DNA of 64,000 bases from a virus. Lineage: Duplodnaviria > Caudoviricetes. Each line of letters begins with the position of its first letter. Positions within the stretch are counted from its first letter, which is position 1. Positions 1 to 64,000 of this stretch are shown here, piece by piece. The notes under the pieces were generated by a model. It saw only the letters and a list, made by a program, of their open reading frames with translations, ran no database searches and had not been told where the DNA came from. Both the position numbers and the translations under genes were made by a program. The stretch covers positions 488-64,487 of the IMG/VR virus record IMGVR_UViG_3300017569_000129; one strand, written 5' to 3'.

Positions 1-2
1 TC

Positions 3-56
3 AAGGAGTTCAACGGCGTTGTCAGGCAGGCGATATACTGGGAAGAGTTAAAATAA
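3..56 (+). CDS. 3' end of upstream tail-fibre-associated protein (partial, ...IYWEELK)
   Basis: Open frame from the window edge to TAA at 54-56; C-terminal WEEL motif shared with the next gene. Confidence 0.55.
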   Translation, partial: KEFNGVVRQAIYWEELK

Positions 57-103
57 CAGGCAATTACAGATTTCCATAATACTCATTTTTTAATTAAGGC
101 GAT

Positions 104-865
104 ATGACTTTAGTAAAATTCATTACAGGCGCGAGAGCCAAGTATGACGCTCTCGCATCAAAGGAGACAGGGGCGATTTACTTCTTGACAGACACTGGCG
201 AGATTATCAAGGACGGCGTGAACTACGGCACAAGCAGTGACACCGCAGCCCTCATCAACGAGAAGTTCAAGGACGCGAGCTATGACAGCTCGACAGGCAA
301 CCTGGTTTTCACCAAAGGCGACGGCACCACAGTAGAGGTGGCTATCCCGAAAGAGGTCAAAATCAACGCCAATGACACTATCCTGAGCTATGACAGCGAC
401 GGCTTGAAGGCTACTGTCTCAGTGGTTAAGCTCGCCACGGCTTCTGACGGCTACGCTTCAAGCTACCAGCTTCAGGACAAGGACGGCAACGCTTTGGGCG
501 TAACCATTGACATCCCGAAGGACATGGTAGTGAGCGCAGGAGAGGTGAAGACGGTGGCAACGGCTGACGACCCCTACACAGGAGCGGCAGTAGGCGACAA
601 GTACATCGACCTCACCATAGCCAACGCCGCAAGCAGCCACATCTACATCCCTGTGGACAGCCTTGTTGACGTGTATAAGGCAGGCAACGGCGTAGCCATA
701 GCTGATGACAACACCATCTCAGTGAAGATTGACGCCACATCAGACAGCTACCTCACTGTAGGGGCTGACGGCGTTAAGCTCTCAGGAGTGGCAGAGAAGC
801 TGACCTCTCTTGAGGCTGGTGTAACAGCAAACACTGAGCGGCTCACTTGGGAAGAGTTGGCGTAA
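104..865 (+). CDS. Tail fibre / structural protein (253 aa)
   Basis: Motifs seen in Bacteroidota phage fibres (IDIPKDMVV, IYIPVDSLVDVY, AGNGVAI..NTISVK, LTVGADGVKLSG); ends WEELA. Confidence 0.65.
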   Translation: MTLVKFITGARAKYDALASKETGAIYFLTDTGEIIKDGVNYGTSSDTAALINEKFKDASYDSSTGNLVFTKGDGTTVEVAIPKEVKINANDTILSYDSDGLKATVSVVKLATASDGYASSYQLQDKDGNALGVTIDIPKDMVVSAGEVKTVATADDPYTGAAVGDKYIDLTIANAASSHIYIPVDSLVDVYKAGNGVAIADDNTISVKIDATSDSYLTVGADGVKLSGVAEKLTSLEAGVTANTERLTWEELA

Positions 866-901
866 CAAGATTTAAAAACACACTTGCTTAACAATTAACA
901 G

Positions 902-942
902 AGAGGGGTATTGGGAGCTTCAAGGAGTCCTCAATACCCTTT
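902..942 (+). terminator. Intergenic hairpin, possible terminator or processing site
   Basis: GGGTATTG...CAATACCC stem followed by TTTAACTTT. Confidence 0.45.
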
Positions 943-963
943 AACTTTAAAAACACAAACATT

Positions 964-1329
964 ATGGCAGGAGCAACATTTACACCAGAAGTAGGAGACG
1001 CATCAACAACAGTAAAGAACAGCAAGAGCTTGTTAGTGTATGCCCAAACAGAGGAGGCGTACTTGACAGCCTTGAGCAACGGCACAATAACCCAGAGCGC
1101 GGTTGTCTTCGTGAAGGACACCAAGAGCATTTGGACGCACGGGACGGAGTTTCCGGGCCCTTACACAGAAGCTGAGATAAGCACACTGTTAGCTTCCAAG
1201 CAGGACGCGTTAACGGCAGGAGACCTGATCTCCATCAGCGGCAACACTATAAGCACCACAGCCACGGCGGACAGCGCCATTTCAGAGAGTGATGTCACAG
1301 AGCTGTGCACGTCAGTCTTAGAAAGCTGA
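964..1329 (+). CDS. Tail fibre-associated protein (121 aa)
   Basis: VVFVKDTKSIWTHG and KQDALTAG..ISISGNTIS fibre motifs; C-terminal AISESDVTEL. Confidence 0.6.
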   Translation: MAGATFTPEVGDASTTVKNSKSLLVYAQTEEAYLTALSNGTITQSAVVFVKDTKSIWTHGTEFPGPYTEAEISTLLASKQDALTAGDLISISGNTISTTATADSAISESDVTELCTSVLES

Positions 1330-1366
1330 GAAGGCGATTAATGTTTAACAGTCAAATATTAAGGAC

Positions 1367-1456
1367 ATGACAGAATTTGTTTCAAAAGAAGACCTGCAGA
1401 AGGTTTTGGAAGCCATGAAGGAGTATATAGACAAGAAACTTGGCAGCTCCAACTGA
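1367..1456 (+). CDS. 29-aa mini-protein MTEFVSKEDLQKVLEAMKEYIDKKLGSSN (not in ORF track)
   Basis: ATG at 1367 to TGA at 1454-1456; similar to the N-termini of the next two genes. Confidence 0.6.
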   Translation: MTEFVSKEDLQKVLEAMKEYIDKKLGSSN

Positions 1457-1491
1457 CAATTAACTTAATTAATAACTTAAACTTAAATATT

Positions 1492-1932
1492 ATGGCAGAG
1501 TATTTAGACAAAGCTGGGCTTAAAGTAGCCCTCAGCAAACTTAAAGATTATGTGGATAGTAAAGCTGATGAAGCTGGAGGGGGGGGGATGATTAGTATTG
1601 TTAAGGGTGATAAGTTTAGTGATTTCTCACTTGGTACTAGATATATGTACAAAACACTTGTTGCAAATGACTATATAGTTTCAAGTGACGACTATTGCGC
1701 TTACGGCGTATATGCTGATAATGAGTGTATTGCTGTTATGATTGTATATAAGAATATTAAAGGCAATCCAGCTGGTATTCATGTATGGGGTATAGATTCC
1801 ACTATTACTACATATATTACTTCTAAAGAGTATGGAACGAGCAGTAGGTACTATCCTGTAATTCAGTTTAACCCATCAGATAGCTATGATGAAAACACTA
1901 CTTACACCTTATACAAAGTAACATTAGAATAA
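1492..1932 (+). CDS. Putative fibre-tip / receptor-binding protein (146 aa)
   Basis: N-terminal MAEYLDKAGL..LKDYVD head, G9 tract, then AT-rich Tyr/beta-rich domain. Confidence 0.55.
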   Translation: MAEYLDKAGLKVALSKLKDYVDSKADEAGGGGMISIVKGDKFSDFSLGTRYMYKTLVANDYIVSSDDYCAYGVYADNECIAVMIVYKNIKGNPAGIHVWGIDSTITTYITSKEYGTSSRYYPVIQFNPSDSYDENTTYTLYKVTLE

Positions 1933-1940
1933 ACATAAAC

Positions 1941-1980
1941 TTAAACATTAAATTAAACATTAAATTAAACATTAAATTAA
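1941..1980. repeat. Tandem repeat (TTAAACATTAAA) x ~3.3 in the translation initiation region
   Basis: Read directly at 1941-1980. Confidence 0.85.
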
Positions 1981-1987
1981 TAATATT

Positions 1988-2503
1988 ATGGCAGAGTATT
2001 TAGATATTAACGGAGCTAAGACGCTCCTTACAGGAGTTAAGAAGTATATTAATAGTAATGCAGTGGGAGGTGTAGCGTTTGACTTGACGCAGTTTACGCC
2101 TGCTGTAGCTAATTTCTCGGAGACGACCAACAGCAGCACATATGTCACTATAACAGTTACTGATGACGTGAACCTTGTTTATTTGACTTCAGACGCAGAT
2201 GAGGCCTACAACAATCTAACAAAGGAGTTAGTTATTCCAGAAAACAAGGAGGTACTGATAAGCATAGATATTGTATTCTTTGATGCTGATGGAGGAAACT
2301 ATTTTAAAATAAATGGAAAAACAATGAATGATGTTTTTGCTAAACATACTTCATCAGCTTATATTAATAACCTTATCCTCACTGCAATGTATAACGGCAC
2401 TAATCTTATACTTAATTTTCTTGGGCAATATAAGATTGTAACTACAGCAAATTCAAATAGTTATAAATCTTATGTTCCAATTAACATGATATATGTGCTG
2501 TAA
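1988..2503 (+). CDS. Putative fibre-tip / receptor-binding protein (171 aa)
   Basis: N-terminal MAEYLDINGA..VKKYIN head paralogous to 1492..1932; dissimilar C-terminal domain. Confidence 0.55.
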   Translation: MAEYLDINGAKTLLTGVKKYINSNAVGGVAFDLTQFTPAVANFSETTNSSTYVTITVTDDVNLVYLTSDADEAYNNLTKELVIPENKEVLISIDIVFFDADGGNYFKINGKTMNDVFAKHTSSAYINNLILTAMYNGTNLILNFLGQYKIVTTANSNSYKSYVPINMIYVL

Positions 2504-2565
2504 GGAGTGTTAAACGTATAATAATAACAATCAATTAACCAATTAATAATGAAAGGAAACATGCA

Positions 2566-3006
2566 ATGGCAGGTGTGATTAAGTATAAGAAGTACCAGCT
2601 GAAGAGGGACGGCTCGAAGTACAACGGGCTGTGGTACGGCAGGGCTTTTCAAGACCGCACTGTTGAGTTTGACGATTTTGTTGAGCATGTTACGAGCCAT
2701 AACTCTGCTTACTCGCGCGGTCTTATTCAAGGAGTGCTGCTTGACGCTCTCGACTGCCTCAAGGAGTTAGTGCTTGACGGAAAGAAAGTAAGGTTAGGCG
2801 ACATAGGGCTGTTCTTCGTCGGGCTTGAGACCACAGGGGCTGAGACTCGGGATGACTTCACGGTGAAGAACATAAAGGGCGTTCACTTGAACGTGATGAA
2901 CACTAAGACGTGGAGCGACAAGGAGCTGCGCACGAGGGCTTCGATACAGGAGTATGACGAGTACGACCCCGAGGAGAAAACAACGACAGAAGAAGAGGGC
3001 GCGTAA
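2566..3006 (+). CDS. Bacteroidota-type HU/IHF-like DNA-binding protein
   Basis: WYGRA, SAYSRG.IQGVL and ELVLDGKKVRLGDIGLF motifs. Confidence 0.85.
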   Translation: MAGVIKYKKYQLKRDGSKYNGLWYGRAFQDRTVEFDDFVEHVTSHNSAYSRGLIQGVLLDALDCLKELVLDGKKVRLGDIGLFFVGLETTGAETRDDFTVKNIKGVHLNVMNTKTWSDKELRTRASIQEYDEYDPEEKTTTEEEGA

Positions 3007-3148
3007 AGGTGAAAAGGTGAAAACCGCATAGCAACTCGCTCGGAGTTGGATAGCAACTCATGCCGAGTTAGTATTAAACAAGACCTGCTCCCCTTAAAGG
3101 GAACATGGCGCTAAGCATGATAAAGCCGCTCCAGCTGACTTTACGAGT

Positions 3149-3186
3149 AAGGGAATATAAGTGAAACGCTTATGTTCCCTTTTTAA
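3149..3186 (+). terminator. Rho-independent terminator after the HU gene
   Basis: AAGGGAATATAAGTG-AAA-CGCTTATGTTCCCTT followed by a T-run. Confidence 0.8.
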
Positions 3187-3199
3187 TTTCCTAAAGGAT

Positions 3200-3230
3200 G
3201 TTTCCTATAGGAAACGAATGATTATTTTTG
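3200..3230 (+). promoter_or_regulatory. Bacteroidota -7 promoter element (TATTTTTG, 3223-3230) preceded by a perfect 16-bp palindrome GTTTCCTATAGGAAAC
   Basis: Matches TAnnTTTG directly upstream of the cargo operon. Confidence 0.5.
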
Positions 3231-3240
3231 CCGCAAAAAC

Positions 3241-6200
3241 ATGGCTATGAGAAAAAAGGACAAGCTATACACCGTAAACAAATGGAACAAGAACCTGTTT
3301 GGGGGCGGCGCCAATATGGACAGCAGCGGCTCAGGCGGCACTGTATATAATATGGGGCAGGGGCTTAACTATAACGGACAGGGCTTCAACTGGACGAACA
3401 TTACTCCTGTTGTGGGCTGGAACCAGTATAACAAGCAGTCAATGTCATTAACCCCCAACGCCAATATAAACAGCAACGCCTTGGGTACGACAGGCAACAC
3501 CGCCGACACTGGCTCAAGGGATGAGACTTCATTAGGAGAAGCTAAAGACATAACCTATACTGACAACACCCCCCGCACACAAGGAGCTTTTGGAAACAAC
3601 AGCCTGCTGCAGGACGTGGGCACGGGAATAGCCCAGTACGCTAAGAACGCGCTTAACGGCACTGCCACAGGAACAGCGGCCAAGAGCGTTACCGCCCTGA
3701 CAAACCCTGTAGCCAATATTGCCGCAAACAACGCAGGCACTTATGCGGGAACAGTCGCCGCTAACGCAGCTCTAAGCGAGGGACGGAACGCCCTCAGCCA
3801 GCAAGCGGCCAACTTCGGCAAGGATGCGTTTGGCAAGAGCTTTGAGGACACTCTGACAGAGAACGCCCTAAGCTCCACCGCAAAGACGGGCACAGGGTTC
3901 TCAAGCCTGTTCGGAGCTGACAAGCTAAGCTCAGCGGAAAGCGCGGGCATAGGATTGGGAGCCTCAGTGGTGGGGGGCATAGGCAAGAGCCTGATAAGCG
4001 ACGGCTACAGCACCCCCACAGGAAACACCATAGCGCAGGTAGGCAACCTCGCCGGAGGCGTGGTGGGAGCTATTAACCCGGTGGTAGGCGGCATAGTGAC
4101 ATTGGCAGGCAACGTGGTAGGCGGTCTTGTGAACAGAGGCTGGGGACACCAGACATACGGCGTGGGTGAAGCCAAGAACTACCTTAACCAGACAAGCGGA
4201 ACAAAGGTGGCAGGCAGCAACAATGACATTGAGAGCATAGCCTCACAGCTGACGCCCGCCAAGAGAGTGACCTACAGGGACGGCTGGTTCACCGACAAGG
4301 GAGAGAATGAGGCTAAGGAGTGGAACAACAAGCTGAAGGCGGCTGAGGAGTTCACTGACAGGTCAGTAAACAACGCCGCAGCCAACAACATAGCGCAGGA
4401 GCAGCAGAGACTCCTGACCAGCTACTACGGCAGCGGAGGAAAATTAGGAAAGGACAAAGGAAAAGATATGGGCATAAACGTATTTTGGAGAGAGCCGTCA
4501 CTGTTCGGCTTAGGCGGAGTGGCTCAGACCCACGGAGGCAACTTCAGCAACGGCGTGAAGCAGATTAACGCGGGAGGAAGCCATGAGACCAATCCCAACG
4601 AGGGAGTGCAGATGAGCGTTGACAGCGAGGGCACGCCCAACATGGTTGAAGAAGGCGAGGCAGTATGGAATGACTTTGTGTTCTCAAACAGGATTAACGT
4701 GCCGAAAGCTGTCAAGCGGAAATACGGCATAAGGGGAACAAGGGACATCACCTTCGCCGACGCTGCCAAACAGCTGCAAAAAGAAAGCGAGGAGCGTCCT
4801 AACGACCCTATAAGCAAGGCAGGACTTGACGCGGCTTTGGAGGGGCTCGCCAACGAGCAGGAGACGCTGAAGCAGGAGACAGCGGCTAAGGAAGCGCAAA
4901 AGGAGTTCATGAGCCTCAGTCCTCAAGAGCAGCAGGCCGTTATGCAGGAACTTGCCGCAAGGCAGCAGGCGGCGCAAGAGCAGGCGGTAGCCCAGCAGCA
5001 ACAGCAAGTGTCGCCAGAGCAGCAGGAGATGCTCCAGCAGCAGGCTATGCAAGAGCAAGCCATGCAGGAACAGGCTATGGCACAGCAGCCCCAGCCTAAC
5101 ATAAGCGCGTATGGAGGAAGGGTAAACAAATACGGATTTGGAGACCTGTTGGCAAAGTACTTCCCAGGGTGGTCTTACACAGACCTTGCAAACAAAGTGT
5201 ATGACGCCAACAAGGACACGTTAGGAGACAAAGACACATGGTTGAAAGCTAACGGCGATGTGTCAAAGTGGGACGAGGCCACGTTCCTGCCATTGCTTCA
5301 AAACGCATGGTACGCCAATGACCCCTTGGCAAAGAACAGCCAAGCCCGGCTGAACTTCACGCCAACAAGCACTTGGAATCCGTTGGTCATAGCGAACAAA
5401 GCGGCGGACAGCCCTTATTGGGACGCTGCAGCAGGCAGCCCCAAAGCAGACTGGTACGGAGTGATAAACGAGAGTGACTTTGCCAATGACCCAGCTTTCT
5501 TAGAGCTTTCTGCAGAAGACAGAAAGCTGACAGGAAATAAATTAGCTAAAGCCCTTGAAAAGACAAAAGCCTACCAAAACTTCAGGAACTACCTGAAGAG
5601 TGATGAGAAAGAGGCTTTGGCATGGTTAGGGAACTTGGCGGAAAACGGCAGCAAATACGCAGGCAACAGAGTAAAGAGAAACGCTGACGGCACTTACTCA
5701 TGGGCAGGAAACTACAAGTTCTCAGACTTTGACAAGATGCTTCAGGACATAAGCTACGACGCGGACAAGAACACGCAGAACGGACGTAACACAGCTTTAA
5801 GCATAGGGCATCTCACTTCCTCCCCTAAGATACAGTGGCAGAAGAGGGCTTACCTGCAAGACGCTGACGGCAACTTGACACAGATAACAGCCCCCACGGA
5901 CGAGTATGAGCTTATAAACAAAGACCCATACCAGACCACCATAGACGGAGTTAACTACCAAGACAGCTACTACAAGCTGAAGGGGACAGGCAAGGGCAAA
6001 GCTGACGGCAAAGCAGCCGAGTTCCAGGAGTTAGAGCCTGTGCACAAGGCGGAATGGCCGAGGTATTTGGGACTCATGGGACCAGCTGTAGGCTTGGGAC
6101 TGCAAATGGCAGGTGTGGGAAAACCCAACTACGCGGACTTGGACGCGGCGGTGAGCGCCAGCGGAGTTACACCTATAATGGCGAAGTACAGGCCTATAGG

Positions 6201-6798
6201 AGATTATATGAAGTACAGACCGTTTGACAGGGACTACTACACCAACAAGCTGAACGCACAGGCGGGAGCCACGAGAAGAGCGCTGCTTAACTCAGGAAGC
6301 TCGCCGTCAAGGGGAGCGCAGATATTAGCAGCGGACTACAACCATGTGGGCAGGCTTGGTGACTTGGCAAGGCAAGGCGAGGAGTACAACCTCGGACAGA
6401 GAGAAAAGGTGGCCACCTTCAACAGGGGGACAAACCAGTTTAACGCAGAAGCCTTCAACAGGGCGGCCCTGCAGTACGCCTCAGACTACAACAAGCAAAA
6501 GCAGTTTAACGCGCAGATGCAGATGCAGGCGGCGCAAATGAAAGACAACTCAAGAGCCAGCTGGTACAACTCCCTATATGGCAACATAGGGCAGTTGGGA
6601 GCAGGCCTGAGCAGCTTGGGCAAGGAGAACGCTCAGCATAACATGATAGCCGACATGGCAGCGCAGGGACTGTTCGGAGTGATAGACCCCAACAGCCCTA
6701 TGGGAATGAGAGTCGTAAGATTTAAGGACGCTAACAAGGACACCAAGTCAAGAGGCGGCAGAATAAACAAAAGGAAGAGAGGAGGACTGACATACTAA
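3241..6798 (+). CDS. crAss-like virion cargo/ejection protein (1185 aa)
   Basis: GGSHETNPNEGVQM..VEEGE..DFVFSNR motif as in crAss-like structural genes; Gly-rich hydrophobic segments; Gln-rich linker. Confidence 0.7.
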   Translation: MAMRKKDKLYTVNKWNKNLFGGGANMDSSGSGGTVYNMGQGLNYNGQGFNWTNITPVVGWNQYNKQSMSLTPNANINSNALGTTGNTADTGSRDETSLGEAKDITYTDNTPRTQGAFGNNSLLQDVGTGIAQYAKNALNGTATGTAAKSVTALTNPVANIAANNAGTYAGTVAANAALSEGRNALSQQAANFGKDAFGKSFEDTLTENALSSTAKTGTGFSSLFGADKLSSAESAGIGLGASVVGGIGKSLISDGYSTPTGNTIAQVGNLAGGVVGAINPVVGGIVTLAGNVVGGLVNRGWGHQTYGVGEAKNYLNQTSGTKVAGSNNDIESIASQLTPAKRVTYRDGWFTDKGENEAKEWNNKLKAAEEFTDRSVNNAAANNIAQEQQRLLTSYYGSGGKLGKDKGKDMGINVFWREPSLFGLGGVAQTHGGNFSNGVKQINAGGSHETNPNEGVQMSVDSEGTPNMVEEGEAVWNDFVFSNRINVPKAVKRKYGIRGTRDITFADAAKQLQKESEERPNDPISKAGLDAALEGLANEQETLKQETAAKEAQKEFMSLSPQEQQAVMQELAARQQAAQEQAVAQQQQQVSPEQQEMLQQQAMQEQAMQEQAMAQQPQPNISAYGGRVNKYGFGDLLAKYFPGWSYTDLANKVYDANKDTLGDKDTWLKANGDVSKWDEATFLPLLQNAWYANDPLAKNSQARLNFTPTSTWNPLVIANKAADSPYWDAAAGSPKADWYGVINESDFANDPAFLELSAEDRKLTGNKLAKALEKTKAYQNFRNYLKSDEKEALAWLGNLAENGSKYAGNRVKRNADGTYSWAGNYKFSDFDKMLQDISYDADKNTQNGRNTALSIGHLTSSPKIQWQKRAYLQDADGNLTQITAPTDEYELINKDPYQTTIDGVNYQDSYYKLKGTGKGKADGKAAEFQELEPVHKAEWPRYLGLMGPAVGLGLQMAGVGKPNYADLDAAVSASGVTPIMAKYRPIGDYMKYRPFDRDYYTNKLNAQAGATRRALLNSGSSPSRGAQILAADYNHVGRLGDLARQGEEYNLGQREKVATFNRGTNQFNAEAFNRAALQYASDYNKQKQFNAQMQMQAAQMKDNSRASWYNSLYGNIGQLGAGLSSLGKENAQHNMIADMAAQGLFGVIDPNSPMGMRVVRFKDANKDTKSRGGRINKRKRGGLTY

Positions 6799-6799
6799 C

Positions 6800-8611
6800 A
6801 TGGCAAATTACTCATTAGTTGTTGGAAGCAGTTTCAGCCCGTTCACGTTCCAGGAGATGCTCACTCCCTACGCTACATACAAGCAGGAGTATGAGAACAT
6901 GGAGCAGAACTATGAGGCTATACAGGACAAGGCGGACAAGTTCAAGTACTTGTCGGAGAACCTGCCAGAAGACAGCAAGGCTCGGCAGATATACGAGGGC
7001 TACGCCAATGACCTCAACAGCATGGCTGACGACGTGCTGAAGAGAGGGCTGAACATGAGCAACCGCAGAGGGCTGATGTCCTTGAAGAGGAGGTATGCCG
7101 GGGAGATTGGGAGATTAGAGCAGGCAGACACTTTAAAGAAAGCACAGATAGAGGAGCAGCGGAAAGCGCTGCTTCAGAACCCCACACTGCTGTTCAGCAG
7201 GAACGCGCAAGTGTCCTCAATAGATGACTACTTGGATAATCCTGACATGAGCTATACCCCTTATAGCGGAGCGTTGCTGACACAAAGGACAGCGCAGGCA
7301 GCGTCAGCCCTTGCCAAGAGCCTCAGGGAATACGGACAGGGCAAGGCTTTGGACAATTATACAAGCACATGGCTGCAACAGCATGGCTTCACGGCAGGGG
7401 AAGTGATGCAGGCTATCAACAACCCTGATGACCCAAACAGCTCAAAAGTGCTTAACAGCATTGTGGAGAATGCGGTGCAAAGCACGCCTATTCCGCAATG
7501 GGGAGACAAAGGCACGCTTGACCAAGCGTACAGATACGCAAGGGAAGGGCTATGGCAAGCCGTAGGGCAGACACAGGTATCACCTATGGAGAACTATGAA
7601 GCAAGGCTGCAGGCTCAAATGAGAAAAGAAAGCCAAGACAATAACTTAAATGGGTACAATTCAAACTTTAATCCTTTACCTTTAAGGTCTCAACAAGAAG
7701 TAAGCAATGTTAATAAAGAAATAGAAAAGTATAAGAAATATTTTTATACAGACGCTCATGGGCGCACCTTACTTACTCCTGAAGGACTTAGAGAATACAG
7801 AAACACGAAGAAAAGACCGTCAGGAACTGCTTTGTATCAAGCCCAATATGGGAAAACTGATTCAAAAGCTGTGTATTATATGGAATCAGATTTTAAAAGA
7901 TTCTTAGACAGAATAGGAGGAGGCAAATATATTGGAAAGGGTCAAAATGATTGGCAACCTGGTAATATAGGCAATGTCTGGAATAGATATATATCATCCC
8001 ATAAGGCAGATTCTTATGATACCTATCACTCTACAGAGTATTATAAACCAGTAACAGGGGATGAAGCTGCTAATTGGACAGCACAAATTATGGGAGCCTC
8101 AACAGACTCTGACGGAACAATAATTCTTCAGCCTGTAGATTTCGCAGCGCAAAAAGGTTGGGTAAATACAAATAACGCTATTAAAGGTGAAGATGTAAAT
8201 AACTTTAAGGTAGTGGGAATTAGTGGAAGCTATTGGGGAGGTACTGCTAAAATGGTAAATGAAAAAACAGGAAAGTCCATAAGAGTTCCTCTTAATATGG
8301 GCAATATAAACACTACCGCTAAAGAAAATTCTCAAAATTTCTATAACGAAGCAGATATATGGGGAGCAGTAGCTTCTTCTTCAGTAAAGCCAAAAACAAA
8401 AACTATTTATGATGATTACGGAAATCCTCATGTTCAAATAGTTTATGATGAAAAAGGCAATATCGTTTGGACTAAAGAAAAAATGACAGACGCAAATAAA
8501 ATATATGCGAAACAAAGACAGTCTGAAGCTGCCCAAATGGGGACTAATTCTTTATTTACAGGAGTAACACCTTCTAAAAATACAACAATTACATTAAAAC
8601 CAATGTGGTAA
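6800..8611 (+). CDS. crAss-like virion cargo protein (603 aa)
   Basis: Long ORF coupled to both neighbours; SFSPFTFQEML N-terminus and helical N-terminal half. Confidence 0.6.
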   Translation: MANYSLVVGSSFSPFTFQEMLTPYATYKQEYENMEQNYEAIQDKADKFKYLSENLPEDSKARQIYEGYANDLNSMADDVLKRGLNMSNRRGLMSLKRRYAGEIGRLEQADTLKKAQIEEQRKALLQNPTLLFSRNAQVSSIDDYLDNPDMSYTPYSGALLTQRTAQAASALAKSLREYGQGKALDNYTSTWLQQHGFTAGEVMQAINNPDDPNSSKVLNSIVENAVQSTPIPQWGDKGTLDQAYRYAREGLWQAVGQTQVSPMENYEARLQAQMRKESQDNNLNGYNSNFNPLPLRSQQEVSNVNKEIEKYKKYFYTDAHGRTLLTPEGLREYRNTKKRPSGTALYQAQYGKTDSKAVYYMESDFKRFLDRIGGGKYIGKGQNDWQPGNIGNVWNRYISSHKADSYDTYHSTEYYKPVTGDEAANWTAQIMGASTDSDGTIILQPVDFAAQKGWVNTNNAIKGEDVNNFKVVGISGSYWGGTAKMVNEKTGKSIRVPLNMGNINTTAKENSQNFYNEADIWGAVASSSVKPKTKTIYDDYGNPHVQIVYDEKGNIVWTKEKMTDANKIYAKQRQSEAAQMGTNSLFTGVTPSKNTTITLKPMW

Positions 8612-8613
8612 TT

Positions 8614-11600
8614 ATGGCAAAGAAAAACAATATAGATACAAATATACCTTTAACTTATAGACAGTTACAAAAGGAAAATGCTGCTGCATATCAACAAGCA
8701 GTAGCAGAAAGTGCAGATTTAGCCCAAATAGAGCCTTTTAGAATAATACAACCACAAGAATTTATTTATGAAGGTCCTGAACACTCACCTTTACAACAGC
8801 AAGGCAATGGTGATTATTGGGGTAATAGCATGTGGGATAATCCAACAGCGACTCCTGAAGAATGGGACGCAGGAGAATTAAATGATCTAAGAGCTAAAAA
8901 TCAACCATTAATTGCCAAATTGGGAAGCGCTTTAGGTAATGCTGTCACTCTTGCAGGAACCACTTTTTTAGATGGTACGGTAGGGTTAGTATATGGTATT
9001 GGAACAGCTATTGCCGAAAACAGATGGTCTGGACTTTGGGATAATGAGTGGTCTAATGGTTTACAGGAAGTAAACAGAAAAGTGCAAAATGAAATTATGC
9101 CTTATTATAAAACCCGTGAATCTCAAGAAACGCCTTGGTATAAGCAATTAGGCTCCGTGGATTTTTGGGCTGATGGTTTTTTGAAAAATTTAGGCTTTAC
9201 TGTAGGAGCGCTTTACAGTGGCGGTGTTTTCACTAAAGTCTTAAAAGGATTAAAACTATTGTCTAACGCTTCTTCATTAGGAGCACAGCTTACAGGAGCA
9301 ACTTACAGTGCTATCAATGAGAGTAGGATAGAAGCAAACCAAAATGCTTATGACAGTGTTACAAATAAAAAAAGAATATTAGACCAAAGCAGAGCAGAAG
9401 CTATAAATAGAATCAATAATGACACTTCTCTTACAGAAACGGAACGATGGAATTTACTTGAGAAGGTTGACAAAAACTATGCTCAAAGTGTGACACAAGC
9501 ACAAGAAGAAGCGAGAAGGATTGGAAATTTGGATTTACTTTTGAATATTCCAATTCTTATGGTTGATAATTTTTATACATCTGGGAAATTTTACGCTAAA
9601 GGGTTTGACACTGCCGCTACTAATGTAGGAAGGCGAGCTGTAGATAAGGGAAATCTTTTTAAACAGGCTTATAGCAAAGTCAAAAATTGGAATCGGTCTG
9701 CTAACGATGCTATGGAAAGAGCTACCAATCCATTGGCAAGAAGAGTTAAGAAGAATGCTGACGGTACATACGACTGGGATAAAATTACTAAGAAAGCCGC
9801 TATAGGCAAAGGGCTCATGACTGGTCTTAGGGAAGGTAATGAGGAATTAGCGCAAGCTATGGCTGCAGAGTTCTCTTCAAACTTATACTCAGACACTCCA
9901 GACTCTTATTATAAAGCTATATCCGATCCTAATGCAGAAAAAGAGGCACTGACTACTTATGAAAGCCTCGCCAAGGCTTTTGCTAATACTTACGGAAATG
10001 CAGACAGGTATGAAGAATTTGCTATAGGAGCATTAACAGGATTACTGGGCGCTCCCGCATTTGGAAGAACTCAAAATGCAGATGCTAATACCTATTTAGG
10101 AAGAGGCAAGTTTGTTGGGTTATCAGGGGGTCTTTTTGGTGAGATTAACTCAGCTAATGAAATTAATAAAAGAGGTTCTGAACATACAGAATGGATGAAT
10201 AAGCTGCGGAACAAAGTACAAAATAATAAAGAAAATCTTATGATGAAAAAGATTTTCAATGACGCTATGGCAGGCTGGTCAGAAACAGACAATAAATTTG
10301 AATTTAAAAACCAAGAAGACAATGAAACATGGAGGAGCATAAATGCTTTCCTTTCTACTGGAAGACGAGATGATTTATTACAAATGGCTTCCTTTGATTT
10401 TGAGAATATGTCTCAAGAAGAACTTGAGAATATAGCTAAAATGACTTCTCCCGAAGATTACGGAGTTAATCCTGATACATTGAACAGAAAAAAGAACACA
10501 GCGGGATGGAAGGATGCTAATGGCAATTATCTAACAGATACAGAAGAGGGTTCTAATCAAATGAGAAAAGCCCTTATAAAAAAACGAGAAGATTTTAAAG
10601 CTGATATAGAAAGGTATGACAAGGCACTCAGCAAAGTAAGAAGCATATCCAATAACAATGTCAATCAAAATGAGAGTGAGGTAACTGAACTTGCATGGCT
10701 ATTATGGAAAAGCGATAAGTTTAAAGCAAGAGTGCAAGACTTAAAAAAAGAATTTGGCAACTATACAAAATTAGACCAGGCTCTTCAAAAATACCAAGAA
10801 GATCTGCAAGAAATTTTAGAACGCGCTTCTTCAGATTCCGAAGAGGTCTTTTCAGCATCATCCATTGGATCAGATATTTTAAAAGCCAGAGAAATAAACA
10901 ATAAAAAAACAGCCATAAATGATCTTGACTATATTACGAGATTGAGGGGGATTTTGCGAAGTATTAGCGAAGCTAATGAGGAAACAGTGCCTCAAGTTAA
11001 TTGGATACTAAGCAATAATGTGGACTTATTAGACCACGCCAATAAAAATGACACTTTGCGCAAGAATCTTTTAGGAAATATGCCTAAGGCAGATTACGAA
11101 AGCATGATAACCGCTCTTAGAGATACAGGCAGATTGGCCCAAGCATATAATAACTTTATGGATAAATTTAACGAATACTCAGAAGATCCGTTAAAACAAA
11201 AAAATAATAGAGCCACAATAGACGCTGCAAGACAAGTTGAATCAACTGCTTCAGAAAAAGCAAATAAAAGGGCTTCCATTCAAAATTTAACAAGAGAGCA
11301 GATACTTAACTTAACTCCCGAAGAGCGTGAAGAAGCGAAAAACTCTTTATACTCCGAAGGGGAGACTTCTGCTGTTGACAAGCAGTTAAAGGAAATGTTT
11401 GATGATGTGGAAGGATCGGAAAAAATAGTTAAGTCAGTGCAGAAAGAATTGCTTAAAAGGCAAAAAGACAATAACATTTCTCCAGAATTTTCAGATAAAA
11501 TAAGTGACATTGCAGAAAAAGCCTTACTTGAATATTCTCAGGAAGAACTAAAAAATGCAGACAGTTATTCTTTTATGGCTATATCCAAAAATATTCCGTT

Positions 11601-14600
11601 GAGTGAAGAAGAGGAGGCAACTCTTACTGATATAATAAATACTGTAACTAAAAACATGTCAGAAACTACAGGTATGGCCACACCAGACTCTGAAGCAGAA
11701 AAAGCAGCAGAAGAGTCCACAGGACATGACCCTGTCAGTAAAGCAGGAGAAAAAAAAGTAATAATAAAAAATTCTAAGAAAAAGAATAAGCCGACTACTT
11801 TGGCAGATAAAAGAGCCCAAAATAGACAAAGAACGAAAAAATCTGCTGTTGAAAAAGAAACAAAAACTACAGAGCAACAAAAAAAAGACATTAATGAAGA
11901 TATAAAGAAAAAAGCTTTTGCGATATTAATGGTAATAAATATGGAAATGGTTGGTGAAGTATCGCCAGCACAGCAGACATCTATAGAAAATGCCACAAGA
12001 GAAGTCATAACAGACATAATACACCATTATACAAAAGATAACCTTAAAAATCCTAAAGCTATTATTCAAGTATTAAAAGAGGATAATAGTTATAAAAAAT
12101 TGTCCACAGCGTTAGAACACACGCCCTTACTATATGCTACAGTACGACAAATAGGAAATCAATTATTCGGTACAGAAGCTATACAAGCAGCGGAGAATGC
12201 TCAGATTTTAGAGGACAAGGAAAATAGGGAAAAAGCAATAGAGTCGGAGCATATAGATAATGAAGAGGTGGGGGATAATGCCCCCGATGAAGAGAAAGGC
12301 GGTAATACTCAGGATCCTCCAGTAATAGCCCAAACAAGTGCTGTTGCAGGATCATGGAGAACTGATATGGATGAATACTACAACTATAGAAAAGATAGGA
12401 AACAACAAGTGCTGGACATGCCTTTTCACAAATCTGATGCAGCAAAAAGGGCTTATTCACAGAAGCAAAGAAAAGCAATGGAAACAGTTTATGATTATCT
12501 TAAAAATAATCATGCTTTCCAAAATGCTTCAAAAGTAAAAAAGGGAGATAAGGTTTATTTTGTATCAGACAAAAACCTTAATGACGAGTTACAAAAGAGT
12601 ACAAAGGATAGTAATGCCTCTATTATTCTTATGGCTGCAGATTCCGAAGGAAAAACAATAATAGGGAGTCTGCCTATTAACTTGCCATCAGACTCTTTTT
12701 ATTCTTTCTCAAAGTATGGTATTGCTGAACTTTATCACAGAAACTTGAAAGAATATAATGAATGGCTGAAAAGTAAAGAAGCAGGTGAAAATCTGTTTTT
12801 ATTTAAGGAGCAGACTACTGTAAACCAAACAATGCTTGGGCATTTAATGTTTAATGGTCAAAAAACAAAAAAAGAGGACAGAACCCTCAATGATTTATTT
12901 GAAGTACATAATGAAGAGGCAGAAGATAAATTTTTATTGGCTGTAACTGTTGGAGGTGTACTATCAACTGGAAACGCTACAATCTCAAACATGCTTAATC
13001 CTGTTAACAGTGTTTCAGGCACTCCATACGTACTTGTGCCTTCTGGAGAGGGAACAAGAAAATTAATGCCCGTTCATTTTCAAATGGACAGATATAATTC
13101 TGCTATACAAGAAACCCGATTGGGATTATTCATGAGAGACCAAATACTTCAGATAATGCAAGGTCAAGATGTTATGACTACTGAAGGTCAAATAGCGTTA
13201 AGAATCGCTTTAGAGACGGTATTTGGGCATAATTTTTTAGTAGGAATCAATGAAAAAAGTCAGCAACTTATAATTTCTAAAGTAACACAAACAGGAGAAA
13301 CACAACTATTTTATAGAGAGAGAATATTTAAAAATTCTACTGTAGATAGTATAGTAGATAGTGTTCTTAATACTATGGCAAAACAAAATTCTTTTGCAGT
13401 AAGGATAAATAAAAATTTGATTAATACAAAAATAAATTATAGGGGACAGAATATAAATTATAACGCTCTTATAGGTGAAGTGGCTCATACAGATTTAGTT
13501 TTTCCTCATACTGTAAACGACTGGTTTACCACTAATCCTTTAGATAGTTTTGGGAAAGAAGTAGCTACAGATACTACAAATTACTCGCAAAAAGAAACTA
13601 TATCAAATCCTGTTATATTATATAATGGTAAAAAGTACACTGTAGTAGGAACACTTATTCAGGATGATAAAAAAAATTTCGTAAATGATTTAAGCCAAGA
13701 AGAGAGGAATATTATATTAGCAAAAAATGAGGTAGCTGTAAATAATATGCTTTCACCTGTAAGCCCTAAAGCCCTTACATGGTACAGACTTAGTAACGGA
13801 GCGTTATTTAATAATTTGTCAGGACACGAAGAGTATATTACTGATGAAGAAGAAATACGGGAAAGGCTTGAAGAATTAAATACAAGTACAAATACTGCAA
13901 AAGTTACAAAAGATGAGGAAGAAGAGGCTACTACTTTATGGTCAACAGACTCCGCTTCCTCTGAAACAACAGAGGCTGATTTTGATGAGGTAGAACGTGA
14001 AGGCATAGCAGAAGTGTTAAACATAAGCAACGCTCCTACTGCTTATGGTATAACAGGTAATGCCGTCAAGAGGATTAGTGATGGAAGTGTTGAGTTCAGC
14101 AGAAAGGCTCTTGATACGGATACTGTGACGGTCAAACTTACAAAAGAAGAGGAAAAAGAAGCGATAAATGCTTTACAGAATCCAAATAAAAACGAGCAAA
14201 GAACTTTATTGAACGCTTTATTTGAGAAAGTAAGGTTACGTGCATTAGAAGAAACAACTAAGGGAGATTATAGCTCTATAGTAGATACAGGAGTACGCAG
14301 AGAAAGGAAGCGTCTTAAAATACACCACGCACAGACTCAGTCCAAACAAAACACTTCAAAAGTATTGGATGAGGGCAGTCAATCGCAAAATACCTCTGCT
14401 CTCCAGCAGCAAGTATTTGAGCAAACTAAGGAGCAATCAGAAAAAATAGGCATCCCCGTACACAATAAAGCGGAGATAGATGCGTTTCTTAAAGAGCACG
14501 GTATTGATGATGTACAGGCTTGGTTTGATAACTATTATATAGACATTGAAGACAAGGCAGAATGGTCTGTTGTGAACAGTAATTTGTTTGGCAGATTTGG

Positions 14601-17600
14601 AAATAAATCGTCATACGGAACTATTGCAAGAACAGCAAATTATTGGTATCTTTGTGATTACTTTGGAGAAGGCTCTTTTAAAGCAAGGGCCATTATGCAA
14701 ATAGATGGTAATGAAGATTTCTTAAATGATTTTGAAGAGTATGTTAGAAACAAAAAGCTCACTTTCAGAAGCGCAGAAGATTTTAGCCAGAGCATTAGGG
14801 AGTTTGCCTCTCGAAATGGACAACGCACTGATGGTGGGATTAATGTGCAAATCAGAAGAGCAGACAATGGCAATGCTGTATTGGATAGAGGAACATTGGA
14901 CAATGGAACACACTCCAACACAAGAAGAAATAATGGACGCAGCACAAGAAATACATCAGACATTACCATAACTGTAAAGACGAATTTTGAAGAAATAAAT
15001 GAGTATCAAAGAAATACTCCAAGAGAAAAACGTCTTACAAATTTTTATAATACTTATCTAAAATTACGTATTCGTCCCGCAGTAAGAGCAAAAAACAAAC
15101 AGGAGCAGTTATCCCATAAATCTCCTAAAAAATGGACAGGGAGAACAGAAAGGGATATTTTACATGAGATACTTCCTATAAATACTGATGGAATTGATAT
15201 AGATAATCTTTCAAAAGAAGAATTATTAAAGAGGTTACAAGACACTATAGACAACTGCAACCTTAGAAGTTATATTAGTCCCACAAATCTCAAACAAGCT
15301 CTATTGAGCATCGTTAAGGGATATAGACAATTATCAGAATGGAGCGCATCAGATCAGATGCTATTAAAGAAGTTTCTTCCAAAGCAGTTTAACAGCATAG
15401 ATGGAAGCCGATCAAAAACTGTAGCGCAAAGAAACGCTTATGAAAAACATAAGTGGTACAAAACAATAGATGCTCAAATAGCTGCCTACAAGAAATTTAT
15501 GTATGCAAATGCTGCTATAAAGTATAAAGCAGAAACAGCTAAAGACTTTATCTCTTCTTGGGAAGGCAGTGTAGAAGCTATCAAAGCTAAAGTAAAACAG
15601 GAAGTAGAATACAGAGAAACTTATAGTGTAGCAGATACAGAAGTTCTATTGTCAAAATTAAGGCATGAGGCATACCTTGATTTTAATAGACATCATGATA
15701 AGGATATTACCGAAATAACGAATATTCAAAATATAGGACAAGCATTAGATTACTTATGGAATCATTTTCCCCAATACAGAAAATTGGTGGATACATTGAA
15801 GAGCATACCATTTTACCAAAATCTTCCTATAAAAATAGGTGATTTGGAAAATGCAAAAGGGAATGTGCACTTTTCTATATTTGAAAAAGGGAAATATTAT
15901 ACTCCGACAGTGGTTTTAGATAAATCTTCTGCTGATGCCTATACTTTGCTGCATGAGATTATCCATGTATATACCAGCATTGGAATAGCGGGAGATAAAA
16001 AATTACAGAAAGACATTGAGGTAATCGCAAATGAAGTAAAAAAACAATTAACTTTTGGCCATTTCACTCCAGGCTCAATTCTTTTTGATGAAGATGTAGC
16101 GTTATTTGGAGAATCTTTAGATAAGCCATCAGAATTTCTTGCAGTGTTTTTCTCCAATCCCTATTTTCAAGAACTACTAAAACATCTTGAGCCGCTTACA
16201 AAAGAGACTATACAAAAGCATACCTTATTCTATGATGTATTGAATGCTGTAAAGGATTTCTTTAAACGCATATTCAATTTAAAGGCAGAAAGTACAAATC
16301 TTTTTGAACAAATAGAACCTTTAATGGAATCCGTTATAGATTTCCAAACTATGCTACATAGACAAGGTATTACTAACTTACAGGAACTTCGCACTGAAAT
16401 ACAAGAGTTAAGAATTTCAAGACCTCGGAAGTTTAATCAAAAAGGTACTGAATATCGAAGTTACACTATTGGGGGAACTACGATAACTCTTCCTGTAGAG
16501 TATGTTTCTTTTGATGAATTAAAAGTTGGAGATCAAATATGGCTTGATAGTGGTCCCGCAAGACTTGAGAGAAAAGTTGCAAAAGATGTTTGGATAGCGC
16601 GCTATGATAGTATAAATATAGTATTTGGTCCATCTACTGATTCTTGGAAGAACACTGTCAATGGGAAGGTAGTTAGAGTTATTCGTGATGCAGGACAAGA
16701 AGAACAAGGAGAACTTTATGGTTTCACGTATAACGGCGAGATATGGCTCGACGAGACAAAGATGTCTCCCAACGCCGTCATACACGAATACACGCACCTG
16801 TGGGACAATATGCTGATAAATGCAGCCCCCGACTCCAACTTAGGCAAGTTGTGGAAACGAGGCAAGGACTTGATGAGGAAGACAAGCCTTTGGAAACAGA
16901 TTGCTGAGGATGAAAACTATGGCAAGAAATGGCAGGCACAAGGAAAGACAGCACAGGAGATAGAAGACTTGATTGCTTCTGAAGTGCACTCAAGATTTGT
17001 TGGAGAGGGCGGAGAAGCCTTGCTTATGAAGCTGGCTCAAGAGAAAGGGGCTAATGGCATCATTGATAAGTTAAAGCAGTGGATATTAGATGTGTGGAAA
17101 GGCCTGGCTCAGACTTTTGGAGTATGGACGCAAGACGAGCTTGACAAACTGACTTTGAAAGACTTTAACCACATGGTTCTCAGGGACTTTGTTGAGGGAG
17201 TCAATCCTAATGCTGTTAGAAACACCCAACAAGAAACTGAGACAGAAAGAACGACAGAGCATTCTGAAAAAGAAGAAATTGCTCAAAGTCACTATCCCCA
17301 GTATATTGAAAATAACCAATTACAAAAAATTTGGGATATAATGACTTCCAAACAAAAACAAAGAGCAGAAAGCTTAATAAATAATGGCTATGAAAGAGTA
17401 TTTAAAGGTGCAATAGAAAGACTATTAATAGCAACAGACAATGATATTACATCTATTGAAGAGGAGGATATAGACGAAATATTAGAGTATTTTGAGCATC
17501 CTGCATTCAGGGTTCAAGATGGTACTCAATTTGAAAAAGTAAATATTAAAAAAGAAGTAAAATGGTTGTCAAAAGCATTGCCTCAATTATCTAATGACGA

Positions 17601-18534
17601 GCATTTAAGAATTGTAAATGGTCTAATTAGAATAAGGGAAAAAGAAAATGCTGATTATGCTTGGGGTATGTGTAATAAAGGTATAATGACTATATCTGAT
17701 AAGGCAGCAAGAGGCACTGTCTATCATGAGGCTTTTCATGCTGTAGTTGATTTGTTCCTTTCTAAGGATGAGGCTATGCAAATGTTTTCTGAAGGCGCCG
17801 AAAAATATGGTATTGAACTTGAAGACAAGAACGCATACCTTATTGTCGAAGAGAACTTAGCCGAAGATTTCAGAAGATATGTGCAAGATGAAGAGAAGCC
17901 TTTTACTGGATTTTTGACAAAGATTTTCAGAACATTAAAACATATTATACAAAATTGGATAGGCAATGAACCCTTTATTAATAATTTATACTATAGAATA
18001 ACCAGAGGTAAAATAACCAATACTATTAACGATGATGAGGAAAAAAGTGATATTATAGAGAACGCTTTACTGAATACAGAGGAAAATAGCATACAGTATA
18101 GGAGGCTTTCTGACATCCAAAAAGAAGTTACTCAGTATTATTTCGCTAATATACATAAAAAGAACTTAACTGATTACCAAATAGCACAAATTAATGATGA
18201 TTTGGAAGCGATGTCAGAAAAAGCAGGTGATTCTGTAGTATGGCATTTACAACCAACGAAATATGGAGGATGGTACATTGCAGGGTATAATAACAGGTCA
18301 GTAACATCTGAAGATTATTGGAGTCCAGGATTGCATAGGCAAGGGTATGTAAGATACAGACAGACTACCCCCATAAGTTTTGCAGACATTTATGATTACT
18401 ACAAGCAACGAATGGAATATGATAATCTTCCAAGCGCTCAGATACAAGCACTTGAGAATAGAAATATTAGTAAGAAAGATTATGACATGCTCACAGTAAG
18501 TGAGAGAGAAGGATTATTTATGTGCATGTTATAG
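8614..18534 (+). CDS. Giant polyvalent virion cargo protein (~3306 aa) with three zincin HExxH modules
   Basis: Long ORF; motifs HEIIH (~15950), HEYTH (~16785), HEAFH (~17725); likely start MAKK at 8614. Confidence 0.75.
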   Translation: MAKKNNIDTNIPLTYRQLQKENAAAYQQAVAESADLAQIEPFRIIQPQEFIYEGPEHSPLQQQGNGDYWGNSMWDNPTATPEEWDAGELNDLRAKNQPLIAKLGSALGNAVTLAGTTFLDGTVGLVYGIGTAIAENRWSGLWDNEWSNGLQEVNRKVQNEIMPYYKTRESQETPWYKQLGSVDFWADGFLKNLGFTVGALYSGGVFTKVLKGLKLLSNASSLGAQLTGATYSAINESRIEANQNAYDSVTNKKRILDQSRAEAINRINNDTSLTETERWNLLEKVDKNYAQSVTQAQEEARRIGNLDLLLNIPILMVDNFYTSGKFYAKGFDTAATNVGRRAVDKGNLFKQAYSKVKNWNRSANDAMERATNPLARRVKKNADGTYDWDKITKKAAIGKGLMTGLREGNEELAQAMAAEFSSNLYSDTPDSYYKAISDPNAEKEALTTYESLAKAFANTYGNADRYEEFAIGALTGLLGAPAFGRTQNADANTYLGRGKFVGLSGGLFGEINSANEINKRGSEHTEWMNKLRNKVQNNKENLMMKKIFNDAMAGWSETDNKFEFKNQEDNETWRSINAFLSTGRRDDLLQMASFDFENMSQEELENIAKMTSPEDYGVNPDTLNRKKNTAGWKDANGNYLTDTEEGSNQMRKALIKKREDFKADIERYDKALSKVRSISNNNVNQNESEVTELAWLLWKSDKFKARVQDLKKEFGNYTKLDQALQKYQEDLQEILERASSDSEEVFSASSIGSDILKAREINNKKTAINDLDYITRLRGILRSISEANEETVPQVNWILSNNVDLLDHANKNDTLRKNLLGNMPKADYESMITALRDTGRLAQAYNNFMDKFNEYSEDPLKQKNNRATIDAARQVESTASEKANKRASIQNLTREQILNLTPEEREEAKNSLYSEGETSAVDKQLKEMFDDVEGSEKIVKSVQKELLKRQKDNNISPEFSDKISDIAEKALLEYSQEELKNADSYSFMAISKNIPLSEEEEATLTDIINTVTKNMSETTGMATPDSEAEKAAEESTGHDPVSKAGEKKVIIKNSKKKNKPTTLADKRAQNRQRTKKSAVEKETKTTEQQKKDINEDIKKKAFAILMVINMEMVGEVSPAQQTSIENATREVITDIIHHYTKDNLKNPKAIIQVLKEDNSYKKLSTALEHTPLLYATVRQIGNQLFGTEAIQAAENAQILEDKENREKAIESEHIDNEEVGDNAPDEEKGGNTQDPPVIAQTSAVAGSWRTDMDEYYNYRKDRKQQVLDMPFHKSDAAKRAYSQKQRKAMETVYDYLKNNHAFQNASKVKKGDKVYFVSDKNLNDELQKSTKDSNASIILMAADSEGKTIIGSLPINLPSDSFYSFSKYGIAELYHRNLKEYNEWLKSKEAGENLFLFKEQTTVNQTMLGHLMFNGQKTKKEDRTLNDLFEVHNEEAEDKFLLAVTVGGVLSTGNATISNMLNPVNSVSGTPYVLVPSGEGTRKLMPVHFQMDRYNSAIQETRLGLFMRDQILQIMQGQDVMTTEGQIALRIALETVFGHNFLVGINEKSQQLIISKVTQTGETQLFYRERIFKNSTVDSIVDSVLNTMAKQNSFAVRINKNLINTKINYRGQNINYNALIGEVAHTDLVFPHTVNDWFTTNPLDSFGKEVATDTTNYSQKETISNPVILYNGKKYTVVGTLIQDDKKNFVNDLSQEERNIILAKNEVAVNNMLSPVSPKALTWYRLSNGALFNNLSGHEEYITDEEEIRERLEELNTSTNTAKVTKDEEEEATTLWSTDSASSETTEADFDEVEREGIAEVLNISNAPTAYGITGNAVKRISDGSVEFSRKALDTDTVTVKLTKEEEKEAINALQNPNKNEQRTLLNALFEKVRLRALEETTKGDYSSIVDTGVRRERKRLKIHHAQTQSKQNTSKVLDEGSQSQNTSALQQQVFEQTKEQSEKIGIPVHNKAEIDAFLKEHGIDDVQAWFDNYYIDIEDKAEWSVVNSNLFGRFGNKSSYGTIARTANYWYLCDYFGEGSFKARAIMQIDGNEDFLNDFEEYVRNKKLTFRSAEDFSQSIREFASRNGQRTDGGINVQIRRADNGNAVLDRGTLDNGTHSNTRRNNGRSTRNTSDITITVKTNFEEINEYQRNTPREKRLTNFYNTYLKLRIRPAVRAKNKQEQLSHKSPKKWTGRTERDILHEILPINTDGIDIDNLSKEELLKRLQDTIDNCNLRSYISPTNLKQALLSIVKGYRQLSEWSASDQMLLKKFLPKQFNSIDGSRSKTVAQRNAYEKHKWYKTIDAQIAAYKKFMYANAAIKYKAETAKDFISSWEGSVEAIKAKVKQEVEYRETYSVADTEVLLSKLRHEAYLDFNRHHDKDITEITNIQNIGQALDYLWNHFPQYRKLVDTLKSIPFYQNLPIKIGDLENAKGNVHFSIFEKGKYYTPTVVLDKSSADAYTLLHEIIHVYTSIGIAGDKKLQKDIEVIANEVKKQLTFGHFTPGSILFDEDVALFGESLDKPSEFLAVFFSNPYFQELLKHLEPLTKETIQKHTLFYDVLNAVKDFFKRIFNLKAESTNLFEQIEPLMESVIDFQTMLHRQGITNLQELRTEIQELRISRPRKFNQKGTEYRSYTIGGTTITLPVEYVSFDELKVGDQIWLDSGPARLERKVAKDVWIARYDSINIVFGPSTDSWKNTVNGKVVRVIRDAGQEEQGELYGFTYNGEIWLDETKMSPNAVIHEYTHLWDNMLINAAPDSNLGKLWKRGKDLMRKTSLWKQIAEDENYGKKWQAQGKTAQEIEDLIASEVHSRFVGEGGEALLMKLAQEKGANGIIDKLKQWILDVWKGLAQTFGVWTQDELDKLTLKDFNHMVLRDFVEGVNPNAVRNTQQETETERTTEHSEKEEIAQSHYPQYIENNQLQKIWDIMTSKQKQRAESLINNGYERVFKGAIERLLIATDNDITSIEEEDIDEILEYFEHPAFRVQDGTQFEKVNIKKEVKWLSKALPQLSNDEHLRIVNGLIRIREKENADYAWGMCNKGIMTISDKAARGTVYHEAFHAVVDLFLSKDEAMQMFSEGAEKYGIELEDKNAYLIVEENLAEDFRRYVQDEEKPFTGFLTKIFRTLKHIIQNWIGNEPFINNLYYRITRGKITNTINDDEEKSDIIENALLNTEENSIQYRRLSDIQKEVTQYYFANIHKKNLTDYQIAQINDDLEAMSEKAGDSVVWHLQPTKYGGWYIAGYNNRSVTSEDYWSPGLHRQGYVRYRQTTPISFADIYDYYKQRMEYDNLPSAQIQALENRNISKKDYDMLTVSEREGLFMCML

Positions 18535-18551
18535 ATAACGCAACATAAAAT

Positions 18552-18584
18552 ATAAGGGGATATGTCTTCTGCATATCCCCTTAT
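18552..18584. terminator. Bidirectional terminator between convergent giant genes
   Basis: Perfect 13-bp stem ATAAGGGGATATG/CATATCCCCTTAT with A/T-rich flanks. Confidence 0.85.
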
Positions 18585-18602
18585 TATTAACTGTAAATAT
18601 TT

Positions 18603-21600
18603 TTATTGGACGTTAGATCTCGCATAATAATTAATAGATGTATCTATCTGATCCCCTAATTTGTCTATCTGTTTATACCAAGTGACTACAGGTAAAGGCG
18701 CTTTGAGAAAATTAGCTTCCAATGTACTCATACCTTTATAAGGACCAGATGTCTTTTCATCAATCCAGTCTCCAGGCGAGAATACACTTCGTATAAGATT
18801 AATCATATTGTTAATAGAACTCATTATGGGCAATGGAGACTGTATTGTTTTTGCCAACTCCTGTGCTTGCATTATAGAGGGTGTAAGCATCCCCAGTTCA
18901 TGTTTTTCTCTTTGTGCTATATATTCTGCATATTTCAATACCCATGGCCTTTTTTTATCATCTGGCCAAGGAGCATAGGTAGCAATAAGATATACACATA
19001 AGCATTGGATTATTTCAAAAACAGCTCTTTTGATGTTGGATTTTTCATCGTCTGATAACTCATCCCAATTAGCAGCTATTTGAATTTTACCTCTAAGCGC
19101 CTCGTTCATAAAATTGCAAAGAAATTTTTTCGCTAAAAACTTTCCTGCTGTTCTATAGTAACCCTCTTCAGTTTTACCTGTCAGAAGATTTACTTGTGCT
19201 TTTTGGAATCTATGATTAAATTGAGGCTTGATCCATTGCCTATACTGCAGTAACGCTCTTCCTAAGACCATCCTTTGGGCGACCACAGAATCTTCATCGT
19301 TATAAATACCAAACAATTTATGCCCCATTCTTTGTATTTTCCGGCTTACTTTATCAAGATCTAAAGAAAGTCCATCTGAATCAAGAGTTCCATCAGGAAC
19401 AACCATTTTCTTAATGTCACTTCTATCGGAAAAAGTATTTATTATTTGCAAGGCCTCAAGCAAAGACATCTGAGTATAATCACTTACATCACTTACTTTT
19501 GCAAATTGTTTATTATAACCTAAAGCATTATACTCTATTGGTATTTTCTTTATTTCGGTTAATGGTATAATTTTATCTAAAGAGGGCTTAGTATCTTTAA
19601 AAAACTTACCATCCTGTAAAAGCTGATTAGTGCCCTCAATCACCGAATACTCAGCAGTACCTTCTTCTCCTGCAGAAACAGCCCCTGCGGGAGTATCATA
19701 ATGCACTTGTATCGGAATAATATTAAGACCTTTTACTGTAATGCCATATTCTTCTTCGAGAAATCTTTTATAAAGACTCAGCTGCATAGCCCAGTGGTGT
19801 TTAGTTGTGTTTCTGATCTTGCCTCTATGTGTCTTCATGTCGTATATATAGAAATTACCCTGTCTGTCATAGACAAGTAAATCCAATGTTCCAGCTACAT
19901 TAAGTTCTCTTATAATTCCATTGTCGTTTATTCTGATTTTACCCCTTGCGACTATATCTCTCGGCACTACACTAAGCCCCTTCTTGTCAAACTCTATTTT
20001 TAAAGAGGATAACTGCTCAAGAAAAGCATTTAGATCTTCTGTTTTAACGTTAGGATAAATAGCTTCTAAATCATCTCCTTTACTGTCATGATGCCATACT
20101 CCATCGTCAGTTTTAACTAACAGGTCAGCAAAGAAATCTCTTACAAGATTATCTATACCCGTTCCAATATTAGTAGAAGGAGTTTTCCATGCTTCACTTA
20201 TATCATTTGATTCATTTTGCATTGATATTACAGAAGTTACACGGGCATACGAAGTGCCCGTAGCCTTATTTATATAACTTTGCTCAGCCTCTGTAAGAGA
20301 CATATTATGAGAGTTCTCTATAATAGAGTCAATAGTATCTAAAGCATCATTCAGCCCTTTTACTTTCTTTACTACTTTTGTTTTTGTGGGAACTAAAACT
20401 TGCATTGCCTGACAATAAGCAAGAGCTACTCTGTTGTAAAGCCAAAAATCTCCTCCCGTTTGTCCTATAAATGCAAAATTAGAACCAAAGATTTTTTGTA
20501 GAATATTTTTCTTCTGATTTCTTTTTATATCACTGCTAAAGTCTCCTTTAATATTAAACAGCTTATCAAATAAGGAGAGAAAGTTTGTTTTGTTCCTACT
20601 CCCTAATTCTGACATATAAGCAGGCAAATATGAAAAAAATGTCTTATCCGCTTTTAGCAAAGCCGAAGCGTTAAAGTACTGACCTGCAGCAGCTTCTATA
20701 TTAGCCATTGCTATACCAGTCGCAATATTAGCACTATTGGCAAGAAAATTAAAGCCTAATTGAGCCATAGAATTAAGACTTAACAGCATATTGCCTATTT
20801 TCCCCTTACTTAATTTAAGTAGCCCTGTATCAATAACACCTGCATCTTTCATGTAACGTTGGTATATATGGCTTTCCATCCATTCATTCAGCTTTCTTTC
20901 ACTATTAGTATCTCCTTTATAGATGGTATTGACTACTTTATGTCCTAAAACATTTATACGCTCTTTTACAGAATTATCTCCACGTGTTTGTTGTACCCTT
21001 CTTTCTCCGCTTGTCATATAATCCTTAGCTGTTTCCAACGGGTCAACAATTTTATCCATTTCGTTATAAAGATTAGTTGAATAGGAATACACAAGCAAAT
21101 CAGCGAAAATATCTGTTGAAAGCTCTTCTGGGTTTTTAAGATTTGTTGTATAAAGAACAGGTAATGCCATATATTCAGTTCCATCAAAATTTGTCAATGA
21201 AGATTTAGCATTGCCGTAAAGCTGGTCATCATCTTCCGCCTCTAAAAAGGCTTGCTTAGTAGCCTCTTTCAGATTACTCCACAAATGAGTTGGGTTTGCT
21301 AAAGAATCTAAAAGTCTATTTCCAGAAGATTTCCTTCGCTGTATTGCTTTAAAAGCACTGACCCTATTATCAGGATATTTATTATCCGCTCTCCATTTTA
21401 GTGTCATATACTCTTCATAAAGAGCTTTTTTTATAGGATTAGCTTGCATATCCGCATATTCTTTATTCAGCCATTTTTCTATAGGTTTGGGCATAGACGG
21501 GTCTTCTGCGTCCGCATATTTTTTGATCCAGTCTTTGTATTCTTTTAGCTTGCCTTTAGCATCTTCGCCTTTAGGATTTTTCCCATATCTTTTATCTAAA

Positions 21601-23522
21601 CTTTCTATAAAATTTTGTTTAGCTTCCCTAAATGCTCCTATGTTATACTCACTTATATAATTTCCTGTTTTCCTTCCTTTAGAATCCTTCTCAAACATCC
21701 ACTCATAATCAGTTATGCCATTTTCTTCAGCAAAGAGTCTGAGTCTTGTAATCTCGTCAGCATCTTGTATAGTTTGTTGTCTGGCATTATCATTAGCTTT
21801 TTTTGCTACCGCATCAAACATCTGTAAAAATAAATCAGAAGAGTTACCCATAGAGTCTAAGTACAGATCTGTAAAAGATATATCTTTTACCGCTTCCTGT
21901 ATTACAGACTCTATATTTATTTTTTCGCCCTTATGTGAACCAGCAGTTAAAGTAATATCATTGCCAAAAAAAGGACGAAAAAACTCCGTAACAGCTTTTT
22001 TTGTATATATAAAATACCTTTCTGTTAATTGATCGGACAGCGCATTAAGTTCATTAATCATCTCGGACATAGAGACAACAGTACCATCTTCCAATTCTAT
22101 ATCTGTGAGAAAATCTGGAACTTCCTCATCTTCCTCAGTGTCTATTATAGCTTTTTGCATATCTTTGATAAAACCACTATAAGACTGAATATAACTTCTT
22201 GCTCTTCTCAATGTGGCAAAAGAGGGTAACCCTGTATAAGTTCTTCTTGTTAAAGATTCTTCTACAGATTTTAAATCCTCAATGGCTTTTATCCCATAAT
22301 TGTACAAACCTATTCTTGTATCTTTTTCCTGTTCTTCAAATTCTTCCAATGATGAAATTTTTTCTTTTTGCGCTAATTTTTCTTCAGGAGATATTTTGGG
22401 ACTTATTCTATAACGTTTTACTTCAATATTTTTAATTTTTTTCAAAATATCAATATTTGCTTTTATCCTGTCACTTAAAGCATTAAATTGAGCTTTTCTA
22501 TCAACTGCTCTCAATTTGTCTTGTTTAATTTGCAGTTGGTTGTTTAAGATTTCTTTCGCAAGCTGACCCATTAAGCCATTAGCTTCAGTAATAGCTTTTT
22601 GTATTTTTTCCGCATCTATTTTTCTAAATTTGCCTTTAATGTTTGCAAGCACTTTATTAATAAGAAAGTTTACAGACTTAGGAGATTTCGATATTTCTGC
22701 AGCCAAATTTTCCCTCAACAATTTTCCTAACGCTTCTTCAGCAATCAATTCCATATCTCCATCTTGAAAGTCATAAACAAGGTCATATTCTTCTCCAAGA
22801 ACTTCTTTAAGAACATCTGTATTATTTAAAGCGTTTAATGCTCTTTGTATAATAGCTTCGTTCTTATAAGCCCCAATAACAAGATGAGAAAATTCTTCTC
22901 CAATAGCTTTATAACCTTCTTGATTATTAGCTACTCGAATAACACTAATACAGTCTTCAGCAAGATTTTTCACTTTGCTGAAATCTGTAATCCCAACTCT
23001 TCCTGCAGCCATTTCAGCTTCTGTCAAATCTCCTATAGTAATGCCTACAGAAGAAAGAATATCCGCCAATTTTTCATTTAACACCTGTGTAGAATACTGC
23101 TCATTGGCAATTTGTTCAGCCTGTCTTGTTCTTCTTTGCACTGATACTTTTAAACTGTCGGAATCTGAATCTCTATCAATTATAGCTATGTATTTTATAT
23201 TGTTAGGATTGCTGTTATAAAGTTGCGCTTCTTGAACAAGTCTTGTATAGTTTTCTATAGTATCCTTTAGAACAGGAAATTTTTTTTCAAGGCCTTTTAT
23301 TATTGTATCTTCTCCAAGCAGTTCTTGAATTTGCTTATCTTCAAGCAATTCTTGAATGTTAGGAAATCCCTCAGAGTCTAATTTAAAATTTTTTCCCTCA
23401 AGAAATGCAGGTAATGTACTAACAGCCCATATTTTCCAAGCTGTCCTATAACTAAATCTTTCTTTAAGGTCATTGAATAATTGAAGACCTTTATCAGGTT
23501 TTGTTTTGCAATATTTCGCCAT
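18603..23522 (-). CDS. Large virion cargo protein (1639 aa) with inserted PD-(D/E)xK nuclease domain
   Basis: RVTSVI, GTGID, AGTLDLL..IYDMKT and QLSLY motifs; degenerate zincin EEFSH near the N-terminus. Confidence 0.75.
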   Translation of the reverse strand: MAKYCKTKPDKGLQLFNDLKERFSYRTAWKIWAVSTLPAFLEGKNFKLDSEGFPNIQELLEDKQIQELLGEDTIIKGLEKKFPVLKDTIENYTRLVQEAQLYNSNPNNIKYIAIIDRDSDSDSLKVSVQRRTRQAEQIANEQYSTQVLNEKLADILSSVGITIGDLTEAEMAAGRVGITDFSKVKNLAEDCISVIRVANNQEGYKAIGEEFSHLVIGAYKNEAIIQRALNALNNTDVLKEVLGEEYDLVYDFQDGDMELIAEEALGKLLRENLAAEISKSPKSVNFLINKVLANIKGKFRKIDAEKIQKAITEANGLMGQLAKEILNNQLQIKQDKLRAVDRKAQFNALSDRIKANIDILKKIKNIEVKRYRISPKISPEEKLAQKEKISSLEEFEEQEKDTRIGLYNYGIKAIEDLKSVEESLTRRTYTGLPSFATLRRARSYIQSYSGFIKDMQKAIIDTEEDEEVPDFLTDIELEDGTVVSMSEMINELNALSDQLTERYFIYTKKAVTEFFRPFFGNDITLTAGSHKGEKINIESVIQEAVKDISFTDLYLDSMGNSSDLFLQMFDAVAKKANDNARQQTIQDADEITRLRLFAEENGITDYEWMFEKDSKGRKTGNYISEYNIGAFREAKQNFIESLDKRYGKNPKGEDAKGKLKEYKDWIKKYADAEDPSMPKPIEKWLNKEYADMQANPIKKALYEEYMTLKWRADNKYPDNRVSAFKAIQRRKSSGNRLLDSLANPTHLWSNLKEATKQAFLEAEDDDQLYGNAKSSLTNFDGTEYMALPVLYTTNLKNPEELSTDIFADLLVYSYSTNLYNEMDKIVDPLETAKDYMTSGERRVQQTRGDNSVKERINVLGHKVVNTIYKGDTNSERKLNEWMESHIYQRYMKDAGVIDTGLLKLSKGKIGNMLLSLNSMAQLGFNFLANSANIATGIAMANIEAAAGQYFNASALLKADKTFFSYLPAYMSELGSRNKTNFLSLFDKLFNIKGDFSSDIKRNQKKNILQKIFGSNFAFIGQTGGDFWLYNRVALAYCQAMQVLVPTKTKVVKKVKGLNDALDTIDSIIENSHNMSLTEAEQSYINKATGTSYARVTSVISMQNESNDISEAWKTPSTNIGTGIDNLVRDFFADLLVKTDDGVWHHDSKGDDLEAIYPNVKTEDLNAFLEQLSSLKIEFDKKGLSVVPRDIVARGKIRINDNGIIRELNVAGTLDLLVYDRQGNFYIYDMKTHRGKIRNTTKHHWAMQLSLYKRFLEEEYGITVKGLNIIPIQVHYDTPAGAVSAGEEGTAEYSVIEGTNQLLQDGKFFKDTKPSLDKIIPLTEIKKIPIEYNALGYNKQFAKVSDVSDYTQMSLLEALQIINTFSDRSDIKKMVVPDGTLDSDGLSLDLDKVSRKIQRMGHKLFGIYNDEDSVVAQRMVLGRALLQYRQWIKPQFNHRFQKAQVNLLTGKTEEGYYRTAGKFLAKKFLCNFMNEALRGKIQIAANWDELSDDEKSNIKRAVFEIIQCLCVYLIATYAPWPDDKKRPWVLKYAEYIAQREKHELGMLTPSIMQAQELAKTIQSPLPIMSSINNMINLIRSVFSPGDWIDEKTSGPYKGMSTLEANFLKAPLPVVTWYKQIDKLGDQIDTSINYYARSNVQ

Positions 23523-23541
23523 ATCTTTAATATTTTAATAT

Positions 23542-26500
23542 TTAACAAGATTTTTCCTCTTTAAGCACTTTGTCTGCTAATGCACTTAGGTTCTGAATAC
23601 GCTCATTATTATCTTTATGATTATCAAAATTTCCAGAAAGATTTTCAAAATGGATTCTTCTCATCATTTCCTCTTCAGAAATTTTTAGCGCTTCTTCTAT
23701 GTTAGCAAATGATGTCTCATTTTGTTCCGCCCATGTAACATCATCATCTTCAGTATTGACAGAAGCTATTATGGCAGCATTGCTCTCATCTTGTTCTTCT
23801 TCTGGCGAAGAAACAGTACTTGCCAAAACAGCATTACTTTCATCAGTATCAATTTCACCATTAGTTTCTGCTAATGCATCCGCTGATGGACTATCTGTAG
23901 TTTCTGTATTATCTATAGAAATAGATTGTCGGACAGATTTTTTATTTTTTTTCTTATCTAATGCTTTTTTCTTTTCTTCTATTAAAACTAATCTATTGTT
24001 CCAATAGCTCTTTTGCATATTATATGCACTATCATTTGCGTTGTAAACTGGGCCTGGCTCATCAAATAAGGGCAATGGTTTATATATAAGGAGACTGTCA
24101 TTATTATTTTCTTTGGGATTATAACTACTCCGATCTAATTCAAATATTCTCATTTCTTTTGAGCCTTTTTCTTTAGGTACCCTTATATATTTATTAGGAG
24201 CACCACTATCCCATATATTGAACAGGTTGCCTTGCTTTAAAGACACACTGCCATCTTCATTATAAATAACAGATTGCTTTGCACTGGAGTAGGTTCTTAT
24301 AATGTCTTCCCGCGCATGATTTGCCAACCATTGCATTTTAAATTTTTGCATTAACGATGCAAGATGCTCAGAATCATACTTAAACGTTCTCAGTTGCTTA
24401 ATTACTTCAGGAAAAGCGTTCCAGTAAGTTGCATCAAAATAAGTTCCAAAGGTTTCTCCTTTATAATTAAATCCATTATTATAAAAACTATATAGGAACA
24501 AGTCCTTTGCAAATTTCACTACTTCTGGATTAGGACTGTATAACAGAGCATTTAAATCTCTTCTTACAGCAGCTTTCATTTGAGGTGTCATTTTGCCGCT
24601 TCGAGGTAATTTTATTATAGGATAAATATCACCCACACTTATCATCCTGCTCACTGTTGGATTATTTCTAAGTTCTTCTATACGATTAACAGTAGCTTTG
24701 AAAATCTCCCTTTTTGGAAAGCGATATAGATAATAAGCTCTTTTTACGTTGAAAGTCTCTTCTTCATTATCTCCGAAAGTTTTAGTATCGGTTAATATAA
24801 ACTGCATAAACTCTTTAAAGAAGTCATTTATTTGTCTTTCTGTCATGACTCCATCCTTTGTTTGATCCATAATGGCATCACACAAATTAATTAACTCCGG
24901 AAGTCCCTGAACAAAATATCGTTGCATAACTGAGATAGGAAGTTCCATACCTAAACTATAAAAAGCCTGCACAGCAGGAAGTCTTGATTGCATCAGCGTT
25001 CTTTCCATTGTTTCCCTACTATCTAATGTGGTTATTTTGTTATTTTCGATAAACTCCTTGACAGTTTGGGAAGAAGAATTGCCTAAACCACGGAAAGAAC
25101 TCTTATACAGTTCTAACTTCTTGGCTACTATATCCACTTGTCTTCTTTGTAGTAATGCAGCTGGAAAAGTTGTGGCTAACGCATTATTTGGAGAATCTGC
25201 TTTCATAATATCGTTTCCTAATTTCAATTCTTTTTTTAAAGAATTGATATGCTCATAAAAGCTATAGCCTTTCCATAAAAGATATAACATATTTAACATA
25301 TCTTCTTTTGATATGGAAGAGTCTTCTATACTGTTATAGAAAGCACTGACAGACTCTTTATCAGTACTACTGTAATTACGAATTGCTTGCAATAATTGCG
25401 GGTATTTATTTGCATATAGTTGTGCTTGCAATAGCTCTTCGGAAGTGATTTCTATAAGTTCTGTTCTTGGAAAATCGCCTTTAATATCCCAGTGTTTTTT
25501 TAATTTTGCACTGACCTTTTCAAGCTGTTTTAGGGTCAGCTGCTGTTTAACAACACCGAAAACAAGGGCAATCTCTTCTACAGACATACCTAAACGAGCC
25601 ATCAACAAAGTATTGCCTGCTGTAAACATATTTTGATATAAATCCGCTAATACTTGGTCTTTAGCATTATCTACAGAAGCTGCTTGAAATTCAGCTATTG
25701 TATTTTGAATATAGTCAGCATCAACGAGTTCTCCGTTTATAATCTCTTGTCTTCGTTGCTCATGCAAACTGCTCAACACTCTTCCATTAACTTTAACTTC
25801 TTGTCCTTTTGCCAGTCTTAAATTTGTTTCTTGTGCTTTGGTGTGTACAGAAGAACCGTTGGCATATACACCAATAAGACTTGCTCCTGTCATATTCTGA
25901 CTATGAAAATATACAAAAGTAGAAGGAATAAGAGAATTGATGGCAGGCTGGTATTCTTCAAGAAAAGTGTCCAGTGCTTTTAATGTTACAATATCTTTAC
26001 CCGCATTGTCTTTTTTATTGAATAGTTCAAGTATGCTTGCAGCATCCATTGCTCTGTTCCTAATTTCAGTTCGTTCTTCTTCCGAGTAAACGATATTACC
26101 ATTTTCTTGATGCCCATAATTTCCAAAAACAGCTATAAACTGCTCAGTTAACTTAGGATTGCTTATTATTTGAGACAATTTTTTCTGTTTTTTAAGATTA
26201 TCAAAATTGCCAGGAAAATATACTTGTGAAGACCCCCAGGAGGATGTGAGAATAGCATATTCAATATCTATCATCAAGTTATCCCGTTGTTCTTTAGACA
26301 TATTGCCCTTACTTGTAATCTTCCATGTTTCATTATTTTTAGTATAGACATCCAAGTCCTCCAAACTATATTGTAGTTTTCTTATCTTACCTGTTCTTTT
26401 ATAATATGCATCATCTATAGCAGGTATTCTCAAAAAAAGTTTGTCCACATCAAAGTCAGAACCCGCTATATATGTAATATCCGCAGGGAGCATAATAGCA

Positions 26501-29500
26501 GAACCGTTTTGCTGTGGAAGAAAGCCTACTACTTTTAAAGGAAGCATAGAATATTTGTTTTCTGTAGGAATACGATAGCCTACCATCCTAAGAATATCAG
26601 GACATTCTCTTTGCATAGTCTCAATATCAATATATTCGAATCCTTCTTCATGAGACACTGCATCCTTCAAAGTCTTAACTGTCTTCTTGCCCTTTTTAAG
26701 GTATCTCGTAAAAAATTTTTTACTCCATGCAGGCAACATACACTCAGCAGCTATAATGTTCCCATTTTCGTCTCTTTCTATATTAAGATGTCTGCTCAAT
26801 CCACAACATGCTACTTGAATACAGTTGCCTCCATTGATAGTTTGCTTTGTTATATTATTTTTAAATATTGAAGTTAAGAGTTCTTGGACTTGATTACTTA
26901 TTGTGGGCAAGTCCATTGGAAGATTAAACACTTCCATTGTTTCGTTTGGGGATAACGGATTTGGTATTTCTATTATTTGCAATGCTTCAATGATGTCTGA
27001 ACCATATTTTGGATTGCCTTTTATAATACTAAAGATGTATTGCTGTAGTTGATGAATATTTCCGAAAGTTTTACTTACTTTTTCGTAGGAGTCTAATAAA
27101 TTATTGACAATGGCCCCTCTATATAAATCCCTTATTTGTTGTCTGTTTAATATATAATCTTTTCCCTCTATAGTTAATGTAATGTGGAAGTTTTCAGGTA
27201 AATTAGCTAATATAAGGTTTCTAAATTGAGAACCTGATGTAGCATTTTCCTGATCCATAAGATGCTCTGGGGTGGGCTGTGCTACCATATAATCCGTATA
27301 TGAATGCTGGTGCAGAACTTCATGGTCAAAGGAGTTGTTTTGAATGTCTAATGCTTGTAGATTGGCAGTACCATCTTCATTCTTGGGAGCAATGGCAGCT
27401 TCAAGTGCATCAAAAACTTCTCCGTCAGTAGGCTCTATATCAGACATTATATTATTATAGGCATCTTGTGACAGATTACCCTCATCAAGATACTTGTCCA
27501 TTATTTTCTTAAAATCCTCGAATACAGGAACACCGTCTATCACACCTATGGAATCGAAATCCTCCTCAGTAAGAGTACCATCTTCGTATAAAGACTCAAC
27601 TTTACTAGTAAGAGCTTCATCATTATAATTAAGGTTTATGATGCCCTGTCCGCCAGTTTTAACGGCAGACTCAAATTGAATAACATCGACATCAGGATGT
27701 GCTGCAAAAAATCTACCTATACCTTTTAAAAAGTCAGATTTCTGCAAAGAGGCAGCAATAAGATCGTAGAAAGCTAATACCAAAAATTCCGAGTTTTTAT
27801 TTTGATGTGATACTCTTATTTTCCTACCATAATAAGGACTTTTTTCATTTAAAGTTCCACTGTCTTTAAAATCATTGGTAAATAAGAAGGGCTTGACTAT
27901 TTGATATATAACGCTTAAATCTTTATGGTCATACTTTCCTGTCAATAATCTATTAAAAGATTCTTCCATTTCATCATTCCATTTGCCCATCATATCTAAA
28001 ATAGCTCTAAAGGCATAAGGATTTCTAAAAGCCTGCGCATCCGCTACGTTAATGTTCTTAGCCCCTTCAAGTATCCATTCTCTCTGTCCTGGAGTGAGCC
28101 ATCCTTCACTTACAGCCATTTCAAGCTGTTTCTTTAATCCTGTATATCTTGAAGCTGTTTGTATGGAGTCTCTAATATAGAGAGTGTTCTCAATTTTTCT
28201 GCCATACTTAGTGTTTGTATTTAACCGATTTCCCGCAGCATAAACCTCTTTAAATCTCTTTTGAAAATCTAAAGGGTTTTTATAAAAAGCAAGATCGGTA
28301 GTAGTCATTTGTATTATTTGGGAAGTAGCGAAAGTACTATTCCAAAAATAATTTTCCAGCTTTACTATTACTTGTTCTCTTATATCTTCTTTTTTGACAT
28401 AGGCTTTATCTATAACCTTTAAATGCTGCAACTGTTTCCCGAACTCTTGAAGATCCTGTAGAGAAAAATTTGTTATAAACTCTTGATATAAAGAATCCAT
28501 AATATCGTTTATTGCAATAGCAATAATTTCGCGCAGAGTTTCATAATCACCTGCTTTAATATATTCTTTACAGGTTTCACTAAATAATCTACCGTCTGAC
28601 ATTCTGTAATTATTTAATTCCGGGAAAAAGCAGAACTTATCTCCACGCTTGTCAAAATTTTGAATAGTAGCAACTCCAGATTTGTTTCTGTCTTTTACAA
28701 GCCCTATTCTATCAAGTTCTTGTATTACTATATCAACAAAATGAGGAAGTAATTGCTCCTTATATGTTCTTCTGTTTCCATTTTCCTCGTCAATATATTT
28801 TTTCATAGTAATAAACATACAAGTAGGAGAATCTGAAAAGATTGGCATATTATAATCAGCTAAAGCAGTTCCTGCCTCTTGATAGTCTCCATACTTAAAA
28901 TATTGGGCAAAAAGAACCTTCCATGTCTGCCTCTCATTCCAATCTGCATATACAACAGTTTCCAAATTACCTTGTTCTTTACTGCCCTCATTTAGACTTA
29001 TAACTTCAAATACTTGTAATTTTTCACGTAAGTATTCTCCTTCATAACTGTCTGAAGACAAAAGGTTAATCCATTCATTTCTGAATTTATTATTTTTGAA
29101 AAACCAAGGATCTTCTTTGAACTCTTTTTTTATAAACTGTTCTCTACGTGAATCATTTTTTATGGACTTTACCATATTTATAATATAGTTAGTCGCTGAG
29201 TAAGAAAACCTTGTCTCTTCTCCTTCTCTAAAAGACTGCACATGGTCCAATTCAGAGATTTGTCCTACTATGGAAGCTATCTTCTTTAAATCTTGTTTGA
29301 AGAAAAGCACATAGTTATCATCATTTTTAAAGCCTTTACTTTTGGTATTGTCATTTCTTTTTATGCTGCCCGATGTTTCATTTAAAATATAAGTAATAGA
29401 CTGCTTTAACTTTTTCCAGTTTTTATCCCCCCTTTTAGGGTCATGAGCCAGTAATTGAAAATTACCAAGAATATATTTTTCAGAAACATCAAATCCCATT

Positions 29501-31986
29501 GCTCTTAATATATTACTTAATAATTTTGCAAACTCTTCTTTATCGTGTTCATTAAATTCATTAAGACGGCTTCCCCAACCATTGTTAAAACTATCCCACT
29601 GATGTTTCAATTTTAACGCATTCTCCTTAATGATTGTTCCTGTTCCATAGATAGTGTCGCCTGTTAAAAATATACTGTTTTCATAATTTCTGATTACGCT
29701 ATTCAAAGCTGACTCTTGTGCTACTGGAGCATTTAAAGTTAGAGATTTACCATTTTCATCAACTTTAACATACTGAATGAAAGATTTGTTGAAGTCATGA
29801 AAAAACGCTCCTATAGCCTGCTCATTTCTTGAAAGAAATTTTATTACATATTTTATCCATGGGTATTTTTCTATAGATTGCTCTAAAGCCGGAAAAGCCC
29901 ACTTAATGGGATTGCCCTGTTTATCTCTTTCTATAACTGTACAGAAGTCATCCGCATCAATCATTTCACAAAGTTCGTTTAATAGCACAGCGTGCGCGTA
30001 TTCACCGTTTAAGTACCTTTGATTTCCTAAATCATCTTTGATTCTTTTACCTTCATGATCAAACATGGGTATTACACTTAAACATTTTTTTGTCAGTTGT
30101 GACAAAGATAATCTCGGATCGACAAATCTTACTTTAAATGACCATCCATCATTGCCTGTAGCACGTGTACCAGCCTCATCATCATAAGAACCTTCATCAT
30201 CTTCCATATTTTGTTGCTGAGAATTACCTACTTCACCTTGAAGTTTACTACTGCCTTCTTTTTTGAAAGGAATAATTCTAAAATTTTCCAAGTATTGAAC
30301 TTTCTCAAGCGCTTCCTGTATTAATGCATCAAAATTATCAACCACTTTTTTAAACTCAACTTTTTCATAGTCAGTTTTAGAGGTTTTAGAATATTGTATA
30401 TAATCATCCTTCATCTTTTGAAAAAGATTATCCAAACCATAATGTTGTATAACAGCTCTTCTTTGCTCTGCATAAGAGCCATATCTCAAAATGTCTTTAT
30501 ATATTCTTAATTTATTGAGACCTTCAGACATGCTATCGACAGTATTTCTATACTGATTCTTTTCATCTTCTGAGGCATTTTCAGCAGGTTTGTTATCCTC
30601 TACAAATTTTTTAAATTCTTCCTCAGCTTCCCAGTATTCATTTTCTGCATTATTATTATCCTTATCTTTACGGAGATATTGACTAATTGTATTAGAAAAA
30701 TCTTGTGCAATCATTTCTGTTCTGAAGATACGAGTGTGAGGGTCTATATCTCTGTTTAGTTTTGATAATGGGTTAGTGACAGACACTTGCATATCAGAAG
30801 TGGAGGTCTGGTAGTCTGAGGCTTTTTCATAATTTGCCTGCATCTCTTCTCCTAATTCATTAATATCCAATCCCCTCGTATCTTTTTTATATTGCTGCGC
30901 CAATGCCCTAAATCCAAAATAATTTGAGAATATATCATTCATAGCAGAAACAGTTTCTTTTCCCAGCGCTTTATAAAAACTTTTTTTAAGAGCCTTTTTC
31001 CCTGTAAGCAAAGCATTCTTAGTTAAAGTAGGAGTTTCTTCTTCTATGAAATTTTTACCATTCCAAGTAAACCATTTTAATTTTTCAGTATCCCAAATGT
31101 GAACAGGGATAGGATTAAGGTGTCCGTTTTCATCTCTACGAGTTGTGGCATATCTTACATATATGCCATCTCTGCCGTCCACAGTACTAAAAGCAGCTTT
31201 ATTTGTTACTTCAATACCATCGTTATATGTTACAGTTTCTCCTGGTGCAGAAATATGTCCTATTACAAATAAAGAGTCTGCAAGGTCTATTTTAGAAAGC
31301 GCAGCTCTATCAATAATAGCCTTTTTTCGTTCTTCGTTATTCGTAACATCATCTCTTGTCCAAGTAAGAGATACTTTTAAGGCATTCCTGTGCATTCCAT
31401 TTGCATAATCAGTAATCTCTTTATAAATATTATTAAGACGAATTTTCTCCTGTATAGGAAGTTTAAACCAACTTGAAAGAGTGGCACTTCCCATAGTGCT
31501 ATGTTTTTTCTCATCCTCTTCTTCATCTGAAACAAACCCATAACTCATTCCAATCTTTCTCCATGCAACACTGGAGATGCTGTTAGAATCTATGACATTT
31601 ACTGACATTTGCTTAGCTTTTTCTTTAGCTTCAGCCTGTAATGCCAAATATTCATCAGAATAGGCAGTCCAAAGAGTGTCTGCTTCAGGTCTTTTTGAAA
31701 TTTTTTCAGAACCCTCTTTTGGAGATTCTACTATTTTATCCTGATCAACAGCCATTCCTCTTTGGGTAGTTTCCTGTTCTTCATTATTTACTTTTTGTAC
31801 TGTAGAAATTTTTTCAAATTGCTTTTGTATAAAATCATAGAGTTCCTCTTCTGTAGGAATATCAGTAGTGTTATTTGAAAGTTGCCAACTGTTTATTTTT
31901 TGTAATACAACTGCTTCATTTATATTATACTTTTTAGCATAATATCTCGATAACGGTGAAGACCAAGCACATTTTTTATTAGCCAT
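23542..31986 (-). CDS. crAss-like virion DNA-dependent RNA polymerase (2814 aa, phi14:2 gp66-like)
   Basis: Catalytic GSDFDVDK (26443-26457), preceded by GYRIPTENKYS; also FESAVKTG, DAQAF, DFQKRFK. Confidence 0.9.
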   Translation of the reverse strand: MANKKCAWSSPLSRYYAKKYNINEAVVLQKINSWQLSNNTTDIPTEEELYDFIQKQFEKISTVQKVNNEEQETTQRGMAVDQDKIVESPKEGSEKISKRPEADTLWTAYSDEYLALQAEAKEKAKQMSVNVIDSNSISSVAWRKIGMSYGFVSDEEEDEKKHSTMGSATLSSWFKLPIQEKIRLNNIYKEITDYANGMHRNALKVSLTWTRDDVTNNEERKKAIIDRAALSKIDLADSLFVIGHISAPGETVTYNDGIEVTNKAAFSTVDGRDGIYVRYATTRRDENGHLNPIPVHIWDTEKLKWFTWNGKNFIEEETPTLTKNALLTGKKALKKSFYKALGKETVSAMNDIFSNYFGFRALAQQYKKDTRGLDINELGEEMQANYEKASDYQTSTSDMQVSVTNPLSKLNRDIDPHTRIFRTEMIAQDFSNTISQYLRKDKDNNNAENEYWEAEEEFKKFVEDNKPAENASEDEKNQYRNTVDSMSEGLNKLRIYKDILRYGSYAEQRRAVIQHYGLDNLFQKMKDDYIQYSKTSKTDYEKVEFKKVVDNFDALIQEALEKVQYLENFRIIPFKKEGSSKLQGEVGNSQQQNMEDDEGSYDDEAGTRATGNDGWSFKVRFVDPRLSLSQLTKKCLSVIPMFDHEGKRIKDDLGNQRYLNGEYAHAVLLNELCEMIDADDFCTVIERDKQGNPIKWAFPALEQSIEKYPWIKYVIKFLSRNEQAIGAFFHDFNKSFIQYVKVDENGKSLTLNAPVAQESALNSVIRNYENSIFLTGDTIYGTGTIIKENALKLKHQWDSFNNGWGSRLNEFNEHDKEEFAKLLSNILRAMGFDVSEKYILGNFQLLAHDPKRGDKNWKKLKQSITYILNETSGSIKRNDNTKSKGFKNDDNYVLFFKQDLKKIASIVGQISELDHVQSFREGEETRFSYSATNYIINMVKSIKNDSRREQFIKKEFKEDPWFFKNNKFRNEWINLLSSDSYEGEYLREKLQVFEVISLNEGSKEQGNLETVVYADWNERQTWKVLFAQYFKYGDYQEAGTALADYNMPIFSDSPTCMFITMKKYIDEENGNRRTYKEQLLPHFVDIVIQELDRIGLVKDRNKSGVATIQNFDKRGDKFCFFPELNNYRMSDGRLFSETCKEYIKAGDYETLREIIAIAINDIMDSLYQEFITNFSLQDLQEFGKQLQHLKVIDKAYVKKEDIREQVIVKLENYFWNSTFATSQIIQMTTTDLAFYKNPLDFQKRFKEVYAAGNRLNTNTKYGRKIENTLYIRDSIQTASRYTGLKKQLEMAVSEGWLTPGQREWILEGAKNINVADAQAFRNPYAFRAILDMMGKWNDEMEESFNRLLTGKYDHKDLSVIYQIVKPFLFTNDFKDSGTLNEKSPYYGRKIRVSHQNKNSEFLVLAFYDLIAASLQKSDFLKGIGRFFAAHPDVDVIQFESAVKTGGQGIINLNYNDEALTSKVESLYEDGTLTEEDFDSIGVIDGVPVFEDFKKIMDKYLDEGNLSQDAYNNIMSDIEPTDGEVFDALEAAIAPKNEDGTANLQALDIQNNSFDHEVLHQHSYTDYMVAQPTPEHLMDQENATSGSQFRNLILANLPENFHITLTIEGKDYILNRQQIRDLYRGAIVNNLLDSYEKVSKTFGNIHQLQQYIFSIIKGNPKYGSDIIEALQIIEIPNPLSPNETMEVFNLPMDLPTISNQVQELLTSIFKNNITKQTINGGNCIQVACCGLSRHLNIERDENGNIIAAECMLPAWSKKFFTRYLKKGKKTVKTLKDAVSHEEGFEYIDIETMQRECPDILRMVGYRIPTENKYSMLPLKVVGFLPQQNGSAIMLPADITYIAGSDFDVDKLFLRIPAIDDAYYKRTGKIRKLQYSLEDLDVYTKNNETWKITSKGNMSKEQRDNLMIDIEYAILTSSWGSSQVYFPGNFDNLKKQKKLSQIISNPKLTEQFIAVFGNYGHQENGNIVYSEEERTEIRNRAMDAASILELFNKKDNAGKDIVTLKALDTFLEEYQPAINSLIPSTFVYFHSQNMTGASLIGVYANGSSVHTKAQETNLRLAKGQEVKVNGRVLSSLHEQRRQEIINGELVDADYIQNTIAEFQAASVDNAKDQVLADLYQNMFTAGNTLLMARLGMSVEEIALVFGVVKQQLTLKQLEKVSAKLKKHWDIKGDFPRTELIEITSEELLQAQLYANKYPQLLQAIRNYSSTDKESVSAFYNSIEDSSISKEDMLNMLYLLWKGYSFYEHINSLKKELKLGNDIMKADSPNNALATTFPAALLQRRQVDIVAKKLELYKSSFRGLGNSSSQTVKEFIENNKITTLDSRETMERTLMQSRLPAVQAFYSLGMELPISVMQRYFVQGLPELINLCDAIMDQTKDGVMTERQINDFFKEFMQFILTDTKTFGDNEEETFNVKRAYYLYRFPKREIFKATVNRIEELRNNPTVSRMISVGDIYPIIKLPRSGKMTPQMKAAVRRDLNALLYSPNPEVVKFAKDLFLYSFYNNGFNYKGETFGTYFDATYWNAFPEVIKQLRTFKYDSEHLASLMQKFKMQWLANHAREDIIRTYSSAKQSVIYNEDGSVSLKQGNLFNIWDSGAPNKYIRVPKEKGSKEMRIFELDRSSYNPKENNNDSLLIYKPLPLFDEPGPVYNANDSAYNMQKSYWNNRLVLIEEKKKALDKKKNKKSVRQSISIDNTETTDSPSADALAETNGEIDTDESNAVLASTVSSPEEEQDESNAAIIASVNTEDDDVTWAEQNETSFANIEEALKISEEEMMRRIHFENLSGNFDNHKDNNERIQNLSALADKVLKEEKSC

Positions 31987-32009
31987 ATCAGTTTAAATTT
32001 TATTTTCTG

Positions 32010-32017
32010 CAAAAATA
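32010..32017 (-). promoter_or_regulatory. Bacteroidota -7 promoter element upstream of the RNAP gene
   Basis: TATTTTTG on the minus strand, ~24 nt before the ATG. Confidence 0.55.
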
Positions 32018-32115
32018 AAATTGTTTTTATAACTGATATAGGGGGATATAATTCCTTTTAAATGTTCTAAAAAGATTTATAGATAATCCTAAATACAAAA
32101 TTAATATTATGAAAG

Positions 32116-32460
32116 TTATTCTTTATAATAAAAAGTAACTGTTCCTTTGTGTCTGTTATCAACACTACGCGGTTGCAACTCCCAACTGTAATACAACTTT
32201 TTAGTTTCTTGGTAAGACCCCAGCAAATAAGGATAAATACCCATAAGTTCATAAAAAACAGTATAGATATGAGTATCTACATGTTGGTCATCTGTATCGG
32301 CAATTTCCATTCTTCGTTGTTTTTTGTCGTCCACATAGTGCAAATGAAATATAAAAACCATGCCGTTTTCCTTGTCATCAAAAAAAATGTTTCTCGATGG
32401 TTCTGTAGTAGAGACATAAAAAGTCTCGGTTTTAATTGTAACGAGGTTTAGCATACGCAA
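32116..32460 (-). CDS. Hypothetical protein (114 aa) with its own promoter
   Basis: AT-rich ORF; TATCTTTG promoter element at 32479-32486 on the minus strand. Confidence 0.55.
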   Translation of the reverse strand: MRMLNLVTIKTETFYVSTTEPSRNIFFDDKENGMVFIFHLHYVDDKKQRRMEIADTDDQHVDTHIYTVFYELMGIYPYLLGSYQETKKLYYSWELQPRSVDNRHKGTVTFYYKE

Positions 32461-32510
32461 TGTTCAGTTAGTGCGGTGCAAAGATACAACTAAAACCGAG
32501 ATTTTCAAAA

Positions 32511-33056
32511 TTATTTCAGATTTTCCACAATGCTGAGGAAGTTTGACGACCACTCGACATCCCCTTCGACATTCCTTATGGCCTTGAACAGGAAGTGGGG
32601 AAGGGTTTGCATAAACTGCCTGTCGTCCTTGAAGGAGTCAACATACCTCATAGCCGCCTCCACAGCCTTGTCTTTAGGGATATGCGTGTGCGCCTTGTAC
32701 TCAAGGAGCTTCAGCCTGTGGGCAATGGCAGGGACGGCTCCTCCCCAAAGGATTTTAGTGCCTGCCTTGAACCCCTTTGGGAAAATCTCAACAAGAGCCT
32801 GCGCTATCTCCTCGTACTTGGAGTCATCCGTGTCCGCTGAGCTCACGCTGTCCACAAACACGTTCTGCACCATCTCTATCCCCTCTTTGGAAACCACATA
32901 GCCGTGAGGAGTCTTGATGTTGAAGCCCAAGTGGTTGGCCTCCCGCATCACCTCGTCATTAATGTAACTGTGAAAATAAAGAGAAAGGACGTGAAAGAAC
33001 ACGTCCTTTGGAATACTCTTTTTCTTAATCTTTTCAGTGTCTATTGTAAACTTCAT
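32511..33056 (-). CDS. Putative replication initiator/loader-like protein, paralogue of 57239..57850
   Basis: MKFTID, FPKG.K.GT, AAMRY and FLFK align by eye with the 57239..57850 product. Confidence 0.6.
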   Translation of the reverse strand: MKFTIDTEKIKKKSIPKDVFFHVLSLYFHSYINDEVMREANHLGFNIKTPHGYVVSKEGIEMVQNVFVDSVSSADTDDSKYEEIAQALVEIFPKGFKAGTKILWGGAVPAIAHRLKLLEYKAHTHIPKDKAVEAAMRYVDSFKDDRQFMQTLPHFLFKAIRNVEGDVEWSSNFLSIVENLK

Positions 33057-33100
33057 AACCTTCTTTTAGTAATTAATAATTTTTCAGGTAAAACAGTTAG

Positions 33101-33412
33101 TTATTTTCTTTCTCCAAACAAGCCGTTGAGAATTATCTTAGAGAGACCGAGGATATTGATTGTTGTAGTTGCCAACAAGATACAAAGCACTTTAGCATCC
33201 ACACTGATGAACGCAGTTATAAGCAGCACTGCCAATAACCACATACTCACAACACTCATCATCCACCAGACAAGTGTGTTTCGGTGTTTGGTATCCTGCC
33301 TGAATCTGAGCGCCTGCTGTTCTTCAAGAGAAAGTATATCGGGGTTCTTAGAGCTTGTCTCCTCCTTACCCTTTGTCTCCACATTGATATTACTGAACGT
33401 TCTCCGTTTCAT
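33101..33412 (-). CDS. Two-TM membrane protein, candidate toxin of the Panacea pair
   Basis: Two hydrophobic helices; overlaps the Panacea gene by 23 nt. Confidence 0.6.
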   Translation of the reverse strand: MKRRTFSNINVETKGKEETSSKNPDILSLEEQQALRFRQDTKHRNTLVWWMMSVVSMWLLAVLLITAFISVDAKVLCILLATTTINILGLSKIILNGLFGERK

Positions 33413-33875
33413 ATATAATGTTTGTAAAGAAGTTCTTTATATCAACATCACTCATTTGGTCTCCCCATTTAAATCCTTGCACATTGACAGTATGCTCCCA
33501 TGGCGAGTCTGCCTTATGTGACCAGCTTGTAAGTTCTGACGCAGACCAATTTCCAAAGCTGCGAAACACAAGCGTTAAAAGCTCCATAATATCCTTGTCT
33601 CTTTTTATACAATCAAAGCAAGCCTCTTCCATACTTATGGCATGAATATTCTCCTTCAGGAGCTTGTTTCTCGTTGTCGGGAATACAGGGCCGTAAGGCC
33701 ATGCTTGCGGATGCTCATCCACAAGTCTTTCTTCTTCTACAGCTAAGAATAAGCCATAAGCAACATACAGCAATTTTTGAATTTTCGTCATATTAATTGA
33801 GAACCCTTTGTCATTGGCGTAAGCTGCTATAAGCCTGGCCATTAGCACGCTGTTGTATTTACCACTTTGTTTCAT
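33390..33875 (-). CDS. Panacea-domain (DUF4065/SocA-like) antitoxin
   Basis: KIQKLLY, QAWPYGPV and ELTSWSH..SPW signatures; start MKQSGK; TATATTTG promoter at 33893-33900. Confidence 0.85.
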   Translation of the reverse strand: MKQSGKYNSVLMARLIAAYANDKGFSINMTKIQKLLYVAYGLFLAVEEERLVDEHPQAWPYGPVFPTTRNKLLKENIHAISMEEACFDCIKRDKDIMELLTLVFRSFGNWSASELTSWSHKADSPWEHTVNVQGFKWGDQMSDVDIKNFFTNIIYETENVQ

Positions 33876-33982
33876 AGTTACATACTGATGCGCAAATATA
33901 GACATAAAATTTGATGTTTGTCCAATTTTCATATTATATTTAGATAATTTTAGACCAACAAACAAACGCCCTCATGTAAACT

Positions 33983-34270
33983 TCATAACTTACCTTCTCT
34001 GATTTTAATGATTTCCTCTTCAATTCTATTGATTTTTTCATCCAAAACCTTAGTGTCAGGCTCTGGATAGTAATTCTGAGGAGTCTGTCCTCCCACGCCT
34101 TTATAAGCGTCAAGAGAGAGATTATGCGAATAGGATTTATACAGATCAGCTCGCTTTCTGTGCAGCTTCTCAAGCTCCTCTTCTAATGGCATTATCTTGT
34201 TTTGGCGAGCTACCCATTTTTCTCCTTGCCTTTTCAGGAAACCTTGCACTGTATCAAAATCTAATTCCAT
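33983..34270 (-). CDS. Hypothetical coiled-coil protein (95 aa)
   Basis: ORF tiles with co-directional neighbours. Confidence 0.6.
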   Translation of the reverse strand: MELDFDTVQGFLKRQGEKWVARQNKIMPLEEELEKLHRKRADLYKSYSHNLSLDAYKGVGGQTPQNYYPEPDTKVLDEKINRIEEEIIKIREGKL

Positions 34271-34282
34271 AAGCGTCTTATT

Positions 34283-34528
34283 TTAATCATCAAGGATAAG
34301 GGCGTTCTTGCCCAGGGCTTCAATGATGTTGGTCTTAGCGCCCAATTCCTTATCAGTGAGCTCCTGCTCTGTGTCGTCACTAAGGTTAAGCACATACCAC
34401 TTAGAGCCATCGTAAGTGATGTGCTTGCTGCTCCTAAGCCCGAAATTGAGTTTTATGTAGCAGTCACATCCCTCGCTTCTTGACGAGAGGGCCTTGAGAC
34501 TGTCAATGCCTGTTATTACTTTTTCCAT
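34283..34528 (-). CDS. Hypothetical protein (81 aa)
   Basis: ORF with AT-rich leader. Confidence 0.65.
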   Translation of the reverse strand: MEKVITGIDSLKALSSRSEGCDCYIKLNFGLRSSKHITYDGSKWYVLNLSDDTEQELTDKELGAKTNIIEALGKNALILDD

Positions 34529-34550
34529 AATCTGTTTGCTTTAATTGTCA

Positions 34551-34865
34551 TTACTGGTTATTGTCATCCTCCTCAATCTTATACCTCTTGAAGTAGAGAG
34601 TATGATGATTAAGGGCATATTTTATAGCGGTCGCTGAACAGCCGAGCGCCTCAGCGGCTTTTGAGAGAGGCTCGTAATGAGTGACCTCCCCTGTGCGCAT
34701 ATCAGTGACTTTGACAGCCCTAAACTTCCTGGCTATAGGCTTCTTGAACACATAGAAGTCTTTATCAACGGCGCAAAGCTCCCATCCCTGGCTGCCGAAG
34801 CTGTCAAGCTCCTCTTCAGAGGGATGGGAGCGGAAAATGTGAGTCTTGTACTCAAATTCTATCAT
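34551..34865 (-). CDS. DUF4177-like domain fused to a NUMOD1-like HTH
   Basis: FEYK..LDSFGSQGWELCAV..FKKP followed by D..TGE...LSKAAEALG. Confidence 0.6.
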   Translation of the reverse strand: MIEFEYKTHIFRSHPSEEELDSFGSQGWELCAVDKDFYVFKKPIARKFRAVKVTDMRTGEVTHYEPLSKAAEALGCSATAIKYALNHHTLYFKRYKIEEDDNNQ

Positions 34866-34891
34866 ATTCGCAAATGTTTAAGACGGACAAG

Positions 34892-35143
34892 CTATTTGTC
34901 CTCCACTTCCAATGTATATTCCTCATTATGATCTCCACAGGTCATACACCATCCTAAGTCCTTGTACTCTCCATGAGTACACAGAATTTGTATCAATACC
35001 TCCTGCAAGTCAGAGAGGCTGTCAGTGTAGTCAATGAGCACATGAGCAGCCTTGCGCACTTCCTCAACAGGCATGTCAGCGGTTTCCTTGCCATTGACAG
35101 TAAGACTGTTACGTGTGCATCCTTCGCTATATTGAAATTTCAT
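34892..35143 (-). CDS. Hypothetical protein (83 aa), C-terminal CxxC
   Basis: ORF with CMTCGD. Confidence 0.6.
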   Translation of the reverse strand: MKFQYSEGCTRNSLTVNGKETADMPVEEVRKAAHVLIDYTDSLSDLQEVLIQILCTHGEYKDLGWCMTCGDHNEEYTLEVEDK

Positions 35144-35164
35144 ATCAGTTATAAGTTTTAATTG

Positions 35165-35494
35165 TTAATTGAACACAAAAGACAGCCAGTTGTAATAAGC
35201 TCTGTTCTTGTCATAACCATCGACACTCTCCATCAGATAAGCCTCCTGCTCAAAGGAGACATGCCTGTAGGCGGTGTGGAAGTTCCAGTAGCGGAAAACC
35301 TTTACGAGCCACTCCACAGCGTACCACAAGTAGAAGAAGACATATAATGTTTCCCTCATCTGCGCCGTGTGTATCGCCTCGTGCGTCAAATCCTTTTGGC
35401 TCATCTTAGCTTCCTTGCGGACAAAGAGGACACCAAAGAGATTGACTGCCTTGTACCCCTTGAAGGGGATAATGTTGTTATATACTATTTTCAT
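35165..35494 (-). CDS. Small HExxH (zincin-like) membrane-associated protein
   Basis: HEAIHTAQ, FFYLWY..EW and SFEQEAY motifs; start MKIVYN. Confidence 0.7.
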   Translation of the reverse strand: MKIVYNNIIPFKGYKAVNLFGVLFVRKEAKMSQKDLTHEAIHTAQMRETLYVFFYLWYAVEWLVKVFRYWNFHTAYRHVSFEQEAYLMESVDGYDKNRAYYNWLSFVFN

Positions 35495-35495
35495 G

Positions 35496-36002
35496 TCAGC
35501 TAAATTCTGTTGAGTCACTAAACCTTAAATGCCACTTGTCCTTGCTGAAAGTTTCAACATGGCTGCTGTAATCCACAGGATGTGAGGGCTTAAAGTACTT
35601 AACTTTATACTTTTCAGGATGTTCAAGATAGTCATTCCAACGCTTTAGTTTATACTGTGAATAGGATTTCAAGTCCCAACCGTCTTTCTCACTTTCCACC
35701 ATGTCCCAGAAGTCCTTGAGGGAAACCTTTTCTCCGTACTCATCAATGAAAGCGCCTCCAGCAAGAATTTCCCTTTGCAGGAAATCGTTTATAGACTCCT
35801 GCGTCGGCTGATAATACTTCCAGTTGTTATGGTTGAAGAGGAACTGCCAGCCTACAGAGGACTTGCCTATATGAATTTCCTTAAACTCATCAAGAGCTTC
35901 TTGGAGACTGCCATTATAGATGTTCTCTTCTGTAACCAAAGACTTCAGCCTTTTCATTGCAGGCAGGGGAATATGTCTTCTTAAATAATAATTAGTTCCC
36001 AT
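35496..36002 (-). CDS. Phage hypothetical protein (168 aa)
   Basis: MGTNYY, HIGKSSVGWQF and IDEYG motifs of a common phage family. Confidence 0.7.
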   Translation of the reverse strand: MGTNYYLRRHIPLPAMKRLKSLVTEENIYNGSLQEALDEFKEIHIGKSSVGWQFLFNHNNWKYYQPTQESINDFLQREILAGGAFIDEYGEKVSLKDFWDMVESEKDGWDLKSYSQYKLKRWNDYLEHPEKYKVKYFKPSHPVDYSSHVETFSKDKWHLRFSDSTEFS

Positions 36003-36005
36003 TTG

Positions 36006-36329
36006 TTAATGTTTCGTTTCTCCTAACTTGGCTTTGGCATATTCAAGGTCTGTAGTCCAATAGACATAATCCCAAGAAGTGCCAAAATGAGTAACACATA
36101 GAACATACAGATCAAGCATTTCAGAGTAACCAAATGCAAGACCGAAATGCTCTTGCAGGTATTCAACATCCTCTTTGGAAGCGTCAGTAAGAAAATACTG
36201 GTAGATTTCCTCATTTTCTTCCAGTTCCGGATAATTGAAATCAGGGTCTTTCTCCACTATGTCATTACAGAGGATATAGTTATTATGTAGCCAATGCGTT
36301 GCCACATAATAGTTAGTATTGTATTCCAT
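36006..36329 (-). CDS. Hypothetical protein (107 aa)
   Basis: EIYQYFL and LYVLCVTHFGTSWDYV motifs. Confidence 0.65.
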   Translation of the reverse strand: MEYNTNYYVATHWLHNNYILCNDIVEKDPDFNYPELEENEEIYQYFLTDASKEDVEYLQEHFGLAFGYSEMLDLYVLCVTHFGTSWDYVYWTTDLEYAKAKLGETKH

Positions 36330-36334
36330 AGTTA

Positions 36335-36664
36335 TTAATTAATGTTTGAGTGGTTATGCAGGTAAGCGTCAAGCATAAAGGCGTAGCAGCCCAAGTCCGT
36401 AACGGTGTCTTCAATCTTCTCATCAGCTATCGCAGGCTTGTTCTTAACGAGATTGACAAGCCTGTTCATCTTGTCATAAAGACGCCCCACTGCATAAGGA
36501 AGACCGATTTCATCACAGCCTTTAGCAAAGCTATTACCGTAATCATGGTTCTTCTTAGCATAGAGACAGACAGCTTTTACGCACTGCTCAAAGAAATCCA
36601 ACACTTCTGATGTGATAAAATCAACACCTTGTTCCTTCAGAAATTGAATTGCATTATCATTCAT
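36335..36664 (-). CDS. DUF1599 / nucleotide-modification-associated domain protein
   Basis: KKNHDYGNSF, RLYDKMNRL and EDTVTDLGCYA. Confidence 0.8.
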   Translation of the reverse strand: MNDNAIQFLKEQGVDFITSEVLDFFEQCVKAVCLYAKKNHDYGNSFAKGCDEIGLPYAVGRLYDKMNRLVNLVKNKPAIADEKIEDTVTDLGCYAFMLDAYLHNHSNIN

Positions 36665-36941
36665 AATATTGTTTTAATAATGTAAACCGTCATTTAGCTT
36701 TCGTCCACAGAACGGACAATACTGAAGACAGTGTTTCATGTCTTCAGCGTTATAGAACTATATGCTCAACATCCAGGTTGGAGCATACAGTTCTTTCTTG
36801 CTATCATGCTTATTATTATAACCATGAGTAAGTTTTTCGCACAGACTGCACATATATCACCAAATTAAACCAGTTACAAACCCTATAAAGTAGGCAAGGA
36901 TGAGGATGGACAAGTCTATAAACACATCTATTTTATCCTTA

Positions 36942-37793
36942 TTAAAATTCATAACCAAGCTGTTTTAATTGTTCTTTAATCATATTAGCTATTATCTGAC
37001 AGTTTGGATGAGCTTTCTTATCGCTACGAAGAGCTATAATCTTCTTCCATTCTTCTATGGAGTAAGTATAGACTACTTCAGTAGCGGTATCAAGAGGAAG
37101 AACACCGCGAGCATCTTGACGTTTAATACCATTCGCAATAAGAAACTCATAATCCCTGAAAGCATAATCGCAGGTGCTAAGATAAGCTGCTTCTGGAGTA
37201 CTATGAGTAAGAATGTCTTTATTCCAAGCATCAGCTATTTGCTTACTTATCCAATGAGGTCTTACAATAGTACCATCTTCACGCACATAGCGTGAGCTTC
37301 TCTCAGCAATATTGTTAGGAGAAACCCTGTTAAGCTCACGAGAAGTGCTGATTTGGGTAGTAATATGGAAAGTATAACGCATCATTGAATGGCCTGGATC
37401 CCCGTTATTAGTATTATTAAAAATTTGCGGACTTGTTTGATGTTTCTTTATGAGTTGTCCAAACTGAGATTTCCCATAGTCAATTCTAAAATTGCCGTTT
37501 GCAACAACATAAGTGTTCCACATATCATGCCTTATATCTATGTATGGAGAACCAAGCTCAAAAACTTTAAGGGCTTCTTTAAACTCATACGCTTCACTGT
37601 TGGGTATTATAGAATACACGCTCTCATGTCTGAACATGGAAAAGTGTCTGGCTTTAAGAAGGTTCTCAACCAGTTGTCGGTCTGTTGATTTGCCTTCCGT
37701 CTTGCCATAGCACACTCTTGCACATTTGGCAATATGGGAAACAGGGTCATTGCCCTGCTCCCATAATTCTACTTTTGGTTCAATAATATTCAT
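36942..37793 (-). CDS. thyX: FAD-dependent thymidylate synthase
   Basis: ARVCY, HFSMFRHE, SRELNR..ERSSRYV, ARGVLPL and LR..KAHP. Confidence 0.9.
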   Translation of the reverse strand: MNIIEPKVELWEQGNDPVSHIAKCARVCYGKTEGKSTDRQLVENLLKARHFSMFRHESVYSIIPNSEAYEFKEALKVFELGSPYIDIRHDMWNTYVVANGNFRIDYGKSQFGQLIKKHQTSPQIFNNTNNGDPGHSMMRYTFHITTQISTSRELNRVSPNNIAERSSRYVREDGTIVRPHWISKQIADAWNKDILTHSTPEAAYLSTCDYAFRDYEFLIANGIKRQDARGVLPLDTATEVVYTYSIEEWKKIIALRSDKKAHPNCQIIANMIKEQLKQLGYEF

Positions 37794-37796
37794 ATT

Positions 37797-38195
37797 TTAA
37801 GATTTATTAGAATCCATGTTATCCCAATTTTTCTTGAAGAAGAGACTGTATAACATAGCAGTAAAGAACTGAGTGCTTTCATTTACAGAAACAGGGTCAT
37901 GTTTCTTTGACAACAATTCAAAAGTCTTATTGATATAAAACTCTTTGTCTTCCATTCTCTCGAAGCAAGGACTGTTGTCAAACACACCGATAATGGCTTG
38001 CTTGAGTTTTTCTTCCTTTGGCGTAAACTCTTCCATCCGCTGTAGCCGCTCGTTAGCGAATGTCTTGAATGTCAACCTGTAATTTTTAAGGTTAACTTCA
38101 ATCATATCTTCCGTGAGTGGCTTGTCCCCAACAAATAAATTGAAATTGTTGGCTGAGAACCTGTGGAGATAGTCTGTGAAATCTTTATAGTTCAT
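37797..38195 (-). CDS. Hypothetical protein (132 aa)
   Basis: ORF immediately upstream of thyX. Confidence 0.6.
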   Translation of the reverse strand: MNYKDFTDYLHRFSANNFNLFVGDKPLTEDMIEVNLKNYRLTFKTFANERLQRMEEFTPKEEKLKQAIIGVFDNSPCFERMEDKEFYINKTFELLSKKHDPVSVNESTQFFTAMLYSLFFKKNWDNMDSNKS

Positions 38196-38295
38196 TCTTA
38201 TTCCTCCTTATTTGTTTGCCATTCATTGTGGCATGATTTTTGTTATAGTTTTATTGTTATATAACATATTGTCTCATTTAAAACGTTTTAGAATT

Positions 38296-38427
38296 ATGGC
38301 AAAAATTGCGATTCAGGAAAGGTACAGACGTGCTGATAAAGGCACTTACTGTACAAAGGATTACGCTGAAAGACACCCAAGCACTACTATTCGTGAAACT
38401 CGGAAGATAACCAAGTCAAAGCATTGA
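38296..38427 (+). CDS. Small basic protein (43 aa) MAKIAIQERYRRADKGTYCTKDYAERHPSTTIRE...
   Basis: AT-rich leader then ATG; resembles R.A..G.F.T..YA..HP.TT..E small proteins; opposite to the surrounding genes. Confidence 0.55.
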   Translation: MAKIAIQERYRRADKGTYCTKDYAERHPSTTIRETRKITKSKH

Positions 38428-38761
38428 ACAGGACATCTTCAAATACATAGGCATAGACTTCCTCTGTTTCGATGGAATGCTCTACGCCTATGTTTCTTAA
38501 AAGATAACTCACGGCATGGAATATCTCATGTGCCAATACCGTCTGCCCTTCCACCCCTTTTATAGGCTTTTTGCCATATATGACAGCATCACCAGTTGAC
38601 ATATTTAGGGTTATCATTGTGGTATTGTCCATCATGCTTTCCTTGATTTCATCTAAAAATCCATCCGCTTTCAGCTCTTCTTTCAGTTCTTCAAAAGAGC
38701 CAAAAAATATTTTTATTCCGTGCTTGAATATATCTATCGGAAAGTTTTTTGTCATACTCAT
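38387..38761 (-). CDS. Small zincin-like metallopeptidase (124 aa)
   Basis: LAHEIFHAV and EEVYAY. Confidence 0.7.
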   Translation of the reverse strand: MSMTKNFPIDIFKHGIKIFFGSFEELKEELKADGFLDEIKESMMDNTTMITLNMSTGDAVIYGKKPIKGVEGQTVLAHEIFHAVSYLLRNIGVEHSIETEEVYAYVFEDVLFNALTWLSSEFHE

Positions 38762-39495
38762 TCTTCCTCATAATCGTCAGTCGTTCCTATCAGCTTGGCG
38801 GTCTCTTCGTTGTAGGGGACTATCTCCGCCCAGCTGTCGTTAAGGCAGCAGTAGGGAAACTCCTTGTCATGCTTGTTATAGTATGAGAATATCTGCGCCT
38901 TCCAACAAGGATAAGGAGACCTCATGCAATCAGCGCCATCCTTGAAGTCCTTTACTATCACCCTGTCAAACGGCAGGAACCAGTGTATGATTTTCCGCTT
39001 GCTCGTGGAATAGTGCAGGTGGTTAGGATGTAAACGTATTTCATTCCATCCGTCTATTACATCTGGAGTTGCAATGTGGTATGCCCCTGCATTAGCGCAA
39101 GAAATAGTGATATAATGCTCAGAATCATTATGATAATCATCATCAACCATATAAACAGCATTGCCACTTATTACTACATCTCCAAATTTGAACTTGGGCT
39201 GCTCTTTCTTTGGCACTTCAAATTTAGACCAGTCGCGCACTTCCTTTGATGGGAAGAGCAGGCACTCGCCGTACTCGTCATACCTGCCATCTTGATAGAA
39301 CTCCCACACATCGTTGCAGTTGTCCGTCACTTCGATGTAGCCGTCCGCGTTTGACGATTGGCGCAGCTTCACTTCTCCGCAGATGGGCGAGTAGAGCTTT
39401 GTTCCTTCAGGACAATCCTTTAGAATTTTTGAGATGTCTGTCATTTCTTGCTTGGCGCAAAACCTAAGATCTGTCAAATTGTTTTCTTGTTTCAT
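38758..39495 (-). CDS. Bacteroidota phage hypothetical protein (245 aa)
   Basis: ILKDCPEGTKLYSPICG, LLFPSKEVRDWSKF, PFDRVIVKD and PYNEETAKLIGT. Confidence 0.75.
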   Translation of the reverse strand: MKQENNLTDLRFCAKQEMTDISKILKDCPEGTKLYSPICGEVKLRQSSNADGYIEVTDNCNDVWEFYQDGRYDEYGECLLFPSKEVRDWSKFEVPKKEQPKFKFGDVVISGNAVYMVDDDYHNDSEHYITISCANAGAYHIATPDVIDGWNEIRLHPNHLHYSTSKRKIIHWFLPFDRVIVKDFKDGADCMRSPYPCWKAQIFSYYNKHDKEFPYCCLNDSWAEIVPYNEETAKLIGTTDDYEEE

Positions 39496-39535
39496 AATCA
39501 GTTGTTGTTTTGCTTGTTATATCATTTATTTTCAG

Positions 39536-39616
39536 TACCTTTGCAGCGGTGAATCATGCGGAGCAAACCTCCTTTCATGGGCGTCGGCACTTGCAAAATG
39601 GCTGACGCCCTTTTAT
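39536..39616 (+). ncRNA. Candidate ~65-nt small RNA with its own promoter and terminator
   Basis: TACCTTTG at 39536-39543; GGGCGTCGGC/GCTGACGCCC stem plus TTTT; intergenic and opposite to the flanking genes. Confidence 0.5.
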
Positions 39617-39635
39617 CTTCTACCGCTTTAAGCGC

Positions 39636-40043
39636 TTAGCATAGTCTGTATTCCTTTTCGGTGATACTCTCTATCTTCATGTCATAGCCTTCACGGGAGT
39701 AATTTTGTGCCCTTGTGTTGGCCTCGGTGAGGGAGTGCGCCCAAAGCAGTGTCTTGTAGCGCATGATTTTCTCGTTGCCCTTGTCATCGACATAAACAGC
39801 TTTGAGAGCGACTATATAGGACTGCTCCTCATCATCAGACTTGCTGTTGAGAAACTCCTTTATAGGAGCGTGCCTGAGACTGATGATGTCGTAACCTGTA
39901 ACATCTGACGCGCTCTCAAGGAAGCCCATAACATCATACTCAGCTTCCGCAAAGAACTCCATGTCAGCAAGGAAGAGCTCTATGGAAGTCCTTGACTTGC
40001 CGTTGACATTCCGTGTGATTCTTGTTTTTATCTCTATTAGCAT
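39636..40043 (-). CDS. DUF4494-like protein
   Basis: E.FLAD..FAEAE..V, DDKGNEK, L.WA.SL.EA and IESITE pattern. Confidence 0.7.
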   Translation of the reverse strand: MLIEIKTRITRNVNGKSRTSIELFLADMEFFAEAEYDVMGFLESASDVTGYDIISLRHAPIKEFLNSKSDDEEQSYIVALKAVYVDDKGNEKIMRYKTLLWAHSLTEANTRAQNYSREGYDMKIESITEKEYRLC

Positions 40044-40067
40044 AATATTCGGTTTTAGCGGTTACAG

Positions 40068-40316
40068 TTATTCCTCGACAACAGCGAAGTCATCAATGTC
40101 CCAATGGCGGAGAACAGGGTCAAGGCTGACTTGTTCCTTTGCCGCTGCAAAAAGCTCCTCCTGCGTGTATTCCGTTTTTGGAGGCATGAGTAGAATGACC
40201 GGCTTACTAACTGTTATGTTAAGTACCACAGGAACCTCTACAGGAGGCTCCTCGTTCCAGGGAGCGTCAGGATGCCCTGACGTTCCAGCTGGAAGATTAT
40301 TGTCCAAGTATGCCAT
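40068..40316 (-). CDS. Hypothetical protein (82 aa)
   Basis: NLPAG...PDAPWNE motif. Confidence 0.65.
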   Translation of the reverse strand: MAYLDNNLPAGTSGHPDAPWNEEPPVEVPVVLNITVSKPVILLMPPKTEYTQEELFAAAKEQVSLDPVLRHWDIDDFAVVEE

Positions 40317-40326
40317 TTCAGTTGAT

Positions 40327-40593
40327 TTACTGGTTTAAATTATCAAGAGCGCCAACAGTGTAATGCTCCACGCTCTTCTTGTAGTCTATGTAGCTTCTTT
40401 TGAAGCCCTGCCACTTCTGCAGAATCTCATTCGCCGTGGTGTCAGGAGCGATTCCCACCATCGGAACGCCATTGAAGGCGTAGTAGAGCTGGTTGTTGAA
40501 CTCCATGAGCGTGTAGGAGTCCTCAGCCTCCTGTTCGATGGCCTTGCAAAGGGCCGCTTTCCTGTTTTGCTTGTAGTTGCTTAAAAATTCCAT
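40327..40593 (-). CDS. Hypothetical protein (88 aa)
   Basis: ORF tiling. Confidence 0.6.
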   Translation of the reverse strand: MEFLSNYKQNRKAALCKAIEQEAEDSYTLMEFNNQLYYAFNGVPMVGIAPDTTANEILQKWQGFKRSYIDYKKSVEHYTVGALDNLNQ

Positions 40594-40604
40594 AGTCGAT
40601 TTTA

Positions 40605-41006
40605 TTATTCAATGTTAGCGGACATGCTGTCAAAAGAGGAGCAGCCTATGACACAGGAAGACTGTATCCTGGCGAGCATCCTCACTTCAGCGATGGTGGA
40701 GCAAAGCTCCTCGATGAACTCTTTTGAGGACAGTATCTCCTCAATCAGGTCAGGATTGTCCTTAGCGTACTTCTCATTCTCATGCAGCCTGACAAGAGTC
40801 TTCTGCTTGTAGTCCATGAGCTTGTCAATGACTTTATCAAAGTCCTCATCTTTCAGCTCCGTGAGCTGATTGTCCTCATCGGCATGGACAATGTGCAGGT
40901 TCTCCCAGAGAGCCTGGTACAGGTCAGTGTTCCTGCTGTAGGAAATGAGAAGCCTGTCTTTCTTCGTGTCCTTGTCCTTGAGGTAAATGTTCAAATAGCT
41001 TGACAT
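40605..41006 (-). CDS. Hypothetical protein (133 aa)
   Basis: ORF directly downstream of polA. Confidence 0.65.
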   Translation of the reverse strand: MSSYLNIYLKDKDTKKDRLLISYSRNTDLYQALWENLHIVHADEDNQLTELKDEDFDKVIDKLMDYKQKTLVRLHENEKYAKDNPDLIEEILSSKEFIEELCSTIAEVRMLARIQSSCVIGCSSFDSMSANIE

Positions 41007-41037
41007 GTCTTTTTGATTTAATTGTTAGTTTCAGTTG

Positions 41038-43074
41038 TCAGTGCACCCAGTGGTCAGGCAAGGAACCGTCCTTGTTGCGGGACACATCGGCGTCCAGCCT
41101 GCATCTTGTGCAGAACACCTTGCCTGCGTTTATCATGCAGGAGTGCACTTTTTCAGCGATTTCCTCGGCTATTTCAGCGGGAGCCTCACAGTTAATCTCA
41201 TCATAAGGAGTGACGCAGATGAGGACTTTGCCGATGAGGTTGTTGTCCCTCAGATACTCAAAGAACTCTATCATGGCATATCTGAGGCACATTGACCCTG
41301 TAGCCTGAATAGGGTAGTTGATGCTCTGCCTCTCGGACTCTGACTTCCTTTTGAAGAATCGCCTGACTTTCTGCACGGTGTCGCATGAGGGGTCTGACTG
41401 CTTCATCTCCCTGTAATGATCCCAGAAACCTTCAGTCCTGAAGGACTCCTTAGCGGCCAGGAGCTTGTCATAGTCATATATGAAAGCCTTGTGCCCTGTA
41501 ATAGGATTGAGCAGTATATACCCTTTGTCAAACCAATCCTTCCGCCGGAAAGCCTGGTAAGCCTTGAGCCCTGAGAAGCCCTCCATGTAGGCGTTGTATA
41601 TCCTCTGCGCCTCTTCCAAAGGGATGCCCTTGTTCTGATGAATGGTGTTAGCGTCCCCGCCGTAATTGATGGCGAACTCAATCCCTTTCGCCTCCTGCCT
41701 GAGGTCATGGTATTTCTCCTTGACCTCTTTAAGGGGCGTACCTCTCGGTATCTGGGGATATGACATATAAGCTGTCAGGGAGTGCAAGTCCTGAGAGCCG
41801 TTGGTAAGCTCCTCAATGATGGCCTTGTCATTGGCGATGGAAGCCATGAGGAAACTTTCCTGCCCTGAGTAGTCGATGCTTATCCACTTGTTGCCAGGCT
41901 CCGCCACAAAGCAAGCCCTGGTCTCCTCATCCTTTGGCAGGTTGAGAAGATTGACATACTCAGTGTTGGCTCCCTTGTTTTTCCCTCCTGAAGTGATGCG
42001 TGTGGTGTCAGCCCCCATTTGCTGGTAGTTGGTGTGTATCCTGCGGGATACCGGATTGATCTGGTCAAGAAAGTTTTGTCCGTAAGTTGATGTCACCTTC
42101 ACCGCCTCCTTGTAGTTCAGATACAGCGGAATTAAAGAGCATTTGCTTTTCTGAGGCTTCAGTATCTTGGCGTCCACACTGTCCTTGAGCTTGCCTGTGG
42201 CTTTGTCCTTTGCCCTAAGGTCAAGACCGTATTTCTTGAACAGAGGTATGAGCTGTGCAGCGCTGTTCCAGTTGAGCCTCACTTGCGGCTCAAGGTTAAA
42301 GCCTGTGAACAAGTCTCCCTGACGGTCAATGAAGATGTAAGGAGAGTCAGGCTCATGCTCCACAAGCCATTTGTTACAGGCTTCAAGAGCGCTGTTCTGC
42401 CTTTCCTGGTCTTTGGCCATTTTAGCCTCCCACTTGCCAATGTCCAGCTTTATGCCGCAGTACTCGCAATAAGCGAGGGCAAGCACAAACTTGTTCTCCA
42501 CCTTTATAGCGTTCTGAAGCCCTTTCCGCTGAAGCTCTTTCCACTGGCGCAGGATGATGTCCTCAAGGTGAGCCACATCCTCGGCGGCATACACTATGAC
42601 ATCAGGCTGCAGGCCGGCGTAAATGATTTTGCCCCTGACAGACTTGTCAAGCTCAATGCCCAGATAGTTCTGCCCTGCGGACTTGAGGCTCAATGAATGC
42701 ACGCCGGCAGGATAGCCGAGCCACAGCAGCTTCTCAGCGAGAAAACCGTCATAGACAGTTTTGGGATATATGCCCTGCCTGTAAAGGAACTTGAGGTCAA
42801 ACTTCAAGTTCCATCCGAGGAAAGTCCTGCCGGACTCAAGATACTCCCTGTACAGCTGCGGCTTTACGGTGGTGCAGTCAACTACGACCTGGAAGTCCCT
42901 GTTGCCGAGCTGGATTGACAGAAGCTCTTTGGTGTAGGGATCAAGCCCCTTGGTCTCAGTGTCCAGCCCCACCACTTTCAAAGGCTCAAGCAGCGACAGG
43001 CTCTCCTCAGGAGATATGATTTTGTACATCTCATTCTCAAAGAGCTCCTGGTTCTTTGTCACTAAGTAAATCAT
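41038..43074 (-). CDS. polA: Family A DNA polymerase with 3'-5' exonuclease
   Basis: Exo motifs DTET, NLKFD, YAAED; Pol motifs DYSGQE, RQEAKGIEFAINYG, NYPIQ, YDEI. Confidence 0.95.
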   Translation of the reverse strand: MIYLVTKNQELFENEMYKIISPEESLSLLEPLKVVGLDTETKGLDPYTKELLSIQLGNRDFQVVVDCTTVKPQLYREYLESGRTFLGWNLKFDLKFLYRQGIYPKTVYDGFLAEKLLWLGYPAGVHSLSLKSAGQNYLGIELDKSVRGKIIYAGLQPDVIVYAAEDVAHLEDIILRQWKELQRKGLQNAIKVENKFVLALAYCEYCGIKLDIGKWEAKMAKDQERQNSALEACNKWLVEHEPDSPYIFIDRQGDLFTGFNLEPQVRLNWNSAAQLIPLFKKYGLDLRAKDKATGKLKDSVDAKILKPQKSKCSLIPLYLNYKEAVKVTSTYGQNFLDQINPVSRRIHTNYQQMGADTTRITSGGKNKGANTEYVNLLNLPKDEETRACFVAEPGNKWISIDYSGQESFLMASIANDKAIIEELTNGSQDLHSLTAYMSYPQIPRGTPLKEVKEKYHDLRQEAKGIEFAINYGGDANTIHQNKGIPLEEAQRIYNAYMEGFSGLKAYQAFRRKDWFDKGYILLNPITGHKAFIYDYDKLLAAKESFRTEGFWDHYREMKQSDPSCDTVQKVRRFFKRKSESERQSINYPIQATGSMCLRYAMIEFFEYLRDNNLIGKVLICVTPYDEINCEAPAEIAEEIAEKVHSCMINAGKVFCTRCRLDADVSRNKDGSLPDHWVH

Positions 43075-43217
43075 GCGAGCAGGATTGAGAGGATTACCAT
43101 AAGCAAGGCTATCGCGGCGGACACCAGCGCCGTAGCGACCACCACGGCGCAGAGGATGACCGTCAACTTGGAAAGTTGCAGAAAGACAGAACGGAACATT
43201 GATTTCAAACCGTTCAT
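43071..43217 (-). CDS. 48-aa single-TM protein (not in ORF track)
   Basis: MNGLKSMF...LVSAAIALLMVILSILLA; its TGA overlaps the polA ATG (ATGA). Confidence 0.5.
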   Translation of the reverse strand: MNGLKSMFRSVFLQLSKLTVILCAVVVATALVSAAIALLMVILSILLA

Positions 43218-43219
43218 GC

Positions 43220-43660
43220 TCATTTCTTTGAATAGGCTATAAACTCATTGAAGTCTATGACATATCTGAACTCACGGAAGAAGTGTGAGCCTAACAGACC
43301 GTGCAGGGTAATCCCCGACTCCGCCTTGATTTTGCCAAAGGCGTTCTCCATATCACAGATGAGATACTCATACTCAAAGTTGTTGCCTTTGTACGAGAGA
43401 GTTATGTCACAGAACCTCGCCAGCTTGGTCTGCCCCTCCATGCCGAAGACGTCAGAGCACTTGCAGGTCACGGTGTGCTGTATGCTGTCAAGCACGGCGC
43501 TGTGGATGATGTTGTTGTTGGAGCCAGTGTCAAGGAGGAAATTGAACCTCTTGTCCCCCTGGCACAGGGTCACTATGGGAAGCCCCGTCAAATCCATGCT
43601 TTGGCTGAAAGGCAGGGCTTCAGGCCTCCCGAAAAGGAGTTTTCTTAGTTTGTCAATCAT
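43220..43660 (-). CDS. Retropepsin-like aspartic protease
   Basis: FLLDTGS active-site motif and GLLG..FF. Confidence 0.85.
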   Translation of the reverse strand: MIDKLRKLLFGRPEALPFSQSMDLTGLPIVTLCQGDKRFNFLLDTGSNNNIIHSAVLDSIQHTVTCKCSDVFGMEGQTKLARFCDITLSYKGNNFEYEYLICDMENAFGKIKAESGITLHGLLGSHFFREFRYVIDFNEFIAYSKK

Positions 43661-43717
43661 TATACTTATAATTAAAGGTTAAAATGCAGTTAAGCTGTAG
43701 GAAAGGGGAGGGCAGGG

Positions 43718-44254
43718 TTATTTCCCTGTGCCCTCGCCAAACCCTTTCCTGTCAGGATTGCCGAGGCTTGAAACCTGCTCAATCCTGATTTTGGAACTGA
43801 AGAGCCACTTGAGCTTCTGCCAGAAGGTAGCCTTCTGCGAGAGCTGTATCCTGAACTGGCATATCCTTGTGCCTTCAGGAACAGTGATGGCTCTTGTGGC
43901 CACGGCGGGGAAGCCCCACACGTCATTGTCTCCGCTGTAGCTGTTGTCTATGACCCCTACGGAGTTAGCCTGAAGCAGCCCCGTTTTCTTGAAGAGAGAG
44001 CTTCTCGGCGCTATGACAGCCTCGAAGCCGTCAGGAAGCTGCACAGCCACTCCGAGAGGTATCACCTTGTAATCGAACAAGACCTCCCTGAAGCGGTCAG
44101 TGGCTTCAGTCTCGGCGTTCCTCTTCTTGTGCAGGCACTTGGCATAGGGAGCCTTGAAGGAGGTCTCCCACTGCGCCGAAAGGTCAATCCAGTCCCCTTT
44201 GTCTATGACCTCAGGAAGACAGACGCTGCTTTTAACCAGCGTTTTGATTCTCAT
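43718..44254 (-). CDS. dut: dUTPase (trimeric)
   Basis: APRSS, GVIDNSYSG, RICQ and RKGFG motifs. Confidence 0.9.
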   Translation of the reverse strand: MRIKTLVKSSVCLPEVIDKGDWIDLSAQWETSFKAPYAKCLHKKRNAETEATDRFREVLFDYKVIPLGVAVQLPDGFEAVIAPRSSLFKKTGLLQANSVGVIDNSYSGDNDVWGFPAVATRAITVPEGTRICQFRIQLSQKATFWQKLKWLFSSKIRIEQVSSLGNPDRKGFGEGTGK

Positions 44255-44726
44255 TGTCATTTGCTTTTGTCTTATTATTGTCAGCAGCCTTCTCAAGGCT
44301 GATTAACTTGCAGATAAGCTCGTTGTTGGTCTTGCGGAGGTTGGCCACCTGCCTCTCAAGAGCCTCGTTCTCCTGCTTGAGCTGAACCAGGTCATAGCTT
44401 TTGAGAACCTCCTCGGCCCTGGCGAGAGCGCCGGGGTCCTGCATGAGGCGGATGGTCTTGTCCAGCTTCTCGATTTTCCTTGCCTGTCCCGCCATGTTGG
44501 CCTTGAGGTTCTTGATTTTCTGCCTGTACTTGTCATCCAGCTCCTGAATGTCTTTAGGGACAGAGGCTTTCAGCCGGCAGTAGCGCTCGCTGATGTCCTC
44601 CATCTCCCACTGGAGCCTCTGGATGTACCTTTTCCGCTCGGCGTCGTACTTCTTGAACGCCGCTATGGTTCTCTTGAGCTTGAGAACCTGCTTGTCCTCA
44701 GAACTGAAAAAATCCTCGTTAAGCAT
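44232..44726 (-). CDS. Coiled-coil hypothetical protein
   Basis: ORF overlapping both neighbours; heptad pattern. Confidence 0.6.
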   Translation of the reverse strand: MLNEDFFSSEDKQVLKLKRTIAAFKKYDAERKRYIQRLQWEMEDISERYCRLKASVPKDIQELDDKYRQKIKNLKANMAGQARKIEKLDKTIRLMQDPGALARAEEVLKSYDLVQLKQENEALERQVANLRKTNNELICKLISLEKAADNNKTKANDNENQNAG

Positions 44727-45783
44727 TTTCATTCGATGTATTGTCATCATTCAAAGGATGGAGAGCCGTTATGGCGTTCACTCCACAGGGGTCAATCCCG
44801 TTAGGGACTCTCGGCCTGTCATAGAGGTAGCCGCAAAGCTCCTTCCCAATATCAAAGGGGTCCCTGTACCTGTTGCCCTTGCCGTCGATGAGAACGCCAG
44901 AGACTTTGGTATAGGGGAACCTCCACACGAGAGGGGTAAGGGTCTTCCTGTTGACAACTATAAAATGGTAGTCGTCAAGAGTGAAGTCCTTGAAGTAAGG
45001 GTCTTTGTCCATATTGGCGCGAATGTTCCTCCAATACAGACGCGACTGTATCATATAACCCCATTGCAGGAAGCTGTCCTGAAAGTTCCACTCCGAATGG
45101 GAGCTTGTCTTCAGGTCGCATGGTATCACGCGCTTCTCGTCATACAGGCAGACAAGGAGGTCAGCCATGCTGCGGTAGTCCACTCCGTCATGGGAGAACT
45201 TGAACTTGAGCTGGTAGTACCTCTGCACAGGGGAGCCAGGCTGGTTGTCAGCGAAGTACCCGCTTGTGGCGGGACTCTCGCGCAGAGCCTTCACCATGCT
45301 GAGGGCGGTGTTGTAAGTGCCAGTGTCCACAACCCTCTTGCCTTTCGCCAAGTGTATGGTGTTGTAGTATATGGGACACCTTTCCCTCAAGACCCTGACT
45401 CTTGTGTCATCCCTCCAATGGAGGTAGAAGCCTACGATGTTGGCGGCCTCAAGCACCTGCTCCGAAGGGATGGCGTCGAACTGGAAGAACATGTGCCCCC
45501 ATTTCTGGTAAAGGCCTTTCGCCGCCTGCTGCTCCTTCTCGCCTATAGGAGGAATGTCAGCCACATAGTAAAGGCTGTCAAACTCCTCTCTGCTGCCTGT
45601 AACAAGCGTGTCCACCATGCTTCCGAGCAGCAGGGAGGGAGTGTCAACATGGGCGAACAGAGTGCCGAGGTTGTCAAAGCCCTCCCTCTCGAACTTGGCG
45701 AGAGTGGAGTAGGAGAGCGCGAGGTCAGCCCTGTACTCAGGCTCCGAGACGTTCCACGCTATCTGGTCTAATGTCTTGTCCAT
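44719..45783 (-). CDS. PD-(D/E)xK RecB/RecE-like exonuclease
   Basis: LSYSTL, RSMADLL..DLKT and Y.IQSRLY. Confidence 0.8.
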   Translation of the reverse strand: MDKTLDQIAWNVSEPEYRADLALSYSTLAKFEREGFDNLGTLFAHVDTPSLLLGSMVDTLVTGSREEFDSLYYVADIPPIGEKEQQAAKGLYQKWGHMFFQFDAIPSEQVLEAANIVGFYLHWRDDTRVRVLRERCPIYYNTIHLAKGKRVVDTGTYNTALSMVKALRESPATSGYFADNQPGSPVQRYYQLKFKFSHDGVDYRSMADLLVCLYDEKRVIPCDLKTSSHSEWNFQDSFLQWGYMIQSRLYWRNIRANMDKDPYFKDFTLDDYHFIVVNRKTLTPLVWRFPYTKVSGVLIDGKGNRYRDPFDIGKELCGYLYDRPRVPNGIDPCGVNAITALHPLNDDNTSNENA

Positions 45784-45792
45784 AATTAATGT

Positions 45793-46233
45793 TTATAAGT
45801 TCTTTATTATCTCTATCGCCTGCAAGAGCTGTTTCTTTGAGAAAATCTCAAAGTACAGACTGTTGGAGCAATGCCGCTCAAGATAAGCCCTGAAGAGTTT
45901 TTTCTTCAGGGGGTAGCTGTCGTTCTCGAATCCCTTTAGTTCCATTATTATGTTCTTCCCCTTATAGGGGAACATAAGGTCAGGAGTGTAAGTGACGTTA
46001 ATGAGCTTCTTCGCGTTAGGCTTGAGCAGCCTTGTTCCATTGTCCTTGTCATAAAAGGGGACAGTGGGCTTGAACCCGTCCCAGATGACAAACTTCACAG
46101 GCTCGTACATCACGGGGAAGCCATGCTCCCTGAGAGTCTTGTAGGCCATGACCTCAAGTTTTGACTTGAAGCGTATGCCGTCATACTCCAAAGGAGTGGC
46201 GTTCTTGATTTTCTTGTTCTCAGCGCTCTTCAT
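45793..46233 (-). CDS. DUF1064-like / endonuclease I-like resolvase
   Basis: YDGIRFKSKLE, YTPDL and ELKGF. Confidence 0.75.
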   Translation of the reverse strand: MKSAENKKIKNATPLEYDGIRFKSKLEVMAYKTLREHGFPVMYEPVKFVIWDGFKPTVPFYDKDNGTRLLKPNAKKLINVTYTPDLMFPYKGKNIIMELKGFENDSYPLKKKLFRAYLERHCSNSLYFEIFSKKQLLQAIEIIKNL

Positions 46234-46903
46234 ACCATTCTATTCCATATCCGTTCTGCCCTATGAGTATCCTGTTAATGTCCAGCCAGAGAGAGGAGGG
46301 CATCTTCTTTCCCTGCCTTGCGTACCACGCGGGATGAGGGACGGAAAAGACGAAGCTGAACCTCTTGTCTATATGCCGCTCCAAAGACCGCGCCACGCTG
46401 CCCATGAGGACATACACGACACCTGGCTTGAAGCCGGACAGCTTTCTCAGGAAAGAAGTGACGAAAGGCCTCCATAAAAGGGCGTGAGACCCTGGCTGGC
46501 CTTTGGCACAGGAGAGCGCTGAGTTAAGCATCAGCGCCCCCTGCGCCTCCCACTTCTCCAAACTGGGGTCAAAGTTAACATGATTATGAGGGACAGAAAA
46601 GTCAATTACAGACTCCATTAGAACTTTTAAGGACGGAGAGTAGCTTTCCTCACGAGTGTCCTTAGCGTTGGCGAAAGCTACGCCAGTAGCTGTCGGACAC
46701 CCTTCAGACCAGTCACAGTAAGGGTCCTGGCCTATGATGACAACCCTCAAGCTCTCAAGGCCGCACAAAGTGAAAGCCCTGAAGACATCTTTGACGTCGG
46801 GGCATAGGGGCTGCCTCATAGAAGCCAATTTCCTGACGATGCTGTCAGCGAGGGGCAGGTCAAGGACATGCCGCCAGTCTCCGAAATACTCTTGTATGCT
46901 CAT
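46220..46903 (-). CDS. ung: Uracil-DNA glycosylase (family 1)
   Basis: VVIIGQDPY, ATGVAF, QGALMLNSAL, SH..LW and HPA. Confidence 0.9.
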   Translation of the reverse strand: MSIQEYFGDWRHVLDLPLADSIVRKLASMRQPLCPDVKDVFRAFTLCGLESLRVVIIGQDPYCDWSEGCPTATGVAFANAKDTREESYSPSLKVLMESVIDFSVPHNHVNFDPSLEKWEAQGALMLNSALSCAKGQPGSHALLWRPFVTSFLRKLSGFKPGVVYVLMGSVARSLERHIDKRFSFVFSVPHPAWYARQGKKMPSSLWLDINRILIGQNGYGIEWYEER

Positions 46904-46910
46904 TACTACG

Positions 46911-47690
46911 TCAGGGAAGCATTTGGTCAAGGTCGTCAATGTTGTCCAGCACGGTGTCCACAAGGTCTTGCTGCGTGACAGACACCGAGGGAGGGGAAGG
47001 GCTCTCTATGGGATAGGGCCAGTCCTCGATGATGACCCGCACCCTGAACATGTCACCACAATGAAGAACCTCGCATGACGGCTGTCCGTGGAAACTGTAG
47101 CTCCATGGCGCTCTTACGGGATCAGCGAGCAGAGTCTTGAGCATCTTGTTGTTGATGAAGCTCTGCACAGGGTCAGCCTTAGCGAGGTAGCACTCAGGGG
47201 ATATGCGGAGCACAGGCCTCTCAATGCTGACTATATGCTTTACAGGACTGTCAGGCGAAGCCACATCAGTTTTTGACATTCTCCACGAGCAGATAGCCAT
47301 AGGCTTCAGGGACTCATTGAACACGACTCCTCTTGAGCCATAGTAAACGACTTCCTCATTGGGAGCTGGCAGCTTTATCCTCCACAGCTTGTCACTGTCA
47401 TAGTGGGAGCAGCTGAAGACCTCTTTGGCAATAGCGCAGGGAACGCTCTTGTAGGACGGACTTCTTAAAGAATGTATCAGCGGGACTACGACTGTGAAAT
47501 TATTGTCAAACAAGTCCTGCATACGCGGACAGAACATGGGCATGACGAAGAGAGGAACCTCGAACACAGGCTGGCTGACATCAATCACCATGCAACGAGA
47601 CAGCGCTCCGTCATACATAGAGATTGAGACGCCCATCGCGCCGCTTGGCGTGTTACTGTACATGTCCCTCAAACAATATCCTATATCCAT
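46911..47690 (-). CDS. Unknown protein (259 aa) translationally coupled to the E1 gene
   Basis: Start overlaps the E1 stop (TGATG at 47690). Confidence 0.65.
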   Translation of the reverse strand: MDIGYCLRDMYSNTPSGAMGVSISMYDGALSRCMVIDVSQPVFEVPLFVMPMFCPRMQDLFDNNFTVVVPLIHSLRSPSYKSVPCAIAKEVFSCSHYDSDKLWRIKLPAPNEEVVYYGSRGVVFNESLKPMAICSWRMSKTDVASPDSPVKHIVSIERPVLRISPECYLAKADPVQSFINNKMLKTLLADPVRAPWSYSFHGQPSCEVLHCGDMFRVRVIIEDWPYPIESPSPPSVSVTQQDLVDTVLDNIDDLDQMLP

Positions 47691-49015
47691 CAGACCTCGG
47701 TTTTGAACAACATGTTCTGAGCGTTGTACTCAGTGAAGAAAGGCAGGTCATACGGAATTTCCGGATTGAGAGAGTCAGCTATGAAGTTGGTGAAGAGGTT
47801 GGTCATCACGGAGGCTATCATGCAGGCGAGGTAAGTGGTCTGCTTGAGGGAGCATACCGTACTCTCAGCCTCATGGTCAGAGAAGAGGAACTCACGCCTG
47901 TACCTGTTGATGCTGTAGTCATCATCCCCGGTCATGGCAAGCACTTGCAGGGTGTCAATGGAGAGCCTGCCGTCAAGGAAGAGGCACTTACGGCGCTCGT
48001 TAAAAGGCTTCATCTCAACATGCTTTCTCCATGAGCTGAAGAAGATGTCTCTCGCTGACATGGAGTCAAAGCCGCACATCATGATGTCGCCGGCCTCGGA
48101 CCGAGAGGTGAACTTGGTGTTAACGGCGAAGGCGTTGGTCATTGTAGTGTATTTCCCTATCATGTCAGCCACGGCGAAGACCTTGTACCTGTCGATGTCA
48201 TCCCTTGAGAAAAGCTGCCCTGACATGTTGCTCGTCTCCACCCTGTCATCGTCATAGAGGACAAGGGTTGCGGGATGCATCCTCGCTATCTGGAAAGCCA
48301 GGTTGGAGCCTATGCCTCCTGTTCCCGCGATGATGACGACAGACTTCCTTATCTCGTCATACCACTCTGTCCCTGAGAAGCGGCTTGTGGAGTCGTCAAT
48401 GAGCAGGGTGGGGGAGTTCTCAGGAATATGATAGGAAGCAAGGTCTGAGTCTTCAGTATTTTCATCCTCTTCCTCTTCGTCCTCATCTTCGTCCTCGTCC
48501 CCATCATCCTCATTTTCGGTCTCTTCCTCCTCTTCGCTTTCCTCCCCATTCTGTCCGTCCGTGTTTTCCTCTGAAGAAGCTGCCACCTCCTGCACTGGGG
48601 AGTCAGAAGAGAAGCCTGCGTCCTCAAGGATGCTGTTCCAGTCATTGTCTGTGAACTCATCTGAAGTTTCAGTAGAGCCATTATCTGCAACACTCTCATT
48701 AGCAGAGGTTTCAGGTGTTTCGTTTAAAGCAGAGTTTTCAGCCGTAACCTCATCTATTATAGCATCGTCAGCCATGTCCGTCACCTCTACCACGTCAGGC
48801 ATCGCCACCGCTATAGGGTCAGGGCTGTCATGCTGCTCCTCCACGGCGGCATAGACAGTGTTTGGCTGAGACAGGCGCCGGCGTATGGCAATAGGGTCAG
48901 CTGTTGCGGCAATGCGGGGAGAGGAATGATGAGAAGAGTGCTGGGAAGAATAAGGAGAGAAGTCAGCGGGACTGTATCCCGCCGACCTTATCATGTCATC
49001 CAAAGGGTTATTCAT
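47690..49015 (-). CDS. ThiF/E1-like activating enzyme with a long acidic N-terminal region
   Basis: SRFSG, IAGTGGIGS, YDDDRVETSNMSGQ, CGFDS, LDGRL; candidate catalytic Cys in VCSLKQ. Confidence 0.9.
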   Translation of the reverse strand: MNNPLDDMIRSAGYSPADFSPYSSQHSSHHSSPRIAATADPIAIRRRLSQPNTVYAAVEEQHDSPDPIAVAMPDVVEVTDMADDAIIDEVTAENSALNETPETSANESVADNGSTETSDEFTDNDWNSILEDAGFSSDSPVQEVAASSEENTDGQNGEESEEEEETENEDDGDEDEDEDEEEEDENTEDSDLASYHIPENSPTLLIDDSTSRFSGTEWYDEIRKSVVIIAGTGGIGSNLAFQIARMHPATLVLYDDDRVETSNMSGQLFSRDDIDRYKVFAVADMIGKYTTMTNAFAVNTKFTSRSEAGDIMMCGFDSMSARDIFFSSWRKHVEMKPFNERRKCLFLDGRLSIDTLQVLAMTGDDDYSINRYRREFLFSDHEAESTVCSLKQTTYLACMIASVMTNLFTNFIADSLNPEIPYDLPFFTEYNAQNMLFKTEV

Positions 49016-49051
49016 TTTGTCAGTTTTTATAAGTTTTGCGGGAACATTCCC

Positions 49052-50266
49052 TTAAAGGCACGCGGAGAAAGCCTCAATGAAGCTGTCAATGTACTTGTTG
49101 TCCGCGCTCTGGTAGTCAGAAAGCACGCTAATGATGGCCTCGTATATGGCGTACATGTACGTGGTGTCATCCATAGCGTCAGGGGACAGCCATGTGTCCT
49201 CATAGTAGTCAAGGACGTAGCCCACCGCCCAGTCCCTGTACTCAACGAACTTCAGCATGTCAGAGCCTCCGAACTCCTTGTCATAAACCCTCACCATGTG
49301 CTTTTTCACCCAAAGGTCAAGGTCAATCTTGTCAGTGTTGACTATGAGGGAGCACAGGAGAATTTTCGCCACAACGTCATGTATGACATTGGGGTCAGGC
49401 TGCGGCAGGGCGCCCATCTCCTCTTCAGAGAACAGGCAAGGCTCCGAGACGGCGGAACTTTGGCAGGGAGACACGGCGGAGGGGAGAGGGGAAAGCGGAG
49501 AGGGGACGGGAATACTGTTATTCCTGTTCCACTCGGTTTCATGCTTATGTCTTGAAGCCTTAACAGCCTTAGCCTCTTTGTTTTTCACAATCTCGTTAAA
49601 CCTTTCATCTATATAAGAGAAGGGGTTTGGGATGTCAGGCTTCTCGACATCAAGCATGAAATACTCTATGCGGGTCTCCTTCTCCGTGGAGTACTTCCTA
49701 TTATAGGACACAGGGAGGTCAGAGCCGAAGAAGCCATAGGAGCACCATTCGGAGACATCGCTTGAGACAGAGACTTTCCTTGTGACAGCTGCGGTATATG
49801 TGCCCTCGTTGTTCACTATGAGGGAGACGAAGTTGCAGGTGTCATTGCCCTCAGACTGAAGAGTGCCCTTGTCAGTGCCGCTGAAGAACGCGGGCATGGA
49901 GTGGTGCGAATGAACCAGTCCGATGTTGCAGTCAAAAAGCTCCATGTCCTCAGCCATGTACGCCGCCACGTCAGGGGTATTCTTGAACTCTGTGTATGTG
50001 GAGTTGCCCAAGTCCATGGGATAGATGTCGGCACAGGTAACAGTGAAGTCTTTAGTCTCAAAGGAGCCCGCGCAGGTGTAGAAGAGCACTCCCGACCACT
50101 CAGTGTCAGGGTATTTGGCTTGCAGGTACCTTATCTTGCGTTCCATGCCCTCAGGGATGACGAGCCTAAAAGTATCTGGCATTTTTATGAGGGGAGGCAG
50201 CGGACGCTGCTCCACCAGCCGCTGCGGTGTTTCCGCCTCTGTTTTCATTGTTTTTGCTGTTTCCAT
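49052..50266 (-). CDS. JAB/MPN+ metallopeptidase (deubiquitinase-like)
   Basis: EWSG Glu and HSHHSMPAFFSGTD (HxHx7SxxD); start METAK. Confidence 0.9.
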   Translation of the reverse strand: METAKTMKTEAETPQRLVEQRPLPPLIKMPDTFRLVIPEGMERKIRYLQAKYPDTEWSGVLFYTCAGSFETKDFTVTCADIYPMDLGNSTYTEFKNTPDVAAYMAEDMELFDCNIGLVHSHHSMPAFFSGTDKGTLQSEGNDTCNFVSLIVNNEGTYTAAVTRKVSVSSDVSEWCSYGFFGSDLPVSYNRKYSTEKETRIEYFMLDVEKPDIPNPFSYIDERFNEIVKNKEAKAVKASRHKHETEWNRNNSIPVPSPLSPLPSAVSPCQSSAVSEPCLFSEEEMGALPQPDPNVIHDVVAKILLCSLIVNTDKIDLDLWVKKHMVRVYDKEFGGSDMLKFVEYRDWAVGYVLDYYEDTWLSPDAMDDTTYMYAIYEAIISVLSDYQSADNKYIDSFIEAFSACL

Positions 50267-51392
50267 TTTTGTATCTGAAGTTAAGTATTTTAAGAATAGA
50301 CTGAAGAATGACCGAAGCCACGTCAGGAGCGAGGATGACAGACAAGTTGGCGTCAGCCTCACTGCTGTCAGGGTCAAGTATTTTCAAGCGGATGTCCCGC
50401 CCCTTAAACCAGCATACATGCTTTCCCACACTGTCAAGAGAAGCCGAGCTATAAGGCGAATCGGGAGAGTAGATGCCTCCGTCCTTGAGCAGCTTCTTAT
50501 CAATGATGCCTCTGTAAAACAGCTCATTAACCATAAGGCGGGGACCAAGATACTCTTCGCTTTGCGCGTTATACCAACTGATGAAGGCGTTACTGATGTC
50601 CACATAGAAGTCATAGGGAGTCATTCCAAGCGAGAAGGAGCCCTCAGAGAAGCGGAACTTCAGATGCCCGTGTCTCAAGTACCATGAGATGAAGTCCTTT
50701 CGGCAGTTGCACAGCTTGTTTTGGCTTCTCGAATATGTAGTAAACATAAGCGCCCCTTCAGACTTGCTGCCTTTCCCTATGCTTTCCAGCCTCTTATAAG
50801 GTATGCCCTCAAGGGACTCAACAGTGACGTACATGGACAGCTCCTGGCAGAACAGAGACCACAGCAGAGGGTCTGAAGACCTGTGCAGGGACGCGATAGT
50901 GTTGTTTATAGGTCCCCTGCCCAGGCAAGGTCTCTGAAATACCTCAGGATTACTCGGAATACTCCTGACATGGCTGTGCATGTAGTCGCTGCTATACTGG
51001 TCCATGGGATAAGTGCTGCGGTTGAGCCAGAAACTGTCTGCACTGTCAGGCATCATGCCTGAGAACGTGACAGGCACCTTCGCGAACAGATCCTGAATGT
51101 CAACAGACCTGCCATGCTCGTTGGAGACGGTGACCAGAGGCCACCACACGAGGATGAAAGGGTTAAGACAGACAAGCTCTGCAGGGTCAGGAGCGCTGTC
51201 AAAGACAAAGTTAGAGCCTTGCCTGTGGCTGCTGTAAACGTCGGCTATGACACCGTCGGACGGCAAGTTCTGCAGGTCAACGTAAGCCTCCCCAAAGAAA
51301 TCCTTGAACACGTCATAGACCTCAAAGACCTTTGAGAGGAGAGCGCTCCTCAACTCATCCAAAGTGTAAGACATACAATCAGTATTTGTCAT
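50166..51392 (-). CDS. Prokaryotic E2-like conjugating enzyme
   Basis: YMHSHV..PCLGRGP equivalent to the E2 HPN/HPH..CL motif; Cys codon 50925-50927; sits between Ubl and JAB genes. Confidence 0.75.
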   Translation of the reverse strand: MTNTDCMSYTLDELRSALLSKVFEVYDVFKDFFGEAYVDLQNLPSDGVIADVYSSHRQGSNFVFDSAPDPAELVCLNPFILVWWPLVTVSNEHGRSVDIQDLFAKVPVTFSGMMPDSADSFWLNRSTYPMDQYSSDYMHSHVRSIPSNPEVFQRPCLGRGPINNTIASLHRSSDPLLWSLFCQELSMYVTVESLEGIPYKRLESIGKGSKSEGALMFTTYSRSQNKLCNCRKDFISWYLRHGHLKFRFSEGSFSLGMTPYDFYVDISNAFISWYNAQSEEYLGPRLMVNELFYRGIIDKKLLKDGGIYSPDSPYSSASLDSVGKHVCWFKGRDIRLKILDPDSSEADANLSVILAPDVASVILQSILKILNFRYKNGNSKNNENRGGNTAAAGGAASAASPHKNARYF

Positions 51393-51408
51393 GTTCAACA
51401 TATAAAGT

Positions 51409-51452
51409 AAAAAAAATAAGGGAAACAAGAAGTGAGGTGCCTCCTGTTTCCC
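51409..51452 (-). terminator. Intrinsic terminator/attenuator between the Ubl and E2 genes
   Basis: GGGAAACAGGAGG-CACCTCA-CTTCTTGTTTCCC followed by TTATTTTTTTT. Confidence 0.8.
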
Positions 51453-51473
51453 GTGAGATGAAAGAGCAAATGG

Positions 51474-52133
51474 CTAAAGCTCCTTCACCATGTTGTCAAC
51501 GTCAAAGTCAGAGCCAGCCTCATAGAAGCCAACCTCGTCAGCGATGTCATCGAGGTCATCGGCGGAGAGGAAACCCTTGTCAGCGAGCCGCTTGCAGAGG
51601 TCGATGATGATGTCCTTGATGCCAGAGGACTTCATCTCCACAACAGAGGCCTTGATTTCCCTATTGTCTTCAGAGCTGCCGCTCTCTTTCTTCTGAGAGT
51701 CCTCATGCGAGGGCGAAGCGGCGTCAGACCCGCAGTGATTGCTGATGAAAGTCTCAAGGGCTGCCGTGCTCACTTGCGTGAAGTTGCGTCCGAAAGCCTC
51801 CTCAACCTTGTCCTGCAGCAGGTTGTCCTTGATGTAGCTGTAAGCGTCCTTCCTGTCCATAGCGCCAGAGGCTATGTTCTTGCGCGTGTTGGTAAGCAGG
51901 AGGACAAGGTTGTTGGTGGTCGTTCCCTTGTAAGGGATGTTGGTCGGAAGCTGCGCCGAGTCATCCATAAGGGTTGTCTTGGTTATGCCCTCAGTGAAGG
52001 ACATCCCGCTGTAGTCAATGCCGTTGTCCGAGAGGCACTGCTTGAGCTCTCCGAGAGTGGAGGCGTTGGTTGTGATTTTGTACTTTTTCTGGGTTTTGGT
52101 GTCAGCCACCATAATGGTTCTTTGCGTGTCCAT
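51474..52133 (-). CDS. Ubiquitin-like (beta-grasp) precursor protein with C-terminal extension
   Basis: Two strands, TLGELK helix, LP and terminal strand LVLLLT ending KNIASG90, then ~129 aa; first gene before E2-JAB-E1. Confidence 0.7.
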   Translation of the reverse strand: MDTQRTIMVADTKTQKKYKITTNASTLGELKQCLSDNGIDYSGMSFTEGITKTTLMDDSAQLPTNIPYKGTTTNNLVLLLTNTRKNIASGAMDRKDAYSYIKDNLLQDKVEEAFGRNFTQVSTAALETFISNHCGSDAASPSHEDSQKKESGSSEDNREIKASVVEMKSSGIKDIIIDLCKRLADKGFLSADDLDDIADEVGFYEAGSDFDVDNMVKEL

Positions 52134-52144
52134 AATTTTAACGT

Positions 52145-53143
52145 TTAATTGAACAAAGTTTTAAGTTTAAGAAATTCTTTTTTGTCCGCGAGGGACTTGT
52201 AATAGTCGCTGAAGTCCTTTTCCTTGCCGAGATCGGGGACCACGCTCGTGAAGCCTGTCCTCTCGGCAAGCCTCTTGGAGTCAGCGAGACCCGCCTTGTC
52301 AGTGTCAAAGGATATGAAGACCTTTCCGAATCTGCGCCGAAGCTCGCCGGCGGCAGTGTCAGACATGCCGTAGCCCTCGCCCTGCAAGGCAAGGGCGGGA
52401 ACGCGAAGCTGCGCGGTGACGCAGAGGGCGTCCTTCAGGGAGGAGCAGATGACAACCCTGTCACCGCTCTCCGGAATCTTGGTCCAGAGGGAGATGACAG
52501 AGCCGTCCATCTTTGAGCACCACTTGAAGCCTTTGGTGTTGAATGGCTGGTAGAGCTTAAGCTGCAGCCGCCTGTCCTTCCTCTCCACAAAGACGTATGC
52601 GTGCTTGTCAGCCGCGAAGACATAGCGGGACTTCCGCCCCGTGTCAGGGTCAGTCTTGGTCACAATCTTGTGGGAGACAGGATAGACCTCGGCGTAGGCA
52701 AGCCACTGGGGGGCTATGCCGTAACTCCGCCAGTACTCAAAGTCGTAGTCCCGCCACGGCCTGACCTTGACCTCTAATTTTGAGAGCCTGTCACGCTCCT
52801 GCTTGGTGAAAGTCCTGACGGTCTTGGGCTTCAGGACAAGGGAGGACCTCTCGATGATGTCCCCGTAAATCCTGTCCAAAGCCTGCGTGAAGGAGCAGTT
52901 CCAGCATTTGCAGAGCAAATCCATGAGGTCTCCGTGCTCGTCAGTGGCGAAGTCAATGTACCTGACCCTGCCGCTCCTGTTGAGGTAAAGGCTGAAGGAG
53001 GGGTTCCTGTCCTGCCTCAGGGGAGAGCTGATGCAGCACGGGAGCTGCCTTATGTTGAAGTAACATGAGAGCACGTCAGTCTCGGAGTATCTGCCGAACA
53101 CCTCTGAGGCTGTGACATTCGCGGAGGTCTTTCCCACTATCAT
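52145..53143 (-). CDS. DnaG-like primase (crAss type)
   Basis: SPLRQDRNPSF..DFA N-domain; Toprim SSLKD..QGEG..FDTDKAG..KDFSD. Confidence 0.85.
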   Translation of the reverse strand: MIVGKTSANVTASEVFGRYSETDVLSCYFNIRQLPCCISSPLRQDRNPSFSLYLNRSGRVRYIDFATDEHGDLMDLLCKCWNCSFTQALDRIYGDIIERSSLVLKPKTVRTFTKQERDRLSKLEVKVRPWRDYDFEYWRSYGIAPQWLAYAEVYPVSHKIVTKTDPDTGRKSRYVFAADKHAYVFVERKDRRLQLKLYQPFNTKGFKWCSKMDGSVISLWTKIPESGDRVVICSSLKDALCVTAQLRVPALALQGEGYGMSDTAAGELRRRFGKVFISFDTDKAGLADSKRLAERTGFTSVVPDLGKEKDFSDYYKSLADKKEFLKLKTLFN

Positions 53144-53194
53144 AAGAGAAACTGCAAGTTAAGACATCAGCTGGGCCGTAAGCTGCGAACAGGG

Positions 53195-54088
53195 TCAGTC
53201 CCAAGGCATCTCCTCAGATGCTGCGCCAGCTGAGGCAGCCTCCACAGGAGCGTTGAGGTCAGTGGGACTTGTCACATACTCCTGAAGAGGGCATACGCGA
53301 TACTCGGTGTTTTGCGAGCTGAGAGAAGCCATCTGCCTCTCCAGGCGAGCCAAGCCTTTGGAACCCGCGTTGTTGCGCAGCGTCATGCCGTTGCGGGTGC
53401 ATACTGTCTGATACTGCCCGTTCTCAGTGGTGCGGACACCATAAAGGAGCTTGATCTTGTTGTTAGGCTGGAGCTTCAGAGCCTCCTTGAGCTCAGAGAC
53501 ATCGCCCTTGAAGTAGTCCTTGATGTTCTCAAGGAAGAACTTGTAGTCATCAAGGTTGCCGTCCTTCATCACCCATGAGCCGTTGACATAGTTGAAGGCG
53601 TCCTCCACACCCAGGTAGTTCTTGAGGAAGTCGATGAGGTCAGCCTCTCCACGGCAGGTCATCCTGTACTTGGGAGCCAATTTGACGTCAACTCCGTTGC
53701 GCTGTATGCGCTTGCCCATCTTCGCGTCCTCGACGAGAGCCCATGTGGAGTTGCCGTACTCGTCAATGACCTGCACCTTTGTCTTGTCATTATTATAGGC
53801 AGGCTCGTTATGAAGGAAGAAGGTGGCGCGGTTGACGGCCTCAACGCCTCCGCACTGCTCAGGGTCGGTCTTGACGATGAAGTCAATGCGCACTGTGGGC
53901 ACTTCAGCGCCGTCCTGCACATAGACAGGGTCGTTGGCCTGCTCATTGCCGAAAATCCGCTCAAGCTCCTCCTTGTCAGGGTTCACCGCGATGACGTAAG
54001 AGGAACCCACTCCGATGTAACGCTTTCCGTTAAAGGACTCTTTGGACTCATGTGTCTTGCCTATGGCAAGAAAACTGTAACTTTGCAT
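53195..54088 (-). CDS. Putative single-stranded DNA-binding protein
   Basis: Replication context; acidic-aromatic tail EEMPWD. Confidence 0.65.
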   Translation of the reverse strand: MQSYSFLAIGKTHESKESFNGKRYIGVGSSYVIAVNPDKEELERIFGNEQANDPVYVQDGAEVPTVRIDFIVKTDPEQCGGVEAVNRATFFLHNEPAYNNDKTKVQVIDEYGNSTWALVEDAKMGKRIQRNGVDVKLAPKYRMTCRGEADLIDFLKNYLGVEDAFNYVNGSWVMKDGNLDDYKFFLENIKDYFKGDVSELKEALKLQPNNKIKLLYGVRTTENGQYQTVCTRNGMTLRNNAGSKGLARLERQMASLSSQNTEYRVCPLQEYVTSPTDLNAPVEAASAGAASEEMPWD

Positions 54089-54158
54089 GTTGCTTAAAAT
54101 GTTTAGAATTGTTTATAAATTAAGTGTAAAAACACTGTTATTCAAACTGTTATGGTAA

Positions 54159-54620
54159 TCAGTTAAATGAATACTCTAACCCGTTGTCATTTTTGTCCTC
54201 TGAAGGCTGCCCTTCCTGTGGGATTTCAGCTGCAGCCTCTTCATTGTTGTTTTCCGAAGGCTGCGAAGGCTGCTCCTCCCCAGGCTCAGGGATGAGGATG
54301 GTGTAGTTGTTGGCCTCAGCGTTGTAGCGCACGTTTGAGCTCGGCTCGTATGTGACTTTCCTGAGCTGTTTGCCGTCCTTGTCAAACCTGCCCTCAAGAG
54401 GAGTGACCACACGGCAGACAAGCTGCTCTGTGCCGAGTCCTCCGCAGAGAGCCTTGATGCCCTGCTCAAAGCCTGAGATCTGGACGTCGAGGGACTTGTA
54501 CTCCTCAATCATGCCTGCTATCTGGCTCTGGAGCCTCTGCTTCCTCTGCACTAAGGGTTGAACACTCTGGGCCATCCTCTTGACTGTGGCCCACTGGCGG
54601 GTTGTGATAATCTTTTCCAT
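54159..54620 (-). CDS. Hypothetical coiled-coil protein with acidic tail
   Basis: ORF tiling. Confidence 0.65.
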   Translation of the reverse strand: MEKIITTRQWATVKRMAQSVQPLVQRKQRLQSQIAGMIEEYKSLDVQISGFEQGIKALCGGLGTEQLVCRVVTPLEGRFDKDGKQLRKVTYEPSSNVRYNAEANNYTILIPEPGEEQPSQPSENNNEEAAAEIPQEGQPSEDKNDNGLEYSFN

Positions 54621-54668
54621 TTTTGCCTTAAATTAAATGTTATTGAACTGAATTGTCTTTAATGGTTA

Positions 54669-55490
54669 TTAGTTCTGCTTGTCCGTGTCAAGGAATATCT
54701 GAGACATGTCAACCTTGAGGTTGTTGTCAGCGTCAGACTCGGCTACGACGAACTTCTTTCCCCTGAGATGCAGGGGACGCGCCTCCCTTATGGTGTTGTC
54801 ACCGCCTTCAAAGGAGACAAGGGTCTTGTTGCCGTCACGGTAGATGTAGCCTATGGCGTCAGCCTCTCCGCAGATTATGTCAGAGAGCTTGCCTGCGAGG
54901 TCAACCGCCATTTCCGACATTTCCTCGCCGTCCTTCTTGATTTGCTTGTCTTTCACATGAGCCACAAGGATGAGGGTGTCGCAAAGAGGCTTGAACATAT
55001 CTATCATCTTCCTCACGGCCTGCCTGAGATAAAGGTAGCCGGCTCCGTTAGGAAGCTGCCTCACGTCAGCCTTGGGGTCTGGGACGGGCCTGCCGCTCTT
55101 GTCCTTCACGGGAAGCCCCACCTTATCCTTTAGGAAGCCCCAGCCAGCCCCCATGGGAGACTGCCTGTAAAGATGAGCCGCATAAGGGAGGGCAAGCTCC
55201 TCAAGGCGTGTGGCGTTGTCAATGGTGATGAAACGGTAAGGCTGCTTGCCGTCAGCCTTTGTCTTCTCCTCAATGGCCTTCTCTATGCTGAACAGGGCGC
55301 TCACGTCATGGGCTTGAAGAACCATGACATCAAGGGCGCGGTATCCGTCCTCAAGGTCAATGATGAGGTTTGAGTCAAGAGAGGCCATGACGGATGACTT
55401 GCCGCTCTTGGGCTTTCCGAAGAATATTATGAACTTCGGGTTGTAATTCTGCGCTTTCCTACGTTCCGTAGGCAGTACGATGTTTGCCAT
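54669..55490 (-). CDS. AAA_24 / Sak4-like ATPase
   Basis: GKPKSGKS, IIDLEDG, ITIDN and ILVAH; promoter TACCTTTG at 55521-55528. Confidence 0.85.
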   Translation of the reverse strand: MANIVLPTERRKAQNYNPKFIIFFGKPKSGKSSVMASLDSNLIIDLEDGYRALDVMVLQAHDVSALFSIEKAIEEKTKADGKQPYRFITIDNATRLEELALPYAAHLYRQSPMGAGWGFLKDKVGLPVKDKSGRPVPDPKADVRQLPNGAGYLYLRQAVRKMIDMFKPLCDTLILVAHVKDKQIKKDGEEMSEMAVDLAGKLSDIICGEADAIGYIYRDGNKTLVSFEGGDNTIREARPLHLRGKKFVVAESDADNNLKVDMSQIFLDTDKQN

Positions 55491-55586
55491 AATTTTTTCT
55501 ACTCTTTTCAGTGTCCGCCGCAAAGGTACAGCTATGCCCCCACCGGCGGAACGTGGTTTTGATGTTAGTTAAAAGATTGAAGTGAC

Positions 55587-56729
55587 TCAGTTAGCTCTGC
55601 TATGGCTGGCTATTAGGTTATAGACTTTTTGGAGCTTCACGGTGTCATTGGGGGAAGGCAAAGGCGTGAAGAAGTTTGTCGCGCCGTCAAAGTACAGCCC
55701 GATCATGCCGTTGCTCTCTCCCTCCCTGTTGAGAACCACCTCCAGAAACCTCGCGTAGCCCCGCAGCTTGGTTATGTCATAGCCGTTGGAGGTGTTGGGA
55801 TAGCGGGGCAGCTCAAAGGAGAAGGGATTGGTGATACCCAGCATCATTGAACATGCCTTGCCAGGGTCCTTGGAATCCGCAATGCCGTTAAAGGTGGGTC
55901 TTATCTTATTGGACTTGAAAGCGTCAAGACTTAACGTCTCGGAGTTTTGCTGAATCACCATGACAGGGATATAATTATACTTGTTCCTAACAATCATGTG
56001 ATATTCAGTCAGTTTGTCTATGGCTCCCTTGAGGCTCTTGTCCTTGATGCTGCTGTTAGCCTCATTGGCCGTAAGTCCCGCATGGTCCCAAATGGATATT
56101 ACATACTCGTTCTTGTCCTTCGGCTCATAATAGTCAAAGACTTCCCTTTCCTGCCTCACGCCAGTCTCCTTGTTCTCTATCACCACGTTCTTCCGGTGGA
56201 TTGTCCCCGCTTCCGCAGCGTACCCGTCAAGGTCTTTCCAGTATCCGGTAGGATGTCTCGCGCTCATGAAGTGCACATGTTCCTCGAAGAACCTCAATAC
56301 GCTTTGGTACTCAAGGCTGTGCAGTATCTTCAATATCCTCTCATCCACCGCCTTGTTGGAGTTTACGGACTGCAAGTCCAATGGCGATATTCTGATTCTG
56401 AAGTCTGACATGGTGTAGAGGAGATAAGACATGAACCTGAGAGTGACCTTTTCCACGGCTTCCTCCAAAGCGTAATAGAACACCTGCACCCTTACCTGGT
56501 CAGGATGGTTGTAGGCATACAGGATTGGGGTATAGAGGAACAGGAAGTTGGTCAGCTGGCTCTTGCCTCCCTTGCTTGAGCCTGACACAAGGTAAAACTT
56601 GCCTTGCTCTATGCCGGGAAAGTCCCTGCGGAAAGAGGGAAAGGGCAGGGGGATGCAGTTTATGCCTCCCTCAAGGACTCTCCTCCTCCTCTGCTCAAGG
56701 TTGCTGAGCACTCTGTCAATCAAACTCAT
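55587..56729 (-). CDS. dnaB: DnaB-like replicative helicase
   Basis: GSSKGGKS, YALEE, IWDH, VIQQ, DSKD and LNREG. Confidence 0.85.
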   Translation of the reverse strand: MSLIDRVLSNLEQRRRRVLEGGINCIPLPFPSFRRDFPGIEQGKFYLVSGSSKGGKSQLTNFLFLYTPILYAYNHPDQVRVQVFYYALEEAVEKVTLRFMSYLLYTMSDFRIRISPLDLQSVNSNKAVDERILKILHSLEYQSVLRFFEEHVHFMSARHPTGYWKDLDGYAAEAGTIHRKNVVIENKETGVRQEREVFDYYEPKDKNEYVISIWDHAGLTANEANSSIKDKSLKGAIDKLTEYHMIVRNKYNYIPVMVIQQNSETLSLDAFKSNKIRPTFNGIADSKDPGKACSMMLGITNPFSFELPRYPNTSNGYDITKLRGYARFLEVVLNREGESNGMIGLYFDGATNFFTPLPSPNDTVKLQKVYNLIASHSRAN

Positions 56730-56741
56730 AAACTGTACGGT

Positions 56742-57227
56742 CTATATGTGTATTGTGTAAGGGGGCTTGCCAAGCAGCTGCTGCTGGCGCTCCAGCTCCT
56801 TCTCCATGAATCGCGAGAACTTGCGCGACCCTTCGTTATACTGCCTGTACTGGTCCTCAAGGGAGGCAACAATCTTCTCGCACAGCGTGCGGCACAGGTT
56901 GTAGGCCTTCTTCTTGGCTCTGCTCTCGGCAAGACGGACACCCAAGTCATGGTCAGGCTTGTCCTTCTTGTTTCTCACAGCTTTGGCCTTCACAGTGAAC
57001 ACCGCTTTCCCGTGGGAGAACCCCAAGGGAATATCGCTGTCCCTTACGAATCCCGTCTTGGCCGAAGGATGGTTCACCACCCAGCTTACCACCGGCTCAG
57101 GCAGGTAGTCAGGCACGGGAATCTCGCCTGAGAGAGCGCAGACAGTGCATCTCCCGTAGATGTCAACGGACTTGCCCGTGAACTTGCACTTGATTTTCGA
57201 CTCGTTGAAATACTTGTGATTAACCAT
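56742..57227 (-). CDS. Phage hypothetical protein (161 aa)
   Basis: AKAVR..D..D...G..LAESRAK motif. Confidence 0.65.
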   Translation of the reverse strand: MVNHKYFNESKIKCKFTGKSVDIYGRCTVCALSGEIPVPDYLPEPVVSWVVNHPSAKTGFVRDSDIPLGFSHGKAVFTVKAKAVRNKKDKPDHDLGVRLAESRAKKKAYNLCRTLCEKIVASLEDQYRQYNEGSRKFSRFMEKELERQQQLLGKPPYTIHI

Positions 57228-57238
57228 AATCTAAAGAG

Positions 57239-57850
57239 TTAGTTTCTTGTGAAATTGAACCAGTCGTCCGCAGGGACGGCGTTCTCCTGCCCCTCGTTCT
57301 GAAGATAGTCAGCCAAAAGGGAGGTCTCCTCAAAATGCCCAGAGCCGTCCTCGTCAGTGACGAGCTTGTTCTTGAAGATGAAGTACTTTGAGAGCGTCCT
57401 GAACTTAGGGTCATTGTCCTTTTCAAGGTTGTACCTCTTAGCCGCGTCAATGATGCGCTTCCTGACAGCGTCCGAGGGCTTGTACTCAGGGTGCGTGGCA
57501 AAGAACTTCTTGAACCTGAGGACAAGCTCGCGGGTGTTGCAGCGGTAATAATACGCGGTGCCGGGCATCTTGCCCTGCGGAAATGTCTTCGCGAAGTCCT
57601 TTGCGAGACTTGCGAGCCACTCCTCGTCAGTGGCAAGGCCCGCCGAGTCAGCGAGAATCTCGTCAACCTCGTCGTTCCAATGCTGGGTAACAAGATAGTT
57701 GCCAGTGTCGGTCTTGACCAGGACCTGCCTGTCAACAAGCTCATCAACAGTGCCCGCGAGGCTGCCCTCCCTTATGGAAAGGAGCAGCAGCAGCTGCGCG
57801 GGGGTGAGATGATGCCTTGTGCAGAGCTTTTCGTCAATAGTGATTTTCAT
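57239..57850 (-). CDS. Putative replication initiator/helicase-loader-like protein
   Basis: HTH-like N-terminus, FPQGK.PGT and YFIFK; lies between the SF2 helicase and DnaB. Confidence 0.55.
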   Translation of the reverse strand: MKITIDEKLCTRHHLTPAQLLLLLSIREGSLAGTVDELVDRQVLVKTDTGNYLVTQHWNDEVDEILADSAGLATDEEWLASLAKDFAKTFPQGKMPGTAYYYRCNTRELVLRFKKFFATHPEYKPSDAVRKRIIDAAKRYNLEKDNDPKFRTLSKYFIFKNKLVTDEDGSGHFEETSLLADYLQNEGQENAVPADDWFNFTRN

Positions 57851-59049
57851 TTGATGATGTCATTTAGTGTTTGGCATGTTCTGACAAGGCTCTTGTCATA
57901 GCCTTCGGTCATCTTCTCCATAATCTCCTCCTCACGGGTGTTCCTGTAGTAGGGGATGATGATTACGGGATGCTTGTGCCTCAAGAGCCTGCCTGTGCGC
58001 TGCACCTGCACCGTCTCCGAGGCGTTAAGGTTGGCGAAGATGCCGTACTGGCAGTCTGTGAGGTTGACTCCCTCGTTGAGGACCTGGCAGGCGGTAATGT
58101 GGCTTATAGCCCCCTTGTTAAAGAGGTTCAGATGCAGCCCTGCGTCGCTGTTCTTCGAGTGGATGCAGTACTTGCCGAGCAGCTCTGACTGCTCTATGGA
58201 CTTGCAGAAGGTGAGAGTCCTCTTGTCACGCAGGACATGAAGGAGCCTCTGGACAAAGCCGTTCTTGGAGTTGGCGAGGAACTTGAGCCTCTGGTCGCAG
58301 AGGTGGAGCCACTTGAACTTCATTCCCTCAAAGTGAGTCCTCTCCCAGGAGTTCTTGCAATAGAGAATCTCATTGTTTATCCACTGGAGGTACTGCCTCT
58401 TGGTGGCGCGGAGCTTGGCGTGGACTTTCTGCTTCTTGAACCTCCAGTAGTCAACAGCGTAACTGCCTGTGAAGACCTGCCCCTTGACCTTGGGGTTAAT
58501 CTCAACCACTTGAGTCTCGGCTTTGTTGTCAAGGTCAAGGGGAAAGAGGATAATCTCAGGCTCAGGGAGCACGTCATCGGTGATGGCGTCCTGCAAGGAA
58601 GCCTTGATGAAGTCAGCGTGTAGGAAGAACTTGAGCCACAGCCTCAAGGACTTGGGGAACGTGGCTGAGAGAAACAGCGCTTTCTCCCTGATTTTGAGAG
58701 TCTTGAACAGGTCTTGGCGAAGCTCAGACTTGAGGTGGTGGGCCTCGTCAGCCACCACTATGTCAAAGGTCTCGCCGGCGTGCTTCTTCAAAGACTCGTA
58801 GCACTCAATAGTGAGGTCAAGGGAGTTTTTGAAGCCTCCCCACTTACGGATTTCGTCAAGCCAGTTCTGCTTGTGAACCGTCTTGGCCACAAGGAGGAGG
58901 ATTTTTAGACGCGGCTTCCGGGAGCACAGGGTGTTGCAGAGGTCAACGGCCATCTTTGACTTGCCGAAGCCTGTGGCCAGCTCAAGAGCCACGCACTTGT
59001 TGCGCCTGAAGCTCTCAAGAGCCGAGGTATAGACATCTTGTCTTGTCAT
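57847..59049 (-). CDS. Superfamily 2 (DEAH) helicase
   Basis: ATGFGKS, DEAHH, LSAT, LNEGVN and QRTGRLLR. Confidence 0.9.
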   Translation of the reverse strand: MTRQDVYTSALESFRRNKCVALELATGFGKSKMAVDLCNTLCSRKPRLKILLLVAKTVHKQNWLDEIRKWGGFKNSLDLTIECYESLKKHAGETFDIVVADEAHHLKSELRQDLFKTLKIREKALFLSATFPKSLRLWLKFFLHADFIKASLQDAITDDVLPEPEIILFPLDLDNKAETQVVEINPKVKGQVFTGSYAVDYWRFKKQKVHAKLRATKRQYLQWINNEILYCKNSWERTHFEGMKFKWLHLCDQRLKFLANSKNGFVQRLLHVLRDKRTLTFCKSIEQSELLGKYCIHSKNSDAGLHLNLFNKGAISHITACQVLNEGVNLTDCQYGIFANLNASETVQVQRTGRLLRHKHPVIIIPYYRNTREEEIMEKMTEGYDKSLVRTCQTLNDIIK

Positions 59050-59068
59050 ATATGCTTTTCATTACTGT

Positions 59069-59323
59069 TTATACTGCCCTTTCATGGGCTTCAACAGATG
59101 AGAGCCATCTGTCAGCCTCCTGCTTCTCAACGTAGCTCTTGGTCTCGTCAGGAGGAAGGAAGTCAGGGGACTGCTCCACGGGGACTTCTCCGCAGAGAAT
59201 GTCGTCAAGGCACTCCCGGAGGGCGTCCCTGTAGCCTGAGGCGTAGTCAGAGCGGTCTTCCCTGTAGGAGGCGAGCCTGCCGTCCCACAGCTGGAGAAGT
59301 TCTAAAAGGTCTTGTCTTGTCAT
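59069..59323 (-). CDS. Hypothetical protein (84 aa)
   Basis: ORF with ATGA-type coupling. Confidence 0.6.
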   Translation of the reverse strand: MTRQDLLELLQLWDGRLASYREDRSDYASGYRDALRECLDDILCGEVPVEQSPDFLPPDETKSYVEKQEADRWLSSVEAHERAV

Positions 59324-59541
59324 AACGTGAACAGGTAAACGCGCTTAATCCTGCGCGACCATACCCTGTTGCCGTTCTTGTCATGCCATGTGTAAGGCTC
59401 CCAGTACTCGAAGAAAATCTTTCTGCGGTTGTATGGGAGGATTACCGTGGCTATGTGCGGCCTGTACTTCCTGTAGAGGCTGTACAGGTTGCACAGCACG
59501 GCGAAGGATATGAGCAGGAGCAAAAATGTTTTGTCGCTCAT
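59320..59541 (-). CDS. Small membrane-anchored protein (73 aa)
   Basis: N-terminal hydrophobic helix. Confidence 0.55.
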   Translation of the reverse strand: MSDKTFLLLLISFAVLCNLYSLYRKYRPHIATVILPYNRRKIFFEYWEPYTWHDKNGNRVWSRRIKRVYLFTL

Positions 59542-59566
59542 AGTGTGAATGTTAAAAAACGAGAGC

Positions 59567-59713
59567 TTACCTGGCTATGAAGTAGTCAAAGCGGGTGGCG
59601 TGGAGGTCATGCTTGATAGCGTTGCAGACCTGCTGTATCTCCCCGTTGGGCACTTGGGTCATGTTGATGACCTGCTCACAGCCGTCAGGCAGCTGGAAAT
59701 GAACTGTTGCCAT
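59567..59713 (-). CDS. 48-aa protein MATVHFQLPDG... (not in ORF track)
   Basis: ATG to TAA; fills the gap between neighbours. Confidence 0.5.
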   Translation of the reverse strand: MATVHFQLPDGCEQVINMTQVPNGEIQQVCNAIKHDLHATRFDYFIAR

Positions 59714-59724
59714 GATTAATAAGT

Positions 59725-60012
59725 TTAAAAGCCCAAGAGTCTCAGGATGCGGCGGAACACCGTCTTTGTGGAGGGTATGCCCTTGCCGTTCTTGCGGTTG
59801 AATGACTTATGGTGCTCCGAGACTGTGAAGAAGGCTATGGAGTCAGGCCTCTTCGAGAGGTTCTGATACCAGTGGGCCGCCACACTTTTGGGAGTGCGGT
59901 CAAGCTCCTCGCCGACAATCATGAAGCACTTTGTTAGGTTTTGCGGGAAAGCCTTAACCTGACGGAGAAGCCTACTGTCTTCAGCTTCTGTCCATTTTCT
60001 TTGTTGTGTCAT
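59725..60012 (-). CDS. Myb/SANT-like HTH protein
   Basis: KWTEAED..L and RTPKSV..HW. Confidence 0.7.
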   Translation of the reverse strand: MTQQRKWTEAEDSRLLRQVKAFPQNLTKCFMIVGEELDRTPKSVAAHWYQNLSKRPDSIAFFTVSEHHKSFNRKNGKGIPSTKTVFRRILRLLGF

Positions 60013-60287
60013 ATAAATATATGTATGTAAGGCGCTCAGAGCGCCGTGTTCGCTACAGATAAAGGGGCGGTCCCCTCTCCGCCGTTGGAAAAAACGCTAA
60101 CCGAGATTGCGGCGGAGGGGGAGGCCCCGGCTTCCGGACCCAATAAAGCGAAAGTCCGGAAGTCCTCTCACGCGCCATTCACATGGGGCGGAAAGGAGGT
60201 GTTACCATTGAAAACAACCTAAACCTATGTTCTTTGAAAGAAATGAAAACCTTTAAAACAAATTTAAAACTATGAATCAATAAAGCG

Positions 60288-60361
60288 TGGCCGGTATGGG
60301 AGTCCAACCCATAGTCTGCTCTTTAGGAGAGAGCCGCTTTATGCTGTTAAGCTAACCAGCC
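60288..60361 (-). tRNA. tRNA-Arg(CCT)
   Basis: Cloverleaf: acceptor GGCTGGT/ACCGGCC, D stem GCTT/AAGC, anticodon arm GCTCT-CTCCTAA-AGAGC, T arm ATGGG-TTGGACT-CCCAT; no encoded CCA. Confidence 0.9.
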
Positions 60362-60367
60362 TGAAAT

Positions 60368-60540
60368 GCGGGAAGGGCGCGTGGGGGATGACAAGAGTTC
60401 TTTATGTTCACGATGTTCTATGACTGAGTTTATGCGATTGCCCTCGGAAGACCGCGCCTGTCTTCTCTTTCATGAGGGCTTGCCCCCTTTGTCTTCCCGC
60501 AAGAGGAGTCCCGCTGCGCTTTCGCGTGACGGGACTTTGA
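60368..60540 (-). ncRNA. Structured RNA upstream of the tRNA (GAAA hairpin plus pseudoknotted domain)
   Basis: Several GC-rich stems; promoter TACCTTTG at 60578-60585. Confidence 0.5.
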
Positions 60541-60661
60541 TGCCTACCAGATTGCAATTATAAGAGTAAATCCGACGCAAAGGTAGGAGTTTGAAACATA
60601 ATAAGCCAATGTATTAAGGCGGCTGTTAGAAGATTGAAGCGGAAGTGTTAGGTTTCCGCCG

Positions 60662-61052
60662 TCAATGGAAGATGATTACGCAGAACAAGGCCATGATGGC
60701 GAGAAGCAGGCAGCAGGCTCCTGAGAGGAGGGTGTCTTTGGTCTCGGCGCTCATGGCTTCTGCGTTTTATGGTTAAGCGAGGCTTGCACTGACGTGTAGT
60801 CCCGCACAAGGTCGTTCATCACTGGGTCAAGCTCTCTGTGAAAGAAGAGGAAGCAGGCTGAGGTCTCTTTGAGCTCGGCCTTGATGTCCCTGATTGCGGC
60901 TGTCTTCGCTGTCATGGCCTTAGCGCTTTAGAGGTTTGGGACTTGAACAGGGAGCGCCTGTCCGTTTTCTTATGGTTGAGCAGATAAAGGTCTGCCTTGC
61001 CTGTGGCGTGCGAGAACATGCATACCGCCACTTTTTCGATGTAAGTTGTCAT
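60662..61052 (-). CDS. Three ATGA-coupled micro-ORFs: 60912-61052 (46 aa), 60751-60915 (54 aa), 60662-60754 (30 aa, hydrophobic)
   Basis: Consecutive stop/start overlaps; AT-rich leader. Confidence 0.5.
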
Positions 61053-61278
61053 AGTGTTTTGATTGTTTTAATTGTTTTATTCAATGCTGCCCTGTTACTG
61101 TTACCATCACTGTTTTTACCGAACAGGCTATGGCTGCCAGGCGTATTTGATGGTCCATTTGGGGTTTCTTAAATAGCGGGAATAGAGCTTCTGGTAATCA
61201 GAGGAGGCTTCCATTATGCGCCCATACTGGTCCAAGAGGATATAGATCATTGCTATGTGTTAAGACAGAAAGGCTGTA

Positions 61279-61686
61279 CTATTCATACAGCCTTTCTTGC
61301 ATTTCCCTTCTATATTGGGAATAGTCGGAGTCATATTCATCTGAGAAACCGTGCTCTCCTGGTGTAGCAATATTGCAGGGCACTGCAAAGGATACTCTTT
61401 CCTTAGTCTCCTTGCACCATCCTACTATGGATTTGCCTCTAATGACGATGACGACATTGAAGTTCAGTCCATCAAAGCAGTGACTCCTACCATCATTAAA
61501 CTCTGATATTAGCATATCATATATGTTCTGTGAGATTGGGAACTGTTGGTATTGCCTGTTTCTGTAGTATAACAGACCTGACATCCTCATTCCAAACAGT
61601 TTTTCTGTAGCTGTTAGGGGATTGTGTGCCATGAAACTCTTATTCCAGTTGGGATAGGTTTCTCTAAATTCGTTTACTTGTAACAT
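61279..61686 (-). CDS. Hypothetical early protein (135 aa)
   Basis: ORF with AT-rich leader. Confidence 0.6.
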   Translation of the reverse strand: MLQVNEFRETYPNWNKSFMAHNPLTATEKLFGMRMSGLLYYRNRQYQQFPISQNIYDMLISEFNDGRSHCFDGLNFNVVIVIRGKSIVGWCKETKERVSFAVPCNIATPGEHGFSDEYDSDYSQYRREMQERLYE

Positions 61687-61980
61687 AGTTTTGTTGTTTT
61701 AGAGGGTTATTTTTATGCTTTCTATCTGCATTTTAGAGGCTTTAGACTCTCGATATTTGCAATATCGGCTGCATTAAAAGCGCGGATTAGGGGTGTTTTT
61801 TAAGGATATTTGGGAGTTGGAATTGTCAGGATAGGCAGTAAAAAAAGAGAATAGGGTAGAGATTAAGTCTAAGGCTGATATTTCAAAGAGTAGCAAGAAT
61901 GTTGGGTGGATGTGACAGTCTAACATCCTTGCAACTCTCTGATAATCAATGAATTACAAACTTTTTGTACTCTGAAAACC

Positions 61981-62016
61981 TTACATTTAATGTAAAATGT
62001 TTTTACGTTAAATGTA
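61981..62016. promoter_or_regulatory. 17-bp AT-rich inverted repeat (operator or terminator)
   Basis: TTACATTTAATGTAAAA / TTTTACGTTAAATGTAA, one mismatch. Confidence 0.55.
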
Positions 62017-62032
62017 AAGTATTTTCAAGTAT

Positions 62033-62344
62033 TTACAGCAAATCGACATCTTGCCAGGTGTCAGCTCCATTAGAGCAGAGCTTGTAAGAGCCAGTGTTGA
62101 GTTCGCAGACTTGGAGGTCATTCTTTCTCGCGGCTATCTCTGCCGGGGTGAGCTCTCCGAGGTTGCGGCTGAACGAGACGAAGCAGCGTGAGCCGTCGTC
62201 CTTTGTGAAGACGCAAGACTTGAAGGTCTCTCCTGTCTCTTTGTTGGCAAACTGGCCTACCTGCATTCTGCCGTGCTCTCTGGCGAAGGCTAATAATGAC
62301 GCACTTGACTTAATTCCCACGTTTACTGAATTTGTGTTTGACAT
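62033..62344 (-). CDS. Hypothetical early protein (103 aa)
   Basis: First gene of the minus-strand module; start MSNTNS. Confidence 0.7.
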   Translation of the reverse strand: MSNTNSVNVGIKSSASLLAFAREHGRMQVGQFANKETGETFKSCVFTKDDGSRCFVSFSRNLGELTPAEIAARKNDLQVCELNTGSYKLCSNGADTWQDVDLL

Positions 62345-62504
62345 AACTTTGTTTGTTTTAATTGTTTTATTTTGCGCAGGACATAACCTTGCATGTCTGA
62401 CGAGTCCTGCAAATCTCGCCTGACATGCGGGAAGCAAGTCTTTCCCCTGCTCCTCCAAAATAAAGGAGGGTGGTGTGTCCCTTAATTGCTTGCAAGATAT
62501 AGGG

Positions 62505-62590
62505 TATTGTATATATGTTATATACTATATATATACTATTAATAATGTATATAATAATATGTACGCGCGTACATTATATATAATAGGAAC
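62505..62590. other. Putative replication origin element: AT-rich tract with 16-bp palindrome ATGTACGCGCGTACAT (62559-62574)
   Basis: Non-coding, at the divergence point of transcription. Confidence 0.4.
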
Positions 62591-62714
62591 ATGAAAGGGC
62601 TTTTTAAGGTGTGTCACTTGCTGTATCTATTTTTTCACTAACATTTTAATGATAAAAATCTAAATGTTTTCTTTAGGTGCTTGCAGGTGTCATTATATAT
62701 GCGTATATTTGCAG

Positions 62715-63130
62715 CGCCTTATGTGGGCAATGCCTAAGGAACATTGTTCACATTCATCCTAAAGCCCTTCCAATAAGAGTACGCTTAGGATTAGAAGTCG
62801 GCTTATCCAGTGCACTTTACACATAGCAACTGGGGTTATCGCCGATAGAGGCAAAAAAGCTCTTGATATAAGAGACGGAGACCAGCCCAGAGGCGGCCAG
62901 AGAAAGCAGGCGTTGACTGCTAATATCAAAAAGTGAAACCACAGTGGCACAGTACGGGAGTATAAATGGTCCTAAACAATCTTCCTTATAGGAGACTTGT
63001 TTACCTTGTAAGGTGGGAACTTACATTGATGGAGATAAATGGCTTGTGAAAGCGTCAATAACCCGCCCGTCTCGAAGTTTAAGAGTAAAAACCTTGCTGA
63101 ATCTGCTTTCAGTCGGGGTGCTCTAAGGGT
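62715..63130 (+). ncRNA. Candidate large structured ncRNA (~410 nt)
   Basis: Promoter TATATTTG at 62704-62711; nested local and long-range stems; no credible ORF. Confidence 0.55.
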
Positions 63131-63453
63131 AGAAAGATTATTAAAAACCAATATGGGAAATTATTTTACATTTTGGTTTTATGGATTGTTCCAATAATTC
63201 ATAGCTTGATTGTTCACAGCTCAATCACTCAGAATTTATGGAGTTTGGAAGTTGTGATTTGCTTTAAAGTTCATCTGCTGAAAAGAAATCTCAATCAAAA
63301 TCTTAATCTACAAAACAATGTTCTCATTCCAAGCGTTTTGGACTTGGCTTGTTCAACAGGCATTGTTCTCACAGGCTTGGATATAAGGCTTGATCAGCCA
63401 GCCCATTGCTGTGCGTGTAAGGGGATGAAACCATTGCTCTTACCTGAAGGAAC

Positions 63454-64000
63454 AAAAAAAGAAGGCTGAGAGGTTTTACCCTCCCAGCCTTATTGTGTTT
63501 TACACCTAAAACTACAAAGTCGTTTGCAACACATATTAACAGAAGGGGGAACTTGCGAATCAAAGAAAGGTCTCCCTGAGCAATCACCTTTAGGATTGAT
63601 GTTTTCTCCCACAGCTAACCATCTGTTTATGTACCGAACTTTGCAGAAACTGGTGTCCTCAACATCTTGGAAAGTTATTGAGTTTTTTAGAACTTTCCCA
63701 AAGACCAATAGTCATTGCTGACTACTGGTTTCGGGAATCTCTCACTTATTCTTGCGGCTACTTGATTGCAGTGTGAGTTCCCGCAATAAGTTTCTGTGGC
63801 CTCCGCGCAACCTAATTACTCATCTTACTATTATTCAGATTTTCTTATACGTTCCTTACGGACTCTTAGGTTTGTACCACTGTGCCTTTGTGTTCCCCAT
63901 AGCAGTATCGCTCTGCGTAACTTCTACAGTTTATGGGGAAATATTACTTATTTAAACCCAAAGGACCAATCCCACAGGGTTTCCCCTGTGAGATGGTCTG
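63454..64000 (-). ncRNA. Candidate large ornate ncRNA (ROOL/GOLLD-like class), 5' end probably beyond the window
   Basis: GNRA-capped hairpins on the minus strand, long-range stems, and a terminator at 63454-63491. Confidence 0.6.

Follow-up and report, generated by a model that had tools for sequence, protein, structure and literature searches.

The question raised by positions 63454–64000, which lie at the end of the 64,000-nt window (the whole stretch of viral DNA analysed here), is whether their minus strand encodes an RNA, and if so of what kind. The original prediction was a large GNRA-rich structured RNA of more than 500 nt, resembling ROOL or GOLLD, with a clean terminator and no convincing open reading frame (ORF). 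Re-reading of the sequence has confirmed the hairpins CTCACAGGG-GAAA-CCCTGTGGG (63992–63971) and TCC-GTAA-GGA on the minus strand, where ACCAGTAGTCA-GCAA-TGACTATTGGT (63729–63704) and the long stems CTTATTGCGG...CCGCAAGAATAAG, GGAAAGTT/AACTTTCC and CTGCAAAGT/ACTTTGTAG are also located in the predicted places, and the terminator is indeed clean, a 12-bp stem at 63491–63462 being followed by a T-run. The minus strand of the region folds to −181.7 kcal/mol, compared with −137.5 ± 5.8 kcal/mol for 100 shuffled sequences (z = −7.57, none of the 100 as good), and the plus strand gives a z of −3.38. No ORF longer than 72 aa is present inside the region, whether table 11 is used or TAG is translated as Gln. 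The prediction of an RNA that is structured, non-coding and on the minus strand of a phage is borne out. Table 4 opens a 260-aa plus-strand frame spanning two TGA codons. This frame matches no Pfam family and was rejected because TGA terminates 9 of the 24 ATG-initiated ORFs of at least 200 aa, including that of a full-length DNA polymerase. A hidden ORF through reassignment of either TAG or TGA was rejected for this region. It is very probable that a real conserved structured RNA is located here.

The family impression did not survive comparison with Rfam. Rfam 15, which includes ROOL (RF03087) and GOLLD (RF01998), gives no match at the gathering score over the whole window. At E ≤ 10 over positions 62500–64000, neither ROOL nor GOLLD is matched, and the matches consist of three plus-strand hits to eukaryotic families at 11.6–18.7 bits. 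The window ends where the contig of this crAss-like phage ends, so that the record has no sequence past position 64000. The most compact member of the family described below scores at best 17.2 bits against Rfam, where the gathering score is 90. A phage-encoded, structured RNA with several GNRA loops and more than 400 nt in the window would suit ROOL or GOLLD. However, their covariance models are unmatched at every threshold tried, the conserved part is just ~80–230 nt long, and the GNRA hairpins of the 5' half are conserved nowhere, with no homologue in any collection searched. The ornate conserved architecture of ROOL and GOLLD, which extends over ~580–800 nt, is not seen here; outside the two conserved blocks and the one stem described below, the region has no homologue. 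The RNA is almost certainly neither ROOL nor GOLLD, and the chance that it is a diverged member of either family is negligible.

The predicted extent of more than 500 nt must be reduced, even though the prediction of structure holds. The first hairpin (63998–63964) is probably the intrinsic terminator of an upstream gene that lies beyond the contig end; it is thus outside the candidate RNA, limiting the latter to ~490 nt at most. L142 carries the same 56-nt module, 96% identical, 6 nt past the stop codon of a 102-aa ORF. The best explanation of positions 63945–63455 on the minus strand is a candidate non-coding, terminator-bounded RNA of this size. Its 5' region (Table 1) has no homologue among the more than 250 loci compared or in the phage collection, and on the minus strand none of its ORFs reaches 30 aa. 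It consists of a CCCCAUA.../...UAUGGGG stem, the UCC-GUAA-GGA hairpin, a CUUAUUGCGG/CCGCAAGAAUAAG stem and a 19-bp GCAA-capped hairpin (63740–63697). None of 200 shuffles folds as well as its minus strand, and 11 of 200 do so for the plus strand (z = −1.89). The promoter and the 5' domain of the RNA are presumably located inside this region; a scan for sigma-70-type promoters upstream of the motif, which does not cover Bacteroidota promoters, gave no match. A terminator abutting the 5' end of the motif is not supported, since such a terminator is found in 4 of 88 flanks and in 12 of 264 control windows.

Table 1. Features of the candidate RNA and of its upstream boundary in the window.
Feature	Positions	Strand	Basis
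Long GAAA-capped hairpin with U-rich tail to ~63950	63964–63998	−	fold of the region
Lineage-specific structured 5' region	63689–63945	−	shuffle z −4.20
Conserved block 1, AAAAAACUCAAUAACUUUCCAAGAUGUUGAGGACACCAGUUUCU	63645–63688	−	found in at least 114 viral contigs
Block 1, A-run	63688–63683	−	
Block 1, S1 5' strand UCC	63671–63669	−	
Block 1, pseudoknot S2 5' strand UGUU	63664–63661	−	
Block 1, S1 3' strand GGA	63658–63656	−	
Block 1, P2 5' strand CACC	63655–63652	−	
Variable embedded hairpin domain P3, 135 nt here	63512–63646	−	closing-stem covariation
P3 closing stem, CUGCAAAGUU paired with GACUUUGUAG	63646–63637 with 63521–63512	−	
Conserved block 2, AGUUUUAGGUGUAAAACAC	63495–63513	−	covaries with block 1
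Block 2, P2 3' strand GGUG	63506–63503	−	
Block 2, pseudoknot S2 3' strand AACA	63499–63496	−	
Intrinsic terminator	63455–63491	−	stem and T-run, also in region folds

Sequence conservation is confined to two nearly invariant blocks of 44 and 19 nt and one stem, arranged around a variable hairpin, so that the conserved unit is a pseudoknot domain of ~80–230 nt, corresponding to the 3' half of the window RNA. Block 1 is 89–93% identical to unannotated gaps in crAss-like genomes. Blocks 1 and 2 are each present as a single exact copy in the window, and the A-rich 5' motif also occurs there just once, giving no support to a repeated promoter box. Comparative analysis has shown that the motif has the predicted fold of an H-type pseudoknot in which a further hairpin is embedded. 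S1 (YCC/GGR) consists of 3 bp, and the strand YRUU in the S1 hairpin loop pairs with AAYR at the 3' end to form the 4-bp S2. The hairpin in loop 3 has three parts, namely P2 (CACC/GGUG), an internal loop that is U-rich and conserved (AGUUU/UUUUA), and the freely replaceable stem P3, of which the insert varies from 21 to 147 nt, with 79 distinct versions in 113 loci belonging to 33 unrelated families. In the L020 form, the motif is 79 nt long. About 64 nucleotides of the motif are nearly invariant, and many of them are unpaired. The terminator, which begins 6 nt past block 2 in the window and has 7 G-C pairs in its 12-bp stem and a 6-nt loop followed by CUUUUUUU, is the probable 3' end of the RNA there.

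The covariation among homologues that had been called for is found in an alignment of 88 distinct sequences (A2). The family was gathered by the block 1 pattern, and this selection accounts in part for how invariant block 1 is; variation was possible only at the degenerate positions, in the insert and in block 2. Pair 37–52 is C-G in 64 sequences and U-A in 24, and is never unpaired. One pseudoknot pair is C-G in 71, U-A in 16 and U-G in 1, and a second is A-U in 67, G-C in 16, G-U in 4 and another combination in 1. All 8 pairs of the P3 closing stem have changed on both sides. The covariation score is 0.313, compared with 0.124 for shuffles, none of 500 reaching the observed value, and with 0.036–0.088 for slid controls. 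S1 and S2 are short, with 3 and 4 bp, respectively, and each is supported by one or two variable pairs. The P2 pair is kept in all three loci with a C-to-U change, twice as U.G and once as U-A; the last of these loci and one of the two with U.G are closely related, indicating a path from C-G through U.G to U-A. When the 33 unrelated insert families are considered, U-A is found in 17 and C-G in 22, with both states within 6, and the pseudoknot state is CA/UG in 19 and UG/CA in 12. G.U pairs outnumber A.C pairs by 20 to 4, and the given strand is the more stable one in 68 of the 88 sequences. The G.U excess places the structure on the gene-sense strand, that is, the strand of the downstream genes.

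A nested 5' hairpin, CUCAAU/RUUGAG, is the minimum-energy fold and is mutually exclusive with the pseudoknot, suggesting that the RNA may switch between conformations. Variation in this hairpin is mostly compatible with pairing (a C-to-U wobble in 8 sequences; U-A and U-G in 68 and 20, respectively), but it has no two-sided changes and 14 unpaired cells. Since compensatory changes are absent, it was rejected as a conserved helix and retained as a possible competing fold.

The phage of the window is a Steigviridae-like crAss-like phage, of which the proteins are just 35–57% identical to those of the nearest Steigviridae relatives in the collection searched. The motif family is common to this phage and the Suoliviridae, and the near-identity of the motif between phages with such divergent proteins suggests either strong selection or horizontal transfer. 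Besides the viral contigs counted in Table 1, 17 deposited phage records contain the motif; the match is unannotated in all 13 of the records that carry annotation, and the remaining 4 carry none. No cultured phage is among these 17 carriers. The window and two reference genomes searched whole have one strong copy each. IAS virus, crAss001, phi14:2 and the close relatives of the window phage all lack the motif, indicating that it is dispensable for crAss-like phages in general. Prokaryote genomes of ~185,000 species contain just 10 contigs with the motif, all in unrelated metagenome-assembled genomes (MAGs) or assemblies; these are probably mis-binned phage contigs, and mimicry of a host RNA was rejected on the same ground, the motif belonging to phages rather than to host chromosomes. 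A scan with a 15-nt pattern for a block-2 variant yielded nearly all chance matches, with 2 of 118 loci relevant. The motif is previously unannotated and matches no Rfam family. No description of it was found in the literature searched, including passages of PMC8040213, PMC10136315, PMC7886860, 10.1101/2021.12.02.470933 and PMC10690425; an anonymous entry among the 10,006 candidates of the last of these is possible.

The genomic neighbourhood differs between loci. In the Suoliviridae, the motif site is an ORF-free gap of 1.1–2.2 kb after a syntenic gene for a ~200-aa protein. This protein was considered as a partner of the RNA and rejected, since it matches neither a Pfam nor a PHROG family and since the ORFs closest upstream of the motif vary from locus to locus. 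In the window, the candidate RNA precedes a small-gene and replication block, with a separate AT-rich, promoter-like stretch before the next gene, and has its own terminator (63491–63455), as would a stand-alone RNA gene. At some loci, an ORF ends 7 nt before the motif and the next one starts 14 nt after it, leaving no room for a promoter and a terminator, so that these copies are not independent genes. The motif has been shown not to be tied to one kind of downstream gene, as the 39 ORFs starting shortly after it fall into 20 unrelated protein families. Among 95 distinct downstream flanks, an ATG-initiated ORF starts within 50 nt in 32, a terminator-like hairpin is located within 90 nt in 21 (in 19 as the hairpin alone with no ORF near), and neither is nearby in 44.

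With somewhat less than an even chance of being right, we infer that the motif acts through a gene-independent binding mechanism. It would serve as the conserved core on which the function of an early-region non-coding transcript depends, and its nearly invariant nucleotides would provide a surface to which a conserved macromolecule docks, candidates being the RNA polymerase of the host or of the virion, a nuclease and a defence protein. The motif may act independently of the following gene, in trans as a decoy, or alternatively in cis on the transcribing polymerase to allow read-through of the terminator just downstream, and the competing 5' hairpin may provide a conformational switch. The proximity of an ORF start in a third of the flanks (32 of 95) fits a cis-acting leader equally well. 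A more far-reaching hypothesis, which we consider unlikely, is that these RNAs constitute a new phage RNA class with the motif as its catalytic or polymerase-binding core, either a self-cleaving ribozyme or a put-like antiterminator. In the put-like version, RNA polymerase would be reprogrammed to ignore terminators across the early region, and such a new class would have spread horizontally among the most abundant human gut phages with the P3 stem as a neutral scaffold.

It is possible, if on balance doubtful, that the motif is a cis-regulatory leader that switches conformation, either riboswitch-like or as a protein-responsive attenuator, with the pseudoknot sequestering or releasing the A-rich 3' tail to control termination or translation initiation downstream. 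The mix of flanks with a near ORF and flanks with a terminator only is typical of cis-regulators, and both the two mutually exclusive folds, of which the pseudoknot is the one with covariation, and the highly conserved core with many invariant unpaired bases agree with such a role. However, the unrelated downstream families leave no shared pathway for a ligand to report on, nearly half of the flanks (44 of 95) have neither an ORF nor a terminator nearby, inspection found no convincing anti-terminator pairing for the window terminator, the 5' hairpin lacks two-sided changes and has its 14 unpaired cells, and no Rfam riboswitch is matched. The motif shares with metabolite riboswitches a conserved structure with covariation and differs from them in having no association with genes of one pathway (20 families for 39 ORFs), and a gene-specific riboswitch was rejected because the downstream ORFs are unrelated. 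A nearly invariant pseudoknotted core with a variable peripheral stem is the usual anatomy of small ribozymes. A new ribozyme that cuts the early polycistronic RNA at this point, by self-cleavage or in processing, or a nuclease-resistant cap protecting that RNA, would also agree with the location of the motif between ORFs within co-directional gene blocks and with the AU-rich single-stranded 5' segment before the compact fold, which would suit a processing site. This is improbable, since the Rfam ribozyme families, among them the hammerhead, twister, twister-sister, pistol, hatchet and HDV-like models that Rfam contains, are unmatched and the order of the helix strands is unlike that of the HDV-like fold. 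Theta ribozymes are, like the motif, small pseudoknotted RNAs of gut Caudoviricetes, but according to the available text of PMC10879173 they sit within 5 nt of a tRNA, whereas the single tRNA of the whole window is 3.1 kb from the motif; an HDV-like theta ribozyme was rejected because both topology and context misfit. An ENE-like triple helix between the U-rich loop and the A-run, or a nuclease-resistant RNA, was also considered.

The inserts and flanks are reshuffled around the blocks, the same insert being found with different flanks and vice versa. A hypervariable gene block has the motif at its edge, and in the reference genomes a strand-switch region is close by. These features would be expected if the element acted at the DNA level, for example as a hotspot of recombination, the boundary of a cassette, a signal for replication or packaging, or a hairpin promoter used by the virion RNA polymerase. 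However, the excess of G.U over A.C and the path from C-G through U.G to U-A are specific to a single strand, a long-range pseudoknot over an insert of up to 147 nt is unexpected for duplex DNA, and, unlike promoters, the element has just one copy in the window and one in each of the two whole reference genomes; moreover, the reshuffling is explained well enough if the blocks are the sole homologous anchors in a variable region. A DNA-level element is therefore quite improbable. The sequence AAAAAAC, followed by ~9 nt and an H-type pseudoknot, has the textbook layout of a −1 programmed ribosomal frameshift signal (A AAA AAC, spacer and pseudoknot), and the heptamer is intact in 100 distinct loci. 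Yet the median length over which the frame needed stays open upstream is 4 codons, and it reaches at least 50 codons in 1 of the 100 loci, the heptamer is missing in 13 loci, and all three forward frames close within or just past block 1. Since an upstream 0-frame ORF reading into the heptamer is thus generally lacking, a frameshift signal was rejected and has next to no likelihood.

In the literature, crAss-like phages are described as the most abundant human gut viruses. Their early takeover of the cell is poorly understood, and the phi14:2 transcriptome is reported to contain abundant early non-coding RNAs. A compact covarying pseudoknot in at least 100 crAss-like genomes heads a hypervariable block of small genes. 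It offers RNA biochemistry a defined candidate of ~80 nt in its L020 form, annotators a marker that prevents spurious ORF calls, and evolutionary studies an anchor around which early-gene cassettes are exchanged.

Like the RNA of the window, ROOL and GOLLD are structured non-coding RNAs that are associated with phages, contain GNRA loops and have a tRNA in the wider neighbourhood. However, the core of the motif is 3- to 10-fold smaller and belongs to Bacteroidota phages, whereas ROOL and GOLLD are found in Firmicutes prophages, and multimeric assembly is not indicated for the motif. The preprint 10.1101/2020.03.07.982082 reports that early intergenic RNAs of phi14:2 are commoner than most mRNAs and persistent, with early long non-coding RNAs at the g004–g005 and g005–g006 junctions. 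Both phi14:2 and the motif-bearing phages are crAss-like, and in both the RNA sites lie in a long ORF-free stretch (~1.7 kb in phi14:2, 1.1–2.2 kb in the Suoliviridae) that is oriented like the early genes and is preceded, at the early end, by a hypothetical gene for ~200–236 aa. Expression has been shown for the phi14:2 RNAs only, the motif being known from sequence. Searches of the early region and of the whole genome of phi14:2 with the motif covariance model gave no match, homology to the motif was not found in phi14:2, crAss001 or IAS virus, and the upstream proteins of phi14:2 and the Suoliviridae are not detectably related (E = 7.5). The phi14:2 RNAs are thus dissimilar to the motif and provide an analogy only.

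H-type pseudoknots in which loop 3 contains a hairpin, such as the fold of the preQ1-II riboswitch, and the autoregulatory pseudoknot of T4 gene 32, which is mentioned in PMC10690425, have the same topology as the motif, with an S1 hairpin, S2 formed between its loop and the 3' tail, and an embedded hairpin. Like them, the motif is followed closely by a start codon in a third of loci. S1 and S2 are shorter in the motif than in these pseudoknots, and in contrast to preQ1-II and preQ1-III the motif has no Rfam match to either and no particular gene association. Put of phage HK022 consists of two stem-loops without a pseudoknot and acts on the host RNA polymerase to produce processive antitermination. 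Like the motif, put is located in cis at the head of an early block, upstream of terminators and independent of the genes that follow, and by this analogy it is conceivable that the motif might also act in antitermination.

The minus strand of 63454-64000 carries every hairpin and long stem, and the terminator, of the original prediction (listed in the table). It folds at -181.7 kcal/mol (z -7.57; 0/100 shuffles as good), with z -3.38 for the plus strand, and no ORF inside exceeds 72 aa, either under table 11 or when TAG is taken as Gln, confirming a structured region without a convincing ORF. Table 4 alone opens a plus-strand frame of 260 aa. This frame is spurious because TGA acts as a stop in the window, terminating 9 of 24 ATG-ORFs of at least 200 aa, including a DNA polymerase that aligns with its IAS virus counterpart over the full length, and because Pfam gives no match for any of the four overlapping frames there.

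A sensitive blastn search of 50,697 phage records aligned no more than about 44 nt of the window (about 63688-63645), in 15 records at 89-93% identity, all from crAss-like or unclassified human-gut phages and all at unannotated positions or in records without any annotation. In four Suoliviridae genomes of three subfamilies the match lies inside a 1.1-2.2 kb ORF-free gap that follows a syntenic hypothetical gene, and the motif runs in the same direction as the following small genes or tRNA-Leu. Alignment of the gaps gives block 1, AAAAAACUCAAUAACUUYCCAAGAYRUUGAGGRCACCAGUUUCU, and block 2, AGUUUUAGGUGUAAAAYRC, separated by a variable insert. A search with a Suoliviridae copy of the motif recovers 17 deposited records, each of an uncultured human-faecal phage; 13 are annotated, none of them under the motif, and the other four have no annotation. 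At least 114 viral contigs match the block 1 pattern. Among the matches listed, 113 loci have both blocks, and their inserts of 21-147 nt occur in 79 distinct versions belonging to 33 unrelated families, with lengths spanning all residues modulo 3. Nothing beyond the motif is common to the window and any locus listed, and the 310 nt upstream of block 1 have no counterpart there. The impression of a ROOL- or GOLLD-like RNA did not hold: Rfam 15 gives no match at the gathering score in the whole window, and at E<=10 just three in 62500-64000, all to eukaryotic families on the plus strand (11.6-18.7 bits). The most compact relative (L020, 79 nt) gives only noise against Rfam, its top score being 17.2 bits against a gathering score of 90. 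The motif belongs to no Rfam family, ROOL and GOLLD included.

Features of the motif region and its surroundings (window positions unless a locus is named)
Feature	Position	Strand	Basis
First hairpin	63998-63964		
GAAA-capped 9-bp stem	63992-63971	minus	sequence reading
UCC-GUAA-GGA hairpin	within 63454-64000	minus	sequence reading
GCAA-capped 11-bp stem	63729-63704	minus	sequence reading
Complementarities CUUAUUGCGG/CCGCAAGAAUAAG, GGAAAGUU/AACUUUCC, CUGCAAAGU/ACUUUGUAG	within 63454-64000	minus	sequence reading
Block 1	63688-63645	minus	
Block 2	63513-63495	minus	
Strong intrinsic terminator (12 pairs, 7 G-C, then T-run)	63491-63455, stem 63491-63462	minus	terminator scan
152-aa frame (TAG = Gln)	62693-63151		
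203-aa frame (TAG = Gln)	62033-62644		
AT-rich palindromic segment	62505-62579		
141-aa ORF	62033-62458		
tRNA-Arg(CCT)	60287-60361		
95-aa ORF	59725-60012	minus	
Syntenic gene upstream of Suoliviridae gap	L002:163-816, L003:1333-2022, L004:1545-2198, L005:1269-1841		
Probable diverged motif copy	L142: ~700-800	minus	

Pairs were counted on A2, an alignment of 88 distinct motif sequences, for a structure specified by the analyst. The variable pair of helix S1 (YCC/GGR) is C-G in 64 and U-A in 24 sequences and is never unpaired. In helix S2, YRUU of the S1 loop forms a pseudoknot with AAYR at the 3' end; one variable S2 pair is C-G in 71, U-A in 16 and U-G in one, and the other is A-U in 67, G-C in 16, G-U in four and otherwise in one. 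Both sides have changed in 8/8 pairs of P3, the stem closing the insert. Overall, the covariation scores 0.313, compared with 0.124 in shuffles (0/500 reach 0.313) and 0.036-0.088 after sliding partners by 1-3 columns. Since the variable positions of the search pattern are independent of one another and block 2 lies outside it, the covariation is no artefact of collection. Nor are the covarying states confined to two clades: for S1, 17 insert families have U-A, 22 have C-G and six families contain both; for the pseudoknot, 19 families have CA/UG and 12 have UG/CA, with CG/CG and UA/UA once each and wobble intermediates. P2 (CACC/GGUG) is invariant in A2. A scan for variants at one P2 position found three loci; L260 and L261 combine CAUC with GGUG, giving a U.G pair, and L214, which has insert and flanks in common with L261, combines CAUC with GAUG, giving a U-A pair, which makes a path from C-G through U.G to U-A. 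There are 20 G.U pairs against 4 A.C mismatches, and 68/88 elements fold more stably as the given strand than as its complement; the structure therefore belongs to RNA and to the strand of the downstream genes. The fold supported by covariation is an H-type pseudoknot with a hairpin embedded in loop 3, in which a conserved U-rich internal loop (AGUUU/UUUUA) separates P2 from the replaceable P3. The minimum-energy fold is instead a nested 5' hairpin, CUCAAU/RUUGAG, mutually exclusive with the pseudoknot; because its pair counts show no two-sided change and 14 unpaired cells, it is at best a competing conformation.

The IMG/VR viral contig of 64,487 bases, estimated to be 63% complete, ends at base 64487, and since the window covers its bases 488-64487, window position 64000 is the contig end. 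The first hairpin and its U-rich tail form a 56-nt module that recurs with 96% identity in another locus, L142, and because the module begins there 6 nt past the stop codon of a 102-aa ORF, the hairpin is most likely the terminator of a gene beyond the contig end. About 20 nt beyond this shared module, L142 has a probable diverged motif copy with a block-2-like AGUUUUAGAUGUAAACACA, that is, block 2 as AGTTTTAGATGTAAACACA, in which a putative loop-to-tail complementarity GAAUG/CAUUC replaces YRUU/AAYR. The covariance model misses this copy, and the family may thus extend beyond the set collected by pattern. The 257 nt between the 5' terminator and the motif show structure only on the minus strand (z -4.20, 0/200 shuffles as good; plus strand z -1.89), and no homologue of this stretch was found. 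The second terminator begins 6 nt past block 2, and we infer an RNA, closed by the motif, that spans no more than about 490 nt between the two. The stretch downstream is ORF-poor (fold z -2.68, 20 shuffles): the roughly 1 kb that follows the motif terminator (62459-63454) has no convincing minus-strand ORF under table 11, and reading TAG as Gln opens the two frames in the table. It ends in a palindromic segment with GC of about 0.26 (context 62480-62700), where palindromes overlap (ATAATATGTACGCG/CGCGTACATTATAT among them) and the minus strand has two sigma-70-like promoter matches. This segment lies just upstream of the 141-aa ORF and could be a promoter region or origin-like element for the downstream gene block. 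The minus strand carries every gene from 62458 down to 18603, and the candidate RNA lies upstream of them on the same strand. Further along, the 95-aa ORF adjoining the tRNA-Arg gene has an N-terminus, WTEAEDSRLLRQV...WYQNL, that on reading of the translation looks like a putative Myb/SANT-type DNA-binding repeat.

The window has a replication module (PolA, primase, helicases) and giant ORFs of 3309, 2814 and 1639 aa, a size we take to be typical of crAss-like phages. Its PolA shares 73% identity along the full length with the PolA of IAS virus, which belongs to Steigviridae, and the top matches of a 1185-aa protein are in cr116_1, IAS virus, cr85_1 and crAss001 (35-57% identity), making this a divergent Steigviridae-like crAss-like phage. 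The covariance model R1 gives a single strong match in the window (100 bits), one per reference gap (116-126 bits) and one in each of the whole genomes cr53_1 and cr6_1. No match comes from IAS virus, crAss001, phi14:2 or five relatives that also have the 141-aa gene. In one-genome-per-species prokaryote assemblies the core occurs in only 10 contigs, all in unrelated MAGs or assemblies. These contigs (L120-L129), filed as a Thauera isolate assembly and as Treponema, Saccharibacteria, Flavobacterium, Clostridium and Bacilli MAGs, are probably phage contamination or mis-binned phage contigs. The motif is accordingly a phage element that is common in Suoliviridae and scattered outside them, with the window as a Steigviridae-like carrier. 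The syntenic Suoliviridae protein upstream has 190-229 aa, 30-94% identity among the four loci, no Pfam or PHROG family and a strongly acidic C-terminal tail (e.g. DITDEEEE...DDDWD), which may resemble those of single-strand-binding or DNA-mimic proteins. Downstream of the motif in the Suoliviridae early region (e.g. L003, L005, L071), short modules recur at variable offsets, GTCTGTGAAGATAG in 21 loci, CACAGTTAGGTTCGCTGTG in 14 and ACTAACTGAACAAT in 18, and a hairpin, AAGGATACAGCCATACTATCCTT, stands at a fixed +22 nt in 12/95 distinct downstream flanks; none of the four is present in the window. In one locus, L101, a tRNA T-arm-like GGTTCGAATCC directly precedes the A-run of the motif, which may abut or truncate a tRNA gene.

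The motif is single-copy in the window and in the two whole reference genomes searched, is co-directional with the downstream genes, and heads a hypervariable small-gene block while being tied to no particular gene. Its nearly invariant nucleotides number about 64, and many of these are unpaired (for the rest of block 1 partly by construction, the set being collected by pattern), and the peripheral stem is freely replaceable. On these grounds we tentatively favor, as a possibility short of probable, that the motif is the functional core of an early non-coding transcript and docks a conserved macromolecule independently of the following gene, either as a trans-acting decoy or by acting in cis on the polymerase, with read-through of the terminator just downstream. 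The main rival, in which the motif would switch conformation to regulate the adjacent ORF or terminator in cis, appears unlikely on balance; it fits the two competing folds and the loci with an ORF close behind the motif. Among the matches listed, an ORF starts within 50 nt in 32 of 95 distinct downstream flanks, a terminator-like hairpin stands alone in 19 and neither is found in 44; upstream, the preceding ORF ends about 0 to 940 nt away. A gene-specific riboswitch is rejected because the 39 ORFs starting within about 55 nt downstream belong to 20 unrelated families.

The A AAA AAC heptamer, spacer and pseudoknot resemble a -1 frameshift site, which is rejected because upstream the necessary frame stays open over a median of 4 codons and reaches at least 50 in only 1/100 loci; the heptamer is missing in 13 loci among the matches listed. 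Coding sequence is likewise rejected, since an ORF of at least 80 aa overlaps the motif in just 9 of the 113 loci listed, partially and on varying strands. A terminator does not regularly abut the motif 5' end (4/88 flanks, 12/264 control windows). A DNA-level element is very improbable given the strand-specific pairing, and a repeated promoter is rejected because each block is single-copy in the window. A novel ribozyme or processing element would be improbable, though less so; the order of the helices is at odds with what we understand to be the HDV-like fold. In the accessible part of PMC10879173, theta (HDV-like) ribozymes lie within 5 nt of a tRNA; the sole tRNA in the window is 3.1 kb from the motif, arguing against a theta ribozyme.

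Phi14:2 offers an experimental precedent: the accessible part of 10.1101/2020.03.07.982082 describes two long early-end intergenic regions whose transcripts exceed those of most genes and persist late in infection. The motif gap is alike in layout to these regions and has no homology with them, and the transcripts are those shown for phi14:2. No Rfam family matches the motif, and no description was found in the literature searched; an anonymous earlier listing is conceivable among the 10,006 candidate viral structured RNAs in the supplement to PMC10690425. The motif is rated as a new RNA family, with a candidate function, within the known phage structured RNAs and pseudoknot elements.
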